From Candidatus Parcubacteria bacterium (lineage in GTDB: Bacteria; Patescibacteriota; Patescibacteriia; Patescibacteriales; BM507), in the NCBI GenBank assembly GCA_002869265.1, contig PKTH01000040.1:5120-69119 (forward strand): DNA of 64,000 nucleotides. The letters are read 5' to 3'. This document shows, one piece after another, positions 1 to 64,000 of this stretch. The position numbers and the translations under genes are program-made. Every line of letters begins with the position of its first letter. Within the stretch, counting starts at the first letter, position 1. A model generated the notes under the pieces. That model searched no databases. It was not told the origin of the DNA and saw only the letters and a program-made list of their open reading frames with translations.

Positions 1-526
1 ATATTTTTTGAAAATTTTTCCAAGTAAAATTCTTTTGCAAAGGCTCTATTCCGTATTTGTTTTTGATAATATCCAACTCGTCCTTAGTAACGATTTTCAT
101 ATAACCAAATTGTCTCATATCGTTAAAATACAAAATCTCCTTTTCACCAAAGTAAAAGATAATATGAGAGAATTTATTTGGCAGACCTTTCTCGAGACCC
201 CCCATTCTATATCTCTTGGACTCTTCTTTCGAGTTAGCATGTCCTCCGGCAACCAAAGAATTATGTCCAACAAAAATAAACTGACCCGTCATTTTCAAAT
301 GGACCAATAAATATTTTTCTTTCTTTCCTTTCCTGAAAGAAAAAATTAAAAGTTTCCCGATCCTGTCTATTTCAAAAAAGGATGCCCCCAAAAGGTCTTT
401 TTTAAAATTAGTATAAGAGCTCTTTACTAACTTGGGCTTCTTAATAACTATTTTGGATATTTTTTTGTTTAAGACTTTTTGTGACAAATCATTTTTGATT
501 GTCTCCACTTCTGGTAATTCTGGCAT
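1..526 (-). CDS. mutM: Formamidopyrimidine-DNA glycosylase (Fpg/MutM), N-terminal ~175 codons; the 3' end lies beyond the window start
   Basis: Reverse translation from the ATG at 524-526 gives MPELPEVETIKNDL..., the canonical Fpg N-terminus. The frame stays open to position 1. It is absent from the supplied ORF track because it has no in-window stop. Confidence 0.85.
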   Translation of the reverse strand, partial: MPELPEVETIKNDLSQKVLNKKISKIVIKKPKLVKSSYTNFKKDLLGASFFEIDRIGKLLIFSFRKGKKEKYLLVHLKMTGQFIFVGHNSLVAGGHANSKEESKRYRMGGLEKGLPNKFSHIIFYFGEKEILYFNDMRQFGYMKIVTKDELDIIKNKYGIEPLQKNFTWKNFQKI

Positions 527-527
527 A

Positions 528-1061
528 TCAAAAAATTATTTTCTTTAGCTCTCTTCTTCTTTCTAGGTGATCTGGAATATTTCTAGACACTTGATCCCAG
601 AACCTTCTTGAGTGATTCATCTCTGAAATATGACAAAGCTCATGAGTAATAATATAGTCAGATAGCCTCTGTGGCAGGCTGATTATTCTATAATTAAAAT
701 TTAGATTTCTATCACTCGAGCAAGAGCCCCATCTACTTTTATGATTTTTAATAAAGACTTTATTATAATCAAAATTGTAAACCTTATTTATTTCTTCCAA
801 CCTAGTAGTAATGTATTCTTTTATTTCTTCTCTTTTCCCTCTTGTTAGTTCAAAGGATTCAAGTCGAATAGCTTTGTTCTCATAATAATCAATTGACTTT
901 TTTATCCATGAACTCTTCTCTCTCATAAACTTTTCAATAGTTTTTTGAGACATTGAGAAGGGGGCAGATACCACAACGCTGGCATCGCTGTGGATGCTTA
1001 TTCTCAGTCTTTTTACTTTCTGACTTTTTTTAAGTTTATATTTTATTTTTGAGTTTTCCAT
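528..1061 (-). CDS. DUF45/YgjP-like (M48-like) metal-dependent hydrolase
   Basis: C-terminal HELCHISEMNHSRRFW carries an HExxH zinc motif in the context typical of the YgjP/DUF45 family; 177 aa. Confidence 0.75.
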   Translation of the reverse strand: MENSKIKYKLKKSQKVKRLRISIHSDASVVVSAPFSMSQKTIEKFMREKSSWIKKSIDYYENKAIRLESFELTRGKREEIKEYITTRLEEINKVYNFDYNKVFIKNHKSRWGSCSSDRNLNFNYRIISLPQRLSDYIITHELCHISEMNHSRRFWDQVSRNIPDHLERRRELKKIIF

Positions 1062-1098
1062 CTATTCTGTATCATTGGAAAAGTTCCACAAATACTGG

Positions 1099-2370
1099 TT
1101 ATTCCAACATCTTGTTATATTCTTCTAGGGTTTCTTCGAACCTTGCTCTATTGTCTTCTTTAATAGGTTCCCCTGGTGGAAGAATTTCGTTATATGGATT
1201 TACTTTTACCCCATTTTTTACCATCTCATAGTGCAAGTGTGGTCCAGTTGAGAATCCAGTTGAACCAACGTAGCCAATTATGTCTCCCTGCTTCACTTTC
1301 TGTCCATAGCTAACTGCAAACCTTGATTGATGAGCATAGTTTGTTTGGTATGTTGAGTTGTGTCTTATCTTTGTTAAGTTACCATAGCCACCAGAATTCC
1401 AGCCTGCAAAGATTACTGTTCCGTCTCCGACTGCACGGATAGGAGTTCCCAGGGGAGTAGCGTAATCGATCGCCCGATGTCCTGTTGAAACATTAAAAGC
1501 GGCCACATATCTAGACCCAGTTGTGAAGCCAGAAGAAACGTAACGGAACTCGACTGGAGCTCTTAGAAACATTTTCTGGACCGAGTTTCCTTCACTGTCA
1601 AAATAACCCATATTGTCTTCTGATTCTTCAAAGTAATACAAATTGTTCTCTTCCCCGGCGTTGATATAGCGACCTGCCAAAATCCTACCAGGCATAACAT
1701 ATTCACCATCTAGATATCTTTCTTCATAAACAAATTTAAATGTATCTCCCACACGTGGATCTAGGGCAAAATCAATTGACCACTGAAAAGCGTTCGCTAA
1801 CTCAATGATTGCTCGTTCGTCTATGTCATTCTCAAGGGCTGCCACATACATAGATGTTTTAACCTCGCCCTCTTTGGTGGTTACTTTTATCTCATAAGGA
1901 ATTTCGATAATTTCAGCAAACCAATAATTTGAAACTTCTTCACTGCTTGTGGCGATTTCTTCATTTTCTTTTTCAAAATATTTTGAATTTCTAACATGAA
2001 TCTTTTCTTCGGTGTCTATCTGATATATGAGTTCTTTAAATTCGTCTGTATCTTTGTCATAAACAAGAGTAAGTTCTCTGCCCAAACGAATTTTCACCAA
2101 GTCATAGACATCTTCCGCTGCCGCATAAATTGACATATAAACAGAGCCACCGATATCCATTTCCTCCATTAAGGAGCCGTAAGTTGAGCCTTCAGTTATT
2201 TCAATTGATTCTATTCTGTCTGTTTTCTCTGGGATAATAATTTCTTCTACTACCTGTTCGTTTTCGCTGGAAATAATCTCATTATCACGATCAAACAAAA
2301 AAGAATAGGCAAAATAGCCTACCTGAACAACTAAAAAAACTATAATTAATTTGTAAAATATTTTCTTCAT
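1099..2370 (-). CDS. M23 (LytM-type) peptidoglycan metalloendopeptidase with N-terminal membrane anchor
   Basis: HRAIDYATPLGTPIRAVGDGTV ... GSTGFSTGPHLHYEM are the M23 HxxxD and HxH motifs. I prefer the start at MKKIFYKLIIVFLV (2370), because the longer track start (2415) overlaps the upstream terminator hairpin. Confidence 0.85.
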   Translation of the reverse strand: MKKIFYKLIIVFLVVQVGYFAYSFLFDRDNEIISSENEQVVEEIIIPEKTDRIESIEITEGSTYGSLMEEMDIGGSVYMSIYAAAEDVYDLVKIRLGRELTLVYDKDTDEFKELIYQIDTEEKIHVRNSKYFEKENEEIATSSEEVSNYWFAEIIEIPYEIKVTTKEGEVKTSMYVAALENDIDERAIIELANAFQWSIDFALDPRVGDTFKFVYEERYLDGEYVMPGRILAGRYINAGEENNLYYFEESEDNMGYFDSEGNSVQKMFLRAPVEFRYVSSGFTTGSRYVAAFNVSTGHRAIDYATPLGTPIRAVGDGTVIFAGWNSGGYGNLTKIRHNSTYQTNYAHQSRFAVSYGQKVKQGDIIGYVGSTGFSTGPHLHYEMVKNGVKVNPYNEILPPGEPIKEDNRARFEETLEEYNKMLE

Positions 2371-2412
2371 ATAGACTCTATTATTATAGATTTTAACCTC
2401 AATGTCAAACGA

Positions 2413-2437
2413 CAAAAGAGCTCTTTAATTTAGCTCT
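2413..2437 (-). terminator. Rho-independent terminator after the giant ORF
   Basis: agagct/agctct 6-bp hairpin (2417-2437) followed by a short U-run on the minus strand. Confidence 0.5.
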
Positions 2438-2465
2438 AATTTATAAAATACTAATCATTAATGGT

Positions 2466-5400
2466 CTACCCACCAAGGTTTAGCCAACCAAAAGTATCCT
2501 CAAAAGTCTTAATAATAACTTGTAAAACTGATTCTTCCTTTTGTGGTGTTAGTACAGTATATTTTTTGGAATAAGAAACATTCCCAGCCTCATCAATTGA
2601 TTTAGCTTTTATTGTATAGACAGAGCCCACCCTAAAATCTGTAACAACCAAAACATGTTTGTTAGTTAAACCTCCTTCAGCTTTAACAACCTTAACCTTT
2701 GACCCGCTTGCTTCATTTTCTGAAATATCTTTTTGGACACCTTCGGCATAAATAACTTCACTACTAGATATTTCGTCTGTCTTCCAGGTTATAACAACTT
2801 GAATGCCATCTTCCTGTCCTTTAGAAATAAGTGCCATATCTGTTTTTACATATTCAATTATAGGGGCTTGGGTGTCGACCAGAGTCGTAAAGGAAAAAAG
2901 TTCTGATTCAGTAACCTGACCAAACTCATCTGAGCCCCTAATAAGAAAATCGTACTTCACTCCTGGATTGAGGTTCTTTAAAACTACAGAATGTTGGAGT
3001 GTTAGTTCGGAATTAGCTACCGTGTCCGAAACGCTGGTGTCTGAATTGATATACTCGACTTCAGAGGTCGTCCTCTGAGATGTGGTCCAAGAAATTGTTG
3101 CACTTTTGTCTGTAATATTTTCAATAGAATATCCAAGAACGTCTGGGTTAGACAGAGTTGTGAAAGTGTAGTCATCGGAAGAGATAACATCCCCTGCTCT
3201 TGTATAACCCTTAACTCTAAAATGATATGTAGTACCAGGGCTCAAATCTCCGAGACTGGCATGGTGTCCCAAAGTATAATCACTTATATCAATTACCAGG
3301 TCTTTACCGTAGTTTTGGTCAGCGCCGTATTCAAGCAGAGAGGTGGTTTGCGTGTTTGAATACCAATCTATCTCCACTGAATCTGATTTAATATTTAGAA
3401 TTGAAACTTTCGAAATAAACGGAATAATCTCAGTAGTAAAACTAATTGGATCAGAGGCACCAACATTCCCCAAAACATCAGTTGATTTACCGATAAAAGT
3501 ATAATCAGTTCCGGAGTCTAGTCCTGTTACCCGAACTTGATGATCATTAACCAATTCTTCAAAATTACCTACTTGACGAGCACTCTCAACTCCTTCTTCG
3601 GTTTTAAAATATGAAACAACCGAGTTGGCTCTTCTGTCTGTAGCCCAGAGAATTAAAGCACTTTTACTTGTAATTTCATGAACCTCTGGACCATCTCCAG
3701 TAATCAATGGCGGGGCTGTCATTTTAGCAATCGCTTCTTTTATGTCAGATTCATCAGCTTGACCAGTGGTTAAAAGTTCTGCAGCTAGCTCCTGAATCTT
3801 ACTAAGACTTTCCTCTACTTCTTCTGCCTTCTCGGGAGTAATATCATCTTCGGTGCTACCCTCCTCTCTGGTGGTAAAAGAATAGTCAGGAGAGTTGGCA
3901 ACATTTCCACTATCATCAATTGAAACTGCTGAGAAATGATAGGTCGCTAGGGGAACTAAATTCTTCAGTAGAACTGTGTGCGAGGTTGTGTTTTCTAAGA
4001 TGCTTTCCTTGTTGGTTACCGCTCCGCTATATTCGCTAGAAAGACCATAGAAAAGTGTTGAATTGGCGGGTTCGTCTGTGGTCCAAGTTATAAGGGCATA
4101 AAAATCTCCAAGTTCTGCTACCTTTACATCACTTATCACTGGAGCAACTTTGTCAGTTTTATCGATAATAATCATTCCTCCACCAGAAGTTTCTGACTCA
4201 ACTTCTTCTCTAATTTCCTCAATAGTCTCTTCTCTAATTTCCTCCTTTATCTCGACTTCACTCAAAGGTAGCGCAAATTGATTGGTAGTACTTCCAATAT
4301 TTCCAGAAAGATCTTCCGAGCTCACTCTAAAGAAATATAAATTACCAGGAACTAAACCATCAATATTTACTACATGATAAATTGTGTCTTCTTCGTCCAG
4401 CTCAAGCTCTCCATAACTTATCGTTTCTCCCCACTCCATTTTAGTGTTTGAAAGATCTCCGGTGGTTTTCCAGGTAATTGTTGCCGAACTGGTTGCGGTG
4501 GTGTAAGAAAGTGAAGAAATAACCGGGGCGGTTTCATCCTGCTCGGTAGTAAAGGTGAAAGGATCACCACTAAGAGGATATGTCTCTTCGTTGCCTAATT
4601 GATCTTGGATTCTAATCTTGTATCTATACACTTGGTTCTGAATTAAGTTGTCAATTTCCACGTTATGAGTTGCTCTATATTGTTGAGTAGAAGCTTCCTC
4701 CTTTGGTGATGTATCGATATTGGCAAGGTTGTTTTGTGTTACATATAGTATGGTGGCTATACTCGCCTCATTAGTGGTGAAAGAAATAGTGGCTGAGTCT
4801 ATGGTAGAGCTATCACTTGGGCCCACAGTAATTAGAGGAGGATCTGTATCCCCAGATTCTAAGGTACTAAAGGTGGAAAGCACTGAGTCTGGGCTTAAGA
4901 AAAATATACTACTATCTTGAGCGTCAATCGATTTGATTCTGTAATAATATTGTTGATTTTCTTCAAGCCCCTCTAATTTAAAAATATGATTCCGGGAAGG
5001 AGTTGAGGAGGTGGCGACAAAGGCAGAGGCAATGTCCGTGACCGAACTAGTAGCATAATAGATAACGGAGATATGTGGGGTGTTGGCGGTGAAACTAAGA
5101 GTGGCGGAGTCTGTGGTAACGCCCATAAGGTTGTCACTATCCGGAGTACCTGGGTTTGCAAGAGCTTCATTAGTGATGGTTCTAATGGCTGACGCAAAAC
5201 TAAATGTATTCGAAGAGTAAACAATATCAGCATTGTCGTCAGGATTAACCAATCTAATCATTGCATAATTCAAGCCAGTATCAGAGGCATTCAGTCTCGG
5301 GCTTATGTCTAGCTCATAAGTATGATTCTTCGTCGGGACAGCTATTCCCGGAATAGGGAGATCACAATCTCCAATAACAAAATTATTCGAAGGACCATCA

Positions 5401-8400
5401 ACACTAATACTAGAGTTCGCTTGGCAGAGGGTGGAGTATGTCTCAATATTAGATTTCATGGTAACAATTGCCTTGGTATCCGAAACCAATATGGTATCTA
5501 TATTCTCTTCAATGGTAATCGTGTCATAATTAACAACTTCAGCATCAGTTATAAAATTCATAGCTTCAAAAGAATGTATCCCAGAATCCACCTCGTCAGT
5601 AGCAGCAATAATTACCGAATAAGCAGTATCGATGGTAAGGCTCTCTATAAGGAAATAATGAGTTTGCCCAACTGTCCCCTCCACTCTTGTTCCAAAGGCA
5701 CAGGCTACGTTAAAGTCAGTGATGTCAGCTGTATTCGGGTTAAAAGAATCTATTTCTGTGACAGAGTCAAGCGCATAACAAATAGTGGAGCTGGCATTAG
5801 TAGTTATATAGGTGTCGTTATTTGTGGTGAAGGTCACCAGAGCTGAGTCATCGGTTTTGTGAGGAACTTTCATATTCTCTATTGAGACTAGATCTAGATG
5901 AGGGACAACTGAGGCCTCAGTTGAGAATGATCCAAGGCTAGTATAGAGCTGAGTAGTCCCATTGCCAGCATCAGTTACTCGCGCCATCATGTTATAGTTG
6001 GTACTTGGTGTTAAGCTTGAAATTGTATATGAATGAGTTTTTGACGAATCTGTTTTTGTATATTTTTGGTTTGCCAGACAATCAAGATCAAAACTGGTGC
6101 TAGCAATTTCTGTTGGAGCCTCGGAAATACACAAAGTACTTGTCGCCAGAGCATCAGTTATGAAAGTTATGACAGCCGAGTTAGGACTCGTTAAGCTGTC
6201 CGTAAAATTTGTAATCTGAGTAATCGTTGGGACTACTTGTACCGAAGCCATGGCAAATGAGACCTCATTAGAAGTAATGGGGCTTGCGTTGTTGGCTGAA
6301 CCGGCTGCCCTTGCCCTTAAGTAGTATGTAGTACCTGCTAGCAAGTTATCCTTGATGTGATAGGCGTGAAGTTTGGTAGCACTCCCTGCTCCTATTTCCA
6401 TTCGATAAAAACCCTCGGAAGAGCAATTATTGTCTTCAATCTCGGCTACACTAACTGAGCTGGTTGAATAACAAATATATGAAGTAGCATCTACATCGGT
6501 AGAAAAGGTGACAATCGCGTCTGTATCCGATATGCCCTCTGCTACTGGCAGAGAGAGAGAACCAATTGGATCTGGATCAGCTTCTTGCTGCAACTGCACT
6601 TGCTCTAATTGTGACTTAACTACAATGGTGTTATCAACTTCATCAATCGCCAAAGCCTGAAATGAATAAAGACTACCAACAGTAAGGTTGCTAGCTTTAG
6701 AAACATGAATAATAGAGCCTGTTGGGCTATCCACCTTAGTGGAACCGTTGATACAAGATTTGGTATCAGCGTCAATAAGATCTGAAGCTCCTCCTTCCAG
6801 GTAACAAACAAATGATTTAGCTAGAGCGTCTGTTTTAAAATTTACCATCACCTCCGAACCTGACCATTGCCAAAATTGACTATCAAAATCAATAATATTC
6901 TGAAGAGAGGTGTGCGATACTTGCCTCTCAAGGGTTTTAAAATTTCCTTGATATTCATAACTTGTTTCATTATAAAAATCATCTACCTTAATTTTGTATG
7001 AATAGTTTTTTAAATAATTAAACTTGTTAATTAATTTGTAGTAGTGAGTTTTGGTTATTCCCGCTCCCTCGATTACGTTTGGATTAGCCCCTCCGCTACA
7101 CTCCGTATCCCAGTCAAAATCCTCAAAGCCGTCTACACCTTGGTTATTGTTTTCATGAAAACAGAGAGTGGAGCTGGCAAGTGAAGAAAAGGCTGGTTCA
7201 ATATACACAAGTGCATCCGTGTCGGTTATCATGGCTTCAAGCGCTGAGTGGTCAGTAAAGACAATTGGTTCATAGATTGAAGAATCTGTGGTAAATGATT
7301 GAGGAGAAGAGGTGGCGTTAATCAAATTTTTGTTTTCAAAATCTATCACATAATTATAAGTAGTATTTGGTTCCAAGTCTTCAAGGAGAATCCCTGACTC
7401 AATATTGTAATCAAAGGTTTCTCTAATAAGATCTAGACTTGAGGTGCCGTAGCTAATGCTGCCGTGAGTTAAAACATTTGTACGCCAGGAAATATACGCT
7501 TTGTTGTGAGTAGCGTATTCGACAATGGAACCATCAAGTTCTGGGGCTGTTTGGTCATTAGTGGTAGTAAATTCATAATAATTAGTCGCTCCATTAACAT
7601 CGACATTTTTGTCTTCATCTAAAATAGATCCAGCATCAATCGAGCGAACAAAAAATTTGTAAGTTGAAACCCCGAGACCACTTAGCTCAACTGTGTGGTT
7701 GATATATCCATCACCATCTGTATCTTGACTGACCAAGGTGTCAGAGCCAAAAGTATTAGGATTGACCAGGGCATTATCAGCGTCAATGCCGTCATTAATA
7801 AAATCGCTGTACACAACATAAGAGCTCGCTGGAATATCAGTCTCCCATTCAATGATCGCCCGTCCGTTCAGACCAGAGGCCGTAATTGAACCAGGCACAA
7901 TATTGACTCCGTTGGTAGTCGCAAAGCTAAAACCCCCAGGATGATTTGTGTCTGTTTCTTGGGTTGTATTTCCTCCAGTGTTGTTAGTTGATTTTATCCG
8001 GAAATAATATGTCTCCCCAGGAGTTAACCCTTTAATTGTCACTTCATGATAATCAACCATTGTAGCATTGCCAACTGTGATGGCATTGGTAAAATTATTA
8101 GCTAAATATTCTGCCTCATCCACATAATCAACAGCCGAATCTGACAATTGATCAGCAGGACTAGTCCAGGTAATTGTCGCTTCACCAGAAGTAGGGCTGG
8201 CTGAGACATAAGTCAGACTTGGCCCTTCAGAACTAACTCCACCACCACCTTCACCAGGGTCTTGAGTACCATTAGCGATACCACGGAGAATTGAGGAGTC
8301 ATCGTCACCGCGAACAGAATAATATGAACGGTTGCCCACCTGATCAACTGTGACTATCCGATAGAAATATGTTTCTAAGCCAGTATAGATAACATCATTA

Positions 8401-11400
8401 TCACGATAATAATTAGTCCCTCTCTCATCAAGATGAGACAAAGACAAATCTAGATAATTTTCACTTGGATTTAATTGAGCATAGAGCTGAAAATCATTGT
8501 CTGTTGGGTTGGCTCCGGTAGTAACCGCTTTCTCGATTTCATAATATGCAAAACAGCCAACGCCGATACAGCCGTCACTAACCTCGTCCTCCATAGAACT
8601 TCTCTTCCAGGTGATAAATAAGCCTTCTTCATTGGGGGTGGTAAAAGTATTTGTAATATCTTGAATCATTACCCCTGATGGTCTCTCTGGAGTGCTTACA
8701 TATATATCAGCGGAACTTTCATTTGTTACATTACCAACCTCATCCATAAACTGCACATAGACCGAAGCTTGTTTAGTGGTAGTCTCAGGAGCAATAGACA
8801 TTTTAAAACTAACTCCTGTGGCTGTTTTGGTGTTATTGTCAGCGATCCAAGTAGCACTCGAGCCGTTTAGGCCGTCTGAGACTAAAAGACCAGAACCATC
8901 TAGACTTGAAGTGGCTGAGTAGCGATAGTATATATCAGAGTCATCATTAGCTTTAATGGTCACACAAACCTCATTGGCGTTCATTGCCCCTAGGCTAGCA
9001 CAAAGACTCGTACTAGCAGTGCTGGTTGAACCATCAAACTGTCGACCATCAACCTTAATAACATCATAAGTGCCTACACTGGTTTTATTGTTATTGATAT
9101 TTGGTTTTGTTGTGTCGATTATAAAAGGTGATGAGATAGCTCCGTCAATTTTTGTCACCTGTTTAGCTGTTCTTCCGTCATTGGCAACAACACGGAGAAT
9201 CGCGGTGTCATAATAAACCCCAGTCGAAACATCGTTTTTAAAATCCCAAACAGCTGAAAGTGAATCAGTAGTAGTTGTTCCAATCCCTGGTCCATAGTCT
9301 CCTGATAGGTTGGAGCTCGTAGCCATAATCCAGACAGTTGAATTAATTGAGTGAACAGAGGTCAGAGAATTATTTATCTCCCGAGAACATCCTTCCAACA
9401 GGTATCCCGTTCTACCCGAACAGAGAATTTGTTCTTCATCAATTTGAATATATATATCAGAAGTTTTTAGGGGGTTAGCATTATTGTCGTTAGCATTTGT
9501 ATTAGTCAAAAGAAAAGAGTCTGTTCCATAGCCTAGCTCAGCGCTCAAACGTAAACCAAGGTCTATACCATAATATATGGTCGCTGAGGAATCATCATCA
9601 TCAGACAAACCAAAACCATGAGTCCCTCCTTCATAGCTACCTATCATAAGTTTTCCGAAGTCAGAATCTTCCAGGTCATAATTCTGCCCTACGTCAAGAT
9701 CAGATCCTCCAGAAATTACTGGTCGTTTATTTACCTCATAGGTAATACCAACTTCTGAAACGTCAGCCATGTATCCAAGAGTTGAAACTATTTTTATCTT
9801 GTACTGCATGAAATAATCACCAGATCCGTCAAAAGCGAGACCAGCATTATCAACCGTGCAAAAAACCTTTGTCGCTGCCGGCGGACCGACAACGGTGCTA
9901 GTAGCACAACGAGGATGTACGTCTGTAAAAGGAGCATCAACCCATGGAGCATTCGGCCCCATCCATTCTGTGGCGTTAGCCACATCCGGAACATCGTCTG
10001 TTAGGTCTGTTGGACTAGTGTCCCCTGGCAAAATTGGCGCTGTTCGCACATACATCTCAACACTAGAACCTGGGGGCATTGTCTCTGTTTGGTGCCAATA
10101 GAAAGAATTAAAAACATTACCCTCATCACCAGAGTTATACCAAGAGGAGATAAGAGAGCCCTCCGCTCCTCCCTGTTCAGGGTCGCCAACTCGCTCAAAA
10201 CCAATTTCTACACTATCAACAGAAGGAGTGCTTGTTCTATCGCTAGAAGAAAATATTTTTACTTGATACTGGACTCTTTGCTGTTCATCAATTACACAAT
10301 TATTAGATGAAATATCTTCACCACTTGTAATCGGGTCACAATCAGCCCAGTCAGGCAAGATAAAGCCATTCGGTCCATCAATCGGATTATCACTTCCGTC
10401 GGTGAGATTAAAGGTTCGAACACGAACTTCAACGTTCTCACCGTTAACTAAAGGCGAGATATCATAAGTGGTAGTAGTATATCCAATATTTCCAGCAGCT
10501 AGGAATGGTTTAGATTCGTAAGTAGAGGAAACCGGGAAGCTATGAATAGAAGCCCCAATGTCTATAGCATTCAGGTCTGGTGTCTCAGTGCCATCTGAAG
10601 GAGTATTTAGGGTTGCTTGATACCAGAGGTATTGATCAGTTGAATCACGACAGGTGTCTGTAAGGGTTAATGAGCTGTTTGATGTTTGACTAGAAACAGA
10701 GCAATAAGTACCAGCAGTGAATGTTGGAGCCGAGGCTAAATTATGTGATTTTACTTTAAAACTTAGAGAAGAACTTTGCCCCCCGGTACCATTTGGATAT
10801 AACCCTTCCCAACTAAGACTATTCCAAACATTTTGAAAAGCAATCCCAGCATCCACATAAGAAGTATAAGTAGCTGAATTATAGTCAGGAAATGATTTAT
10901 AATAGATTGTTCCTGCGTCGCTTGAAAATCCTTGGCCCCCAGCAACGGAGACGGCTCCAGAATGTGTATCGCTTGAATACTCAATAGCAATACGACCACC
11001 ACCACCACCAGGTCCGAGATAGTGCCCAGAGGGAGGATTAAAGTTACAAGCCCCGCAATAATCTGCATCACCTCCTTTGGCAGTAATTTGTCCGTTACCT
11101 GAAATATATTTAGCAGTTATCCAGATACTTCCACCAGCCCCAGCACTATACCCGGCTGCAGTTGAGTTAATACCATCTGCGTTTATAGGACCATTTACTG
11201 CTAAAGAATTAATTGCATCCAATCGTATCACCCCACCGCCATTCCCTGCATAATTTGGAGAGGAGATATTCTTGTATATTCCTCCTTGCCCCTCTGTGGT
11301 GGGCTGAATATTAGAGCCAAAAGTAGGTTCAGCAGGTTCATAGACACATCTTTCAGAAAGTGTGGGAGGAGCACCGGCATTTTTCCAACCGCAACCCCCT

Positions 11401-17171: not shown

Positions 17172-18680
17172 ATGAAGAATGTTGTAATTGTGCCGATTGA
17201 CGGGAAACAAAGTGGGTCTGGTATTTTAGGCACAGTCCACAATTTACTACAGTGCGAAACTGCTCGCTCAATGATCAGTCATTTCAAGATCAATGATGGC
17301 GTCAATACTCCCGATATGTCTGGACCAATGCTGATTTCAAAGATAAAGGCAGTAATCAAAGCTGCTGAATCTAAGGCTGGGATTTTTCTCGATTTCAAAC
17401 TTGCTGACACATCGGATACCAACTGGAACACTGTTAAACATTTTGTTGACCAAGGACTCCCCCCTGATATTTTGACAGTCCGCGAATCCTTGAGTACTAG
17501 CGGTTTCCTGAAACTACGAACCATGCTTCCCGATACCAAGATTGCCCTGGTCAGCATACTCACTGACACACCAGAAGAAGAATGCCGACGCAGAAATGGT
17601 ATGTTCCCAGCGGTCAAGCTTCTTAATGACATAACGAACATCCAAGCAGAATATGAAAAACGTCGCAATGAAACAAGTCCCAAAAGAGCCTTCGATATGG
17701 TAGTTTGTTCGCCCCTGGAGCTTGATCTGCTTGTCCGGAACTTTCCCTATCAATACCAATACATTGTTCCTGGTATCAGGGATTCCTGGATGGCTGCCGG
17801 TCAACAGGCTCGCATCTCTGGCATCGCCGCCGCTCTCAACCATGGAGCCACATACTGCGTTGCTGGATCCCAAATGCTCAAAGGAGCTCCTAACGATGGA
17901 GTTTCTGCTGAAGAAAGTCGCAAACTCACTGCTCTCGAAATTGAAAAAGCCAATTACACTTTCATCTGCCCTGAAGACCCAATGAAGGTTCTACTGCATT
18001 GTGGTGGTAGCTATGAGTCCCCACTGGGCTCTATTGGGGAGATTCTCGGTCCCTTGGTTGGCTACGCAGGGAAATACGGTCTCGAAGGAAAAAACTTTGT
18101 GGGTTCAGTCTATTTCAACTTTGCGAAAGCCGAACAGAATCCAATCGCATTAGCCTTCTATGGTGCCTACTTGGCTAACGAAATTCGAGAATATTTTGAC
18201 GTTATCCCAGATGCAGTGGCTGGCATGGCAAATGGTGGTGTAAAACTGGCTGCAGCTGTTGCCAGGGAGCTTGGCTGTCGCGATGTTACGGCTTATAAAA
18301 AAGTGATTCAGCCCGCTGATGTGAAAGCTGGCAAAAAGGAAGAGTCGATTCTCGAGATAAATCGTCATGATGTTTATCCTGATGATACCATCATCATAAT
18401 AGAAGATGTCTGCAACAACTTCTCGACAACCGAAAAAGCGCAAAAGCTCATTGAAAGCCTCGATGCTCAACTGGTCGGTATCGCTTGTGCCATTAACCGA
18501 GACAACGAATGGTATTGGAAGGGCCTCCCGGTTATTTCAGCCTCACACAGACCAAGCCCTCAGTACAAACAAGAAGACCCTATTGTCTCAACATTAATCA
18601 AGCAAGGAAAGATTGTCTGGAAAGCAAAAGAGGGGTGGAGCAAACTTATGGAGGCCATGGAGGAAGCGAATCCCAAATAA
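17172..18680 (+). CDS. Fusion protein: N-terminal orotidine-5'-phosphate decarboxylase-like domain plus C-terminal type I phosphoribosyltransferase (OPRT-like) domain
   Basis: The N-terminal half matches PyrF motifs in order: IFLDFKLADTSDT (DxKxxD..T), LVSILTD, DMVVCSP, IVPGIR...AGQQARI. The C-terminal half has GMANGGVKLAAAVA and the PRPP loop TIIIIEDVCNNFSTTEKA. Confidence 0.8.
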   Translation: MKNVVIVPIDGKQSGSGILGTVHNLLQCETARSMISHFKINDGVNTPDMSGPMLISKIKAVIKAAESKAGIFLDFKLADTSDTNWNTVKHFVDQGLPPDILTVRESLSTSGFLKLRTMLPDTKIALVSILTDTPEEECRRRNGMFPAVKLLNDITNIQAEYEKRRNETSPKRAFDMVVCSPLELDLLVRNFPYQYQYIVPGIRDSWMAAGQQARISGIAAALNHGATYCVAGSQMLKGAPNDGVSAEESRKLTALEIEKANYTFICPEDPMKVLLHCGGSYESPLGSIGEILGPLVGYAGKYGLEGKNFVGSVYFNFAKAEQNPIALAFYGAYLANEIREYFDVIPDAVAGMANGGVKLAAAVARELGCRDVTAYKKVIQPADVKAGKKEESILEINRHDVYPDDTIIIIEDVCNNFSTTEKAQKLIESLDAQLVGIACAINRDNEWYWKGLPVISASHRPSPQYKQEDPIVSTLIKQGKIVWKAKEGWSKLMEAMEEANPK

Positions 18681-18700
18681 ACTGTTTGAAAAATAATAAA

Positions 18701-18727
18701 GGCGACTGATTTCAGTCGCCTTTTTTC
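18701..18727. terminator. Bidirectional terminator between convergent genes
   Basis: ggcgactg/cagtcgcc 8-bp hairpin with a T6 run after it and an A-rich run before it. Confidence 0.75.
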
Positions 18728-18733
18728 TTGTAT

Positions 18734-19156
18734 TTATTCCTCGCTCCCTTTATCAGGAGCATTATTGCTGTAATACATATTTAGAATATCGGTCCCAAGC
18801 TCTGGAGTGATATTAAAAAGTTTACACCAGTCCTTGATGCTTGGCTCATCCTCCATGATATGTTTTGCTTCAACCCGTTGAATCAGAAGACTCCTTCTCC
18901 CAGAAGATTCCTTCACCCTGTCCTTAACTACCTCCTTCATCATTTCCGCAAGAATATTGGCCGCAATAATTCGAAAGCCCAATGAAGACCGACAAAGAAG
19001 TTGACATCGCCCACCGCCTACCATGAATTCATTCTTTCCGGCCACAAGCAACTCTCTCATAGAGAAAATCGATGCAGTTATGCTAACATTTTCAGAAAAC
19101 CTGTCTAAACCACCCTTAAGCACCTCAAAAAATTTATCTTCACTAAATTGAAGCAT
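18734..19156 (-). CDS. Hypothetical protein (~140 aa), translationally coupled to the upstream HD gene
   Basis: The AGGAGG SD overlaps the TAG stop of the upstream gene, 5 nt before the ATG at 19156. I recognise no family. Confidence 0.5.
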   Translation of the reverse strand: MLQFSEDKFFEVLKGGLDRFSENVSITASIFSMRELLVAGKNEFMVGGGRCQLLCRSSLGFRIIAANILAEMMKEVVKDRVKESSGRRSLLIQRVEAKHIMEDEPSIKDWCKLFNITPELGTDILNMYYSNNAPDKGSEE

Positions 19157-19165
19157 CTCCACCTC

Positions 19166-19756
19166 CTAGTACTCAAGTTCATTGAGTAATTCTTTGAGCA
19201 AATTGTTGGATAATAACTTTTCGACATACACATTGAATTCCGAAAGGTCTTTTTTGTGTAGTCCTGAATAGATATCAGCCTGAATGGCCATTTCTAGTTT
19301 TTCAACTTGATGAACAAATTTTGCTTCGACTGTTTCCTTTTGATCAAATTCCTCCCAAATCTCTATATACTTTTCACCTCCAGGGAGATCTTTGAAAAGA
19401 TCAATAACAGCTGCTTTCTCCATTCTATGTTTTTCTTCTTTTGAAATTCCGTCAAAGGGGGTAATATCTCCAGTCTTTATTTCTCCCATTTCATGAAAAA
19501 GGGACATTATCAAAATCTTTGAAACATCAAAGCCCAAGTCATAAACATCATTAATAAGAATAACAAGTATTGTCACAGAAAAAACATGATCAGCAACGCT
19601 TTCACATTCTTTTTCGTCGATGTGCCTTAGCCACCCTTGCCTGTAAAGACTTTTGAGAAAATTTATTTGATAAAAAACCTCCAAGATGATTTTAAGACCT
19701 TTGCCCTCTATCAGATCGTAAGGATTCGAATTCTTTACTTTCATTTTTTCTTGCAT
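19166..19756 (-). CDS. HD-domain phosphohydrolase, YfbR-like 5'-deoxynucleotidase family
   Basis: ESVADHVFSVTILV ... FHEMGEIKTGDITP match the YfbR-type HD motifs (H...HD...D with TGD). Confidence 0.7.
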   Translation of the reverse strand: MQEKMKVKNSNPYDLIEGKGLKIILEVFYQINFLKSLYRQGWLRHIDEKECESVADHVFSVTILVILINDVYDLGFDVSKILIMSLFHEMGEIKTGDITPFDGISKEEKHRMEKAAVIDLFKDLPGGEKYIEIWEEFDQKETVEAKFVHQVEKLEMAIQADIYSGLHKKDLSEFNVYVEKLLSNNLLKELLNELEY

Positions 19757-19830
19757 ATAACCTCCTATTTTTTAAAATATCAATTAGTGTTACCCCGAGC
19801 TTATATTATAAATACTCTTGTGTCAATTGC

Positions 19831-19858
19831 AAAAAAATACCGCAGATTTTCTCTGCGG
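19831..19858 (-). terminator. Orphan Rho-independent terminator with no annotated gene upstream
   Basis: ccgcag/ctgcgg hairpin (19840-19858) followed by a U7 run on the minus strand. It sits downstream of the tRNA-Tyr terminator and of the tRNA-fragment copy. Confidence 0.6.
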
Positions 19859-20050
19859 CACTACATTGTTCCCGATACTCTTTTATAGTCCGGCGGGTCT
19901 TTCTCCCATTTTGGTGCCAAAAAACAATGTGAAAACTCACAAACAATCTTAGACCTAAAATAAATGAAATCGCCAGAAAAACCCAGTAAGTACCCTTATT
20001 TTATTCTGTAATGCTACAAATAACAGCCATTTTGGCAGTCATTTTTTCTT

Positions 20051-20066
20051 GTGGGCCGAGCATGAT
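20051..20066 (-). repeat. 16-nt duplicate of the 3' end of tRNA-Tyr (att-core-like direct repeat)
   Basis: gtgggccgagcatgat at 20051-20066 is identical to 20216-20231 (T-stem 3' half plus acceptor 3' strand). Both copies are preceded by T-runs. Confidence 0.85.
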
Positions 20067-20181
20067 ACGTGCACCAATCGAAAACGTTTATATTATTTCC
20101 TTAAACTCCTGCTGCCAAGCTCCTTTCATGCAAACCTTAATCTATCTTCCATAAAGTTCTTTCAAGCTACAACTCAACCAT

Positions 20182-20206
20182 AAAAAAAACACAGCATAAG
20201 CTGTGT
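20182..20206 (-). terminator. Terminator directly after tRNA-Tyr
   Basis: acacagc/gctgtgt 7-bp hairpin followed by a U-run on the minus strand. Confidence 0.7.
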
Positions 20207-20213
20207 TTTTTTA

Positions 20214-20298
20214 TGGTGGGCCGAGCATGATTCGAACATGCGAAGGCGAAGCCAGCAGATTTACAGTCTGCCCTCGTTGACCGCTTGAGTATCGACCC
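20214..20298 (-). tRNA. tRNA-Tyr (anticodon GTA), long variable arm, CCA encoded
   Basis: The reverse complement folds as acceptor gggtcga/tcggccc, anticodon arm gcaga-cuGUAaa-tctgc, variable arm ggc-ttc-gcc, T arm gcatg-ttcgaat-catgc, then ACCA. 85 nt. Confidence 0.9.
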
Positions 20299-20315
20299 TA
20301 GGCTATCTAGACTTA

Positions 20316-20346
20316 AACAAAAAAATAATCTCAAATCTCTTTGAGA
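20316..20346 (-). terminator. Terminator after the glucan phosphorylase gene
   Basis: tctcaaa/tttgaga 7-bp hairpin followed by a U-rich run on the minus strand. Confidence 0.6.
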
Positions 20347-20402
20347 ATACCTTTTTGTATAAAACTAGAATATCACAATGTAAAAAACTTTTCAAGGCCT
20401 AC

Positions 20403-22061
20403 TTATACTTTCCAGATTTTAGTCATATATTCCTTATTCGCCCTATGAGTATTGAAAAAAGACACTAAAGAAATAGCATGTTTTACTTTCGTAGCCCATT
20501 CTTCCTTTCTATTATAATAACAATCTATTGCGTCTTCTAGATTTCTCATTAATTGAGCAAAATCTGAATCATCTCTATTTGGCATCTCTAGAAATTCACC
20601 AAATCCCCAGCCAGCTTTTACGTCTGCTCTATAAGCCTCTGACCACCAACCATCTGTTACTGACAAATTAAGAACACCGTTTAGAGCGGCTTTCATTCCG
20701 CTAGTCCCGCTAGCTTCGTGCCTAGGAATTGGTGTATTTAACCAAATATCACAACCAGCTACCAATTTTTTCGCAATCTCCAGATTATACATTGGTATAA
20801 AAACAATCTTGACTTGACCTCTAAGCTCATAGGCGTGCTGGGTTATCCTGTCAACTAATTCATTGCTATATTTATCACCTTCATATTCGTTACCAGCGAA
20901 TACTAGTTGCAGTTTTTTATAACCAATATTTCTAAGCTTGTTCACGTCTCTAAAAATCAAATCTGCTCTTTTGTATGGGACCATTCTTCTTGCAAATCCG
21001 ACCGTTAGAGTGTCTTTATCAAAAAGATCTTCCTTTTCTACATTCTCTAAAACAGAAAACATTTTGTCAGAATTTATCCACTTAACAAGATCTGCTTTTT
21101 CTTTCTTTCTGGCTGTCATTATCTTAGTATCACTTATGTTCATAACAACAGACTTTAGCCTTAGCGGGTCATGATGCCAGCCTTTTATCTCTCTATTAAA
21201 AAGTGCTTCCATATGTTTCCCTACCCACCTAGGATGATAGATGCCGTTTGTGACATTCTCAAAATCATATTCAGGAAACATCTCTTCGCAAACCTGTTCA
21301 TGGATCAAAGAAACTGAATTTACTTTTTTACTTGTGTTTAAGGCAAGCTCTGTCATGCCAAGCTTGTTTTCAGTTCCCAATTCCTTAATATTCATCGGTA
21401 GGTGTTTTCCGATGGTATTGTAAACTAGTTTATAGTTAAAATAATCATGACCAGCATCAACTGGAGTGTGTGTAGTAAAAGTGGTAATCTTTTTTACCTT
21501 GTTAACATCATAATCATTAAGCTTTAAATTTTCTAAGGCACTTAGAGCAGCGTGCCCTTCGTTTAGGTGATGGCAAGCAACATCAACTCCAAGCTCTCTT
21601 AGAGCCCTGGTCCCGCCAATACCTAGAATAGTTTCCTGACATAATCTTGTGTATGCATCTGATGAATAAAGATGCCTAGTAATATCTCTATCCCATGAAG
21701 GGTTTTTATCAGAATAAGTACTCAAAAAATAAACAGGGACAATATGCCCGCTTCTGCCCTTTATATCCATTTGCCAAATTACAACCTCCACTTCTCTGTC
21801 TTCTATTTCTACTTTTATGGTCTTTTTAAGTTTCTTCATTAACTTATTTGGCTTGAATGCTTTCTGAGGGTTGTCGTCTCTGTGGTAAATCAAAGAAACT
21901 CCAACCATATCCAATTCAAGGTCAGCTGCAGAGAGTATCATGTCGGCTGAAAGGACCCCTAGTCCACCTGCATAATTTTGTAGTTTGTCATCAAAGGCAA
22001 ACTCCATAGAGAAGTAAGCCACTTTCTTGTTATCTTTTTTCATTTCATTTTTATTATGCAT
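20403..22061 (-). CDS. glgP: Alpha-glucan phosphorylase (GT35, short archaeal/maltodextrin-phosphorylase-like type)
   Basis: N-terminal VAYFSMEFA...YAGGLGVLSADM and the PLP-lysine motif EASGTSGMKAALNG. Confidence 0.9.
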   Translation of the reverse strand: MHNKNEMKKDNKKVAYFSMEFAFDDKLQNYAGGLGVLSADMILSAADLELDMVGVSLIYHRDDNPQKAFKPNKLMKKLKKTIKVEIEDREVEVVIWQMDIKGRSGHIVPVYFLSTYSDKNPSWDRDITRHLYSSDAYTRLCQETILGIGGTRALRELGVDVACHHLNEGHAALSALENLKLNDYDVNKVKKITTFTTHTPVDAGHDYFNYKLVYNTIGKHLPMNIKELGTENKLGMTELALNTSKKVNSVSLIHEQVCEEMFPEYDFENVTNGIYHPRWVGKHMEALFNREIKGWHHDPLRLKSVVMNISDTKIMTARKKEKADLVKWINSDKMFSVLENVEKEDLFDKDTLTVGFARRMVPYKRADLIFRDVNKLRNIGYKKLQLVFAGNEYEGDKYSNELVDRITQHAYELRGQVKIVFIPMYNLEIAKKLVAGCDIWLNTPIPRHEASGTSGMKAALNGVLNLSVTDGWWSEAYRADVKAGWGFGEFLEMPNRDDSDFAQLMRNLEDAIDCYYNRKEEWATKVKHAISLVSFFNTHRANKEYMTKIWKV

Positions 22062-22149
22062 TTATTATAACATATTTTAATAAATTTAAAAAACATTAAA
22101 ACATTAAAAAATAATTAAAATATGTCCCTAAACACAGCTTTTAAAGTGT

Positions 22150-22178
22150 TTGTATTTGAACATCAAATATTGTATAAT
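22150..22178 (+). promoter_or_regulatory. Extended -10 promoter for the glycogen-synthase-like operon
   Basis: TTGTAT (22150-22155), 17-nt spacer including TG, TATAAT (22173-22178). It lies inside the artificial N-terminal extension of the track ORF. Confidence 0.55.
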
Positions 22179-22223
22179 ATAGGTAATTATCAACAGGTAC
22201 TCTTGTACCTAATTTACCCCCCC

Positions 22224-23495
22224 ATGCAAACACAAAAACCACGAGTTTTAATGTTTGGTTGGGAATTCCCACCCTACAACAGCGGAGGCTTGGGAGTTGC
22301 CTGCTATGGACTAACTCGCTCACTAGTCAAAGAAGGAGCTGATGTTTGTTTTGTTCTTCCAAAGAATCTTGGTAATCCACACAGATTCTTGGATATGAGA
22401 TTTGCTGACAATACAGATTTTTCTTCATTATATGATCAAATGACCGTCAAGGAACTTGAGGTTTTTTTGTACCCATATTTAAATGAAGAAACCTATCATT
22501 CAAAAGAAGAGTTACTTAAAATTCTTCGTGAAAAAGGCTACGCCCCTTATGCTAGTGATCTGTACTCCGAAGTTCTAAGATATGGAGCCCTATCAAGAGA
22601 AATAGCTAAAACAGAAAAGCACGATGTTATCCATGCTCACGACTGGCTCTCTTTCCCTGCCGGGATCGAAGCTAAAAAAGTTTCAGGCAAGCCTTTAATC
22701 ACTCATGTTCATGCAACAGAGTTTGACCGAACGGGGCACCAAGGAACCAACCAAAAAATTGCTGATATTGAATATGCGGGTCTCCAGGCAGCCGACAAGG
22801 TTGTTGCTGTAAGCCAACTTACAAAAAACACTATAACAAAAAAATACGGAATTAATGAGGCTAAGGTTGAGGTAGTCCACAATGGAATCGACGAGGACTA
22901 TTACAAACAAAAGGTAATTCTAGATAACAAACTAGCGAACCTAAAAAGAGATGGTTCAAAGGTCGTTTTATTCCTAGGAAGAATAACCATCCAGAAAGGG
23001 CCAGATTATTTTATCAGAATGGCTAAAAAAGTTCTTGAACACGAGCCAAAGGTTTACTTCCTCGTGGCTGGTTCTGGCGATATGGAAAAATACATAATGC
23101 GCCAAGCAGCTGAGCTTAAAATATCTGATCGAGTCTTATTTATCGGCTGGCTAAAAGGAGATGACCAAGCCCATGCCTACCAAATATCCGACCTTTTCGT
23201 TATGCCATCTGTGTCAGAGCCTTTTGGATTAGTTCCACTTGAAGCCATGATAAACAACACCCCTGTCCTTATATCAAAACAATCTGGAGTAGCCGAAGTA
23301 ACCCGCAATGTTTTAAAGGCAGATTTCTGGGATACCGACGAAATGGCAAATAAAATACTCTCAGTACTGGCCTACTCTAGTCTTAATAGCCAACTTATAA
23401 ACTATGGTCGCGAAGAAGTAAAAAATATTAATTGGGGCAAAGCGGCTCGTAAGTGTCTAGGTATTTATAATAAAATGATTCTTAACCCAACATAA
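22224..23495 (+). CDS. Glycogen/starch synthase-like retaining glycosyltransferase (GT-B)
   Basis: MQTQKPRVLMFGWEFPPYNSGGLGVACYGL has the N-terminal Gly-rich motif. The C-terminal EPFGLVPLEAM motif is present. I prefer the start at 22224 over the track start at 22122. Confidence 0.8.
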   Translation: MQTQKPRVLMFGWEFPPYNSGGLGVACYGLTRSLVKEGADVCFVLPKNLGNPHRFLDMRFADNTDFSSLYDQMTVKELEVFLYPYLNEETYHSKEELLKILREKGYAPYASDLYSEVLRYGALSREIAKTEKHDVIHAHDWLSFPAGIEAKKVSGKPLITHVHATEFDRTGHQGTNQKIADIEYAGLQAADKVVAVSQLTKNTITKKYGINEAKVEVVHNGIDEDYYKQKVILDNKLANLKRDGSKVVLFLGRITIQKGPDYFIRMAKKVLEHEPKVYFLVAGSGDMEKYIMRQAAELKISDRVLFIGWLKGDDQAHAYQISDLFVMPSVSEPFGLVPLEAMINNTPVLISKQSGVAEVTRNVLKADFWDTDEMANKILSVLAYSSLNSQLINYGREEVKNINWGKAARKCLGIYNKMILNPT

Positions 23496-23496
23496 T

Positions 23497-24864
23497 ATGT
23501 CATCTATTTGTTTTTATTTTCAAGTTCATCAACCATTGCGTATTAAAAAATACAAAGTTTTTGACGTTGGGAATGATCCCGAATATTTTAATGATGCCGG
23601 TGACAACCTTACAAACAACAGGATGATAATGGAAAAAGTAGCAAATAAGTCCTACCTACCCACCAACAAACTTTTACTTGAACTTTTAAATAGACATCCT
23701 GAGTTTAGAATTAGCTTTTCTCTTTCTGGAATATTCTTAGAGCAAATTGAAAATGATTTCCCTGAGGTCCTCAAGTCCTTTCAAGACCTTGTAAAAACTG
23801 GGAGAGCAGAAATATTGTCCGAGACATACTACCATTCCCTTTCTTTTATCTACTCAAGAGAAGAATTCCGCAAGCAGGTTGAAATGCATAGAAAAAAGGT
23901 AAAGAAACTTTTTGGGGTGACCACAGAGGTTTTTAGAAATACGGAACTTATATTCAACAATGAAGTAGCGCAAGAAGCCGAACGCATGGGCTACAAAGGT
24001 GTTATAGCAGAGGGCGCTGATCATATACTAGGTTGGCGTAGTCCAAACTTTGTTTATAAATCACCTGGGGCCAAAAATATTAAACTACTTCTGAAAAATT
24101 ATAAACTCTCGGATGATATTGCTTTTCGTTTTTCTGAGAAAGGGTGGGAGGCTCATCCACTAATGGCAGATACATTTTCCTCCTGGGTTTCCGCTCACAA
24201 CGGCAATGGTGATTTGATCAACTTATTTATGGACTACGAAACCTTTGGAGAACATCAATGGGAAGACAGTGGCATCTTTGGTTTTCTTGAAAAACTACCT
24301 GAAGAAGTCCTTAAACACCCGGACAACAATTTCGTAACACCAAGTGAGGCCATAGATAGATATAACGATTTGGGAGAAATAGACTTTCCTCATTTTGTTT
24401 CATGGGCTGATGAAGAAAGAGACCTTTCAGCTTGGCGCTCCAACGACCTCCAAGAAGACGCCTTGGCTAAAATATACTCCCTTGAAGAGCCAGTTCTAAG
24501 AACTAAAGACAAGGGGCTAATAGAAACATGGAGACGACTACAAACATCGGATCATTTTTATTATATGTGTACTAAGTTTTTTAACGACGGTGATGTTCAT
24601 AAATACTTCAGTCCCTATGAGTCTCCCTACGACGCTTTCATTAACTTTATGAATGCATTAAATGATTTGAAAATAAGAATAAATGAAAAACTTGGAACAA
24701 TAAAACCAAAGAAAAGAGGAAGACCAAAAAAAGAGATAGATAGCGTAATTGAAAAAGATGATCACTATCATAATCCTAATTTGATAATTGAATTAAACAA
24801 AAAAAAGAAGCATATTATTGATTTACGGAAAGAAGGAAAATTAAAAAAAATAAAACAACAATAA
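23497..24864 (+). CDS. Glycoside hydrolase family 57 (alpha-amylase / glucanotransferase-like) with a Lys-rich tail containing an AT-hook-like KKRGRPKK
   Basis: FYFQVHQPLR..., MDYETFGEHQWE and YYMCTKF are typical of GH57. The tail is KPKKRGRPKKE...KKKKHIIDLRKEGKLKKIKQQ. Confidence 0.8.
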   Translation: MSSICFYFQVHQPLRIKKYKVFDVGNDPEYFNDAGDNLTNNRMIMEKVANKSYLPTNKLLLELLNRHPEFRISFSLSGIFLEQIENDFPEVLKSFQDLVKTGRAEILSETYYHSLSFIYSREEFRKQVEMHRKKVKKLFGVTTEVFRNTELIFNNEVAQEAERMGYKGVIAEGADHILGWRSPNFVYKSPGAKNIKLLLKNYKLSDDIAFRFSEKGWEAHPLMADTFSSWVSAHNGNGDLINLFMDYETFGEHQWEDSGIFGFLEKLPEEVLKHPDNNFVTPSEAIDRYNDLGEIDFPHFVSWADEERDLSAWRSNDLQEDALAKIYSLEEPVLRTKDKGLIETWRRLQTSDHFYYMCTKFFNDGDVHKYFSPYESPYDAFINFMNALNDLKIRINEKLGTIKPKKRGRPKKEIDSVIEKDDHYHNPNLIIELNKKKKHIIDLRKEGKLKKIKQQ

Positions 24865-24865
24865 C

Positions 24866-26818
24866 ATGGGAAAATCTTTAGTATTAGGAAACGGGAATAC
24901 TTTAATAGGGCTAGACAATAAGGGTCAGCTAGTTGATTTTTATTATCATAAAGTCGGAATGGAAAACCATGTTGGCTATGGAAATCTTTTTCGTATCGGC
25001 GTTAGAATCGATGGTGATTTTTCATGGTTTAATAACGATATATGGAAAATTAAAATTTCTTACAAAGGAGATTCTCTAACCTCAAATATTGAAGCCTTAA
25101 ATGAACAAGACCAAATAAAAATAACCATAAATGATGTCGTTGATAATAAAAGAGATGTTTTTGTTAGAAGACTAAAAGTAAAAAACCTTTCTTCCAAGAG
25201 AAGAGATATTAAATTATTTTTTACTCAACAATTTAAAATAAATGCTACCAGCAAAAGAGACACGGGTTATTATGATTCAGAAAACGATTTACTAATCCAC
25301 TATAAGGGGCGAAGGGTTTTTGCCACATGTTCCAAAATCAAAAATAAATATTTTGATGACTATACGGTCGGGAATTATGGTATCGATGATAAAGAAGGTG
25401 CCTGGAAAGACGCAGAGGATGGAGAACTTTCCAAGTGCAATATTGAACATGGCTCTGTGGATTCTGTTATTGCCAACACATTTCGAGTTTCAGGAAAATC
25501 AACCGAAGAGGTTTTTTATTGGATAACAACAGGCAAAAGCTTTAAAGAAGCAATTGAGCTTAGCCAAGAAATTGAAAAAATAAAACCAGAGCAAATCATT
25601 AAAAAAACAAGTGAATATTGGAAATCCTGGGTAAATAAAAAAGATATGGATTTTGCCGATCTTGACGATGACATAAAAGACTTTTACAAGACATCTCTAC
25701 TGATGATTAGGACCCACACTGGTAATTCTGGCGAAATAATAGCCTCTGGTGACTCAGATATGTACCAATACGGCAAAGATACCTATGCTTATGTTTGGCC
25801 TCGTGATGGCGCTTTTGTGAGCATGGCGCTAGATTTGGCTGGCTATGGAACCCTAACTAGGAACTTTTTTGATTTTTGTGTTGAAGCCATGGATGAAAGA
25901 GGTTTCTTCTATCATAAATACCTACCAGACAGATCTGTGGGTAGTTCTTGGCATCCATGGACCTTCGAGGGGAAACCTAGACTCGCTATCCAAGAGGATG
26001 AAACTGCTTTGATCCTTTGTGCCCTAGATAAACACTATGAAGAGACGCTAGACATGGAATATATTGCAGAAGTCTACCCCACTCTAATAAAGCCAGCCGC
26101 TGAGTTCATGTGTAACTACAGAGACAAAAATGGTATGCCCTTAGCAAGTTATGATCTCTGGGAGCAAGACTATGCCACTCACACATTTACTTGCGCTACT
26201 GTATATGGCGGCTTGATGGCTGCATCCAAGTTCGCTCACATTCTCGGTAAAGATAAATCCAGTGAACATTACGCAAGCGTCGCTTGGCAGATTAAAAAAG
26301 GAATAATGAAATATTTATTTAATAAAGATAAAGGTTATTTTTATAAATCAATAAAAATAGTAGATGATAGATATGAGATTTCTGATGTAGTAGATATTAG
26401 TAGCTTCTACGCTGTTTATTACTTCTCTGTTCTAGAAGCAGGTAATGAAAAACTCGATCAAGCATTTAATGTTGTTTTAGATAATCTTTCAATGCAAACT
26501 CCTATCGGCGGCACCTCACGTTATGTTGGAGATAATTTTCATAGGGTAAACCAAGACGCCCCCTCCAATCCTTGGTATCTAACTACTTTTTGGAGAGCGC
26601 AATACCAAGTAGCAAAAGCAAAAAGTAGAAAAGAATTGTCAGAAATAAAAGAAACCATCAGGTGGGCAATTAATTTAGCCACTCCTTCGAAGATGATGGC
26701 TGAACAGGTAAAGTCAGATACTGGAGAACAAATTTCAGCCTCCCCTCTAACCTGGAGTCATGCTGAATTAGTTTCACTTGTGTTGAGTTATATTAAAAAA
26801 TATAAAGAATTAAAATAG
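24866..26818 (+). CDS. GH15 glucoamylase/glucodextranase-like hydrolase
   Basis: YAYVWPRDGAFVSMAL, LWEQDYATHTFTCATVYGGL and SASPLTWSHAELV match the GH15 catalytic-domain motifs. Confidence 0.85.
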   Translation: MGKSLVLGNGNTLIGLDNKGQLVDFYYHKVGMENHVGYGNLFRIGVRIDGDFSWFNNDIWKIKISYKGDSLTSNIEALNEQDQIKITINDVVDNKRDVFVRRLKVKNLSSKRRDIKLFFTQQFKINATSKRDTGYYDSENDLLIHYKGRRVFATCSKIKNKYFDDYTVGNYGIDDKEGAWKDAEDGELSKCNIEHGSVDSVIANTFRVSGKSTEEVFYWITTGKSFKEAIELSQEIEKIKPEQIIKKTSEYWKSWVNKKDMDFADLDDDIKDFYKTSLLMIRTHTGNSGEIIASGDSDMYQYGKDTYAYVWPRDGAFVSMALDLAGYGTLTRNFFDFCVEAMDERGFFYHKYLPDRSVGSSWHPWTFEGKPRLAIQEDETALILCALDKHYEETLDMEYIAEVYPTLIKPAAEFMCNYRDKNGMPLASYDLWEQDYATHTFTCATVYGGLMAASKFAHILGKDKSSEHYASVAWQIKKGIMKYLFNKDKGYFYKSIKIVDDRYEISDVVDISSFYAVYYFSVLEAGNEKLDQAFNVVLDNLSMQTPIGGTSRYVGDNFHRVNQDAPSNPWYLTTFWRAQYQVAKAKSRKELSEIKETIRWAINLATPSKMMAEQVKSDTGEQISASPLTWSHAELVSLVLSYIKKYKELK

Positions 26819-26861
26819 CTCATATTTTTACAAGTCTATTAATTGTCTTCTCTCTATAGAA

Positions 26862-26890
26862 AAAGACACTCGTTTATGGGTGTCTTTTTT
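26862..26890 (+). terminator. Terminator after the GH15 gene
   Basis: aaagacac/gtgtcttt hairpin followed by a T-run. Confidence 0.7.
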
Positions 26891-26892
26891 CA

Positions 26893-26967
<75 letters not shown>

Positions 26968-27004
26968 CTATAGCCAATTGCTCCCAAAAGGAAGTACTGT
27001 GGCA

Positions 27005-27031
27005 TAAAAAAATAACTACTAAGAAGTTATT
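27005..27031 (-). terminator. Terminator after the TPR gene
   Basis: aataact/agttatt AT-rich hairpin followed by a U-run on the minus strand. Confidence 0.45.
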
Positions 27032-27046
27032 TTATTTTAAATTTTT

Positions 27047-27859
27047 CTAGAGACTTTCTATTTTTTCTTGAATTTCTGAAAGTTTTTGATTTTCAGGATT
27101 AACTCTTTTAAGCTTCTCTAAAGCTGACTGAGCCTCATTTTTGTCTTTTCTCATTATACTAATTTCAACTAAAGTGTCAAGAAATCTTGGGTTTTTTGAA
27201 TCTATCCCAAGAGCATTGACCACATTATCCTTAGCTATGTCTAGGTCACCCATTTCTTTGGATATTAAGGCCATCTCAAAATACACTCTAGCACTTTCAG
27301 ATTGTTTTTCAGTAGTGTTTTCATCTTTATCGCCAGTATCTTCTAAAAGTTTTAAAACATGTTCATAGGTCTGCAAGGCCTCTTCAAAACTCCTTTTTTC
27401 AAAATAGAGATTTGCAAGGGTCTTAAATGCCCGCACGTCTTTTGTGTCTATCCCAATAATTTCTATAAGTGCTTTTTCAGCTGCGGCAAAATCTTTTTCT
27501 TTGATGTTGTTATCAACTTCTAAATACAGATCATTTAACTTCTTGTCCTTACCTTCCTGATCTAGTGTTTTTACGGGCGCGTGTTTTTCCTTTACTTCAT
27601 TTAGCTTTTCATAGATATAAGAAAAAGTTTTGCCAGTAACTTGCATAACTGGTCCAAGGTTTTTTCGGATACGAAAATTCCATTTCAAAAAACTTCGTTT
27701 AAGTCTTTCTGTCACTAAGCGCTCTTTGAACCGAGCCTCCTTTTCGGCTGGCATATTATCCACGTCTAAATTAGCAAGAGCTGAAAATTTTCTGACAACT
27801 ATTGTTATGATTATACTTAAACTGATTAGTATTATTATTAAAGGAATAATATTAAACAT
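27047..27859 (-). CDS. Membrane-anchored TPR-repeat protein
   Basis: N-terminal TM segment (IIPLIIILISLSIIITIVV). Repeated A..-Y/F..-A 34-aa-like units follow (AFKTLANLYFEKRSFEEALQTYEHVLKL...). Confidence 0.7.
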   Translation of the reverse strand: MFNIIPLIIILISLSIIITIVVRKFSALANLDVDNMPAEKEARFKERLVTERLKRSFLKWNFRIRKNLGPVMQVTGKTFSYIYEKLNEVKEKHAPVKTLDQEGKDKKLNDLYLEVDNNIKEKDFAAAEKALIEIIGIDTKDVRAFKTLANLYFEKRSFEEALQTYEHVLKLLEDTGDKDENTTEKQSESARVYFEMALISKEMGDLDIAKDNVVNALGIDSKNPRFLDTLVEISIMRKDKNEAQSALEKLKRVNPENQKLSEIQEKIESL

Positions 27860-27876
27860 TTTTTTCTCTTTTATTT

Positions 27877-28740
27877 TTATTTATTAAAATTCCTACCAAC
27901 TGACCCAAATAAATTCATCTTACCTTCAGCCACTTCTTTGACTGCGGCAATACAAGGTCTTAGTAGATTTCTTGGGTCTGTCTCGTCTGGGTTTTCCTTA
28001 CAGGTCTTTTTGAGAGTTTCTGAAAATGCAACCTTAACATCCGTCCCAATGTTTATAACATTAACACCTTCTGCAATGGCTGCGATAATTTTTTGATCAT
28101 CCACACCTGAACCACCATGAAGAACAAAGGGTTTATTGGTTTTTGATTTAATCTCTTTTAATAAATCAATTTTAATGTCTTCGTTATCAAAGTTACCATG
28201 CGCAGTGCCTATAGCAGCGGCAATAGTATCTACTCCTGTTTTTTCTGAAAATTCAATAACTTCCTCTAGCTTTGCTATAGGGACATCCTCAATGGTACCC
28301 CCAACTGCTCCGTGTCCACCCATTATTGGCCCGATTTCCCCTTGCACCCAAACTCCTTTTTCGTGAGCAAAATCAATAACCTCCTTTGACAACTTTAAAT
28401 TCTCCTCAAAAGGCAAGGCAGAAGCATCAATATGAACAGAAGTAAATCCAGCTTTAATGCATTCATAGACCACATGATCTGTTTTACCGTGATCAAGGTG
28501 GAAAGTGACAGGAACGTCAGGGGCTATGTTTTCTGCTGCTGTCGTTACTAAATCAACAAAATTCTTTAAACCAATATATTTAATCGCTCCCTCAGAGGCT
28601 TGAATAATTACTGGAGAATCTAATTTTTGAGCTGTCTCAGCCACTGCAAGTATTGATTCCAGATTGTGGACATTAAAAGCCCCTACTGCATACTTGTTTT
28701 CTTCAGCATGCTTAACTATATCCTTGATGTGTGTTAACAT
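27877..28740 (-). CDS. fba: Class II fructose-bisphosphate aldolase
   Basis: YAVGAFNVHN, VIIQASEG, FHLDHG, SVHIDAS and VLHGGSG motifs. Confidence 0.9.
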   Translation of the reverse strand: MLTHIKDIVKHAEENKYAVGAFNVHNLESILAVAETAQKLDSPVIIQASEGAIKYIGLKNFVDLVTTAAENIAPDVPVTFHLDHGKTDHVVYECIKAGFTSVHIDASALPFEENLKLSKEVIDFAHEKGVWVQGEIGPIMGGHGAVGGTIEDVPIAKLEEVIEFSEKTGVDTIAAAIGTAHGNFDNEDIKIDLLKEIKSKTNKPFVLHGGSGVDDQKIIAAIAEGVNVINIGTDVKVAFSETLKKTCKENPDETDPRNLLRPCIAAVKEVAEGKMNLFGSVGRNFNK

Positions 28741-28743
28741 ATT

Positions 28744-29514
28744 TTATTTTTTTAATATTTTATTTGCTACGTGTAAAAATTCATCTGGATTCAAACTTGC
28801 TACACCGACCAAAAGGCCGTCAATATTATCAAGACCATTAAACCCAACTACGTTGTCTTTGTTTATACTCCCTCCATAAATAATTTTGAAATTATTCTCA
28901 ACAACATCTTCACCAAACATATCATTTAAGGTTAAACGAATAATCTTGTGGGCATAATCAGCCTCCGCGGGTTCAATTGCTGTCCCAGAGCCAATTGCCC
29001 AAATAGGTTCATAGGCAACAATTATTTCCTGATTGTCTTTAACCTCGATACCAGTCAAGGCTTGTTGAAGTTGTTCAAATAAAACATAATCTCTTCGGTC
29101 GGTTTTTCTTTCATCCCAGTTCTCTCCAATACAAACAATTGGCACCATATTCTCAACTGCCAACACGGCTTTTAGTTCCTTATGAATCATCTCATAGTTT
29201 TCCATTAAAAATTTCCTTCTCTCCGAATGGCCAATTATCACGTATTTACAACCAGCCTCTTTAAGCATACTAGCAGAAACCTCACCTGAATATGCCCCCA
29301 ACTCCTCCCAGAAAACGTCTTGGGCACCAAGACCAATGGTTGACCCTTGAATAATGTTATTCACCTCACAAATTGAAAGAAAGTTTGGACATATTACAAC
29401 CTCATCCTCACTAAAATTTGTAAACTTTTCTTTTACATCTTGGGCCAATTTCTTGCTTTCCGCCAAAGTAAGTTTCATCTTCCAGTTGGCAATTACAATT
29501 TTATTTTTACTCAT
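28744..29514 (-). CDS. tpiA: Triosephosphate isomerase
   Basis: IANWKMK, IIGHSERR, AYEPIWAIGSG and YGGSI motifs. Confidence 0.92.
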   Translation of the reverse strand: MSKNKIVIANWKMKLTLAESKKLAQDVKEKFTNFSEDEVVICPNFLSICEVNNIIQGSTIGLGAQDVFWEELGAYSGEVSASMLKEAGCKYVIIGHSERRKFLMENYEMIHKELKAVLAVENMVPIVCIGENWDERKTDRRDYVLFEQLQQALTGIEVKDNQEIIVAYEPIWAIGSGTAIEPAEADYAHKIIRLTLNDMFGEDVVENNFKIIYGGSINKDNVVGFNGLDNIDGLLVGVASLNPDEFLHVANKILKK

Positions 29515-29545
29515 ATTATATAATTTAATTATTTAAATATGTTCT

Positions 29546-30556
29546 CTACCACAAAAAGTTATCATAAACCCAAGAAACTAAGTCATCAGTTTCATTGAAT
29601 CTCATTAATGGGTCATCAGCACCAAGAACCACTGAAACAACCTCCCTGCCATCATGATTTTTAAAAATACCAGCAAAACAAAAACCGGCTGCTTCAATAT
29701 AACCAGTTTTCCCACCAAGTAATTCTACTCCCTCTTTTGGATAAATACTTAATAAATTATCAGTACTGTATGCAATCTTACTCACGCCCTCCACTGTCTT
29801 AAAGTAATATTCTTTTTTTGTAACAGTGTTTCTTATATCTTCATTTTCTAAAACTTCTTGAAGTAAAATTGCAAGATCCCTGGCATTAGAAACATTAAAA
29901 GAAGAAATCCCTATTGGGTCAACATAGTTTGTATTTGTCATCCCAAGTTCTTGGGCTTTTTCATTCATTTTAGCCACAAATTCCTCTTCGGTCATACCGG
30001 TCGAATTAGCCAAGGCTTTTGTAGCAGTGTTTGCAGAAGCAACTAGGCTCAAATTAAACAAATCAATTATTCTAACCTTGTCTCCCAAATAAAGATATAT
30101 TCTACCTCCTTCTACCCTATCCTCTCTTTTTAGCTCATAGATATTTTCCCAGCCCGGATTGTTCTCTAAAAAAACTAGAGCTGTCATCAGTTTTGTAATA
30201 CTGGCAATTGCTTGAATATTTTTAGAATTCTTATCAACAAAAACGTAATCACTCGATGGGCTGTAGATATAAACACTTCCAGAATTATAATCAGGGGTCT
30301 CTTCTTGGTAAATTTTTTGAGGAAAATTCTCTAAATCAAAAAAATCTTCAGAATATTCAATTCTATCTTCGGCTGTTGGAAGAAAATTCCTAGAACTCTC
30401 CTCTCTATATTCTTCGCTTATCCCTAAAACTTGGCCCCCTTCTTCTTTTTGTATAGAAAAGTCAGCCTCAACAAAATATGCCCCAAAGGTCATCATCAGA
30501 ACAAGCAACAAGCTTATCGGTAAATATATTTTGTTTGTTAATAAAAATTTTTTCAT
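29546..30556 (-). CDS. Serine-type D-Ala-D-Ala carboxypeptidase (S11, PBP5-like)
   Basis: SITK (SxxK), SAN (SxN) and KTG motifs in the correct order; N-terminal signal/anchor sequence. Confidence 0.8.
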   Translation of the reverse strand: MKKFLLTNKIYLPISLLLVLMMTFGAYFVEADFSIQKEEGGQVLGISEEYREESSRNFLPTAEDRIEYSEDFFDLENFPQKIYQEETPDYNSGSVYIYSPSSDYVFVDKNSKNIQAIASITKLMTALVFLENNPGWENIYELKREDRVEGGRIYLYLGDKVRIIDLFNLSLVASANTATKALANSTGMTEEEFVAKMNEKAQELGMTNTNYVDPIGISSFNVSNARDLAILLQEVLENEDIRNTVTKKEYYFKTVEGVSKIAYSTDNLLSIYPKEGVELLGGKTGYIEAAGFCFAGIFKNHDGREVVSVVLGADDPLMRFNETDDLVSWVYDNFLW

Positions 30557-31161
30557 TATTCTTTTTTAGCTTCCTCTGTTTTTTCCCTAACCTCTTCAGG
30601 CCCTGATGATTCTTCTTTCTTTTGATCTGGGTTTAAAACATCGTCAATAATTTCGTCCTGATTTAGTTTTTCATAATCAGGGAGTTCTTCAACGCTGCTA
30701 ATGCCCAAAAACCTCAAAAAATCTAAACTTACGTTATAGATAGACTCTCCGTTGTCCCTGTCCTCTTTTACTTCCACCAGTCCCCTTAAAAGAAGATTTC
30801 TTAGAATAAGACTGCAATTCACTCCACGTATTCTGTCAAGATCTAATTTTGGGATTGGCCCCTTATATGCAATAATTGTCAGAGTTTCAAGGCTTGGCCT
30901 AGAAAGCTCCCCAGTGGTTTCATCTTTAATAAATTCTTGAACATATTTTGTGTTCTCCGGTGAGCTAACCATTTGGTATTTAGAACCATTTTTAATTATC
31001 TGAATCCCTCTCTTATCTTCCTTATAAATATTTACCAATGAATCTCCAGCAGCCTTAACATCGCTCTCATCTTTTTTAAATATTTCCGCTAACTGTCTAG
31101 CAGACATTGGTTTGGCCGAGATAAACAACAGGGATTCTATTTTTGATTTTAAACTACTCAT
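30556..31161 (-). CDS. scpB: Segregation and condensation protein B
   Basis: IESLLFISAKPMSARQLAEI... has ScpB-like winged-helix repeats and lies downstream of scpA; acidic tail. Confidence 0.85.
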   Translation of the reverse strand: MSSLKSKIESLLFISAKPMSARQLAEIFKKDESDVKAAGDSLVNIYKEDKRGIQIIKNGSKYQMVSSPENTKYVQEFIKDETTGELSRPSLETLTIIAYKGPIPKLDLDRIRGVNCSLILRNLLLRGLVEVKEDRDNGESIYNVSLDFLRFLGISSVEELPDYEKLNQDEIIDDVLNPDQKKEESSGPEEVREKTEEAKKE

Positions 31162-31876
31162 AACTATTAACTTCTTTATATTTATTCAAATTAATTTCCG
31201 AAAATAATGAATTCTGATCAGCAACTATCTCTCTTTGTTTAATTAATTCAAGCATGGCGAGAAAGCTAACTATCTTTTCGGTTTTTGTTTTAGCTTCGGT
31301 TAGAAGCTTCGTAAAGCTAAGCTTCATTCTTGATTTTATTGTATTGCGAATAAAAGATATTTTATCATCTATGCTTACCTTGATTTCTATTTTATCATTA
31401 CCTAGCTTTTCAGGTGGTTTTATCCTCATTAAAAGCACCTTGAAAACTTCTTTCATTTCCTCCTTTTTCAGATCTTTAGGTGGAGAAAAAGTCGCCCTGT
31501 CACCAATAGCTGCTTTCCGATTAAATTCACGAGCAAACATGAATTTCTTTTTTCCTAGAATCGACTCTACTTTTTTTGTAGCATCCAAAAATCTCTTGTA
31601 TATCCGCAGTTGTTTCTCTAAATCCTCTATCTCCGCCTCTTCTTCTGGGTAGAGATAAGGAAGCATTGCCTTTGACTTAATCAAAAGAAGCCTGGCCGCA
31701 ACCAATAAAAAATCTGCCAAGTCCTCAGGAACAATAACACTAGTAGATCTGATATGCTCTACAAACTGATCCGCTATTTTGGATAATGAAATTTGGGTAA
31801 TATCTAACTCTTCCTTTTCAATTAATTTTAAAAGAAGACTTAGAGGTCCTTCAAATTTTTCTAATTTTATTTTCAT
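31154..31876 (-). CDS. scpA: Segregation and condensation protein A (kleisin)
   Basis: FEGPLSLLLKLIEKEELDITQISLSKIADQF is the ScpA N-terminal signature. Confidence 0.85.
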   Translation of the reverse strand: MKIKLEKFEGPLSLLLKLIEKEELDITQISLSKIADQFVEHIRSTSVIVPEDLADFLLVAARLLLIKSKAMLPYLYPEEEAEIEDLEKQLRIYKRFLDATKKVESILGKKKFMFAREFNRKAAIGDRATFSPPKDLKKEEMKEVFKVLLMRIKPPEKLGNDKIEIKVSIDDKISFIRNTIKSRMKLSFTKLLTEAKTKTEKIVSFLAMLELIKQREIVADQNSLFSEINLNKYKEVNSYE

Positions 31877-32505
31877 TACTTTTTTTTCTTTGCGGGACCC
31901 TTTTTCACGGGGCTCTTTTTCGGAGATGCTTTCTTAACTGCTTTTTTGGCACTCACTTTCTTCTTTGGGGTCTTTTTCTTTTTTGGGGCAGTCTTCGGTT
32001 TCTTTATTTTTTTCTTTACTCCAAATGAGCCAAGAAGCGCCTCCTCTAATTTAATAAAATCCTTTGTAGCCACCTCCACCGAATGATTAAAGCTTCCTGA
32101 TGAAAAAATTGCTTTTTTCAACTTAGCTAAGTTGTTATCCACTATCACGGGAATTTTGTGCATATTACCAAATGAACTCATCGCCCCACTCTTTATCTTG
32201 AAGACTGTCTCCATAATTTTCTCCCCTGGGATCTTAACTGATTTCACCTTTTCCCCTGTATTCTTTTCTATAGTTTTACTTACCTTGTTCAAGTCCAGAT
32301 TGTTGTCAGCAGGTAAAACTAAAATATAATAATCCTTGTCAGCTTTGACTAGAAGCGACTTAGCGATTTCATTAATTTTCTTCTTCATTGTCGCTGCCGC
32401 ATCCAAGGCTGTATAAACAGTTCTATGCTCTAATATTTCATGATTTATCCCCGCCTCTTCCAGATATTTAATCAGTTTTGGCGATATTTTCGTTTTTTTG
32501 GCCAT
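31876..32505 (-). CDS. YbaK/ProX-type aminoacyl-tRNA deacylase-like domain fused to a histone-H1-like Lys/Ala/Pro tail
   Basis: YbaK-like core (HEILEHRTVYTALDAA...LLVKAD...SFGN..). C-terminal tail KKKIKKPKTAPKKKKTPKKKVSAKKAVKKASPKKSPVKKGPAKKKK. I prefer the start at MAKKTK (32505). Confidence 0.65.
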   Translation of the reverse strand: MAKKTKISPKLIKYLEEAGINHEILEHRTVYTALDAAATMKKKINEIAKSLLVKADKDYYILVLPADNNLDLNKVSKTIEKNTGEKVKSVKIPGEKIMETVFKIKSGAMSSFGNMHKIPVIVDNNLAKLKKAIFSSGSFNHSVEVATKDFIKLEEALLGSFGVKKKIKKPKTAPKKKKTPKKKVSAKKAVKKASPKKSPVKKGPAKKKK

Positions 32506-32600
32506 AATTTTAGTATTAGTAATGATATAATTATATCCTAATTTATAAGGATTGGCAAAGAAAATATCACACATATAAAGACACGAAATGACACTTTTTT

Positions 32601-32634
32601 CAAATATAAAAGACCGCAATTTTTACGGTCTTTT
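32601..32634 (-). terminator. Terminator after the Cys-rich 122-aa ORF
   Basis: aaagaccg/cggtcttt 8-bp hairpin followed by a U-rich stretch on the minus strand. Confidence 0.6.
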
Positions 32635-32638
32635 AGGG

Positions 32639-33007
32639 TTAATTAATAACCCTTTTCTTAAATGAACAAGTGGAACACATGAGAGGGTTTCTGCCAGTAT
32701 TCTGTACTCGCAAACAGTGGCGGCTCAAGGCCGGTACGGTACACTTACCAGGTTTAAAAATCCCTGAATCAATTAGTCTTACGCCCTTCCCGACTCCGTC
32801 AATAAAGCTCAAACGATTTATCCGAACAAACTTATCGGATGAAGTGTTCGGTGAGGCTAAGTACCTGTTAAATGAACAGGCTGTGCATAGTGAGTTCTTT
32901 CCCCCTCTCTGCATCTTGAAACACCCTTCTGTCCAACCAAGGTTTCCACACTCAGGCTTAACTAAGCCAGCACATCTAAGTCTTTCAATTTGCTTTTGAT
33001 GAAACAC
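32639..33007 (-). CDS. Cys-rich hypothetical protein (122 aa) with an internal duplication of a C...C...CxxCSF module (putative double zinc ribbon)
   Basis: GTG start with AAAGGAG 7 nt upstream. Two related halves: RCAGLVKPEC...SLCTACSFNRY and KCTVPALSRHC...LMCSTCSFKKR. The locus is visibly more GC-rich than its flanks and also has a long antisense ORF, so an RNA alternative is not excluded. Confidence 0.45.
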   Translation of the reverse strand: MFHQKQIERLRCAGLVKPECGNLGWTEGCFKMQRGGKNSLCTACSFNRYLASPNTSSDKFVRINRLSFIDGVGKGVRLIDSGIFKPGKCTVPALSRHCLRVQNTGRNPLMCSTCSFKKRVIN

Positions 33008-33214
33008 TGTCTGTCTCCTTTGTGGTGTTTTTAGTTAAAAGGTCTATAAAAGATACTTCTCTAGACAAATCAAGACCACCCGGAAAGGTGGTCCACCTCG
33101 TATTTCTTACTGCCATCTCAGCTCTCGCCAATAAAATATTCCTATCTGCCTCCATGTCTAAAATCGTATTATGAAATACTACAATACTTTTGTTATTTTT
33201 TCAAGCCTTCGGGC

Positions 33215-34150
33215 TTATCTAATTAGTTCTTCTTTCATTAAAGCTGAAATGTCGTCTACCCTTCTCTCAAAGCATTGCTCTCCGGCATCGTGAAGCCATT
33301 CCTGTTTTAAATATGAATATCGATAATCATCATCCGTGTCTTTATTGCTTAAATAAAAATTAGCACAAATCCTATACTTAGTGTCTTCTATAACACTATA
33401 GGCGAAAAATTCATTTGACCCTGGGCTATACAGATTTTTTTCCTGAACCAGCGTATTTGATTCATTAAGCAGCTCTCTCAATTCAGCTGGTATCTGATTG
33501 TTTAATCTATAGTATTCACTAATAGAGTTATCAACATTGCTCAACCTGAGTAAAGTTTCGTTATCTATCTTTCTTAGTCTGGCGTCTTTCGGAGATTCTA
33601 CAAAAATAAACGCAGATACTAATGTCACCAACACTACCAGAGCAGTTACAGATGAATAAATTAAGACTACCCTGTCCTTTTTGCCAAGCACTTCCTTCCG
33701 CTTGAGATCATAAAAATAATAAGAAAAAACTGTTCCAGCAATAGCGACGGCGGTGATGGCCTTAAGTATGAATTTCAATGTAAGTTCACCATCTAGAAAA
33801 TTGAAAATAATTCCCACAAACCAACCGGACATAACAATAAAAGAAATTAACAAAATTAAATAAGATAACCACTTCCTTATCTGAGAGTCTTTTTCTAGTT
33901 CACCAGAATGCAAACTCTTATTAATTAGATGCGAAACATAATAGAAAATCGGTGCGGAAATTATAATCGAAGAAATTGAAAATCGAAGAGACGAAGAGGA
34001 ATAAGTGCCCCGAAGTTCATTAAGAACATCCACCACGTATTTGTTAATAATCTGAAAGATTATTGAACCAGTGGCCATTGCTAAAGAGATAAGAGAAATC
34101 AGAGACAAAAGATAAAAAAACGCAAATTTTGCAGGATTATTATTAGTCAT
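33215..34150 (-). CDS. Multi-pass membrane protein of unknown function (N-terminal 4-TM region, soluble C-terminal domain)
   Basis: Hydrophobic helices across the first ~190 aa; I recognise no catalytic motif. Confidence 0.6.
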   Translation of the reverse strand: MTNNNPAKFAFFYLLSLISLISLAMATGSIIFQIINKYVVDVLNELRGTYSSSSLRFSISSIIISAPIFYYVSHLINKSLHSGELEKDSQIRKWLSYLILLISFIVMSGWFVGIIFNFLDGELTLKFILKAITAVAIAGTVFSYYFYDLKRKEVLGKKDRVVLIYSSVTALVVLVTLVSAFIFVESPKDARLRKIDNETLLRLSNVDNSISEYYRLNNQIPAELRELLNESNTLVQEKNLYSPGSNEFFAYSVIEDTKYRICANFYLSNKDTDDDYRYSYLKQEWLHDAGEQCFERRVDDISALMKEELIR

Positions 34151-34213
34151 ATTTTTAATTTATTTATTAATATAATATATTAGTTAAATTAAATATATAT
34201 TAATTTAATTATA

Positions 34214-34244
34214 ACAAAAAAAGAAGTGCTTCAACACACTTCTT
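34214..34244 (-). terminator. Terminator after aspS (bidirectional-looking)
   Basis: aagaagtg/cacttctt 8-bp hairpin flanked by an A-run and a T-run. Confidence 0.7.
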
Positions 34245-34264
34245 TTTTTAACTAGTATTTGCGA

Positions 34265-36043
34265 TTATTTGCTTCTCAGCTTAATATGAACATCTTTCAA
34301 TTGCTTTTCATCAACTGCCAGAGGTGAATCCATCATAGCGTCTCTAGCTTGTCCATCTTTAGGAAAAGCATAAATATCTCTAATCGAGTCTCCATCCAAT
34401 AACACCATTAACAATCTGTCTAACCCAGGAGCAATTCCACCATGAGGTGGTGCCCCATACTGAAATGCTTTAATCATGGCTCCAAATTTCTTATCAACAT
34501 CCTCTTTGGTGTAACCTGCAATCTCAAAAGCCTTATACATAATATCTGGACGATGGTTTCTAATTGCCCCAGAAGATATTTCAAATCCATTTACTACCAA
34601 GTCATACTGATAAGCTTTTATCTCGAGTGGATCTTTTGTCTCCAGGGCCTCCATTCCGCCTTGTGGCATTGAAAAAGGATTGTGAGAGAAATCAATTTTC
34701 CCTTCTTCTATTTCAGAGTAGTCATACATTGGATAATCATGTATCCATAACCAAGCAGCTTTCTTAGGATCCTTAAGCCCAAGTCTTTCCCCACATTCGC
34801 TTCTAACAGCTCCTAGGGCTTCACATACCACTCTCCATTTATCTGCTCCAAAGAAAACTATATCACCAGCCTTAGCTCCAAGTTTTGTTATAATCTCCTT
34901 TGCTAAGTCCTCACCCAAAAATTTTATAATTGGGGAGTTTAGTGTCCCGTCTTCTTTTACAGTAATATAGGCAAGCCCTTTAGCCTCTTTTGTTTTAGCA
35001 ACTTCTGTTAATTCATCGATTTCTCTCCTAGAGAATTTTGCTCCACCGTCTACCTTTAAAGCGTGTACCACTCCCCCAGACTCAACAGCTCCACTAAACA
35101 CTGAAAATCCGCTATCCTTAACCATGTCTGTAACCTTTTGAATTTCCATGTCAAAACGAAGATCTGGTTTATCTGTACCATATTTCTCCATTACCTCTTG
35201 GTATGTTATTCTCGGGAAAGGTTTTGAAATAATTTTTTTGTCAGAAAAGTTCTCAGTTAACTCAATCATCAATTTCTCAACAACCCCCCAAACGTCTTCC
35301 TGATTAACATAGCTCATCTCAAGATCTACTTGATAGAATTCACCAGGATGTCTATCCGAACGAGGGTCTTCGTCACGAAAGCAAGGAGCAATCTGAAAAT
35401 ACTTATCAACCCCGCCAACCATCAAGAGTTGCTTGAACTGCTGTGGGGCTTGCGGAAGGGCATAAAATGTTCCCGGGTGAAGTCTAGAAGGAACAAGAAA
35501 GTCACGCGCACCTTCTGGACTAGAGTTTGCTAGTATCGGAGTTTGGACTTCCAAAAATGCTTCTTTGTCAAAATAGTTTCTAATATAGGCAATAAATTCG
35601 TGTCTAGTTTTAAGCATTTTTTGCAGCTTCTCTCTTCTAAGATCCACAAACCTATATTTAAGCCTTATTGCTTCATTAGCTTCTTTAGCTTTTTCTTCAT
35701 CAAGCTCAAATGGAGGTGTTTTTGACTCACTTAAAACTTCTGTGTCCGAGATCTCAACCTCAATCTCTCCAGTCGCCATTTTTTCATTTACCATATCTTC
35801 TGGTCTGGCAACAACCTTACCAACAGCCTTGATAACCCACTCACTTCTGAATTTTTCAGCAATTGCCAAGGCTTCTTTATTGATCTCTGGATCAAACTTA
35901 ATTTGAGTCAAACCATACTTATCTCTAAGGTCAATAAAGATAATTCCTCCGTGATCTCTTCTTCGGTGGACCCATCCAGTTAGGGTCACTTCTTGGCCAA
36001 CTTCTTTTTTGGAAAGTTCACCACATGTGTGTGTTCTAATCAT
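34265..36043 (-). CDS. aspS: Aspartyl-tRNA synthetase, bacterial type
   Basis: MIRTHTCGEL..., GWVHRRRDHGGIIFIDLRD, FRDEDPRSDRHPGEF and GGIAPGLDRL (class II motifs 1-3). Confidence 0.95.
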   Translation of the reverse strand: MIRTHTCGELSKKEVGQEVTLTGWVHRRRDHGGIIFIDLRDKYGLTQIKFDPEINKEALAIAEKFRSEWVIKAVGKVVARPEDMVNEKMATGEIEVEISDTEVLSESKTPPFELDEEKAKEANEAIRLKYRFVDLRREKLQKMLKTRHEFIAYIRNYFDKEAFLEVQTPILANSSPEGARDFLVPSRLHPGTFYALPQAPQQFKQLLMVGGVDKYFQIAPCFRDEDPRSDRHPGEFYQVDLEMSYVNQEDVWGVVEKLMIELTENFSDKKIISKPFPRITYQEVMEKYGTDKPDLRFDMEIQKVTDMVKDSGFSVFSGAVESGGVVHALKVDGGAKFSRREIDELTEVAKTKEAKGLAYITVKEDGTLNSPIIKFLGEDLAKEIITKLGAKAGDIVFFGADKWRVVCEALGAVRSECGERLGLKDPKKAAWLWIHDYPMYDYSEIEEGKIDFSHNPFSMPQGGMEALETKDPLEIKAYQYDLVVNGFEISSGAIRNHRPDIMYKAFEIAGYTKEDVDKKFGAMIKAFQYGAPPHGGIAPGLDRLLMVLLDGDSIRDIYAFPKDGQARDAMMDSPLAVDEKQLKDVHIKLRSK

Positions 36044-36311
36044 ATGTTTATTATAAATTTAATTTTAAATAAAAAGGTTCGTCTCCACGTATCACTAAAA
36101 ACGTAATACATAGGGACGAACCTTTCTACTAAGTCCGCGGTGCCACCCACATTCCCATCTCCAGTTTTATCTAAACTGGGGAGGGGCACTTTCAAAGCTA
36201 TTACGGGCTTACCCGTCAGGCTCTACTCTCTGTTAGTCAGATTTCTTCCTGCGCCTTTCCTGGTGTCAGCCAAGGTCAACGGCATTTTAGGCTATTCAAT
36301 TTTTTTCTTAC
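36044..36311 (-). promoter_or_regulatory. T-box riboswitch leader controlling aspS
   Basis: The minus strand contains AGAGAG, the conserved T-box sequence aaTGTGGGTGGCACCGCGgac (plus strand 36135-36153), and then a long terminator hairpin aaaggttcgtc...gacgaaccttttt (36073-36126) just before the aspS ATG. Several GAC (Asp) triplets lie in the stem I region. Confidence 0.75.
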
Positions 36312-36317
36312 TTTCAA

Positions 36318-36346
36318 AGTATACTCTGAATTATAATTTGTGTCAA
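36318..36346 (-). promoter_or_regulatory. Sigma70-type promoter for the T-box/aspS transcript
   Basis: On the minus strand: TTGACA (36341-36346), 17-nt spacer, TATACT (36318-36323). Confidence 0.65.
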
Positions 36347-36347
36347 G

Positions 36348-36376
36348 AATAAAAGCACCAATTAAATTGGTGCTTT
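36348..36376 (-). terminator. Terminator after the small ORF at 36382
   Basis: aaagcaccaat/attggtgcttt 11-bp hairpin with a 3-nt loop, followed by a U-rich stretch. Confidence 0.65.
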
Positions 36377-36381
36377 AAGAC

Positions 36382-36600
36382 TTACTGAAAGTCCTCTGTA
36401 AGACTTCTGTCTATTTCTCTGTCAATCTCTGCTCGTGAAAAATCATATTTCGGTGGGCCTCTTCGACATGAACGTGGTGGATAACTATTTCCTTGAAACG
36501 ACCCAATTCCATGAGCCTTCAAGACCAATCTGTCAAATTCCTTATGATCACTTGGAATTTCTGATCCTGTAATTGCTTTAAATATTTTGCCTCCAGTCAT
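36382..36600 (-). CDS. Small hypothetical protein (72 aa)
   Basis: GGAAGGAAGG SD upstream of the internal ATG (MTGGKIFKAITGSEIPSDHKEF...). The track start (36633) is TTG with no SD. The patch is GC-elevated. Confidence 0.4.
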   Translation of the reverse strand: MTGGKIFKAITGSEIPSDHKEFDRLVLKAHGIGSFQGNSYPPRSCRRGPPKYDFSRAEIDREIDRSLTEDFQ

Positions 36601-36677
36601 CAATTTACCTTCCTTCCCGTATAAAAAGCTCAAGGTGTTGAATTGCTATTTTTGTTAATCACTTCCCCTGGGCTTTT

Positions 36678-36710
36678 TAAAATAAAGCCGAAACATGATG
36701 TTCCGGCTTT
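36678..36710 (-). terminator. Hairpin terminator between the two small ORFs (bidirectional-looking)
   Basis: aaagccg(aaacat)g(atgtt)ccggcttt extended hairpin flanked by A-rich and T-rich runs. Confidence 0.55.
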
Positions 36711-36714
36711 TTTT

Positions 36715-36927
36715 CTAAATAGTAACCGCCCCGATGCCGTTGCCGCCTTTTGCCCGAAGTTCCAGGCCAGGTTTGTCGGCATATCGACCCTTTTCATCCT
36801 CTGCGCTCGTGAGCGTCCTTTCTCCAAGGTCTACATAGAAGCCACCACTTCCTTGAAGAAAAAACATTGCTTTCTTGCCTGCTTCCAGCTCTTTAACGAA
36901 CTGACTGACTTGATCCATTGGATTCAT
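36715..36927 (-). CDS. Small hypothetical protein (67-70 aa)
   Basis: AAAGGAG lies adjacent to the first ATG, so the second ATG (36918) is better spaced. Sequence MNPMDQVSQFVKELEAGKKAMFFLQGSGGFYVDLGE...; its own terminator follows. Confidence 0.4.
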   Translation of the reverse strand: MNPMDQVSQFVKELEAGKKAMFFLQGSGGFYVDLGERTLTSAEDEKGRYADKPGLELRAKGGNGIGAVTI

Positions 36928-36952
36928 CTCCTTTGCTGGGGTTGATTGGTTT

Positions 36953-37660
36953 TTAATTTAAATGAAAATCTTCAAAAGAACTAACTATATTTAAAAACTC
37001 TTTTTTTTCGTTATGTTTTAAGACAAAACTTTCTAATTTTTTTATATCAATTTTAAACGCTAATATTAGCATTTTAATACAATTGTCTGAAATTGTCAAG
37101 TCTTCTCTTCTTTTGCTACAACTAGGGCAAACTATCCCCCCTTGAGAAATATTTATCTTGTATGCTTCTTTATTCTTTTTATTACAAACAAGACAAGAAT
37201 CAAGAGACAAAGAAAATCCAAGTAAACCAGAAAGTTTCAATAAAAAGACGCTATAAATTATATCTGAATCAAGATCATTAGCCCCCTCTAAAAAATACAG
37301 GAAATCTTGAATCAATACTTGCAAAGCTTCTTCTCCAAGACCATCTTTAATAGCTTTATTATATTTTTTTATGATCTTGGTTGCTAAAAATAACTTATTA
37401 TAATTATTTTTTATTCCAGAAAATGTTTCTATGTTTCTTATTGAACCAACATAATCATATTGTTTACCCCTAATAATCATAAGATCGACTATGTTCAGAG
37501 GTTCAGTATGCCCTGCTAATTTTGAATTTATCTTTTTTGCTCCACGGGCCACCAGACTAATCTTTCCTGTCTTGGCATTATAAAAAGAGACAAGTAGATC
37601 ACTTTCCCTGAAGTCTTGTCTCGATAATACTATTGATTTTGTATTTATTGACTCTTCCAT
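36953..37660 (-). CDS. recO: DNA repair protein RecO
   Basis: N-terminal OB-fold region (IVLSRQDFRESDLLVSFY) and a C-terminal zinc motif CLVCNKK...CPSC. Confidence 0.8.
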   Translation of the reverse strand: MEESINTKSIVLSRQDFRESDLLVSFYNAKTGKISLVARGAKKINSKLAGHTEPLNIVDLMIIRGKQYDYVGSIRNIETFSGIKNNYNKLFLATKIIKKYNKAIKDGLGEEALQVLIQDFLYFLEGANDLDSDIIYSVFLLKLSGLLGFSLSLDSCLVCNKKNKEAYKINISQGGIVCPSCSKRREDLTISDNCIKMLILAFKIDIKKLESFVLKHNEKKEFLNIVSSFEDFHLN

Positions 37661-38044
37661 TTAGAGGGTGTCTAGGTATCCTTGAAGAATTATCATAGCA
37701 GCTATCGCATCTCTCGCTGATTTAGTTTTTTTATCGCCCTCAAGAGCATCGGCTGCTTTAGAGCTCATTCTTTCATCAACCGATACAACATTCACGCCAC
37801 TTATTTCTTCCAGTTTTTTCTTGAAACTTAAATATGACTCATGAAAACTTTTATCTTCATCTTTTAATTTACGAGGATCTCCCAAAACGATTTCACTTAT
37901 ATCTTCGTCCTTAACCACATCAACAATCTGACTGATTTTTTCAACCACTCCATAGGGTGTAGCTATTTTAAGGATACTATCCCCCATGGCAAGTCCTATT
38001 CTTGCTTCCCCCCAATCTATTCCTAAATATATTTTTTCTTCCAT
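37661..38044 (-). CDS. ruvX: Holliday-junction-resolvase-like nuclease RuvX/YqgF
   Basis: LGIDWGEARIGLAMGD...GDPRKL... is the YqgF signature. Confidence 0.85.
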   Translation of the reverse strand: MEEKIYLGIDWGEARIGLAMGDSILKIATPYGVVEKISQIVDVVKDEDISEIVLGDPRKLKDEDKSFHESYLSFKKKLEEISGVNVVSVDERMSSKAADALEGDKKTKSARDAIAAMIILQGYLDTL

Positions 38045-38048
38045 CTTT

Positions 38049-38837
38049 CTATCTTGTTAATATTTCCGCTCCTTTTTTTGTTACTAAAATAGTATCTTCA
38101 AAGTGGGCACTCAATTCCCCATCCCGTGTGACAAAGGTAAATTCGTCGTCTAAGACATCAATTTCCCAAGAGCCCATATTAACCATTGGCTCAACTGCTA
38201 TTGTCATTCCTTCCCTTAGGGGGATGTCATATTGAGGACCAGCGTAATAATGAGGAATCTGCGGCTCCTCATGGACTGCTCTCCCCACTCCATGACCAAC
38301 CAAATCACGAACTACTGAGAATCCCCTAGCTTCTATATAATCTTCGATACTTTTCCCAATGTCATTTATGGTTGCTCCGGGTTTTATTTTCTTTATTGAG
38401 ATGTCGAGACTTTTCTTTGTAGCTTCTAGTAGTTTTTTTGTGTTGGCGTCAATCTTGCCCGCAGGAAATGTCCTTGCCATATCAGTATACATCCCCCGCC
38501 CATTTTCCAAGAGAGGATATTCCATCCCTACATCAATTGAAACTATGTCCCCCTGCTTTAAAATTCTCCCAGGAAGCGCTGGACCATGAACCACCTCGTT
38601 GTTTATATAAACACAAAGCGCCGTCGGGAAGGGCGTTGAATCTTCTGATATTTTATAATGTTTAAAAGATGGTCTTCCCCCCGCCTCTTCAATTAACTTA
38701 CAAGCCTTTTCTTCTAACTCCTTTGTACTAAGACCTGGTTCTACCATCTTTTCTAGGGACCGCATAACTGAAGAAAGGATCTTCCCACCCTCGCGCATTA
38801 ATTCAATTTCTTCTTTTGTTTTTATATTCTGTATCAT
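38049..38837 (-). CDS. map: Methionine aminopeptidase type I
   Basis: VVHG, DIVSIDVG, HGVGRAVHE and EPMV metal-ligand motifs. Confidence 0.9.
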   Translation of the reverse strand: MIQNIKTKEEIELMREGGKILSSVMRSLEKMVEPGLSTKELEEKACKLIEEAGGRPSFKHYKISEDSTPFPTALCVYINNEVVHGPALPGRILKQGDIVSIDVGMEYPLLENGRGMYTDMARTFPAGKIDANTKKLLEATKKSLDISIKKIKPGATINDIGKSIEDYIEARGFSVVRDLVGHGVGRAVHEEPQIPHYYAGPQYDIPLREGMTIAVEPMVNMGSWEIDVLDDEFTFVTRDGELSAHFEDTILVTKKGAEILTR

Positions 38838-38838
38838 A

Positions 38839-39810
38839 TTAACCTCTAATAATTAAAAATACTACATAACAAGCATAAACTCCCAAAAGTGAAGCCCCTT
38901 CCCATTTACCGATAGTGCTTTTACTTCCAAAAAATACGGCAAAAAGAACTAAGATAGTAGATAAAAATAAAATAATAATATCGGTGTTCAATATTGGATT
39001 GTAAGAAATTGGGTTAATAATAGAACTAACTCCCAAAACCCAAAAAAGATTAAAAATATTTGAGCCAATTACATTCCCTACTGCAATATCTGTATGTTTC
39101 CTATAAGCCGCCATAGCAGAAGCTGCTAGCTCAGGTAGAGAGGTTCCAATAGCCACTATAGTCAAACCAATAAATTCTTCTGAAAGACCAAAACTAGTAG
39201 CAAAGAAAATAGCACTATCAACTATCCACCTACCTCCAAAGTACAGACAAACTAAGCCTGTAAATATCATTGCCACTGATGACCAAGTCTTATGTTTTTT
39301 TACTTTCTCCTCTTTTAGTTCTTCCACTAATGAAGAGTGTATTTTGCTTATACCAAAAGTATAATAAATAAAAATTGAAAAAAATAAAATTAAAATAAAG
39401 CCATCAATTCTAGTCAAAAAACTACCAGCTGTTCCATCAATCAGTTGATCATTTACTAAAAATGCTACAGCCAATATTGCCAAAAGAGAAAGTGGTATTT
39501 CTTTTGAAACCGTGCTCTTCTTAACTACTAGAGGCGTTATAACTGCTGAAGTGCCTAAAATCAAAAGAGTATTTGATATATTGGAACCAATAATATTTCC
39601 TAGGGCAATTCCTGTTGATTCATCCCAGGCGGCTATAGCACTAACAATAAGCTCTGGGGCTGAGGTCCCAAAGGCAACAATGGTCAAACCAATTACAAGA
39701 TTTGAAATTCCAAATTTTTTAGCTATCGCTGATGAACCTTCAACTAAAATATCTGCTCCCTTAACTAAGAAGATAAATCCCAATATGAAAAATAAAATTG
39801 ATATAAACAT
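38839..39810 (-). CDS. Ca2+/Na+ antiporter (CaCA / YrbG family)
   Basis: Two alpha-repeats: GTSAPELIVS...GNIIGSNISN and GTSLPELAAS...GNVIGSNIFN. I prefer the start MFISILFF (39810) because it avoids overlap with the upstream gene. Confidence 0.85.
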   Translation of the reverse strand: MFISILFFILGFIFLVKGADILVEGSSAIAKKFGISNLVIGLTIVAFGTSAPELIVSAIAAWDESTGIALGNIIGSNISNTLLILGTSAVITPLVVKKSTVSKEIPLSLLAILAVAFLVNDQLIDGTAGSFLTRIDGFILILFFSIFIYYTFGISKIHSSLVEELKEEKVKKHKTWSSVAMIFTGLVCLYFGGRWIVDSAIFFATSFGLSEEFIGLTIVAIGTSLPELAASAMAAYRKHTDIAVGNVIGSNIFNLFWVLGVSSIINPISYNPILNTDIIILFLSTILVLFAVFFGSKSTIGKWEGASLLGVYACYVVFLIIRG

Positions 39811-39817
39811 TAAATAA

Positions 39818-40471
39818 TTATAAATGATTTCTCGATCCCGGCATTGCACCGGACATTCCTCCAGTTAACGATGAGGCTTTTGATCCTTGATTCGTCAGCC
39901 CTCTTGGGCTCTGACCAGCAACACCTCTTGGAGCTTGATTCTTTGTGCTGGGCACTTGACTCTTGCCGCCACCAGCCTTTGCAGAAACTCCATGATGATC
40001 CCCTCCTACATGAGCATAACCGTATTCTTCTGCAGTACCCTGCTCTTTACTGTAAGCAGCGCTTAAACGATTTTTTCTGTCAGCTTTGTGCTGAGCTTGT
40101 ATTTCCTCCTTGCTCATTTTTCTTCCTTCTGAAATATTCAATTGCTTTCTTTGTTCCTCTAGACGTTTTTGCTTAATTTGTTCTCTCCTGGTTAGCTTTC
40201 TTTCTCCGGGGTCTTTTTTTACTCCAAAAACCCTTGAAAATTCAGAATTGTTTTCGATAACTTTTTTCCTTTCAGAAACTTTCAGTCCCATTTCTTTTAA
40301 TTTCTTCAATGCCTTAAGCTTTGACAGGCCGTCAAATTCTTCAGCCATGTATTTAACATGAGTCGCCTTGTTTAATGATCCTGTAGCCCTTGCGGCGTGT
40401 TTCCTGATTATGGGGTCATATTGCTTTGCGCAGGCTTCTAAGATTGCTCTTTTTTTTAAATTAACTGCCAT
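39818..40471 (-). CDS. Hypothetical K/R/Q/G-rich, probably disordered protein (217 aa)
   Basis: Long ORF with low-complexity basic sequence; I recognise no domain. Confidence 0.5.
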   Translation of the reverse strand: MAVNLKKRAILEACAKQYDPIIRKHAARATGSLNKATHVKYMAEEFDGLSKLKALKKLKEMGLKVSERKKVIENNSEFSRVFGVKKDPGERKLTRREQIKQKRLEEQRKQLNISEGRKMSKEEIQAQHKADRKNRLSAAYSKEQGTAEEYGYAHVGGDHHGVSAKAGGGKSQVPSTKNQAPRGVAGQSPRGLTNQGSKASSLTGGMSGAMPGSRNHL

Positions 40472-40472
40472 G

Positions 40473-41687
40473 TTATTTGTACCTTAGGGCAACCAAAGCA
40501 TTGATTCCCGCTGCTCTTTTTGCTGGATAAAAACCGGTAATTAAACCAACAACAGTTGAAAAAATAGTAACTGTTATTATAAACCAAGCCGGTGTAAAAA
40601 ACAAGTCAATCTTGTCGCCACCATAAGCACCAGCCAAAACATTAATAATATTATTAAATACCTCTCCCCCGAGCATCCCGATCAATATACCCCCGGCTCC
40701 ACCTGTAAAACCAATAATCACCGACTCAGTTAAAAACATCTGCCAGATATCAGCAGAAGTGGCTCCCAAGGCCTTCATAATCCCAATCTCCTGAGTTCTC
40801 TCTAAGAGAGCTATCGTCATGGTGTTAAACATACCAATAGCAGAAACAATCAAAGCAATAACACCAAATAAAGCTAAGACGATTTGAGCTACTTTAAATA
40901 TCTGATTAGCTTGCTCGATAATATCAGAAAGGGCACTTACCAAGAAGTTTTGATCAATTAAATAAGATCTTACTATTTCGAGGCTTTCTTCTTTATCTAC
41001 TTTAACTTTAATTTTTGAAAAATTAACATCACCAATCACCCTACTTAATGAATAAGGTAAATAAGCAAAACTAGAAGCCTCATCATCAGCCACCCCGACT
41101 ATTTCAAATTCTTCTCCAACATCTACCAGCTCTCTTAAGCCACTTTCGTCAACATTCTTATAAACTGAAAAACTAACCTTTTTACCAATGGCCTCCTCTT
41201 CCGGGATATTAAATAATTGCAAAGACGCCTGTGAAACAATAATTTTATCTTTTTCATCCGCTCCGTAGAAATCCCCCAGCTTAAGTGTGGTTCCATCAAG
41301 CCTAAAAAAGTTAGCATCTACGAAATTAGCAGTTATCTCAGATGAAATCTGATCTACCTTCATCCTTGATGACAAAGATACCAGTGGTGATATTATCTCT
41401 ACTTGGCTAACGCCTCTTATTTTATCAACCGATTCTTGGTTAAGACTTATTCCCTCAAGATCCGAAACAGAAACATCTAAACTAAGAAGTGCATCAGAAG
41501 TAGTAATCTGACTCAAAATAACTTGTTGTAAACCATATCCAAGAGACACTAAAAACAAAATAGTCCCAATACCCACAGAGATTCCCAATATTGTAAGTAT
41601 GGTTCTAGAACGATTTGTTCTAAACATTCTAGTGGCTAATCTAAATAAATCAGGAGGTAGCATCTTGTTGTTTGTTATCGAGAGCAC
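40473..41687 (-). CDS. ABC transporter permease, FtsX/MacB-like
   Basis: N-terminal TM, large periplasmic-type loop, and a C-terminal 3-TM FtsX-like bundle (GIMKALGATSADIWQMFLTESVIIG). Confidence 0.8.
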   Translation of the reverse strand: MLSITNNKMLPPDLFRLATRMFRTNRSRTILTILGISVGIGTILFLVSLGYGLQQVILSQITTSDALLSLDVSVSDLEGISLNQESVDKIRGVSQVEIISPLVSLSSRMKVDQISSEITANFVDANFFRLDGTTLKLGDFYGADEKDKIIVSQASLQLFNIPEEEAIGKKVSFSVYKNVDESGLRELVDVGEEFEIVGVADDEASSFAYLPYSLSRVIGDVNFSKIKVKVDKEESLEIVRSYLIDQNFLVSALSDIIEQANQIFKVAQIVLALFGVIALIVSAIGMFNTMTIALLERTQEIGIMKALGATSADIWQMFLTESVIIGFTGGAGGILIGMLGGEVFNNIINVLAGAYGGDKIDLFFTPAWFIITVTIFSTVVGLITGFYPAKRAAGINALVALRYK

Positions 41688-43086
41688 TATACATTTGCTC
41701 TCTTTTTTTATCTAAAAATTTCCTATTTTGTGAAACACCGAAGCCAAGGATAAGAGTCAATTCAACCTCCTCAGAAACTGATCTGGCGGTTTTAGCATTT
41801 AAGCCAACGCCCTCTTCTTTAAATGGCCTGTCAATTATCTCATACATTTCTGGCTTTGATATTTTTTCACTCAAGCGCTCAAAAACAGCCTTTTCTAAAC
41901 GTTTTACTTCTTCCTCGTTTGGTTTTGTTTTGTAGTCTGCAAAACAAACTTCCAATAGATACTTTGTAAGGATAACTGCCTTTTCTTCAACTGGAAATAT
42001 TTCATGTACTCCTTGCTCATTTTTTGATTGTCGCCTCTCTTGATAAACAAATTTAGACATCTGCATAATACCCTCTACTCGACTGGAGATCTTTCTGGCG
42101 GTTCTCACATCAAAACCAACTCCACCCTCTGTATAAGGGCGGTTTAGAATATCTAGAAAATCATCTTGCCCAACAGACTCCATAAGATAGCGCTGCATTA
42201 GGTCTTCAAATATTTTAGTTTCCTCTGCATTTCTATTTGTAATAAAATGGTGGGTAAACATCTTCGCCTTGTATGGCATGATAAGAATATTTATCTGCTC
42301 CGGTGAGAGACCCTGATATGTCCTCATCAAGTTTTGCAGTTCGTTCGTCGGTGCTTTCGTTTTTTCCTCTTCTTTTTTTTCTTCGATGTTTTTGTTTTTA
42401 TTAATCTCTTCTTTAATGATTATCCCGTCTTTTAAATAAAATATTCTATCTCCATATGAAAGATATTCTGGATTATGAGTAACCAAAACAATGGTCTTCT
42501 TCTCTCTTTCATTCAAGTCTTTAAAAATACCTAAAACATTTTTAGCGGAAACAGAATCAAGATTACCAACAGGCTCATCAGCTAAAATAATGTCAGGGTT
42601 GTTGATAATACATCTGGCAATGCCGATTCTTTGTTGTTGACCTCCGGAAAGCTCAGATGGAAGTTTATCGGCCTGTTTTCTAATACCAAATCTTTCAAGA
42701 AGCTCTGCTCCAACCTGATCTCTCTTTCTCTTTCTTCTATTCAAAAAAATCTGTGGTAAAACAACATTGTCCAGCACTGACAAACTTGTTATAAGGTTAT
42801 AGGATTGATAGACCATTCCAACTGTTTTTCTGTGGTATTCAACCTGTTCTCTTTTTGTCATCTCTGAAATATCCTGATCATACACAAAAGCTGTTCCAGG
42901 GGCTGGAACTTCTAAACCGGCAATAACATTCAAGAGAGTGGATTTACCACAACCAGAAGGTCCATAAAGTATCACAAATTCCTCAGGGAATATTTCCAAG
43001 GAAACATTCACAAGGGCTTGATATTCATTGGTTTTTCCTTCGTTGTATGTAAAATTAAGGTTTTTTAACCTAAAAATTGGTTTCAT
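41650..43086 (-). CDS. ABC transporter ATPase (MacB/LolD-like) with a ~250-aa C-terminal extension containing an internal duplication
   Basis: Walker A GPSGCGKST, signature LSGGQQQRIGIAR, Walker B IILADEPVGNLD. The extension has two related modules: RPYTEGGVGFDVRTARKISSRVE and RPFKEEGVGLNAKTARSVSEEVE. Confidence 0.85.
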   Translation of the reverse strand: MKPIFRLKNLNFTYNEGKTNEYQALVNVSLEIFPEEFVILYGPSGCGKSTLLNVIAGLEVPAPGTAFVYDQDISEMTKREQVEYHRKTVGMVYQSYNLITSLSVLDNVVLPQIFLNRRKRKRDQVGAELLERFGIRKQADKLPSELSGGQQQRIGIARCIINNPDIILADEPVGNLDSVSAKNVLGIFKDLNEREKKTIVLVTHNPEYLSYGDRIFYLKDGIIIKEEINKNKNIEEKKEEEKTKAPTNELQNLMRTYQGLSPEQINILIMPYKAKMFTHHFITNRNAEETKIFEDLMQRYLMESVGQDDFLDILNRPYTEGGVGFDVRTARKISSRVEGIMQMSKFVYQERRQSKNEQGVHEIFPVEEKAVILTKYLLEVCFADYKTKPNEEEVKRLEKAVFERLSEKISKPEMYEIIDRPFKEEGVGLNAKTARSVSEEVELTLILGFGVSQNRKFLDKKREQMYSALDNKQQDATS

Positions 43087-43126
43087 ATGCTAAAATTACG
43101 GCAAATATATTATCCTCTTACCTAAG

Positions 43127-43135
43127 ATTATAACA
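43127..43135 (-). promoter_or_regulatory. Candidate extended -10 element (TGTTATAAT) upstream of the ABC operon
   Basis: The minus strand reads catgTTATAATctt about 40 nt upstream of the ATG at 43086. There is no good -35 element. Confidence 0.35.
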
Positions 43136-43147
43136 TGATTTATACAT

Positions 43148-43172
43148 TAAAAAAACCTCCCAATTGGAGGTT
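43148..43172 (-). terminator. Terminator after the 72-aa membrane protein gene (bidirectional-looking)
   Basis: aacctcc/ggaggtt 7-bp hairpin flanked by A-runs and T-runs. Confidence 0.65.
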
Positions 43173-43194
43173 TTAATTTTTAAACTAAATAAAT

Positions 43195-43413
43195 CTAGTC
43201 TTTTTTCAAATCTTTTTTTATTTTGATTATCCCGTATATTACATAAACAACAGACAATACAATCAAGGATAATGACAGCAACATTACTAATATTGAATCA
43301 TTCACATACCCAATTATCCCTATAAATATAAAAACAATAAATACAAATAAATATAGTCTTAAATATGGCCCGAAAAGGCCATCTATAAGTGAACCGAAAA
43401 TATCATCAATCAT
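43195..43413 (-). CDS. Small two-TM membrane protein (72 aa)
   Basis: Two hydrophobic helices (LRLYLFVFIVFIFIGIIGYV and MLLSLSLIVLSVVYVIYGII). Confidence 0.5.
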   Translation of the reverse strand: MIDDIFGSLIDGLFGPYLRLYLFVFIVFIFIGIIGYVNDSILVMLLSLSLIVLSVVYVIYGIIKIKKDLKKD

Positions 43414-43445
43414 TTTTCATTTATAACAATTTATATGGTAATTAT

Positions 43446-43478
43446 AACAAAAAAAGAGTATTCACAAAAGAATACTCT
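43446..43478 (-). terminator. Terminator after secY
   Basis: agagtattc/gaatactct 9-bp hairpin followed by a U-run on the minus strand. Confidence 0.75.
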
Positions 43479-43499
43479 TTTTATATATAAAAAAATGTT

Positions 43500-44774
43500 T
43501 TATAGTCCTTCGTATTCTCTCATCGTCAATTGTGACTCTATCTGTTTAACTGTTTCAATAACTACCGCTACCACAATCAGAAGACTGGTTCCTCCGATAG
43601 TAAGACCAGAAGCAACTCCTGGTAGAGCTTGTAAGATAAGAGGTAGAACCGCAATAGTTCCCAAGAAAAGAGCACCAACAAAGATGATTTTATGAGTGGT
43701 TTGTGCTAAGTATTCAGCAGTATTTTTACCCGGTCTAATTCCTGGAATAAATCCACCCTGTTTTTGAAGATTCTCTGCAATCCTGTCTGGATGAAAAATA
43801 ACTTAAGTGTAAAAATATGTAAAGGCGAATACTAACAAGAAATACAAGACACCATAAACAGTTTGGTTGGCAAAAACATCAATAATCCAAGCTGAAAAAT
43901 TTGCTATCCACTCTGTTTTAGCGTTCTCAAAAAATTGAGCAACCATTGTTGGAAACAACACAACCGAAATAGCGAAGATGATTGGGATAACACCAGCCAT
44001 ATTAACTCTCAAAGGAAGGTGTGTAGTTGTGCCACCAAATGATCGATTACCCCTAACTTGTTTGGCATACTGAACAGGTATATTTCTTTGCCCCTCCGTG
44101 ATCCAAACAACTCCCAAAACAGTTAAGATAGCAACAATTGAAAAGCCAATAATAGTTGTCAGTTGAGAGGGGTCGAAATTAACAACGATTTGTTGTAAGG
44201 TCTGCGGAAGGCTTGAAACGATACCAGCAAATATCAAAAGTGAAATACCGTTACCAATATTCTTCTCTGTAATAAGCTCACCAATCCACATCAAGAAAAC
44301 TGTTCCGGCTGTTATGGTTACCACCATAGCGAATATATCAAAAGAGGTAACATCAGTAAGGATGCCGGCGCTTGATCTTTTCAATAAGATTACCATTGAG
44401 AAGGCTTGCAGTGCTGCAAGCGGGACTGTGGCCCATCTGGTCCACATATTTATCTTTTGTCTTCCTGACTCTTCTTTTTGCATTTCCTCTAACTGCGGAA
44501 CAATCATGGCTAAAAGTTGAAATATAATTGATGATGTAATATATGGAGCAATTCCCATCATAACAACGGAAAAGTTAGCCATACTTCCACCAGAAAAAAC
44601 ATTCAAAAGACCTAAGACCTGATTACCTCCAAAAAACTCCTTCAAAGCAGTAACGTCAACTCCAGGAATAGGAATATGAGCCGCGAATCTGAAAATAACA
44701 AGCATTGATAAAACAAATAAAATATTATTTCTCAAATCTTTTACTTTCCAAATTTGGGCAATTTTATTTATCAT
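43500..44774 (-). pseudogene. secY: Preprotein translocase SecY, full length (424 codons) but with one in-frame TAA at codon 324 (43803-43805)
   Basis: The track ORF 43803-44774 ends ...[10 protein letters not shown]. The same frame continues directly with [32 protein letters not shown]...GGTSLLIVVAVVIETVKQIESQLTMREYEGL* (stop at 43500-43502). That continuation is the conserved SecY C-terminus. Confidence 0.85.
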
Positions 44775-44786
44775 GGGTTTAAAATA

Positions 44787-45254
44787 TTATTTTTTTGAGC
44801 TCTTTTCTTCTAGAGGAAGAACCTTTCCTCCTGCTTTCTCTATTTTAGCACGAGCAGTGTCACTTAGGCTAATATTTTGAAACTGAAGTTTCTTCACCTT
44901 TAGATCACCAATGGCCAAAATTTTAATTTTCCCTTTTTGATCACTTACTAAACCAACCTTACAAAGTGACTTAGCATTCACTAACTGACCTTCACTAAAG
45001 TATTTATTTAGATCGGTTACATTTACTACTTGTGCTTTTGGTTTAAGTGATTTAAATCCTCTAACCTTTGGAGTCCTTAGAAGAGTCTGCTTCATACCAA
45101 GTCTCTTAAGACCAGACACACCTGATCTTGCTTTCTGTCCCTTCATTCCTTTCCCACTATAGTTTCCATCACCTGAAGAATTACCCCTACCAAGTCTTTT
45201 TCTTTTTTTAGTGGCTCCAGTATCGCTTTTAATTGTATTCAATGATAACGCCAT
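44787..45254 (-). CDS. rplO: Ribosomal protein L15
   Basis: KRLGRGNSSG...GKGMKGQKARSG motif and operon position. Confidence 0.92.
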   Translation of the reverse strand: MALSLNTIKSDTGATKKRKRLGRGNSSGDGNYSGKGMKGQKARSGVSGLKRLGMKQTLLRTPKVRGFKSLKPKAQVVNVTDLNKYFSEGQLVNAKSLCKVGLVSDQKGKIKILAIGDLKVKKLQFQNISLSDTARAKIEKAGGKVLPLEEKSSKK

Positions 45255-45285
45255 AATATTTTTATATAATATAGTATAAGTTAAA

Positions 45286-46080
45286 TTATTTTTTCTCGCT
45301 AGCCTTCTTCGAAGCAGTCTTTTTTGCGGTTGGCTTCTTTGGGGCAGGCTTCTTTTCAGTCTTTTTTACTTCTTTCTTGGCTAAAGGTTTTTTAGCGGCC
45401 ACTTTTGGAGCCTCTTTATAATCCGCCTTCTTTTTTTCTTTCACTTCAACTTTTTTCATGCCAGCCAAAGCTTCAATTGTACATTTAGCAATACTGACCT
45501 TATTATTTGTTCCAAGAATTTTACTAGTAATATTGTTAACTCCTGCGAGCTCCAGAATAATACGCACAGCACCACCAGCAATCACACCCTTACCTTTTCT
45601 AGCTGGTTTAAATAAAATTTTAGCAGCACCTGTTTTTTGATAAACTTCGTGTGGAATAGTTTCATTTACAATTGAAACATCTACCAATTCTTTTTTAGCT
45701 TGGGCAACTGCTTTGGTAACAGCGATTGTAACGTCTGCTCCCTTAGCAAGACCAACACCAACCTTACCCTTTTTGTTACCAATAGCCACACATGCTCTAA
45801 ATCTCATTCTTTTTCCACCGGCCATAACACGAGTAACCCTGGCTAGGTCTACTATTTTTTGTTCAAATTCGTCTTGCGGTTTATCTCTTTCGAAATTCTT
45901 TCTTCTTTTTTTAGCGAATTTTTTTTCACCGTAAACTGACTTCCCTACTGCATCCTTGGCTACAACAGCCTTCTCACCAGCTTTAGCTACCGCCGCATCT
46001 TTTTTAACTGCGACATCTGCTTTTGGCTTTTCAACCAAAGCTTTATCCTTTGTTTCGGCTACTTTTTTTTCTTCTGCCAT
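45286..46080 (-). CDS. rpsE: Ribosomal protein S5 with long K/A-rich N- and C-terminal extensions
   Basis: Core RVTRVMAGGKRMRFRACVAIGNKKGKVGVGLAKG; 264 aa. Confidence 0.92.
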   Translation of the reverse strand: MAEEKKVAETKDKALVEKPKADVAVKKDAAVAKAGEKAVVAKDAVGKSVYGEKKFAKKRRKNFERDKPQDEFEQKIVDLARVTRVMAGGKRMRFRACVAIGNKKGKVGVGLAKGADVTIAVTKAVAQAKKELVDVSIVNETIPHEVYQKTGAAKILFKPARKGKGVIAGGAVRIILELAGVNNITSKILGTNNKVSIAKCTIEALAGMKKVEVKEKKKADYKEAPKVAAKKPLAKKEVKKTEKKPAPKKPTAKKTASKKASEKK

Positions 46081-46107
46081 ATTATATTACCTATTTATAA
46101 TTATTAT

Positions 46108-46464
46108 TTAAAATTTCAAACCACCTTCCCTAGCACCACTTGCTAAAGATTCAATTCTTCCATGATACTTATAAGATCCCTTATCAAAAACAGCTGAAGA
46201 TATTTTCTTTTCGACTGCCTTTTTAGCTAAAAGCTTTCCTATCTCAAAACTTACTGCTTTTTTATCTCCATCAGCCTTAACCTCTTTTGAATTAACACTA
46301 ACCAAAGTAAACCCTTTTGTATCATCAATTAATTGAACAAACATCCCTTTGTTTGATTTAAAAACAGAAATTCTTGGCCTCTCAGATGTGCCAGATATTT
46401 TTGCTCTTATCCTAGCATGCCTTCTCTGCTTTTTGATTTGCTTATTTTTTTCTTTATTGCTCAT
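46108..46464 (-). CDS. rplR: Ribosomal protein L18
   Basis: RRHARIRAKISGTSERPRISVFKSNK...YHGRIESLASGAREGGLKF. Confidence 0.92.
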   Translation of the reverse strand: MSNKEKNKQIKKQRRHARIRAKISGTSERPRISVFKSNKGMFVQLIDDTKGFTLVSVNSKEVKADGDKKAVSFEIGKLLAKKAVEKKISSAVFDKGSYKYHGRIESLASGAREGGLKF

Positions 46465-46481
46465 ATTAAAAATTTAAATTA

Positions 46482-47027
46482 TTAATCTGCCTTACCAGCT
46501 GCCTTACCAACCTTTCTTCTAATTTGTTCGTCGATATATTTTATTCCTTTTCCTTTGTATGGTTCTGGTTTTTTAACTTTTCTTATTTGGGCGGCTGTTT
46601 CACCAACTAGTTGTTTATCAATCCCAGAAACTGAAATAACATTTCCTTCAACTTGGGCTGTAATACCTTCTGGAATTTCAAAATCTACTTGATGAGAAAA
46701 CCCAACATTTAAAACAAGTTTTTTTCCTTGTAGCGCTGCTTTATAACCAACACCGTTTATTTCTAATTTTTTTTCAAAACCTTCATTTACACCTACAACC
46801 ATATTGTTTATCAGGCTTCTATAAAGACCCCAGAATGCTTTTTCCTTCTTAACATCAGGATTTTTAACGCTAACAACGATTTCTTTTTCAGAAATATCAA
46901 TATTTACGGCCTTATTGGTTTTTTCCTTAAGCTCCCCTTTTGCCCCTTTTATTAATATAAAATCTCCCTCAATCTTAGCTTGAGTCCCTTGGGGTAATTC
47001 AATTGGTAATTTTCCTAATCTAGACAT
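46482..47027 (-). CDS. rplF: Ribosomal protein L6
   Basis: MSRLGKLPIELPQG...; two-domain L6 pattern. Confidence 0.92.
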   Translation of the reverse strand: MSRLGKLPIELPQGTQAKIEGDFILIKGAKGELKEKTNKAVNIDISEKEIVVSVKNPDVKKEKAFWGLYRSLINNMVVGVNEGFEKKLEINGVGYKAALQGKKLVLNVGFSHQVDFEIPEGITAQVEGNVISVSGIDKQLVGETAAQIRKVKKPEPYKGKGIKYIDEQIRRKVGKAAGKAD

Positions 47028-47050
47028 AATATTATAATTAAACTATTTAT

Positions 47051-47461
47051 TTAATAAACCTCACAAATAACTTCACCGCCAACCTTATTCTTGTTTGCCT
47101 GCTTATTTGTCATAACACCTTGAGAAGTTGAAATTATTGCGATTCCCAAATTATTTAAAACTTTTGGAAGATTGTCTTTTGTAACATAAACTCTTAGGCC
47201 TGGCTTACTAACCCTTTTGATTCTGTTAATTACTGATTTTCCGCTTTTTTTGTATTTCAAAGATATCTTAAGTTCATCAAAATTTGATTTTGAGTTATCT
47301 TTTGAGGCTTTAACTGTCTCTACTTTCTGTATCCAACCTTCTTGTTCCAAAATTTTGGCAACCCGAAGCTTAAGCTTACTCATAGGCATGGTCACATCAG
47401 TTTTGTTTACAGCTGAAGCATTTCTTATTCTTGTTAACATGTCTCCAATAGGGTCTGTCAT
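47051..47461 (-). CDS. rpsH: Ribosomal protein S8
   Basis: MTDPIGDMLTRIRNA... Confidence 0.92.
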   Translation of the reverse strand: MTDPIGDMLTRIRNASAVNKTDVTMPMSKLKLRVAKILEQEGWIQKVETVKASKDNSKSNFDELKISLKYKKSGKSVINRIKRVSKPGLRVYVTKDNLPKVLNNLGIAIISTSQGVMTNKQANKNKVGGEVICEVY

Positions 47462-47509
47462 ATTTTTATATAAATTACTTATTTATTATATTGAAAATCT
47501 TAATAAAGA

Positions 47510-47695
47510 TTACCAAGAAGATCTTGTTACTCCTGGTAAATCACCATTTTCTGCCAATTCACGAAAACAGATTCTACATAAGTTAAAGTCTCTCATGTAA
47601 GAATGGTTTCTTCCGCACTTCCAGCATCTTCTAACAATTCTTGTTGAAAACTTTGGAGTCTTTTTTGATTTTGCAATTAAAGCTTTTCTAGCCAT
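47510..47695 (-). CDS. rpsN: Ribosomal protein S14, zinc-binding type Z
   Basis: 61 aa; CWKCGRN...CRICFRE CxxC pairs. Confidence 0.92.
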
Positions 47696-47711
47696 ACTTA
47701 TTTTATTAAAA

Positions 47712-48272
47712 TTATTTATTATCTTTCACAAAGGGGAATCCCAAAAGTGTGAATAATTCTAGCCCCTCATCTCTTGTTTTAGCACTTGTTGAGATACAAA
47801 CCTCTAACCCGTGTAGTTTTTCCAACTCTTCTACCCTCACCTCTGGAAATGCTGAATTCTCTTTAAAACCGATAGTTATATTCCCTGTTCTATCAATCCC
47901 TTTATTGGTAATACCTCTAAAGTCTCTAACTCTTGGGAAAGTAACATTTATTAATTTATCTAAAAAATCATACATCTTTTCACCTCTTAGTGTAACCTTC
48001 GCTCCAATGGTCATTCCTTCTCTAACCTTAAATGATGAAACTGACATTCTAGCCTTGGTCAAAACTGGTTTCTGTCCTGAAATCAATGATAGAGTGTTCT
48101 CTACATTTTTTATATAATCTTTTTCTTTTGAGTGTCTACCGAAGCCAACATTTAAAACAACCTTCTGAAGTTTTGGTGCTTCTAGGTTATTTTTATATTG
48201 AAATTTTTCAACCAATTTTGGTAAAACTTCTTTTGTGTATAATTCTTTCATTCTCATATTTTCATTTGACAT
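47712..48272 (-). CDS. rplE: Ribosomal protein L5
   Basis: KVVLNVGFG...RDFRG... pattern and operon position. Confidence 0.92.
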
Positions 48273-48319
48273 TACCTATAAGATTTTCCCTATAGGGACT
48301 TGCCTTTAAATTTTTCAAA

Positions 48320-48652
48320 TTAACTTAATGCTTGATCGCATTTTTTACAATATCTCACTTTATTTTTTACTTTTTTCCCTTCCTTCTCAAGCTCAATGTA
48401 CTTATACGCAACCCTAGCTGGTTTATTACATTTTGGACAAACCAACATTAGATTAGAAATATTCATTGGTGCTGGGAATTCTATTCTTTGTCCTTGTTCT
48501 CCTTGTCTTCTTGGTCTTAGATGCTTAATCAAAAGATTTATTCCTTCAATGCTTGCTCTTTGCTTTTGTGGAAATACCTGTAAAACCTTACCTGTTTTCC
48601 CTTTATCTTTCCCGGCTAAGACTTTTACTTTATCACCTTTAATTATTTTCAT
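48320..48652 (-). CDS. rplX: Ribosomal protein L24 with CxxC...CxxC C-terminal region
   Basis: KOW motif GDKVKVLAGKDKGKTGKV; CPKCNKP...CKKCDQ. Confidence 0.9.
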   Translation of the reverse strand: MKIIKGDKVKVLAGKDKGKTGKVLQVFPQKQRASIEGINLLIKHLRPRRQGEQGQRIEFPAPMNISNLMLVCPKCNKPARVAYKYIELEKEGKKVKNKVRYCKKCDQALS

Positions 48653-48674
48653 ATTATTAAAAATTTATTTATTC

Positions 48675-49046
48675 TTACAAAACCTCAGGAGCAAGTGAAG
48701 CGATTTTAAAATAACCTGCTCTTCTTACCTCACGAGCGATTGGACCAAAGATTCTAGTTGCTTTTGGCTCCTTCTTTTCTTTATCAATAATAACGCAAGC
48801 GTTATCATCAAATCTCAAATATGTACCATCTACTCTTCTGATTTCTTTTTTTGTTCTTACGATAACTGCTTTTACCACATCTCCTTTTTTAATAGCAGTA
48901 TGAGGAGTTGCTGCCTTTACGGCGCAAGTAACAACTTCTCCAACACGAGCATATCTTTTTTTATACCCACCATGCACTCTGATAACTAACACTTCTTTTG
49001 CGCCAGAATTATCAGCTACTTTAATTCTTGATTCTACTTGTATCAT
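48675..49046 (-). CDS. rplN: Ribosomal protein L14
   Basis: [18 protein letters not shown]... Confidence 0.93.
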
Positions 49047-49091
49047 ATATTTTAATTACAATTGAATTTAACGATTACTAAATTCTAAAAA

Positions 49092-49349
49092 CTAATTACT
49101 AATTACTCTCCATTTTTTATCCTTACTCAAAGGTCTGCATTCGACAAAAGACACTTTATCATCAACCTTATATTGGTTCTTTTCATCATGGACTTTGTAT
49201 TTTTTTGATGAAGTGTATCTTTTTTTGTATTTTGGATGGATCTTTACGCTATCTACCTTAACCACAATAGTTTTGTCCTGCAAATCGCTTACAACGACTC
49301 CATCAAATTTTTTCTTTATAGCTTTTTTTTCAACTTGCTTGTTAGTCAT
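49092..49349 (-). CDS. rpsQ: Ribosomal protein S17
   Basis: GVVVSDLQDKTIVVKV...HPKYKKR...KYKVHDE... Confidence 0.92.
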   Translation of the reverse strand: MTNKQVEKKAIKKKFDGVVVSDLQDKTIVVKVDSVKIHPKYKKRYTSSKKYKVHDEKNQYKVDDKVSFVECRPLSKDKKWRVISN

Positions 49350-49374
49350 AAATTTATTCTTTAACTTGAATTTA

Positions 49375-49608
49375 TTATTTTTTCTCTTCCTTAGTTTCTT
49401 CCTTAACCTCTGGAGTTGAAGAGTTTTTCTTCAAGTTAAGCAATGTTAATATTCTTGCCACGGTTTTTTTACCTTCTCTAATCTCTCTAATATTTTTCAA
49501 TTGCTTATTAGCATCTTTAAACCTTAAATCTCTTAGTTTATCTCTAGTTTCAGCAAGGATTTGGTGTAAATCACCTTCCTTTTTTTTCTTTAAATCTTTT
49601 GTTTCCAT
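49375..49608 (-). CDS. rpmC: Ribosomal protein L29
   Basis: LRDLRFKDANKQLKNIREIREGKKTVARILT. Confidence 0.9.
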   Translation of the reverse strand: METKDLKKKKEGDLHQILAETRDKLRDLRFKDANKQLKNIREIREGKKTVARILTLLNLKKNSSTPEVKEETKEEKK

Positions 49609-49618
49609 ATATTTTTCT

Positions 49619-50026
49619 TTATTCTTTAGAAATAAACTTGCATTTTACTGGAAGTTTATAGGCTGCTAGTTCCATAGCTTCTTTAGCCATTGTTTTATCT
49701 ACACCATCCATTTCAAATAGAATTGTTCCTGGTTTTACAACTGCCACATAGTGATCAACAGCACCCTTCCCTTTACCCATAGGAATCTCGCCACCTTTTA
49801 CAGTTCTTGGGATATGAGGGAAAACTCTGATCCAGATCTTTCCGCCTCTTTTTGTAAATCTAGTCATAACCCTTCTGGCTGCCTCAATTTGTCTAGCTGT
49901 CAACCAATGAGCGCCTTGAGATTGAAGACCAAAACTACCAAAACTGACATTTGTTTTTCTTGTTGCGTTTCCACCTCTTTTTGGGGCGTGTGACTTTCTA
50001 TATTTAGTTTTTTTTGGCATCAACAT
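49619..50026 (-). CDS. rplP: Ribosomal protein L16
   Basis: MLMPKKTKYRKSH...GSFGLQS... Confidence 0.93.
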   Translation of the reverse strand: MLMPKKTKYRKSHAPKRGGNATRKTNVSFGSFGLQSQGAHWLTARQIEAARRVMTRFTKRGGKIWIRVFPHIPRTVKGGEIPMGKGKGAVDHYVAVVKPGTILFEMDGVDKTMAKEAMELAAYKLPVKCKFISKE

Positions 50027-50052
50027 ATATTATCTCTATGTTACTTAATAAT

Positions 50053-50745
50053 TTATTTTCTCTTTTTTCCAAGAACCTCACCCTTTGCCTCTTCTTTGTT
50101 TTTTTCAAAAACGGTTCCTTTGTAAATCCAAACTTTTATTCCAATTGCTCCAAAAGTAGTATTGGCAACCCCTCTAGAATAATCAATATCTGCTCTTAGG
50201 GTATGAAGAGGAACTTTTCCTGATGAAAGCTTTTCTGCTCTTGCAATTTCAGCTCCGTTCAATCTTCCTGCAACCTCTACTTTAACTCCAAGTGCTCCTG
50301 CTCTCTCCACTCTATTGATTGCCTGTTTCATAACTCTTCTAAAAGGCATTCTCTTCTCGATCTCTAGGGCCATTTGTTGTAATACAATCTGAGATGAAAG
50401 ACTTGGTCTATCTACTTCGAAAATGTTTAGGTTAATATCTCCTGGTCTAAAATTCTTTAAAAATTTAGAATGGATTTTTTTCTTTAAATCTTCAGCTCCT
50501 GTTCCACCTCTTCCGATTATTACACCCGGCTTAGCAGTGTGAATAGAAACATTTACTTTCTTTGCATTTCTTTCAACCTCTACCCTATCAACTCCAGCTT
50601 CTCTCAATTCCTTTACCAAATATCTCTTTACTTTAATATCCTGCTCAAGATCTCGAGCATAAGCTTGTCCGGTATTAAACCATTTTGAAGTCCAAGCTTT
50701 TGTAATTGATATTCTAAATATTTTTGGATTTATTTTTTTACCCAT
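50053..50745 (-). CDS. rpsC: Ribosomal protein S3
   Basis: MGKKINPKIFRISITKAWTSKWF; KH domain. Confidence 0.93.
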   Translation of the reverse strand: MGKKINPKIFRISITKAWTSKWFNTGQAYARDLEQDIKVKRYLVKELREAGVDRVEVERNAKKVNVSIHTAKPGVIIGRGGTGAEDLKKKIHSKFLKNFRPGDINLNIFEVDRPSLSSQIVLQQMALEIEKRMPFRRVMKQAINRVERAGALGVKVEVAGRLNGAEIARAEKLSSGKVPLHTLRADIDYSRGVANTTFGAIGIKVWIYKGTVFEKNKEEAKGEVLGKKRK

Positions 50746-50772
50746 ATTTATTATTAAAATTATATTTATTAT

Positions 50773-51363
50773 TTATCCACTTTTTCTTCTGAATACTTTT
50801 CCAGCAAACCCCTTAGATGAGCCACCTTCAATTTTAGCATTTTTACCATGTCCTTCTCCTCTTGGATCAACTATTTTTTCTGCTGCAAGGTCTTCAGTTT
50901 TCTTAGTTGGGCTTTCTTCTTTCTTCTTAGCTGCTGTTGGCTTCTTTTCTTCTTTTGCTTCCTTCGGTTGCTCTCCTAGTTTAATAGGTGCTTCAATCTT
51001 TTGTTTTTTAGCTTCTTTTTTACCACTATCTTTAAGTTCTCCAAGAACCAGGCTAATATGACTTGTTCTTTTTCTAATCGGAGTAGCTCTTCCGTGAGCT
51101 CTAGGCATCCATCTTTTTAGTGTTGCTCCTTCGTTAACAGTGATTTCTTTTACAAAAAGATTATCTTTTGAAAGCTCATAGGTGTTTTCAGCATTTGCGA
51201 TTGCAGAATTTATTAATTTAATAACAGGTTTAGTTACTCTCTTATTAACAAATTGCAATTGGTCAAGCGCTTTTTCAACCTGCATTCCACGAACAATGTC
51301 TACAACCAATCTGGCCTTTCTTGCTGAGGTTCTCAAGTTTTTAACGTTTGCTTTTATTTCCAT
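50773..51363 (-). CDS. rplV: Ribosomal protein L22 with ~85-aa K/E-rich C-terminal extension
   Basis: NLRTSARKARLVVDIVRG...; extension KKEAKKQKIEAP... Confidence 0.92.
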   Translation of the reverse strand: MEIKANVKNLRTSARKARLVVDIVRGMQVEKALDQLQFVNKRVTKPVIKLINSAIANAENTYELSKDNLFVKEITVNEGATLKRWMPRAHGRATPIRKRTSHISLVLGELKDSGKKEAKKQKIEAPIKLGEQPKEAKEEKKPTAAKKKEESPTKKTEDLAAEKIVDPRGEGHGKNAKIEGGSSKGFAGKVFRRKSG

Positions 51364-51404
51364 ATATTTATATTAATCAATTTTCTAATTCTCTATATTC
51401 TCAA

Positions 51405-51680
51405 TTATTTTTGGGCTTTTGCCATTTTACCTCCATGACTAACAAATTTTCTAGTCGGAGCAAATTCACCCAGCTTATGTCCAACCATATTCTCTGTTAT
51501 ATAAACAGGAGCATGTGCCCTGCCGTTATGAACACCAAAAGTAAAACCAACCATTTCGGGTGTAATTGAACTAGCTCTATCCCAAACCTTGTGGACAGTC
51601 TTATCACCAGGTTGCATAGCTTCCACTTTTTTCTGTAATCTCTCGTTTACATATGGGCCCTTTTTTAAACTTCTTGACAT
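51405..51680 (-). CDS. rpsS: Ribosomal protein S19
   Basis: [11 protein letters not shown]... Confidence 0.93.
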
Positions 51681-51704
51681 ATATATTACTTATAATTAAT
51701 TTAA

Positions 51705-52547
51705 TTATTTTTTCTTTCTCTTTCTTCTTTGGATAATCAATTTATCTGAAGGTTTTGATTTTTTTCTAGTCTTTACCCCTAGAGCTGGTTTACCCCAAGG
51801 AGTTTTCGGATGTTTCATACCAATCGGTTGATTACCTTCACCACCACCATGTGGATGATCAACTGGGTTCATAGCAGAACCACGAACAGTTGGTCTAATT
51901 CCTAGATGTCTCTTTCTCCCTGCTGAACCTAGTTTAACATGTCTTTTATCAGCGTTTGAAACAGCCCCTATCGTACACATTGAACCTTTCTTAACAAGTC
52001 TAATTTCACCTGAAGGAAGCTTTAATTGAGCAAATTTTCCTTCTACTCCCATAACATAAAGTGCATTACCTGCTCCTCTTGCTAACTTTGCACCATGTCC
52101 TGGTTCAATCTCAACACAAGAGACTGCTACACCGGCTGGGATAAATTCAAGAGGCATCGCATTCCCTTCTTTGATAGTAATCTTTTTTGCTGAGCTTAAA
52201 ACTTCATCACCAACTTTAAGTTTAGCTGGCTTAATAATATATCTCTTCTCGCCATCCTTATAGTTCAATAGAGCAATTCTAGCACCTCTATTTGGATCAT
52301 ACTCGATGCTTGCAACAGTAGCCGGAATCTCTAGTTTATCTCTTTTTAAGTCAATAATTCTAATAGCTCTTTTAGCACCACCACCTCTGTGTCTAATAGT
52401 AATTTTACCTTGATTATTTCTTCCACCACTTCTTTTTTTAGCAACTACCAATCTTTTTTCTGGTGTTGTTTTTGTGATATCAGCAAAATCATCAAAACTC
52501 GCGTTTCGTCTTCCTGGTGTGGTTGGTTTTACTTTTTTAATACCCAT
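51705..52547 (-). CDS. rplB: Ribosomal protein L2
   Basis: ...[12 protein letters not shown]... Confidence 0.95.
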
Positions 52548-52591
52548 ATTATTTAATTACCTTTTATTTCTAAATCTATTTTTAAAAAATT

Positions 52592-53023
52592 TTATACTCC
52601 CTCGTAAATGTTAATAGTTTTCCCTTTAGGAAGAGTGACTACTGCTTTTTTCCAGCTTTTTCTTTTTCCAAGATTTCTTCCATATCTAACCTTTTTGCCC
52701 TTCATATTTATAACATTTACAGCCTCGGGCTTGATGCCATAAATTTCTTCAATTGCCCTGGCTATGGAAATCTTATTTGAATCAACTGATACTTCAAATG
52801 TATATTTACCAATAACACCCTCAGTACTTGCTTTTTCAGTAATCAACGGTTTAACCAAAACCTTATAAGCTTCTCCAAATTTTCTGTCCTTATCAGCTTT
52901 TTTAGTTTCTTTTGCACCACCCTCATAAAGGTCTTTCATTGACTCTTTTTTGTTCGATGGCTTTGCTGCAGCTTTTTTGTCTTCCTTTTTATCTTGATCT
53001 GCTTTTTTATTAAATATACCCAT
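52592..53023 (-). CDS. rplW: Ribosomal protein L23 with K-rich N-terminal extension (start uncertain)
   Basis: Core YKVLVKPLITEKAS... Confidence 0.88.
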   Translation of the reverse strand: MGIFNKKADQDKKEDKKAAAKPSNKKESMKDLYEGGAKETKKADKDRKFGEAYKVLVKPLITEKASTEGVIGKYTFEVSVDSNKISIARAIEEIYGIKPEAVNVINMKGKKVRYGRNLGKRKSWKKAVVTLPKGKTINIYEGV

Positions 53024-53047
53024 ATATCAATTTATTCTTAAAAATAT

Positions 53048-53746
53048 TTATTTATATCTTTTTTCAATCTTTTCGATTGCACTAACTGTGATAATTAGCT
53101 TTTTATATCTCAATAAATCAACAATATTAATGTTGTCCAGGTTAATTAATTTTACTCCTGGCAAGTTTTTTGCTGAATATTTATCCTTTTCGTCATTTTT
53201 AGCATTAATCAACAAAACACTTCTCTTCGCTTTCTTTGCAACCTCTTTTTTCTTGTCATCTTTCTTCTCGGCTTTCTTTTTCTCATCTTTTAAAACCTTT
53301 TTTTCGAAAGTGGCAACAAGTTTATCAAATTCTTTAGTTTTAAAATTTTCTGATTCTATTTTTTCTAAAACTGCTAAATTGTTTTCTGATAATTTATCAG
53401 ACAAAGCCATAAGCAAAGCTGATTTTTTCATCTTTTGGTTAATGTTTTTAGAAAAATTTCTATTTTTTAGAGGACCAAAAGTTACACCACCACCAATCCA
53501 AATAGGACTTCTTGAAGAACCTACTCTTGCTCTACCTGTTCCTTTCTGTTTCCATGGTTTCTTACCACCACCACGAACATCAGCTCTTTGCTTGGTATGA
53601 GCTAAAACTTGTCTTTCGTTGGCCATCTGAGTAACAACTGCTTGATGAACCAAGCCTTCGTTTACTTTTAAACCGAAAATATCTTCAGGTAGATTTATAT
53701 CTCCAACTACTTCAGCTTTTTTATTGTAAATACTAGCTTTAAACAT
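53048..53746 (-). CDS. rplD: Ribosomal protein L4
   Basis: GGGKKPWKQKGTGRARVGSSRSPIWIGGGVTFGP. Confidence 0.93.
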   Translation of the reverse strand: MFKASIYNKKAEVVGDINLPEDIFGLKVNEGLVHQAVVTQMANERQVLAHTKQRADVRGGGKKPWKQKGTGRARVGSSRSPIWIGGGVTFGPLKNRNFSKNINQKMKKSALLMALSDKLSENNLAVLEKIESENFKTKEFDKLVATFEKKVLKDEKKKAEKKDDKKKEVAKKAKRSVLLINAKNDEKDKYSAKNLPGVKLINLDNINIVDLLRYKKLIITVSAIEKIEKRYK

Positions 53747-53825
53747 ATTATGTAAATTATTTTTTTATTGATTCACGTGTGAGTGAATTATCCCGCTAGC
53801 CTCGAAGAGGCGTTTAGGCGGGGAA

Positions 53826-54647
53826 TTATTTATCCTCTTTCTTAGCTTCTTCCTTCTTTTCTTCCTTGGCTAGGGCCTCCTCTTTCTTGTCTTCAACTTT
53901 TTCTTCTTTAGCTTCCTTTTTTACTTCTTCCTTTTTTACTTCTGCTTTCTTTTCAACTGCTTTTTCTACAGTCTCTTCAATATTTTCTTCCTTTTTCTCT
54001 TTCTCTTCCTTTTTAACAGCCTCTAGAATCTTTAAATCTCCTTTAGCATTAATCAACACTAGAGAATTTCTAGCACCAGGGACTCCACCTTTTACAAAGA
54101 TTGTGTCATCTTCAATTTTTAAAATATCAGCATCTTTAATAGTTACTTGATCTCCTCCCATTCTGCCACCCATTCTTGTTCCTTTAAATACATGAGCTGG
54201 ACCAGTTGCTCCAATAGAACCTGGCATTCTTACTTGGTCTTTTGTTCCATGAGTTTTAATCTGACCTTTAAAGCCATGTCTTTTAACAACACCTTGAAAC
54301 CCTCTACCTTTTGAGACGCTAGTCATGTTAATAGATTCACCTGCTTCAAAGCTTGAAATGTCAAATCGGTCACCCTTTTTCAATAAAATCTCCTCATTGT
54401 TGTTTATTCTAAACTCTCTTAGATATCTAAAATTCTCGAGACCCTTCATGTGGCCTTTTTGAGGTTTTTTAATATTCTTTTCTTTTTTAAGATCGAAACC
54501 AACCTGAACAGCTTTATAACCATCAGTTTTTTCATCTTTTACTTGGACTACAGTACAAGGAGCTGTCTTAATTTTTGTAACAGCTACTACTTTTTCATCC
54601 TTCCATATTTGAGTCATTTCGACTTTTTTTCCTAAAATAAATTTCAT
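53826..54647 (-). CDS. rplC: Ribosomal protein L3 with ~70-aa K/E-rich C-terminal extension
   Basis: GRGFQGVVKRHGFKG. I prefer the ATG at 54647 (MKFILGKK) over the track's TTG start. Confidence 0.92.
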   Translation of the reverse strand: MKFILGKKVEMTQIWKDEKVVAVTKIKTAPCTVVQVKDEKTDGYKAVQVGFDLKKEKNIKKPQKGHMKGLENFRYLREFRINNNEEILLKKGDRFDISSFEAGESINMTSVSKGRGFQGVVKRHGFKGQIKTHGTKDQVRMPGSIGATGPAHVFKGTRMGGRMGGDQVTIKDADILKIEDDTIFVKGGVPGARNSLVLINAKGDLKILEAVKKEEKEKKEENIEETVEKAVEKKAEVKKEEVKKEAKEEKVEDKKEEALAKEEKKEEAKKEDK

Positions 54648-54915
54648 AATTTTTTCGTGGCAGCGCAAGTTTTAACTTGTTGCCTTTAATAAACAAAAAA
54701 CTGGCTCAATCAAAACCAGCTAAAATAACACAATATCTATCATCCTCCTAGAAAACAGAATTTATATTATATTTTATCGCTTTTTGTTTGATTTTTACCT
54801 CACTAAAACGTATTAATTATCACCTTAAGACTTTCTTTTTCCGTTTACGGAAAAAGAGTTTTTACGACAATATTTAATACTAAATATTTTCAAAAATTTA
54901 CTAATGTACAGTTTA

Positions 54916-55263
54916 CTACATTTTAATCTCCAAGTCAACCCCAGCTGGTAGGCTAAGACTAGTCAAATCTTCAATAGTCTTGGCTGATGGATCGATAATG
55001 TCAATCAATCTTTTATGAGTTCTCATCTCATACTGGTCACGAGCACTTTTGTGAACAAAAGTAGATCTCATAACTGTGTACTTTTTCTTCTCTGTCGGAA
55101 GCGGGATAGGACCAAAAATTTGGGCTCCACTTCGCTCTGCAGTTTCAATGATTTTCTTTGTAGACTGATCAATAATCTTGTGATCAAAAGCCTTAATTCT
55201 AATTCTGATTTTTTGTTTAAAATCTTCCTTTTCATTAGTTGCTTTTTTTACATCTTTTGGCAT
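54916..55263 (-). CDS. rpsJ: Ribosomal protein S10
   Basis: [17 protein letters not shown]... Confidence 0.93.
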
Positions 55264-55313
55264 AAGCTTTTTTATATGCTTAATTTTTTACAATTACCTA
55301 AATAGGCATTATA

Positions 55314-55340
55314 AAGCTCCTTAAAAACTTTAAGGAGCTT
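55314..55340 (-). terminator. Strong hairpin between tuf and rpsJ (terminator/attenuator candidate)
   Basis: aagctccttaaa/tttaaggagctt 12-bp perfect stem with a 3-nt loop. The downstream U-run is weak (uuauaau). Confidence 0.5.
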
Positions 55341-55347
55341 AAAATAT

Positions 55348-56535
55348 CTATTTTGTGATTTTTACTACGGCACCAGCACCAACAGTTCTACCACCCTCAC
55401 GAATAGCAAACCTTTGCTTTTCTTCTAGGGCTACAGGAGAGATAAGTTTAACATTAATGTTAACAGTATCACCAGGCATAACCATCTCTGTTCCTTCTGG
55501 TAATTCGATTTCACCAGTTACATCTGTTGTTCTGATATAAAATTGTGGTTTATAACCCTTAAAGAAAGGCTTATGTCTTCCACCTTCATCTTTAGATAAG
55601 ATATATACTTGTGCTTCAAATTCAGTGTGAGGAGTAACAGTTCCAGGAACTGCTAATACTTGTCCTCTTTCTACTTCGTCTTTCTTAGTACCTCTAAGCA
55701 AAATACCAGCATTGTCTCCAGCTTGACCTTCTTCAAGTTGCTTATTAAACATCTCGATTCCAGTAACTGTAGTTTTTGTAGTATCTTTTAGACCAACGAT
55801 TTCTACTTCAGTATTAATCTTTAGAACACCTCTTTCGATTCTACCAGTAACTACTGTTCCTCTACCCTCGATTGAGAACACATCCTCAATAGGCATTAGG
55901 AAAGTTTGGTCAACGTCTCTTACTGGTTCTGGAATGTAATCATCAATTGCATCCATTAGATCTAGAACTGGCTTTGCATCATCGCCACTTGGATTTTCTA
56001 GAGCCTTTAGAGCTGAACCTCTGATAATTGGAGTATCATCTCCAGGGAATTCGTATTTATTTAATAGATCTTTTACTTCTTCTTCAACTAGGTCGATAAG
56101 TTCTTTGTCCTCAACCATATCACATTTGTTTAAGAAAACAGTGATATAAGGGACACCAACTTGTCTTGCTAAAAGGATATGCTCTCTAGTTTGAGGCATA
56201 GGACCGTCAGTTGCAGCAACTACTAAGATAGCACCGTCCATTTGAGCAGCACCAGTAATCATGTTCTTTACGTAGTCAGCGTGACCAGGACAGTCAACGT
56301 GAGCGTAGTGACGTTTGTCGGTTTGGTATTCTACGTGAGCTGTAGCAATAGTAATACCTCTTTCTTTTTCTTCTGGAGCAGCATCAATTTGACTTACGTC
56401 TTTGTTTGAAGCTGATTTACCAGCAGCACCTAATACAGCTAGAATTGCAGCTGTTAGTGTTGTTTTACCATGGTCAACATGTCCAATAGTACCGATGTTG
56501 ACGTGTGGTAGTGATCTGTCGAAAATTTCCGCCAT
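55348..56535 (-). CDS. tuf: Elongation factor Tu
   Basis: [26 protein letters not shown]..., [13 protein letters not shown] prefer the start at 56535. Confidence 0.97.
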
Positions 56536-56646
56536 GTTAATGTTTCCTACGGCCCCAATCAATTATTTGAATGAGTTTTTTGCTCCACCCGAATTAAGGC
56601 TGAGCAACCAGCCGAAACTTATTATTTAATTAATTAAATTATATTA

Positions 56647-57042
56647 TTAATAATTTATTTCTTCTAAATACTGCCTATCTTCTTCAATAATCTCCTCATC
56701 ATCGTCAGATTCTGTATTTTCGCCTTCATCTGAAGCAGTTTTCTTTCTTTCTTCTGGAATATTCCAGCTTCTTTTGGGTTTTTCTTCTGTTTTTTTCTCC
56801 TCTTCTACCTCTGTTTCTGGGCTATTATCATCATTTTTCCACAAAGCAATATCGCGATTTATTTTATCAATCATCTGATCTTCTGTCAAGCCTCTCAAAT
56901 CGCTATTATTATCACTTATTTTCTCATATTCGTCCAAGCTCATGATAGCGTAGGCATTCTCTGGTTCGTTGGAGTCAAAAACAACAATTCTGTCTCCTGT
57001 TTTCTTTACTAGCTTTATGATTCTATCAAATTTTGAATTCAT
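56647..57042 (-). CDS. Hypothetical acidic protein (131 aa) inserted between fusA and tuf
   Basis: Clean ORF; the C-terminal half is highly acidic (EVEEEKKTEE...SDDDEEIIEEDRQYLEEINY). I recognise no family. Confidence 0.55.
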   Translation of the reverse strand: MNSKFDRIIKLVKKTGDRIVVFDSNEPENAYAIMSLDEYEKISDNNSDLRGLTEDQMIDKINRDIALWKNDDNSPETEVEEEKKTEEKPKRSWNIPEERKKTASDEGENTESDDDEEIIEEDRQYLEEINY

Positions 57043-57083
57043 ATAAATTATATTTAATGATAAAACCTCCTTTTATAATAATT

Positions 57084-59165
57084 TTATTTCTTTTCGTTTT
57101 CTCCCATAATTTTCTCAGCAATGTTTTTTGGCACTTCTGAGTAGTTAAGGAATTCCATTGAGTAGTTAGCTCTACCTTGACTCATAGATCTTAGCTCTGT
57201 AGCATAACCAAACATTTCTGATAATGTAACTTTAGCGTCAATAACTTTTAACTTACCTCTGTCTGACATTTGGTCAATTTGACCTCTTCTTGAGTTAAGA
57301 TCACCAACGACTGCTCCCATATAATCTTCCGGAGTAGTTACTTCAACTTTCATAATCGGCTCAAGGATAACAGCACCTGCATTTCGACAAGCGTCCTTGA
57401 AGGCAAAAATTGATGCCATTTTAAATGCTGCCTCAGAAGAATCAACCTCATGATAAGAACCATCATAAACAGTTGTTTTAACATCAACCATTGGATAACC
57501 AGCTAGAACACCTTGGTCCATAGCCTCTTTAACACCTTTTTCAATTGCTGGAATATATTCTCTAGGAACAACACCACCCTTAATCTCATTAGCAAACTCA
57601 AACCCAGCACCCTCTTCTTGTGGCTCAACTCTTAGATATACATGACCGTATTGACCACGACCACCAGACTGTTTAGCATATTTGTGCTCTTGCTCAGCCA
57701 TTGTTCTAATAGTTTCTCTATATGATACTTGTGGTTGACCGATATTTGCTTCAACCTTAAACTCTCTTTTCATACGATCAACAATAATGTCTAAGTGAAG
57801 CTCACCCATTCCTGAAATCAAAGTTTGATTTGTCTCCTCATCAGTCTCCACTCTAAAGGTTGGATCTTCTTCTGCTAGCTTTTGTAGAGCCATGCCCATT
57901 TTTTCTTGATCAGCTTTAGTCTTAGGTTCAACAGCGATTTTAATAACTGGTTCAGGGAAAGTGATTGATTCTAAAATAAGTTTTCTATCCTCGCTAGTTA
58001 AAGTATTCCCTGTTACAGTATCTTTCAGTCCGATAACCGCTGCAATATCTCCTGCATAAACTGATTTAACTTCCTCTCTATGATTAGCGTGCATTCTTAC
58101 TAGTCTTCCAATTCTTTCTTTTGATCCAGTAGAGGTATTGTAAACATAAGAACCTGATTCCAAAACACCAGAATAAACCCTAACAAAAGTCAGTCTACCA
58201 ACAAAAGGGTCAGTAGCTACTTTAAAAGCTAGAGCTGAGAAAGGCTCATCATCACTTGGTTTAACAGGGATTTTTACTTCTTCGTCATCTGGATTCATTG
58301 CTTGAATTTCTGGCACATCTAGCGGAGATGGTAAGTAAGTAACAACGCCGTCTAGAGCTAGTTGTACACCTACATTCTGTAGAGCAGAACCAGCATATAC
58401 TGGATATAGCTCATTTGCGATAACACCTTTTCTAATAGCAGCGTTTAATTCATCTTCAGAAATTTCTTCTCCTCCTAAATACTTCTCTGTCAAAGCATCA
58501 TCAACCTCTACTACTCTTTCAATTAACTCTGCTCTATATTCTTCAACCATTGCCTTCATGTCTTCTGGAATTTCTACCTCATTCATCTTTTCACCAAAAT
58601 TTCCTTCAAACTCGTAAGCTTTTTGTTTAAGTAGATCAACTACTCCCCTGTGCTCATTTTCAGCACCAATCGGCAGTTGGATAGCTACAGCCTTTGAACT
58701 TAGTCTATCTCTAATAGAATCAAGACTCATCTTAAAGTCAGCTCCCATTTTGTCCATTTTGTTTACAAAACAAAGCCTTGGCACTTTATATTTATCCGCT
58801 TGTCTCCAAACAGTCTCTGATTGAGGCTCAACACCAGCTGCCCCATCAAATACAGCAATAGCACCATCAAGAACACGAAGTGATCTTTCAACTTCCACAG
58901 TAAAATCAACGTGACCAGGAGTATCAATAATATTTATTCTATTATCTTGCCAAAAACAAGTAGTAGCCGCTGAGGTAATTGTGATTCCTCTTTCTTTTTC
59001 TTGTTCCATCCAGTCCATATCAGATTCACCTTCATGAGTTTCACCAATTTTGTGCTTTTTACCAGTGTAAAATAAAACACGTTCAGTAAACGTAGTTTTT
59101 CCAGCATCAATGTGGGCCATGATGCCGATATTTCTTGTTTTTTCTAATGAATATTCTCGAGCCAT
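57084..59165 (-). CDS. fusA: Elongation factor G
   Basis: [25 protein letters not shown]; five-domain length (693 aa). Confidence 0.97.
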
Positions 59166-59230
59166 ATTATTAAGCTTTGTTGTAGTCTTATTTTAGACTA
59201 CTTATCTTATTATTTTTATAAATTATAGTT

Positions 59231-59254
59231 ATAAAAGGGAGAACAAGTCTCCCT
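59231..59254 (-). terminator. Hairpin after the small Cys-rich ORF (possible internal terminator/attenuator in the str operon)
   Basis: agggaga/tctccct 7-bp hairpin followed by a short U-run on the minus strand. Confidence 0.45.
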
Positions 59255-59277
59255 CAAATTTTTTTATCACTTTGCTT

Positions 59278-59436
59278 CTAACTATCCTCTTCTTGGACTA
59301 CATCTGATTGACGTCCGCAGTCGGGACAGGTTTTCCTGATGTAGGGCTGATTACTTTCTGAACATTCCATTTGCTTCTCTTCGTCATTTTCATGACTACA
59401 TTTCTTTTGCCCACACTGACAACCTTCAGCACACAT
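59278..59436 (-). CDS. Small Cys-rich protein (52 aa), below the ORF-track cutoff, between rpsG and fusA
   Basis: AAGGAGG sits 6 nt before the ATG at 59436. Sequence: MCAEGCQCGQKKCSHENDEEKQMECSESNQPYIRKTCPDCGRQSDVVQEEDS (7 Cys, including a CPDC knuckle). TAG stop at 59278-59280. Confidence 0.55.
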   Translation of the reverse strand: MCAEGCQCGQKKCSHENDEEKQMECSESNQPYIRKTCPDCGRQSDVVQEEDS

Positions 59437-59466
59437 CGCAAACCTCCTTAGATTTTAGGTTAGAAA

Positions 59467-59934
59467 TTATCTCGAAAAATGAGCGAATGCTCTATTAGAC
59501 TCTGCCATTTTGTGAACTGTCTCTCTCTTTCTGACAGCAGCGCCCTCGCCTTTTGCAGCTAAAATAATTTCATCAGCCAAGTTCTCAGCCATAGATTTTC
59601 CTTTTTTGGCGCGACTTGCTTCAATCAACCAACGGCATCCAAGAGTAAATCTTCTCTCTCCTCTAACCTGGAAAGGTACTTGGTAATTAGCACCACCAAC
59701 TCTCTTACCTCTCACCTCAAGTAGTGGAGAAATCTTTTTTAGAGCTTTATTAAAAATGTGTCTTGGATCTTGTTTCGTTTCCTTCTTTACAATTTCAAAT
59801 GAATCATAAACTACTTTCTGAGCAACAGTCTTTTTACCATCTTTCATAATGTAGTTAATGAATTTTGCGACATCAACATCGTTAAATCTGACGTCACCGT
59901 CTATTTTTCTTTTTGGAGCTTGCTTACCTCTCAT
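59467..59934 (-). CDS. rpsG: Ribosomal protein S7
   Basis: ...LEVRGKRVGGANYQVP...NRAFAHFSR. Confidence 0.95.
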   Translation of the reverse strand: MRGKQAPKRKIDGDVRFNDVDVAKFINYIMKDGKKTVAQKVVYDSFEIVKKETKQDPRHIFNKALKKISPLLEVRGKRVGGANYQVPFQVRGERRFTLGCRWLIEASRAKKGKSMAENLADEIILAAKGEGAAVRKRETVHKMAESNRAFAHFSR

Positions 59935-59960
59935 ACTTTATATATAGAATTATTTATTAT

Positions 59961-60386
59961 TTATGAAGCTTTCTTTTCGACCTTAGCACCGTACTTTGAT
60001 CTAGCTTGTTTTCTACCTTCAACACCCTGAGTGTCATAAACACCACGGATAACCTTGTAACGTACACCAGGTAAATCTTTTGTTCTTCCACCTTTAACCA
60101 ATACAATAGAGTGTTCCTGTAAGTTATGCCCCATTCCTGGAATATAAGCTGTAACTTCCATCCCATTAGAAAGTCTAACCCTGGCTATCTTACGTAGGGC
60201 TGAGTTAGGTTTTTTAGGAGTGGTTGTTGTAACTTTCAAACAAACACCTCTTCTAAACGGAGCACCTTTTTTCAATTCTGTTCTCTTTCTATGTAGAGTG
60301 TCTAGAGTTGATTGCAATGCTGGGAATTTACTCTTTGTAGTTGTCTTTTTTCGTCCTTTTCGAACTAATTGGTTCATTGTTGGCAT
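59961..60386 (-). CDS. rpsL: Ribosomal protein S12
   Basis: [13 protein letters not shown]...[11 protein letters not shown]... Confidence 0.96.
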
Positions 60387-60561
60387 ACTAAAATATTCAA
60401 TTTATCTAAAATTAATTAATAATAAAACAAACCCCTCGTAAGGGATATGAAAATTCTTCATTAAATTTATCAAAATATTCAAATTAAGTCAAGAGCTTTT
60501 GCTGCCATTTAAAAATTAATATAAATAAGGAGATAAATATATATAAAAATATATAAATCAA

Positions 60562-60592
60562 AAAGCGGTAAATCAAATTTCACCGCTTTTTT
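60562..60592. terminator. Bidirectional-looking hairpin between the str operon promoter region and the plus-strand operon
   Basis: aagcggt(aaat)...(attt)caccgctt hairpin with T6 after it and an A-run before it. Confidence 0.45.
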
Positions 60593-60602
60593 GTGTCCGC
60601 CA

Positions 60603-60632
60603 TTGACAAAAACCCCTTTATTATGCTAAAAA
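60603..60632 (+). promoter_or_regulatory. Candidate promoter of the plus-strand three-gene operon
   Basis: TTGACA (60603-60608), ~18-nt spacer, TGcTAAAAA extended -10-like element. Confidence 0.4.
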
Positions 60633-60686
60633 GAAGCATTGTTTTTACAATATCGAACCTTTAAAAATACATAAACGGAGGAAGTC

Positions 60687-61214
60687 ATGAAGCTAAGGTA
60701 TAGATCGCTCTTAACGCTGGCCTTAATAGTTATTACCTGCATTTCTTTTGAACTAATAACTGACAGCCCTAGCTGGGAAAAAGTATTTGAATGTGTCTTT
60801 TTTGCAGTTTTAGGCATCTCTATTTTCATGGGGATTGGAATACTTTACCCAAATCATGATTTCAGGATCACAAATCACCCAGAAGTAAACCCCGAAACTC
60901 TAATAATTTCCCTGCGTCTTAGGGAGACAGAAAAAAGCCCTGATCCACAAACGGTGAATATTTCCCCTAAGTCTTTGCAATCTGTTTTTCCTAAAGATGA
61001 TGACTCTGGAATTATTTTAAACATCTCTCACCAATCCGATAACGGTGGCTTGTTTGAAACCGAGATATTGTCGGATGACACAGTTCTCAACCAAGAGATT
61101 GTTGATGAATTATTCCAGCTATTCTTTGGGGCCATTCAAAGAAAACCACGAATCAATCTAGAGCTTATTGAAGAACTTAAAATATTTCTTAATAAAGTCA
61201 ATCAGAAGAAATAA
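60687..61214 (+). CDS. Hypothetical membrane protein (175 aa)
   Basis: GGAGG SD. Two N-terminal hydrophobic helices, then a soluble acidic domain. I recognise no family. Confidence 0.6.
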   Translation: MKLRYRSLLTLALIVITCISFELITDSPSWEKVFECVFFAVLGISIFMGIGILYPNHDFRITNHPEVNPETLIISLRLRETEKSPDPQTVNISPKSLQSVFPKDDDSGIILNISHQSDNGGLFETEILSDDTVLNQEIVDELFQLFFGAIQRKPRINLELIEELKIFLNKVNQKK

Positions 61215-61235
61215 ACATTAATATTGGAGGGTAAG

Positions 61236-61499
61236 ATGGAGAAAATTACTTTTGAAAAAGGAGATTTGGTAGAAATAAAAGAAGAGTATCTGGGCAGTGT
61301 CGCAATAACGACCAGCCTTGCTCACAAATTCCCTGGTCCCTATAGAGTAGAAAGAGTGGATGATATTCCAGTAAATGCTCAGAAAGCTTATCGACATCAT
61401 CAAGCGCTAGTTTTGTCTAAAGATGGTAGAAACATTGCCCCCGAATTTATGCTCCAACGTTTTTCTGGAGTTTTCTTTAAGAAGGTTTCTTTAAACTAA
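61236..61499 (+). CDS. Hypothetical protein (87 aa)
   Basis: GGAGGG sits 4-5 nt before the ATG at 61236 (MEKITFEKGDLVEIKEEY...). The track start at 61224 is TTG. Confidence 0.55.
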   Translation: MEKITFEKGDLVEIKEEYLGSVAITTSLAHKFPGPYRVERVDDIPVNAQKAYRHHQALVLSKDGRNIAPEFMLQRFSGVFFKKVSLN

Positions 61500-61532
61500 A
61501 AAATACTAATTCGATAAACAAGGAGGAAGAAG

Positions 61533-61862
61533 ATGAACCAAGCGAGTAGCGAAAACGAAAAATACGGAAAAGTAAAACTGACCCGCAGTCTTACTTTTGA
61601 GGAAATGGTTCTTGATCGAGTTCTCGACGGCATCAAAGTTGAAGTTGAAATTAAGGGAGAGAAATTCCTTGGCACATTAGCACAATTAACCCTGACCCCA
61701 GGAGTAAATGGAAGAGGGTTTGCACTTCTCAATATCGATCCCCCAGGAGGGAAAGAAAGTGATAATTGGTCGATCATGATTTCGATCAGTAAGAACAATG
61801 GCATAATAGTCATGCCTAAGCAACCTCAAGAGAATCAAGTTCTCCACAGCCTAGGAAGGTAA
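61533..61862 (+). CDS. Hypothetical protein (109 aa)
   Basis: AAGGAGGAAG SD; a terminator follows. Confidence 0.55.
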   Translation: MNQASSENEKYGKVKLTRSLTFEEMVLDRVLDGIKVEVEIKGEKFLGTLAQLTLTPGVNGRGFALLNIDPPGGKESDNWSIMISISKNNGIIVMPKQPQENQVLHSLGR

Positions 61863-61870
61863 AAACATAG

Positions 61871-61897
61871 AAGCACCCAAAAAATGGGTGCTTTTTT
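61871..61897 (+). terminator. Terminator of the plus-strand three-gene operon
   Basis: aagcaccca/tgggtgctt 9-bp hairpin followed by a T-run. Confidence 0.8.
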
Positions 61898-61922
61898 ATA
61901 TCATCTCAAAAATATTCAAGCT

Positions 61923-61959
61923 CATATGTCTATACACATATATAGACATATGTATAGAC
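61923..61959. repeat. Perfect 12-bp inverted repeat (catatgtctata N6 tatagacatatg) plus a third half-site (tatagac)
   Basis: Read directly: arms at 61923-61934 and 61941-61952, with an extra tatagac at 61953-61959. It lies between convergent genes. Confidence 0.85.
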
Positions 61960-61965
61960 TTTTTA

Positions 61966-62589
61966 TTAAACCCCTACTATCAGTTTAAACAAACCCTCAA
62001 TTACAGGAACTATTAAAGAAAAGCCTACAACCACAAAGGCGAGGACCAAAATAAAGCCATATTGTTCCATTTTGAGGAATCTTATCTTCCATTCATAGGG
62101 CAAGAAAGGCATTATTATTTTAGATCCATCAAGTGGTGGGATTGGCACTAGATTAAATACCATCAAAAGCAGGTTGATCTGCACTATAACAACTAAAAAA
62201 TTTACTAATAGCTGATTAACAAAAAAAGGCTGGGTGATGAATATAAGCCTTAAAAGAAGGCCAAAAAATACGGCCACTATCAAATTCGCCATCGGCCCTG
62301 CTAGAGCAACCTTGGCTCCTCCATAAATCCTGTCTCGCAGGTTATTAGGGTTATACGGGACAGGTTTAGCCCAACCAAAAACAAAGGGCGCCCCGGTCAA
62401 AATAAGAATAAAAGGAAGTATTATTGATCCGTTTATATCTATGTGTGGTATAGGGTTTAGGGTTAATCTCCCCTCGTCTTTTGCAGTATTATCGCCCAAG
62501 CGCTCTGCCATCCAGCCATGCATATATTCATGAATTATGGCTGAATATATAAGAACGATAACTGAAAATATAATAATTTGTATATCCAT
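61966..62589 (-). CDS. Site-2-protease family (M50) membrane metalloprotease
   Basis: HEYMHGWMAERLGD (HExxH) in a TM helix; multi-pass membrane protein; NLVPIPPLDGS motif. Confidence 0.8.
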   Translation of the reverse strand: MDIQIIIFSVIVLIYSAIIHEYMHGWMAERLGDNTAKDEGRLTLNPIPHIDINGSIILPFILILTGAPFVFGWAKPVPYNPNNLRDRIYGGAKVALAGPMANLIVAVFFGLLLRLIFITQPFFVNQLLVNFLVVIVQINLLLMVFNLVPIPPLDGSKIIMPFLPYEWKIRFLKMEQYGFILVLAFVVVGFSLIVPVIEGLFKLIVGV

Positions 62590-62727
62590 ATTTTTGTACT
62601 ATTCAATAAAAGATTATCACACCTTGATTAATTTATCAAAAGGTGTTAATATCAAATCTATAAATTAAAGATATTAATTATATATTTATAAAACCTGGAA
62701 TATCGTTTTATAAATTTTTTTGTGTTT

Positions 62728-62895
62728 ATGGCAAGACAATGCGAATTGTGTGGAAGAGGTTCAACAAAGGACGCCTCAAGATCTCACTCAAACATCAAAA
62801 CAATCAAGAGACAATACGTTAATCTGCAAACAAAAAAAGTTGGTGATAAAAAATACAAAGTTTGCACTAAGTGTTTAAGGACTCTAACAAAATAA
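62728..62895 (+). CDS. rpmB: Ribosomal protein L28 (55 aa), below the ORF-track cutoff
   Basis: MARQCELCGRGSTKDASRSHSNIKTIKRQYVNLQTKKV...VCTKCLRTLTK matches the L28 pattern MA..C..CGK....G...SHSN.KT.R...NLQ. Confidence 0.85.
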   Translation: MARQCELCGRGSTKDASRSHSNIKTIKRQYVNLQTKKVGDKKYKVCTKCLRTLTK

Positions 62896-62920
62896 AAAAG
62901 CCCCTTAAGCTTTTTATTAG

Positions 62921-62949
62921 AAAAATACGTGATAAATCACGTATTTTTT
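62921..62949. terminator. Bidirectional terminator between rpmB and acyP
   Basis: aaaatacgtgat/atcacgtatttt perfect 12-bp hairpin flanked by A-runs and T-runs. Confidence 0.75.
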
Positions 62950-63226
62950 AGTGTTGCATTATCTCAAATGATTCTATTTCTTCATCTACCTCGTTTTCTT
63001 CGTGCTCTACTTTCTTCACTTTTGCTAATTCAGGTCCCTCTCCACAAAGATCAAGATAATCATCTAACGACTCTCTTGGCCCCTGCACTAAAGTATAGAC
63101 ATCTCCATTGTCTTGGTTTCTCACAAAACCTGCTAAATCAAGCTCTCTGGCTCTTTCTTTCAGCCAAAAACGAAATCCAACTCCCTGGACGTCTCCTGAT
63201 ATTTTTATGATATATTGAGTCTTCAT
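62948..63226 (-). CDS. acyP: Acylphosphatase
   Basis: ISGDVQGVGFRFWLKERARELDLAGFVRNQDNGDV is the acylphosphatase signature. Confidence 0.88.
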   Translation of the reverse strand: MKTQYIIKISGDVQGVGFRFWLKERARELDLAGFVRNQDNGDVYTLVQGPRESLDDYLDLCGEGPELAKVKKVEHEENEVDEEIESFEIMQH

Positions 63227-63352
63227 ATTTACAAAAACAATAAGGCTAAAATAACTGCAGCTAAAACAGTGAATTCAATTGAAAAAATTTTTAAGAATGT
63301 GATACCCATTCTGTCTACATCAACCAGCATATATTTATATTAAAAATATAAA

Positions 63353-63760
63353 TTATTCTTCCTCTTCCTCATCTGGGATGTTCTCAACTCTTCTATTCAC
63401 TAGATCAACTACGTCATCTAGCTTCCAATCTGTTTTCACTAAAAAATCAAATACTCCAAATTTTGCAGCCTCTGCGACATGGACTGGATCTGAAATGTTC
63501 GTCAGCATTATTACCGGAACTGAAGCCCCCCAAGAATCATCTTCTCTTATTTTTTCCAAAACGGTTAAGCCGTCCATCTTAGGCATCATAATGTCAAGCA
63601 TCACCAAATCAGGATTTTTTTTAAGACCAATATTTAAACCCTCCTCTCCATCATTAGCTACTAGGACCTTGTAACTTTTTTTTAATTTTAATGACAGAGC
63701 TTCGGCCATAGAGAACTGATCCTCGACAACCAATACTGTTCTCTTATTAGATTGTTTCAT
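63353..63760 (-). CDS. Single-domain response regulator (CheY-like receiver)
   Basis: VLVVEDQ...DLVMLDIMMPKMDG...PVIMLT...K; there is no output domain. Confidence 0.85.
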   Translation of the reverse strand: MKQSNKRTVLVVEDQFSMAEALSLKLKKSYKVLVANDGEEGLNIGLKKNPDLVMLDIMMPKMDGLTVLEKIREDDSWGASVPVIMLTNISDPVHVAEAAKFGVFDFLVKTDWKLDDVVDLVNRRVENIPDEEEEE

Positions 63761-63783
63761 AATATTTTTAAAATTAGGTTAAT

Positions 63784-64000
63784 TTATACCGATAATGATT
63801 TTGACCCCCCTTTTTTCTTCATCCCTTTTAATGGGATTTTAATAAACACTGTTGTTCCCAGGCCTTCTAAGTTTGGGTCTCCTTCTTCGCTAAATATTTC
63901 CTTACTCGGTGATTCAAACCAAATACTTCCTCCAGATTTTTCAATAATCGCCTTAACTATATATAGACCCAAGCCAGTCCCAACTGATTCAATCCTTTTT
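63784..64000 (-). CDS. Sensor histidine kinase, C-terminal HATPase_c portion; the 5' end lies beyond the window end
   Basis: ...GTGLGLYIVKAIIEKSGGSIWFES... is the G2 box. The frame is open to position 64000, and the track start is an internal TTG. Confidence 0.8.
   Translation of the reverse strand, partial: KRIESVGTGLGLYIVKAIIEKSGGSIWFESPSKEIFSEEGDPNLEGLGTTVFIKIPLKGMKKKGGSKSLSV

Follow-up and report, generated by a model that had tools for sequence, protein, structure and literature searches.

The secY gene is essential, and the copy found in the window, the whole 64,000-nucleotide stretch of a Candidatus Parcubacteria MAG analyzed here, is interrupted by an in-frame TAA codon. The locus raises the question of whether the organism reads through this stop, splits its SecY or has lost it, or whether the stop belongs to the deposited sequence. 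The original prediction had listed four options uncommitted: an error in the consensus or the assembly, grouped with a minority nonsense allele; site-specific readthrough or suppression; a functional two-piece SecY; and a very recent pseudogene. The present comparison favors the first of these, since the codon reads GAA in the same-strain assemblies and the MAG carries its own excess of G:C>T:A changes, and lends no support to the second and third. The TAA is a trait of one record, not of lineage biology, and we assign a probability of about 0.65 to its being a consensus error in this deposited MAG, possibly of the oxidative-damage type, as judged from sequence comparison.

The secY reading frame and its annotation

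The gene lies on the minus strand (window 44774..43500) and its translation shows one interruption, the TAA at codon 324 (Table 1). SecY is usually encoded by a single uninterrupted ORF of about 420-440 aa, a continuity that the TAA breaks in the window copy. Past the TAA, 100 in-frame SecY codons lead to a normal TAA stop at 43500-43502 (translation carried to 43497), which is followed by a terminator-like hairpin and T-run. The Pfam SecY profile PF00344 (cut-off 32.2 bits) reports hits with the N-terminal piece over profile positions 1-225 (243.8 bits, E 3.5e-72) and with the C-terminal piece over positions 228-306 (92.7 bits, E 3.6e-26). As the two pieces match the profile end to end, secY is complete apart from the stop, with no part missing or shifted; its matches to SecY proteins in the PDB reach E values down to 1e-105. 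Alignment to the Geobacillus SecY structures 5eul and 6itc places the stop within the FTYFYT-x-V motif, before the GIRPG loop, TM9, and TM10, a site that we take from SecY topology to be the cytoplasmic end of TM8, just ahead of the C5 loop. If the stop is real, the N-terminal piece of 323 residues is the sole product expected. The signs of a decaying pseudogene, namely several lesions and relaxed constraint, are absent from this gene, which has a single lesion and no frameshift, and no second secY occurs within the window. The gene order L3...S5-L15-SecY, in which secY closes the spc cluster directly behind rplO, is canonical in both the window and the ENA contig. The original description therefore stands as regards the in-frame stop between two conserved halves, the 100 further codons to a normal stop and terminator, and the lack of a frameshift, of downstream decay, and of a second copy in the window.

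Table 1. Coordinates of the secY features and of three missense sites specific to the MAG (positions in the window)
Feature	Position	Strand	Evidence or remark
Full secY frame (intact allele: 424 sense positions)	43500..44774	-	Translation, same-strain protein comparison, Pfam PF00344
In-frame TAA, codon 324; plus strand reads TTA	43803..43805	-	Base-by-base comparison with the ENA contig
N-terminal ORF, 323 aa, TM1-TM8 by homology	43803..44774	-	Translation, homology
C-terminal 100 codons: C5 loop with GIRPG motif, TM9, TM10	43503..43802	-	Translation, PF00344, alignment to SecY structures 5eul/6itc
Terminator-like hairpin and T-run, 3' of secY	43451..43482	-	
tpiA G238V, GGASL -> GVASL	28802 (gene 28744-29514)	-	MAG-specific coding-strand G>T; ENA/JGI/Logan read GGA
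map S77Y, conserved Ser of C-x-S-I/V-N-E-V-V-x-H-G motif	38608 (gene 38049-38837)	-	MAG-specific coding-strand C>A
fusA P647T, VPLSEMFGY -> VTLSEMFGY	57227 (gene 57084-59165)	-	MAG-specific coding-strand C>A; Logan contig: Pro

Exact-sequence look-up identifies L15, S5, and EF-G as PLX20603.1, PLX20604.1, and PLX20623.1 of the NCBI MAG 'Candidatus Parcubacteria bacterium' (locus-tag prefix C0584_; the contig measures 134,420 bp). Downstream of secY comes a 72-aa gene, PLX20602.1 (C0584_05160), and C0584_05275 denotes the hypothetical gene that separates fusA from tuf; the gene count from one to the other assigns C0584_05165, which has no protein, to secY. Given this empty locus tag, and with neither a 323-aa fragment nor a member of the intact cluster from NCBI, secY was evidently annotated as a pseudogene. 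PGAP gives a CDS with an internal stop a locus tag but no protein, and the window secY was treated no differently from the routine 'internal stop' pseudogene calls in MAGs. The exact 323-aa fragment is absent from a collection of 15 billion proteins, in which the 54-aa TTG-initiated C-terminal ORF likewise has no exact match; both being off record, the truncation is common to no other assembly. The methionine aminopeptidase (MetAP), the accession of which is missing from the serial run, was considered as a second annotated pseudogene and ruled out, as it is present as PLX20691.1 (261 aa), an accession out of serial order. Its NCBI start is an ATT (38835-38837), despite an ATG one codon upstream.

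Gene neighborhood

No L30 gene lies between those of S5 and L15 (window 44774-45286), an absence that fits CPR bacteria. The S5 protein encoded by rpsE (45286-46080) comprises 264 residues; its Pfam domains are confined to residues 72-214, and each end bears a Lys/Ala-rich tail. Similarly, L22, encoded by rplV (50773-51363), comprises 196 residues, its domain covering residues 6-107 and being followed by an unmatched C-terminal extension of about 90 residues. Downstream, secY is not followed by adk, infA, or rpmJ (43086-43500); their place is taken by the gene of a 72-aa membrane protein and by a MacB-like ABC pair, and map lies five genes further along. A 478-aa ABC ATPase (41650-43086, minus strand) matches ABC_tran only over residues 26-173, leaving a C-terminal part of ~250 residues without any Pfam match, and its gene overlaps the start of the next one, which encodes an FtsX/MacB-type permease. 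Between fusA and tuf, the 131-residue hypothetical protein PLX20622.1 (56647-57042, minus strand) has only a weak, sub-threshold Phd/YefM antitoxin-like N-terminus (E 3e-4). Lastly, a giant ORF of 3321 residues (2466-12431, minus strand), present in all assemblies of the strain, comprises repeated fn3/Pur_ac_phosph_N-like domains.

Codon 324 in the same strain and among relatives

A protein search in which the stop was replaced returns an intact SecY of 424 residues with Glu at position 324 and every other residue identical to the window. This protein is encoded in ENA ERZ794998 NODE_87 (134,591 bp, coverage 11), in JGI 3300007102 Ga0102541_1051467 (134,754 bp), and in Logan SRR5894287 contigs, each time at the same genomic place as in the window. 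The three assemblies probably derive from one sample and would therefore represent independent assemblers, not independent samples. The secY DNA was compared base by base with the ENA contig, in which codon 324 is GAA. The changed base is 43805, which on the plus strand is A in the window and C in the ENA contig, and a single coding-strand G>T thus converts GAA (Glu) into TAA. Over the ~63.7 kb aligned, the window differs from the ENA, JGI, and Logan sequences by 20 bases and no indel (99.97% identity), and these three agree with one another at every one of the 20 sites that is covered by more than one assembly. Two of the other MAG-specific differences fall within secY, both synonymous; the nearest is located 244 bases from 43805, the 243 bases in between on that side being identical. 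An exact search with a 38-mer spanning the stop, in which N replaced the variable base, retrieved neither allele from genome_contigs or metagenome_contigs, two collections without this strain. At window position 33445, T is found in the JGI contig alone and G in the other three sequences (window, ENA, and Logan); this is a second case of an assembler- or record-specific single-base disagreement in the strain.

The window SecY is 75-88% identical to many Patescibacteria SecY proteins. Among the closest SecY clusters, all of 422-426 residues, Glu324 is invariant (120 out of 120). In 80 related Patescibacteria species genomes, codon 324 is GAA in 66, GAG in 10, GAT in 2, and GCN in 2, amounting to Glu in 76 of the 80. 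None of these species-representative genomes has an interrupted secY, at codon 324 or elsewhere inside the gene; an apparent internal stop in one relative turned out to be its natural stop, located two residues earlier than in the query. Alignment with the closest relatives, a check proposed in the original prediction, thus returns a sense codon at the site, mostly GAA, and a stop at codon 324 is found in none of the 3 same-strain assemblies, 120 homologous clusters, and 80 species genomes. The same prediction held the site to be variable, which is true beyond the clade, where Geobacillus SecY has Ala in the structure alignment, as presumably does E. coli SecY, but not within it. Compared with the PF00344 SecY of Parcubacteria/Falkowbacteria-like CPR, the window gene has the same sequence, length (424 residues, the stop counted as Glu), and position after rplO, and the sole difference is the TAA at codon 324, in one record only.

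Differences specific to the MAG

The 20 differences comprise 11 G:C>T:A changes (4 synonymous, 5 missense, 1 nonsense, and 1 intergenic), 2 A>C changes (1 missense and 1 intergenic, none synonymous or nonsense), and 7 transitions (6 synonymous and 1 intergenic, none missense or nonsense). The 13 transversions lie at window positions 1291, 8283, 14740, 23923, 25042, 28802, 38608, 41232, 43805, 45419, 57227, 61505, and 61902. The G:C>T:A class represents 12% of the possible changes and is in clear excess at 11 out of 20 (binomial P = 5e-6). All six coding transitions are synonymous (chance probability 0.001), and the transversions, with 7 nonsynonymous changes (6 missense and 1 nonsense) to 4 synonymous ones, differ in this respect from the transitions with 0 to 6 (Fisher P = 0.017 one-sided, 0.035 two-sided). 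Selection seems to have filtered the transitions, as would be the case for genuine strain differences, and the contrast with the transversions suggests two processes, one giving selected real SNPs and the other changes free of selection. For C>A changes placed at random in the affected genes, the computed proportions are 73% missense, 11% synonymous, and 11% nonsense; about 1.1 nonsense changes are therefore expected among 10 coding C>A without selection, and 1 is observed. Synonymous changes make up 4 of these 10 as against 11% expected (P = 0.02), meaning that some of the class are genuine strain differences and that the TAA could be genuine too. Inspection of the flanks of the C>A changes revealed no sequence-context motif.

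TIM G238, EF-G P647, and MetAP S77, three of the residues altered in the MAG (Table 1), belong to housekeeping proteins and are conserved across bacteria, each being shared by the three solved homologues aligned; their replacement is not benign. The tpiA G238V change is probably another error of the same record. The variant proteins, GH57 P143T, TIM G238V, S5 S221Y, EF-G P647T, and MetAP S77Y, are found in the NCBI MAG only and never in the JGI, ENA, or Logan assemblies.

Readthrough, suppression, and split or duplicated SecY

A TAA fixed in a living strain, with SecY made by ochre suppression, by leaky readthrough, or from TM1-8 and ATT-initiated C5-TM9-TM10 fragments, would represent the first case in nature of a split or recoded SecY, and is in our judgment very improbable. 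A full-length SecY could be produced by site-specific readthrough of the TAA or through an ochre-suppressor tRNA encoded elsewhere, and the perfectly continuous frame past the stop accords with this; we nevertheless hold it to be a quite improbable account. The stop is absent from the same-strain assemblies, the 120 clusters, and the 80 genomes, which leaves no substrate for selecting a recoding signal, and the stop conserved at the same site that would be expected of programmed readthrough or recoding is not observed in them. TAA terminates 53 of the 72 ORFs in the window (about 73%; TAG 14, TGA 5). This usage rules out a genome-wide recoding of TAA, already deemed unlikely in the original prediction, and would make an efficient ochre suppressor costly. 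No suppressor tRNA with a UUA anticodon is found in the window, the tRNAs of which are limited to Tyr-GTA and Thr-GGT, and an Rfam scan added nothing. ARAGORN locates the tRNA-Tyr(GTA) (85 nt) at 20214-20298 on the minus strand, and the Rfam scan at gathering threshold reports only the tRNA-Thr at 26896-26967. TAA is recognized by both release factors and, to our knowledge, is not used as a programmed readthrough codon in bacteria. Moreover, the DNA around the stop is that of the intact allele, identical in the surrounding stretch except at 43805, so that nothing in it has become adapted to either readthrough or a split.

A working SecY made of TM1-8 and an independently started C5-TM9-TM10 fragment is a highly improbable alternative. 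In its favor, both pieces are intact in the window, and the eukaryotic homologue Sec61p, when engineered as a split mutant, can assemble from its complementary fragments (Wilkinson et al. 1997 EMBO J 16:4549, as related in PMC8675477), so that, as far as that account goes, such a channel can in principle be built from two polypeptides. In the engineered mutants as described there, however, each fragment has its own promoter and start codon, whereas the C-terminal piece in the window lacks any such signal for starting, and no relative shows the split. The start codon and ribosome-binding site that a split gene would be expected to provide for its C-terminal piece are not found: the frame past the stop reads GTT ATT TTT CAT, with GTT ATT directly after the stop as originally reported, and an ATG, GTG, or TTG in this frame appears 46 codons downstream at the earliest, as the TTG at 43664 that falls within TM9. 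Before this position only ATT codons are available, and no Shine-Dalgarno-like motif ahead of them was seen by eye. Neither conservation of the split (0 relatives) nor any accompanying adaptation is observed, the sequence being otherwise that of the unsplit allele. Hardly any credence can be given to the idea that another, intact secY elsewhere in the genome has made this copy a dispensable, ordinary pseudogene, as the gene shows zero decay, has only synonymous changes as its two other differences, occupies the canonical place after rplO, and is intact at the same place in the sister assemblies. Even taken jointly, readthrough or suppression, a two-piece SecY, and a second secY remain distinctly unlikely.

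Consensus error or real non-functional allele

The TAA may also be real and leave the allele without function, as a nonsense mutation of very recent origin, deleterious or lethal, that gives a nascent pseudogene; we consider this reading unlikely while taking it seriously. Such an allele could stem from a G:C>T:A mutator sub-population, from a minority genotype picked by the assembler, or from the DNA of dead cells. That the MAG represents a truly distinct strain is suggested by the 10 synonymous and 3 intergenic differences among the 20, and the undecayed 100 downstream codons, together with the two other, synonymous, secY differences, are as expected for a change only generations old. An in vivo 8-oxoG mutator would also match the spectrum; a sub-lineage that really is a mutator, owing to defective 8-oxoG repair, would yield an identical one, which counts against reading the changes as errors. 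However, secY is essential and without a second copy in the window, and a consensus should represent the majority genotype, which cannot be SecY-null. TIM, EF-G, and MetAP are altered in this record too, probably to crippling effect, and such a density genome-wide would mean very many lesions, an unsustainable load; together with the secY nonsense codon within 64 kb, these lesions are not expected in a viable lineage. Finally, a homologue of the 8-oxoG glycosylase Fpg/MutM is encoded on the minus strand at window 1-526, running off the window start, and its in-window part has no MAG-specific change. The strain is thus not lacking this repair gene, which weakly disfavors an in vivo 8-oxoG mutator.

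A consensus error in the deposited MAG is therefore the preferred reading. From the stop present in this record, its absence from other assemblies and relatives, and the skewed spectrum, we infer a technical rather than a biological cause. A lone G>T substitution confined to this NCBI MAG (C0584_) would have turned Glu324 from GAA into TAA, as a member of a group of G:C>T:A miscalls bearing the signature of oxidized guanine or of low-quality base calls, and these miscalls would overlie a small number of genuine silent differences of a very close strain variant. 8-oxoguanine that forms while DNA is sheared and libraries are prepared is known to yield G>T/C>A artefacts (Costello et al. 2013, PMC3616734). 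The same substitution class is dominant here and seemingly unfiltered by selection: the G>T/C>A changes are in excess, are absent from the other same-strain assemblies, and show a nonsense count close to that expected without selection. One difference is that the artefacts of that study are low-allele-fraction calls in deep data, whereas entry into a consensus, as here, would need low coverage or poor error correction.

Significance

The organism probably makes an ordinary one-piece SecY of 424 residues, encoded by an ordinary gene that closes the S10-spc ribosomal protein cluster. Were the stop real and fixed, an essential channel would have to be expressed across an internal stop codon, which would be remarkable; no finding here favors this. 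The value of the observation lies mainly in quality control, as a flag on one public Parcubacteria MAG in which a cluster of G:C>T:A changes has produced a false (or dead-end) secY pseudogene and altered residues that are invariant in TIM, EF-G, and MetAP. If read literally, records of this kind would inflate the number of 'lost essential genes' in CPR bacteria and may give rise to spurious claims of recoding or of split translocons.
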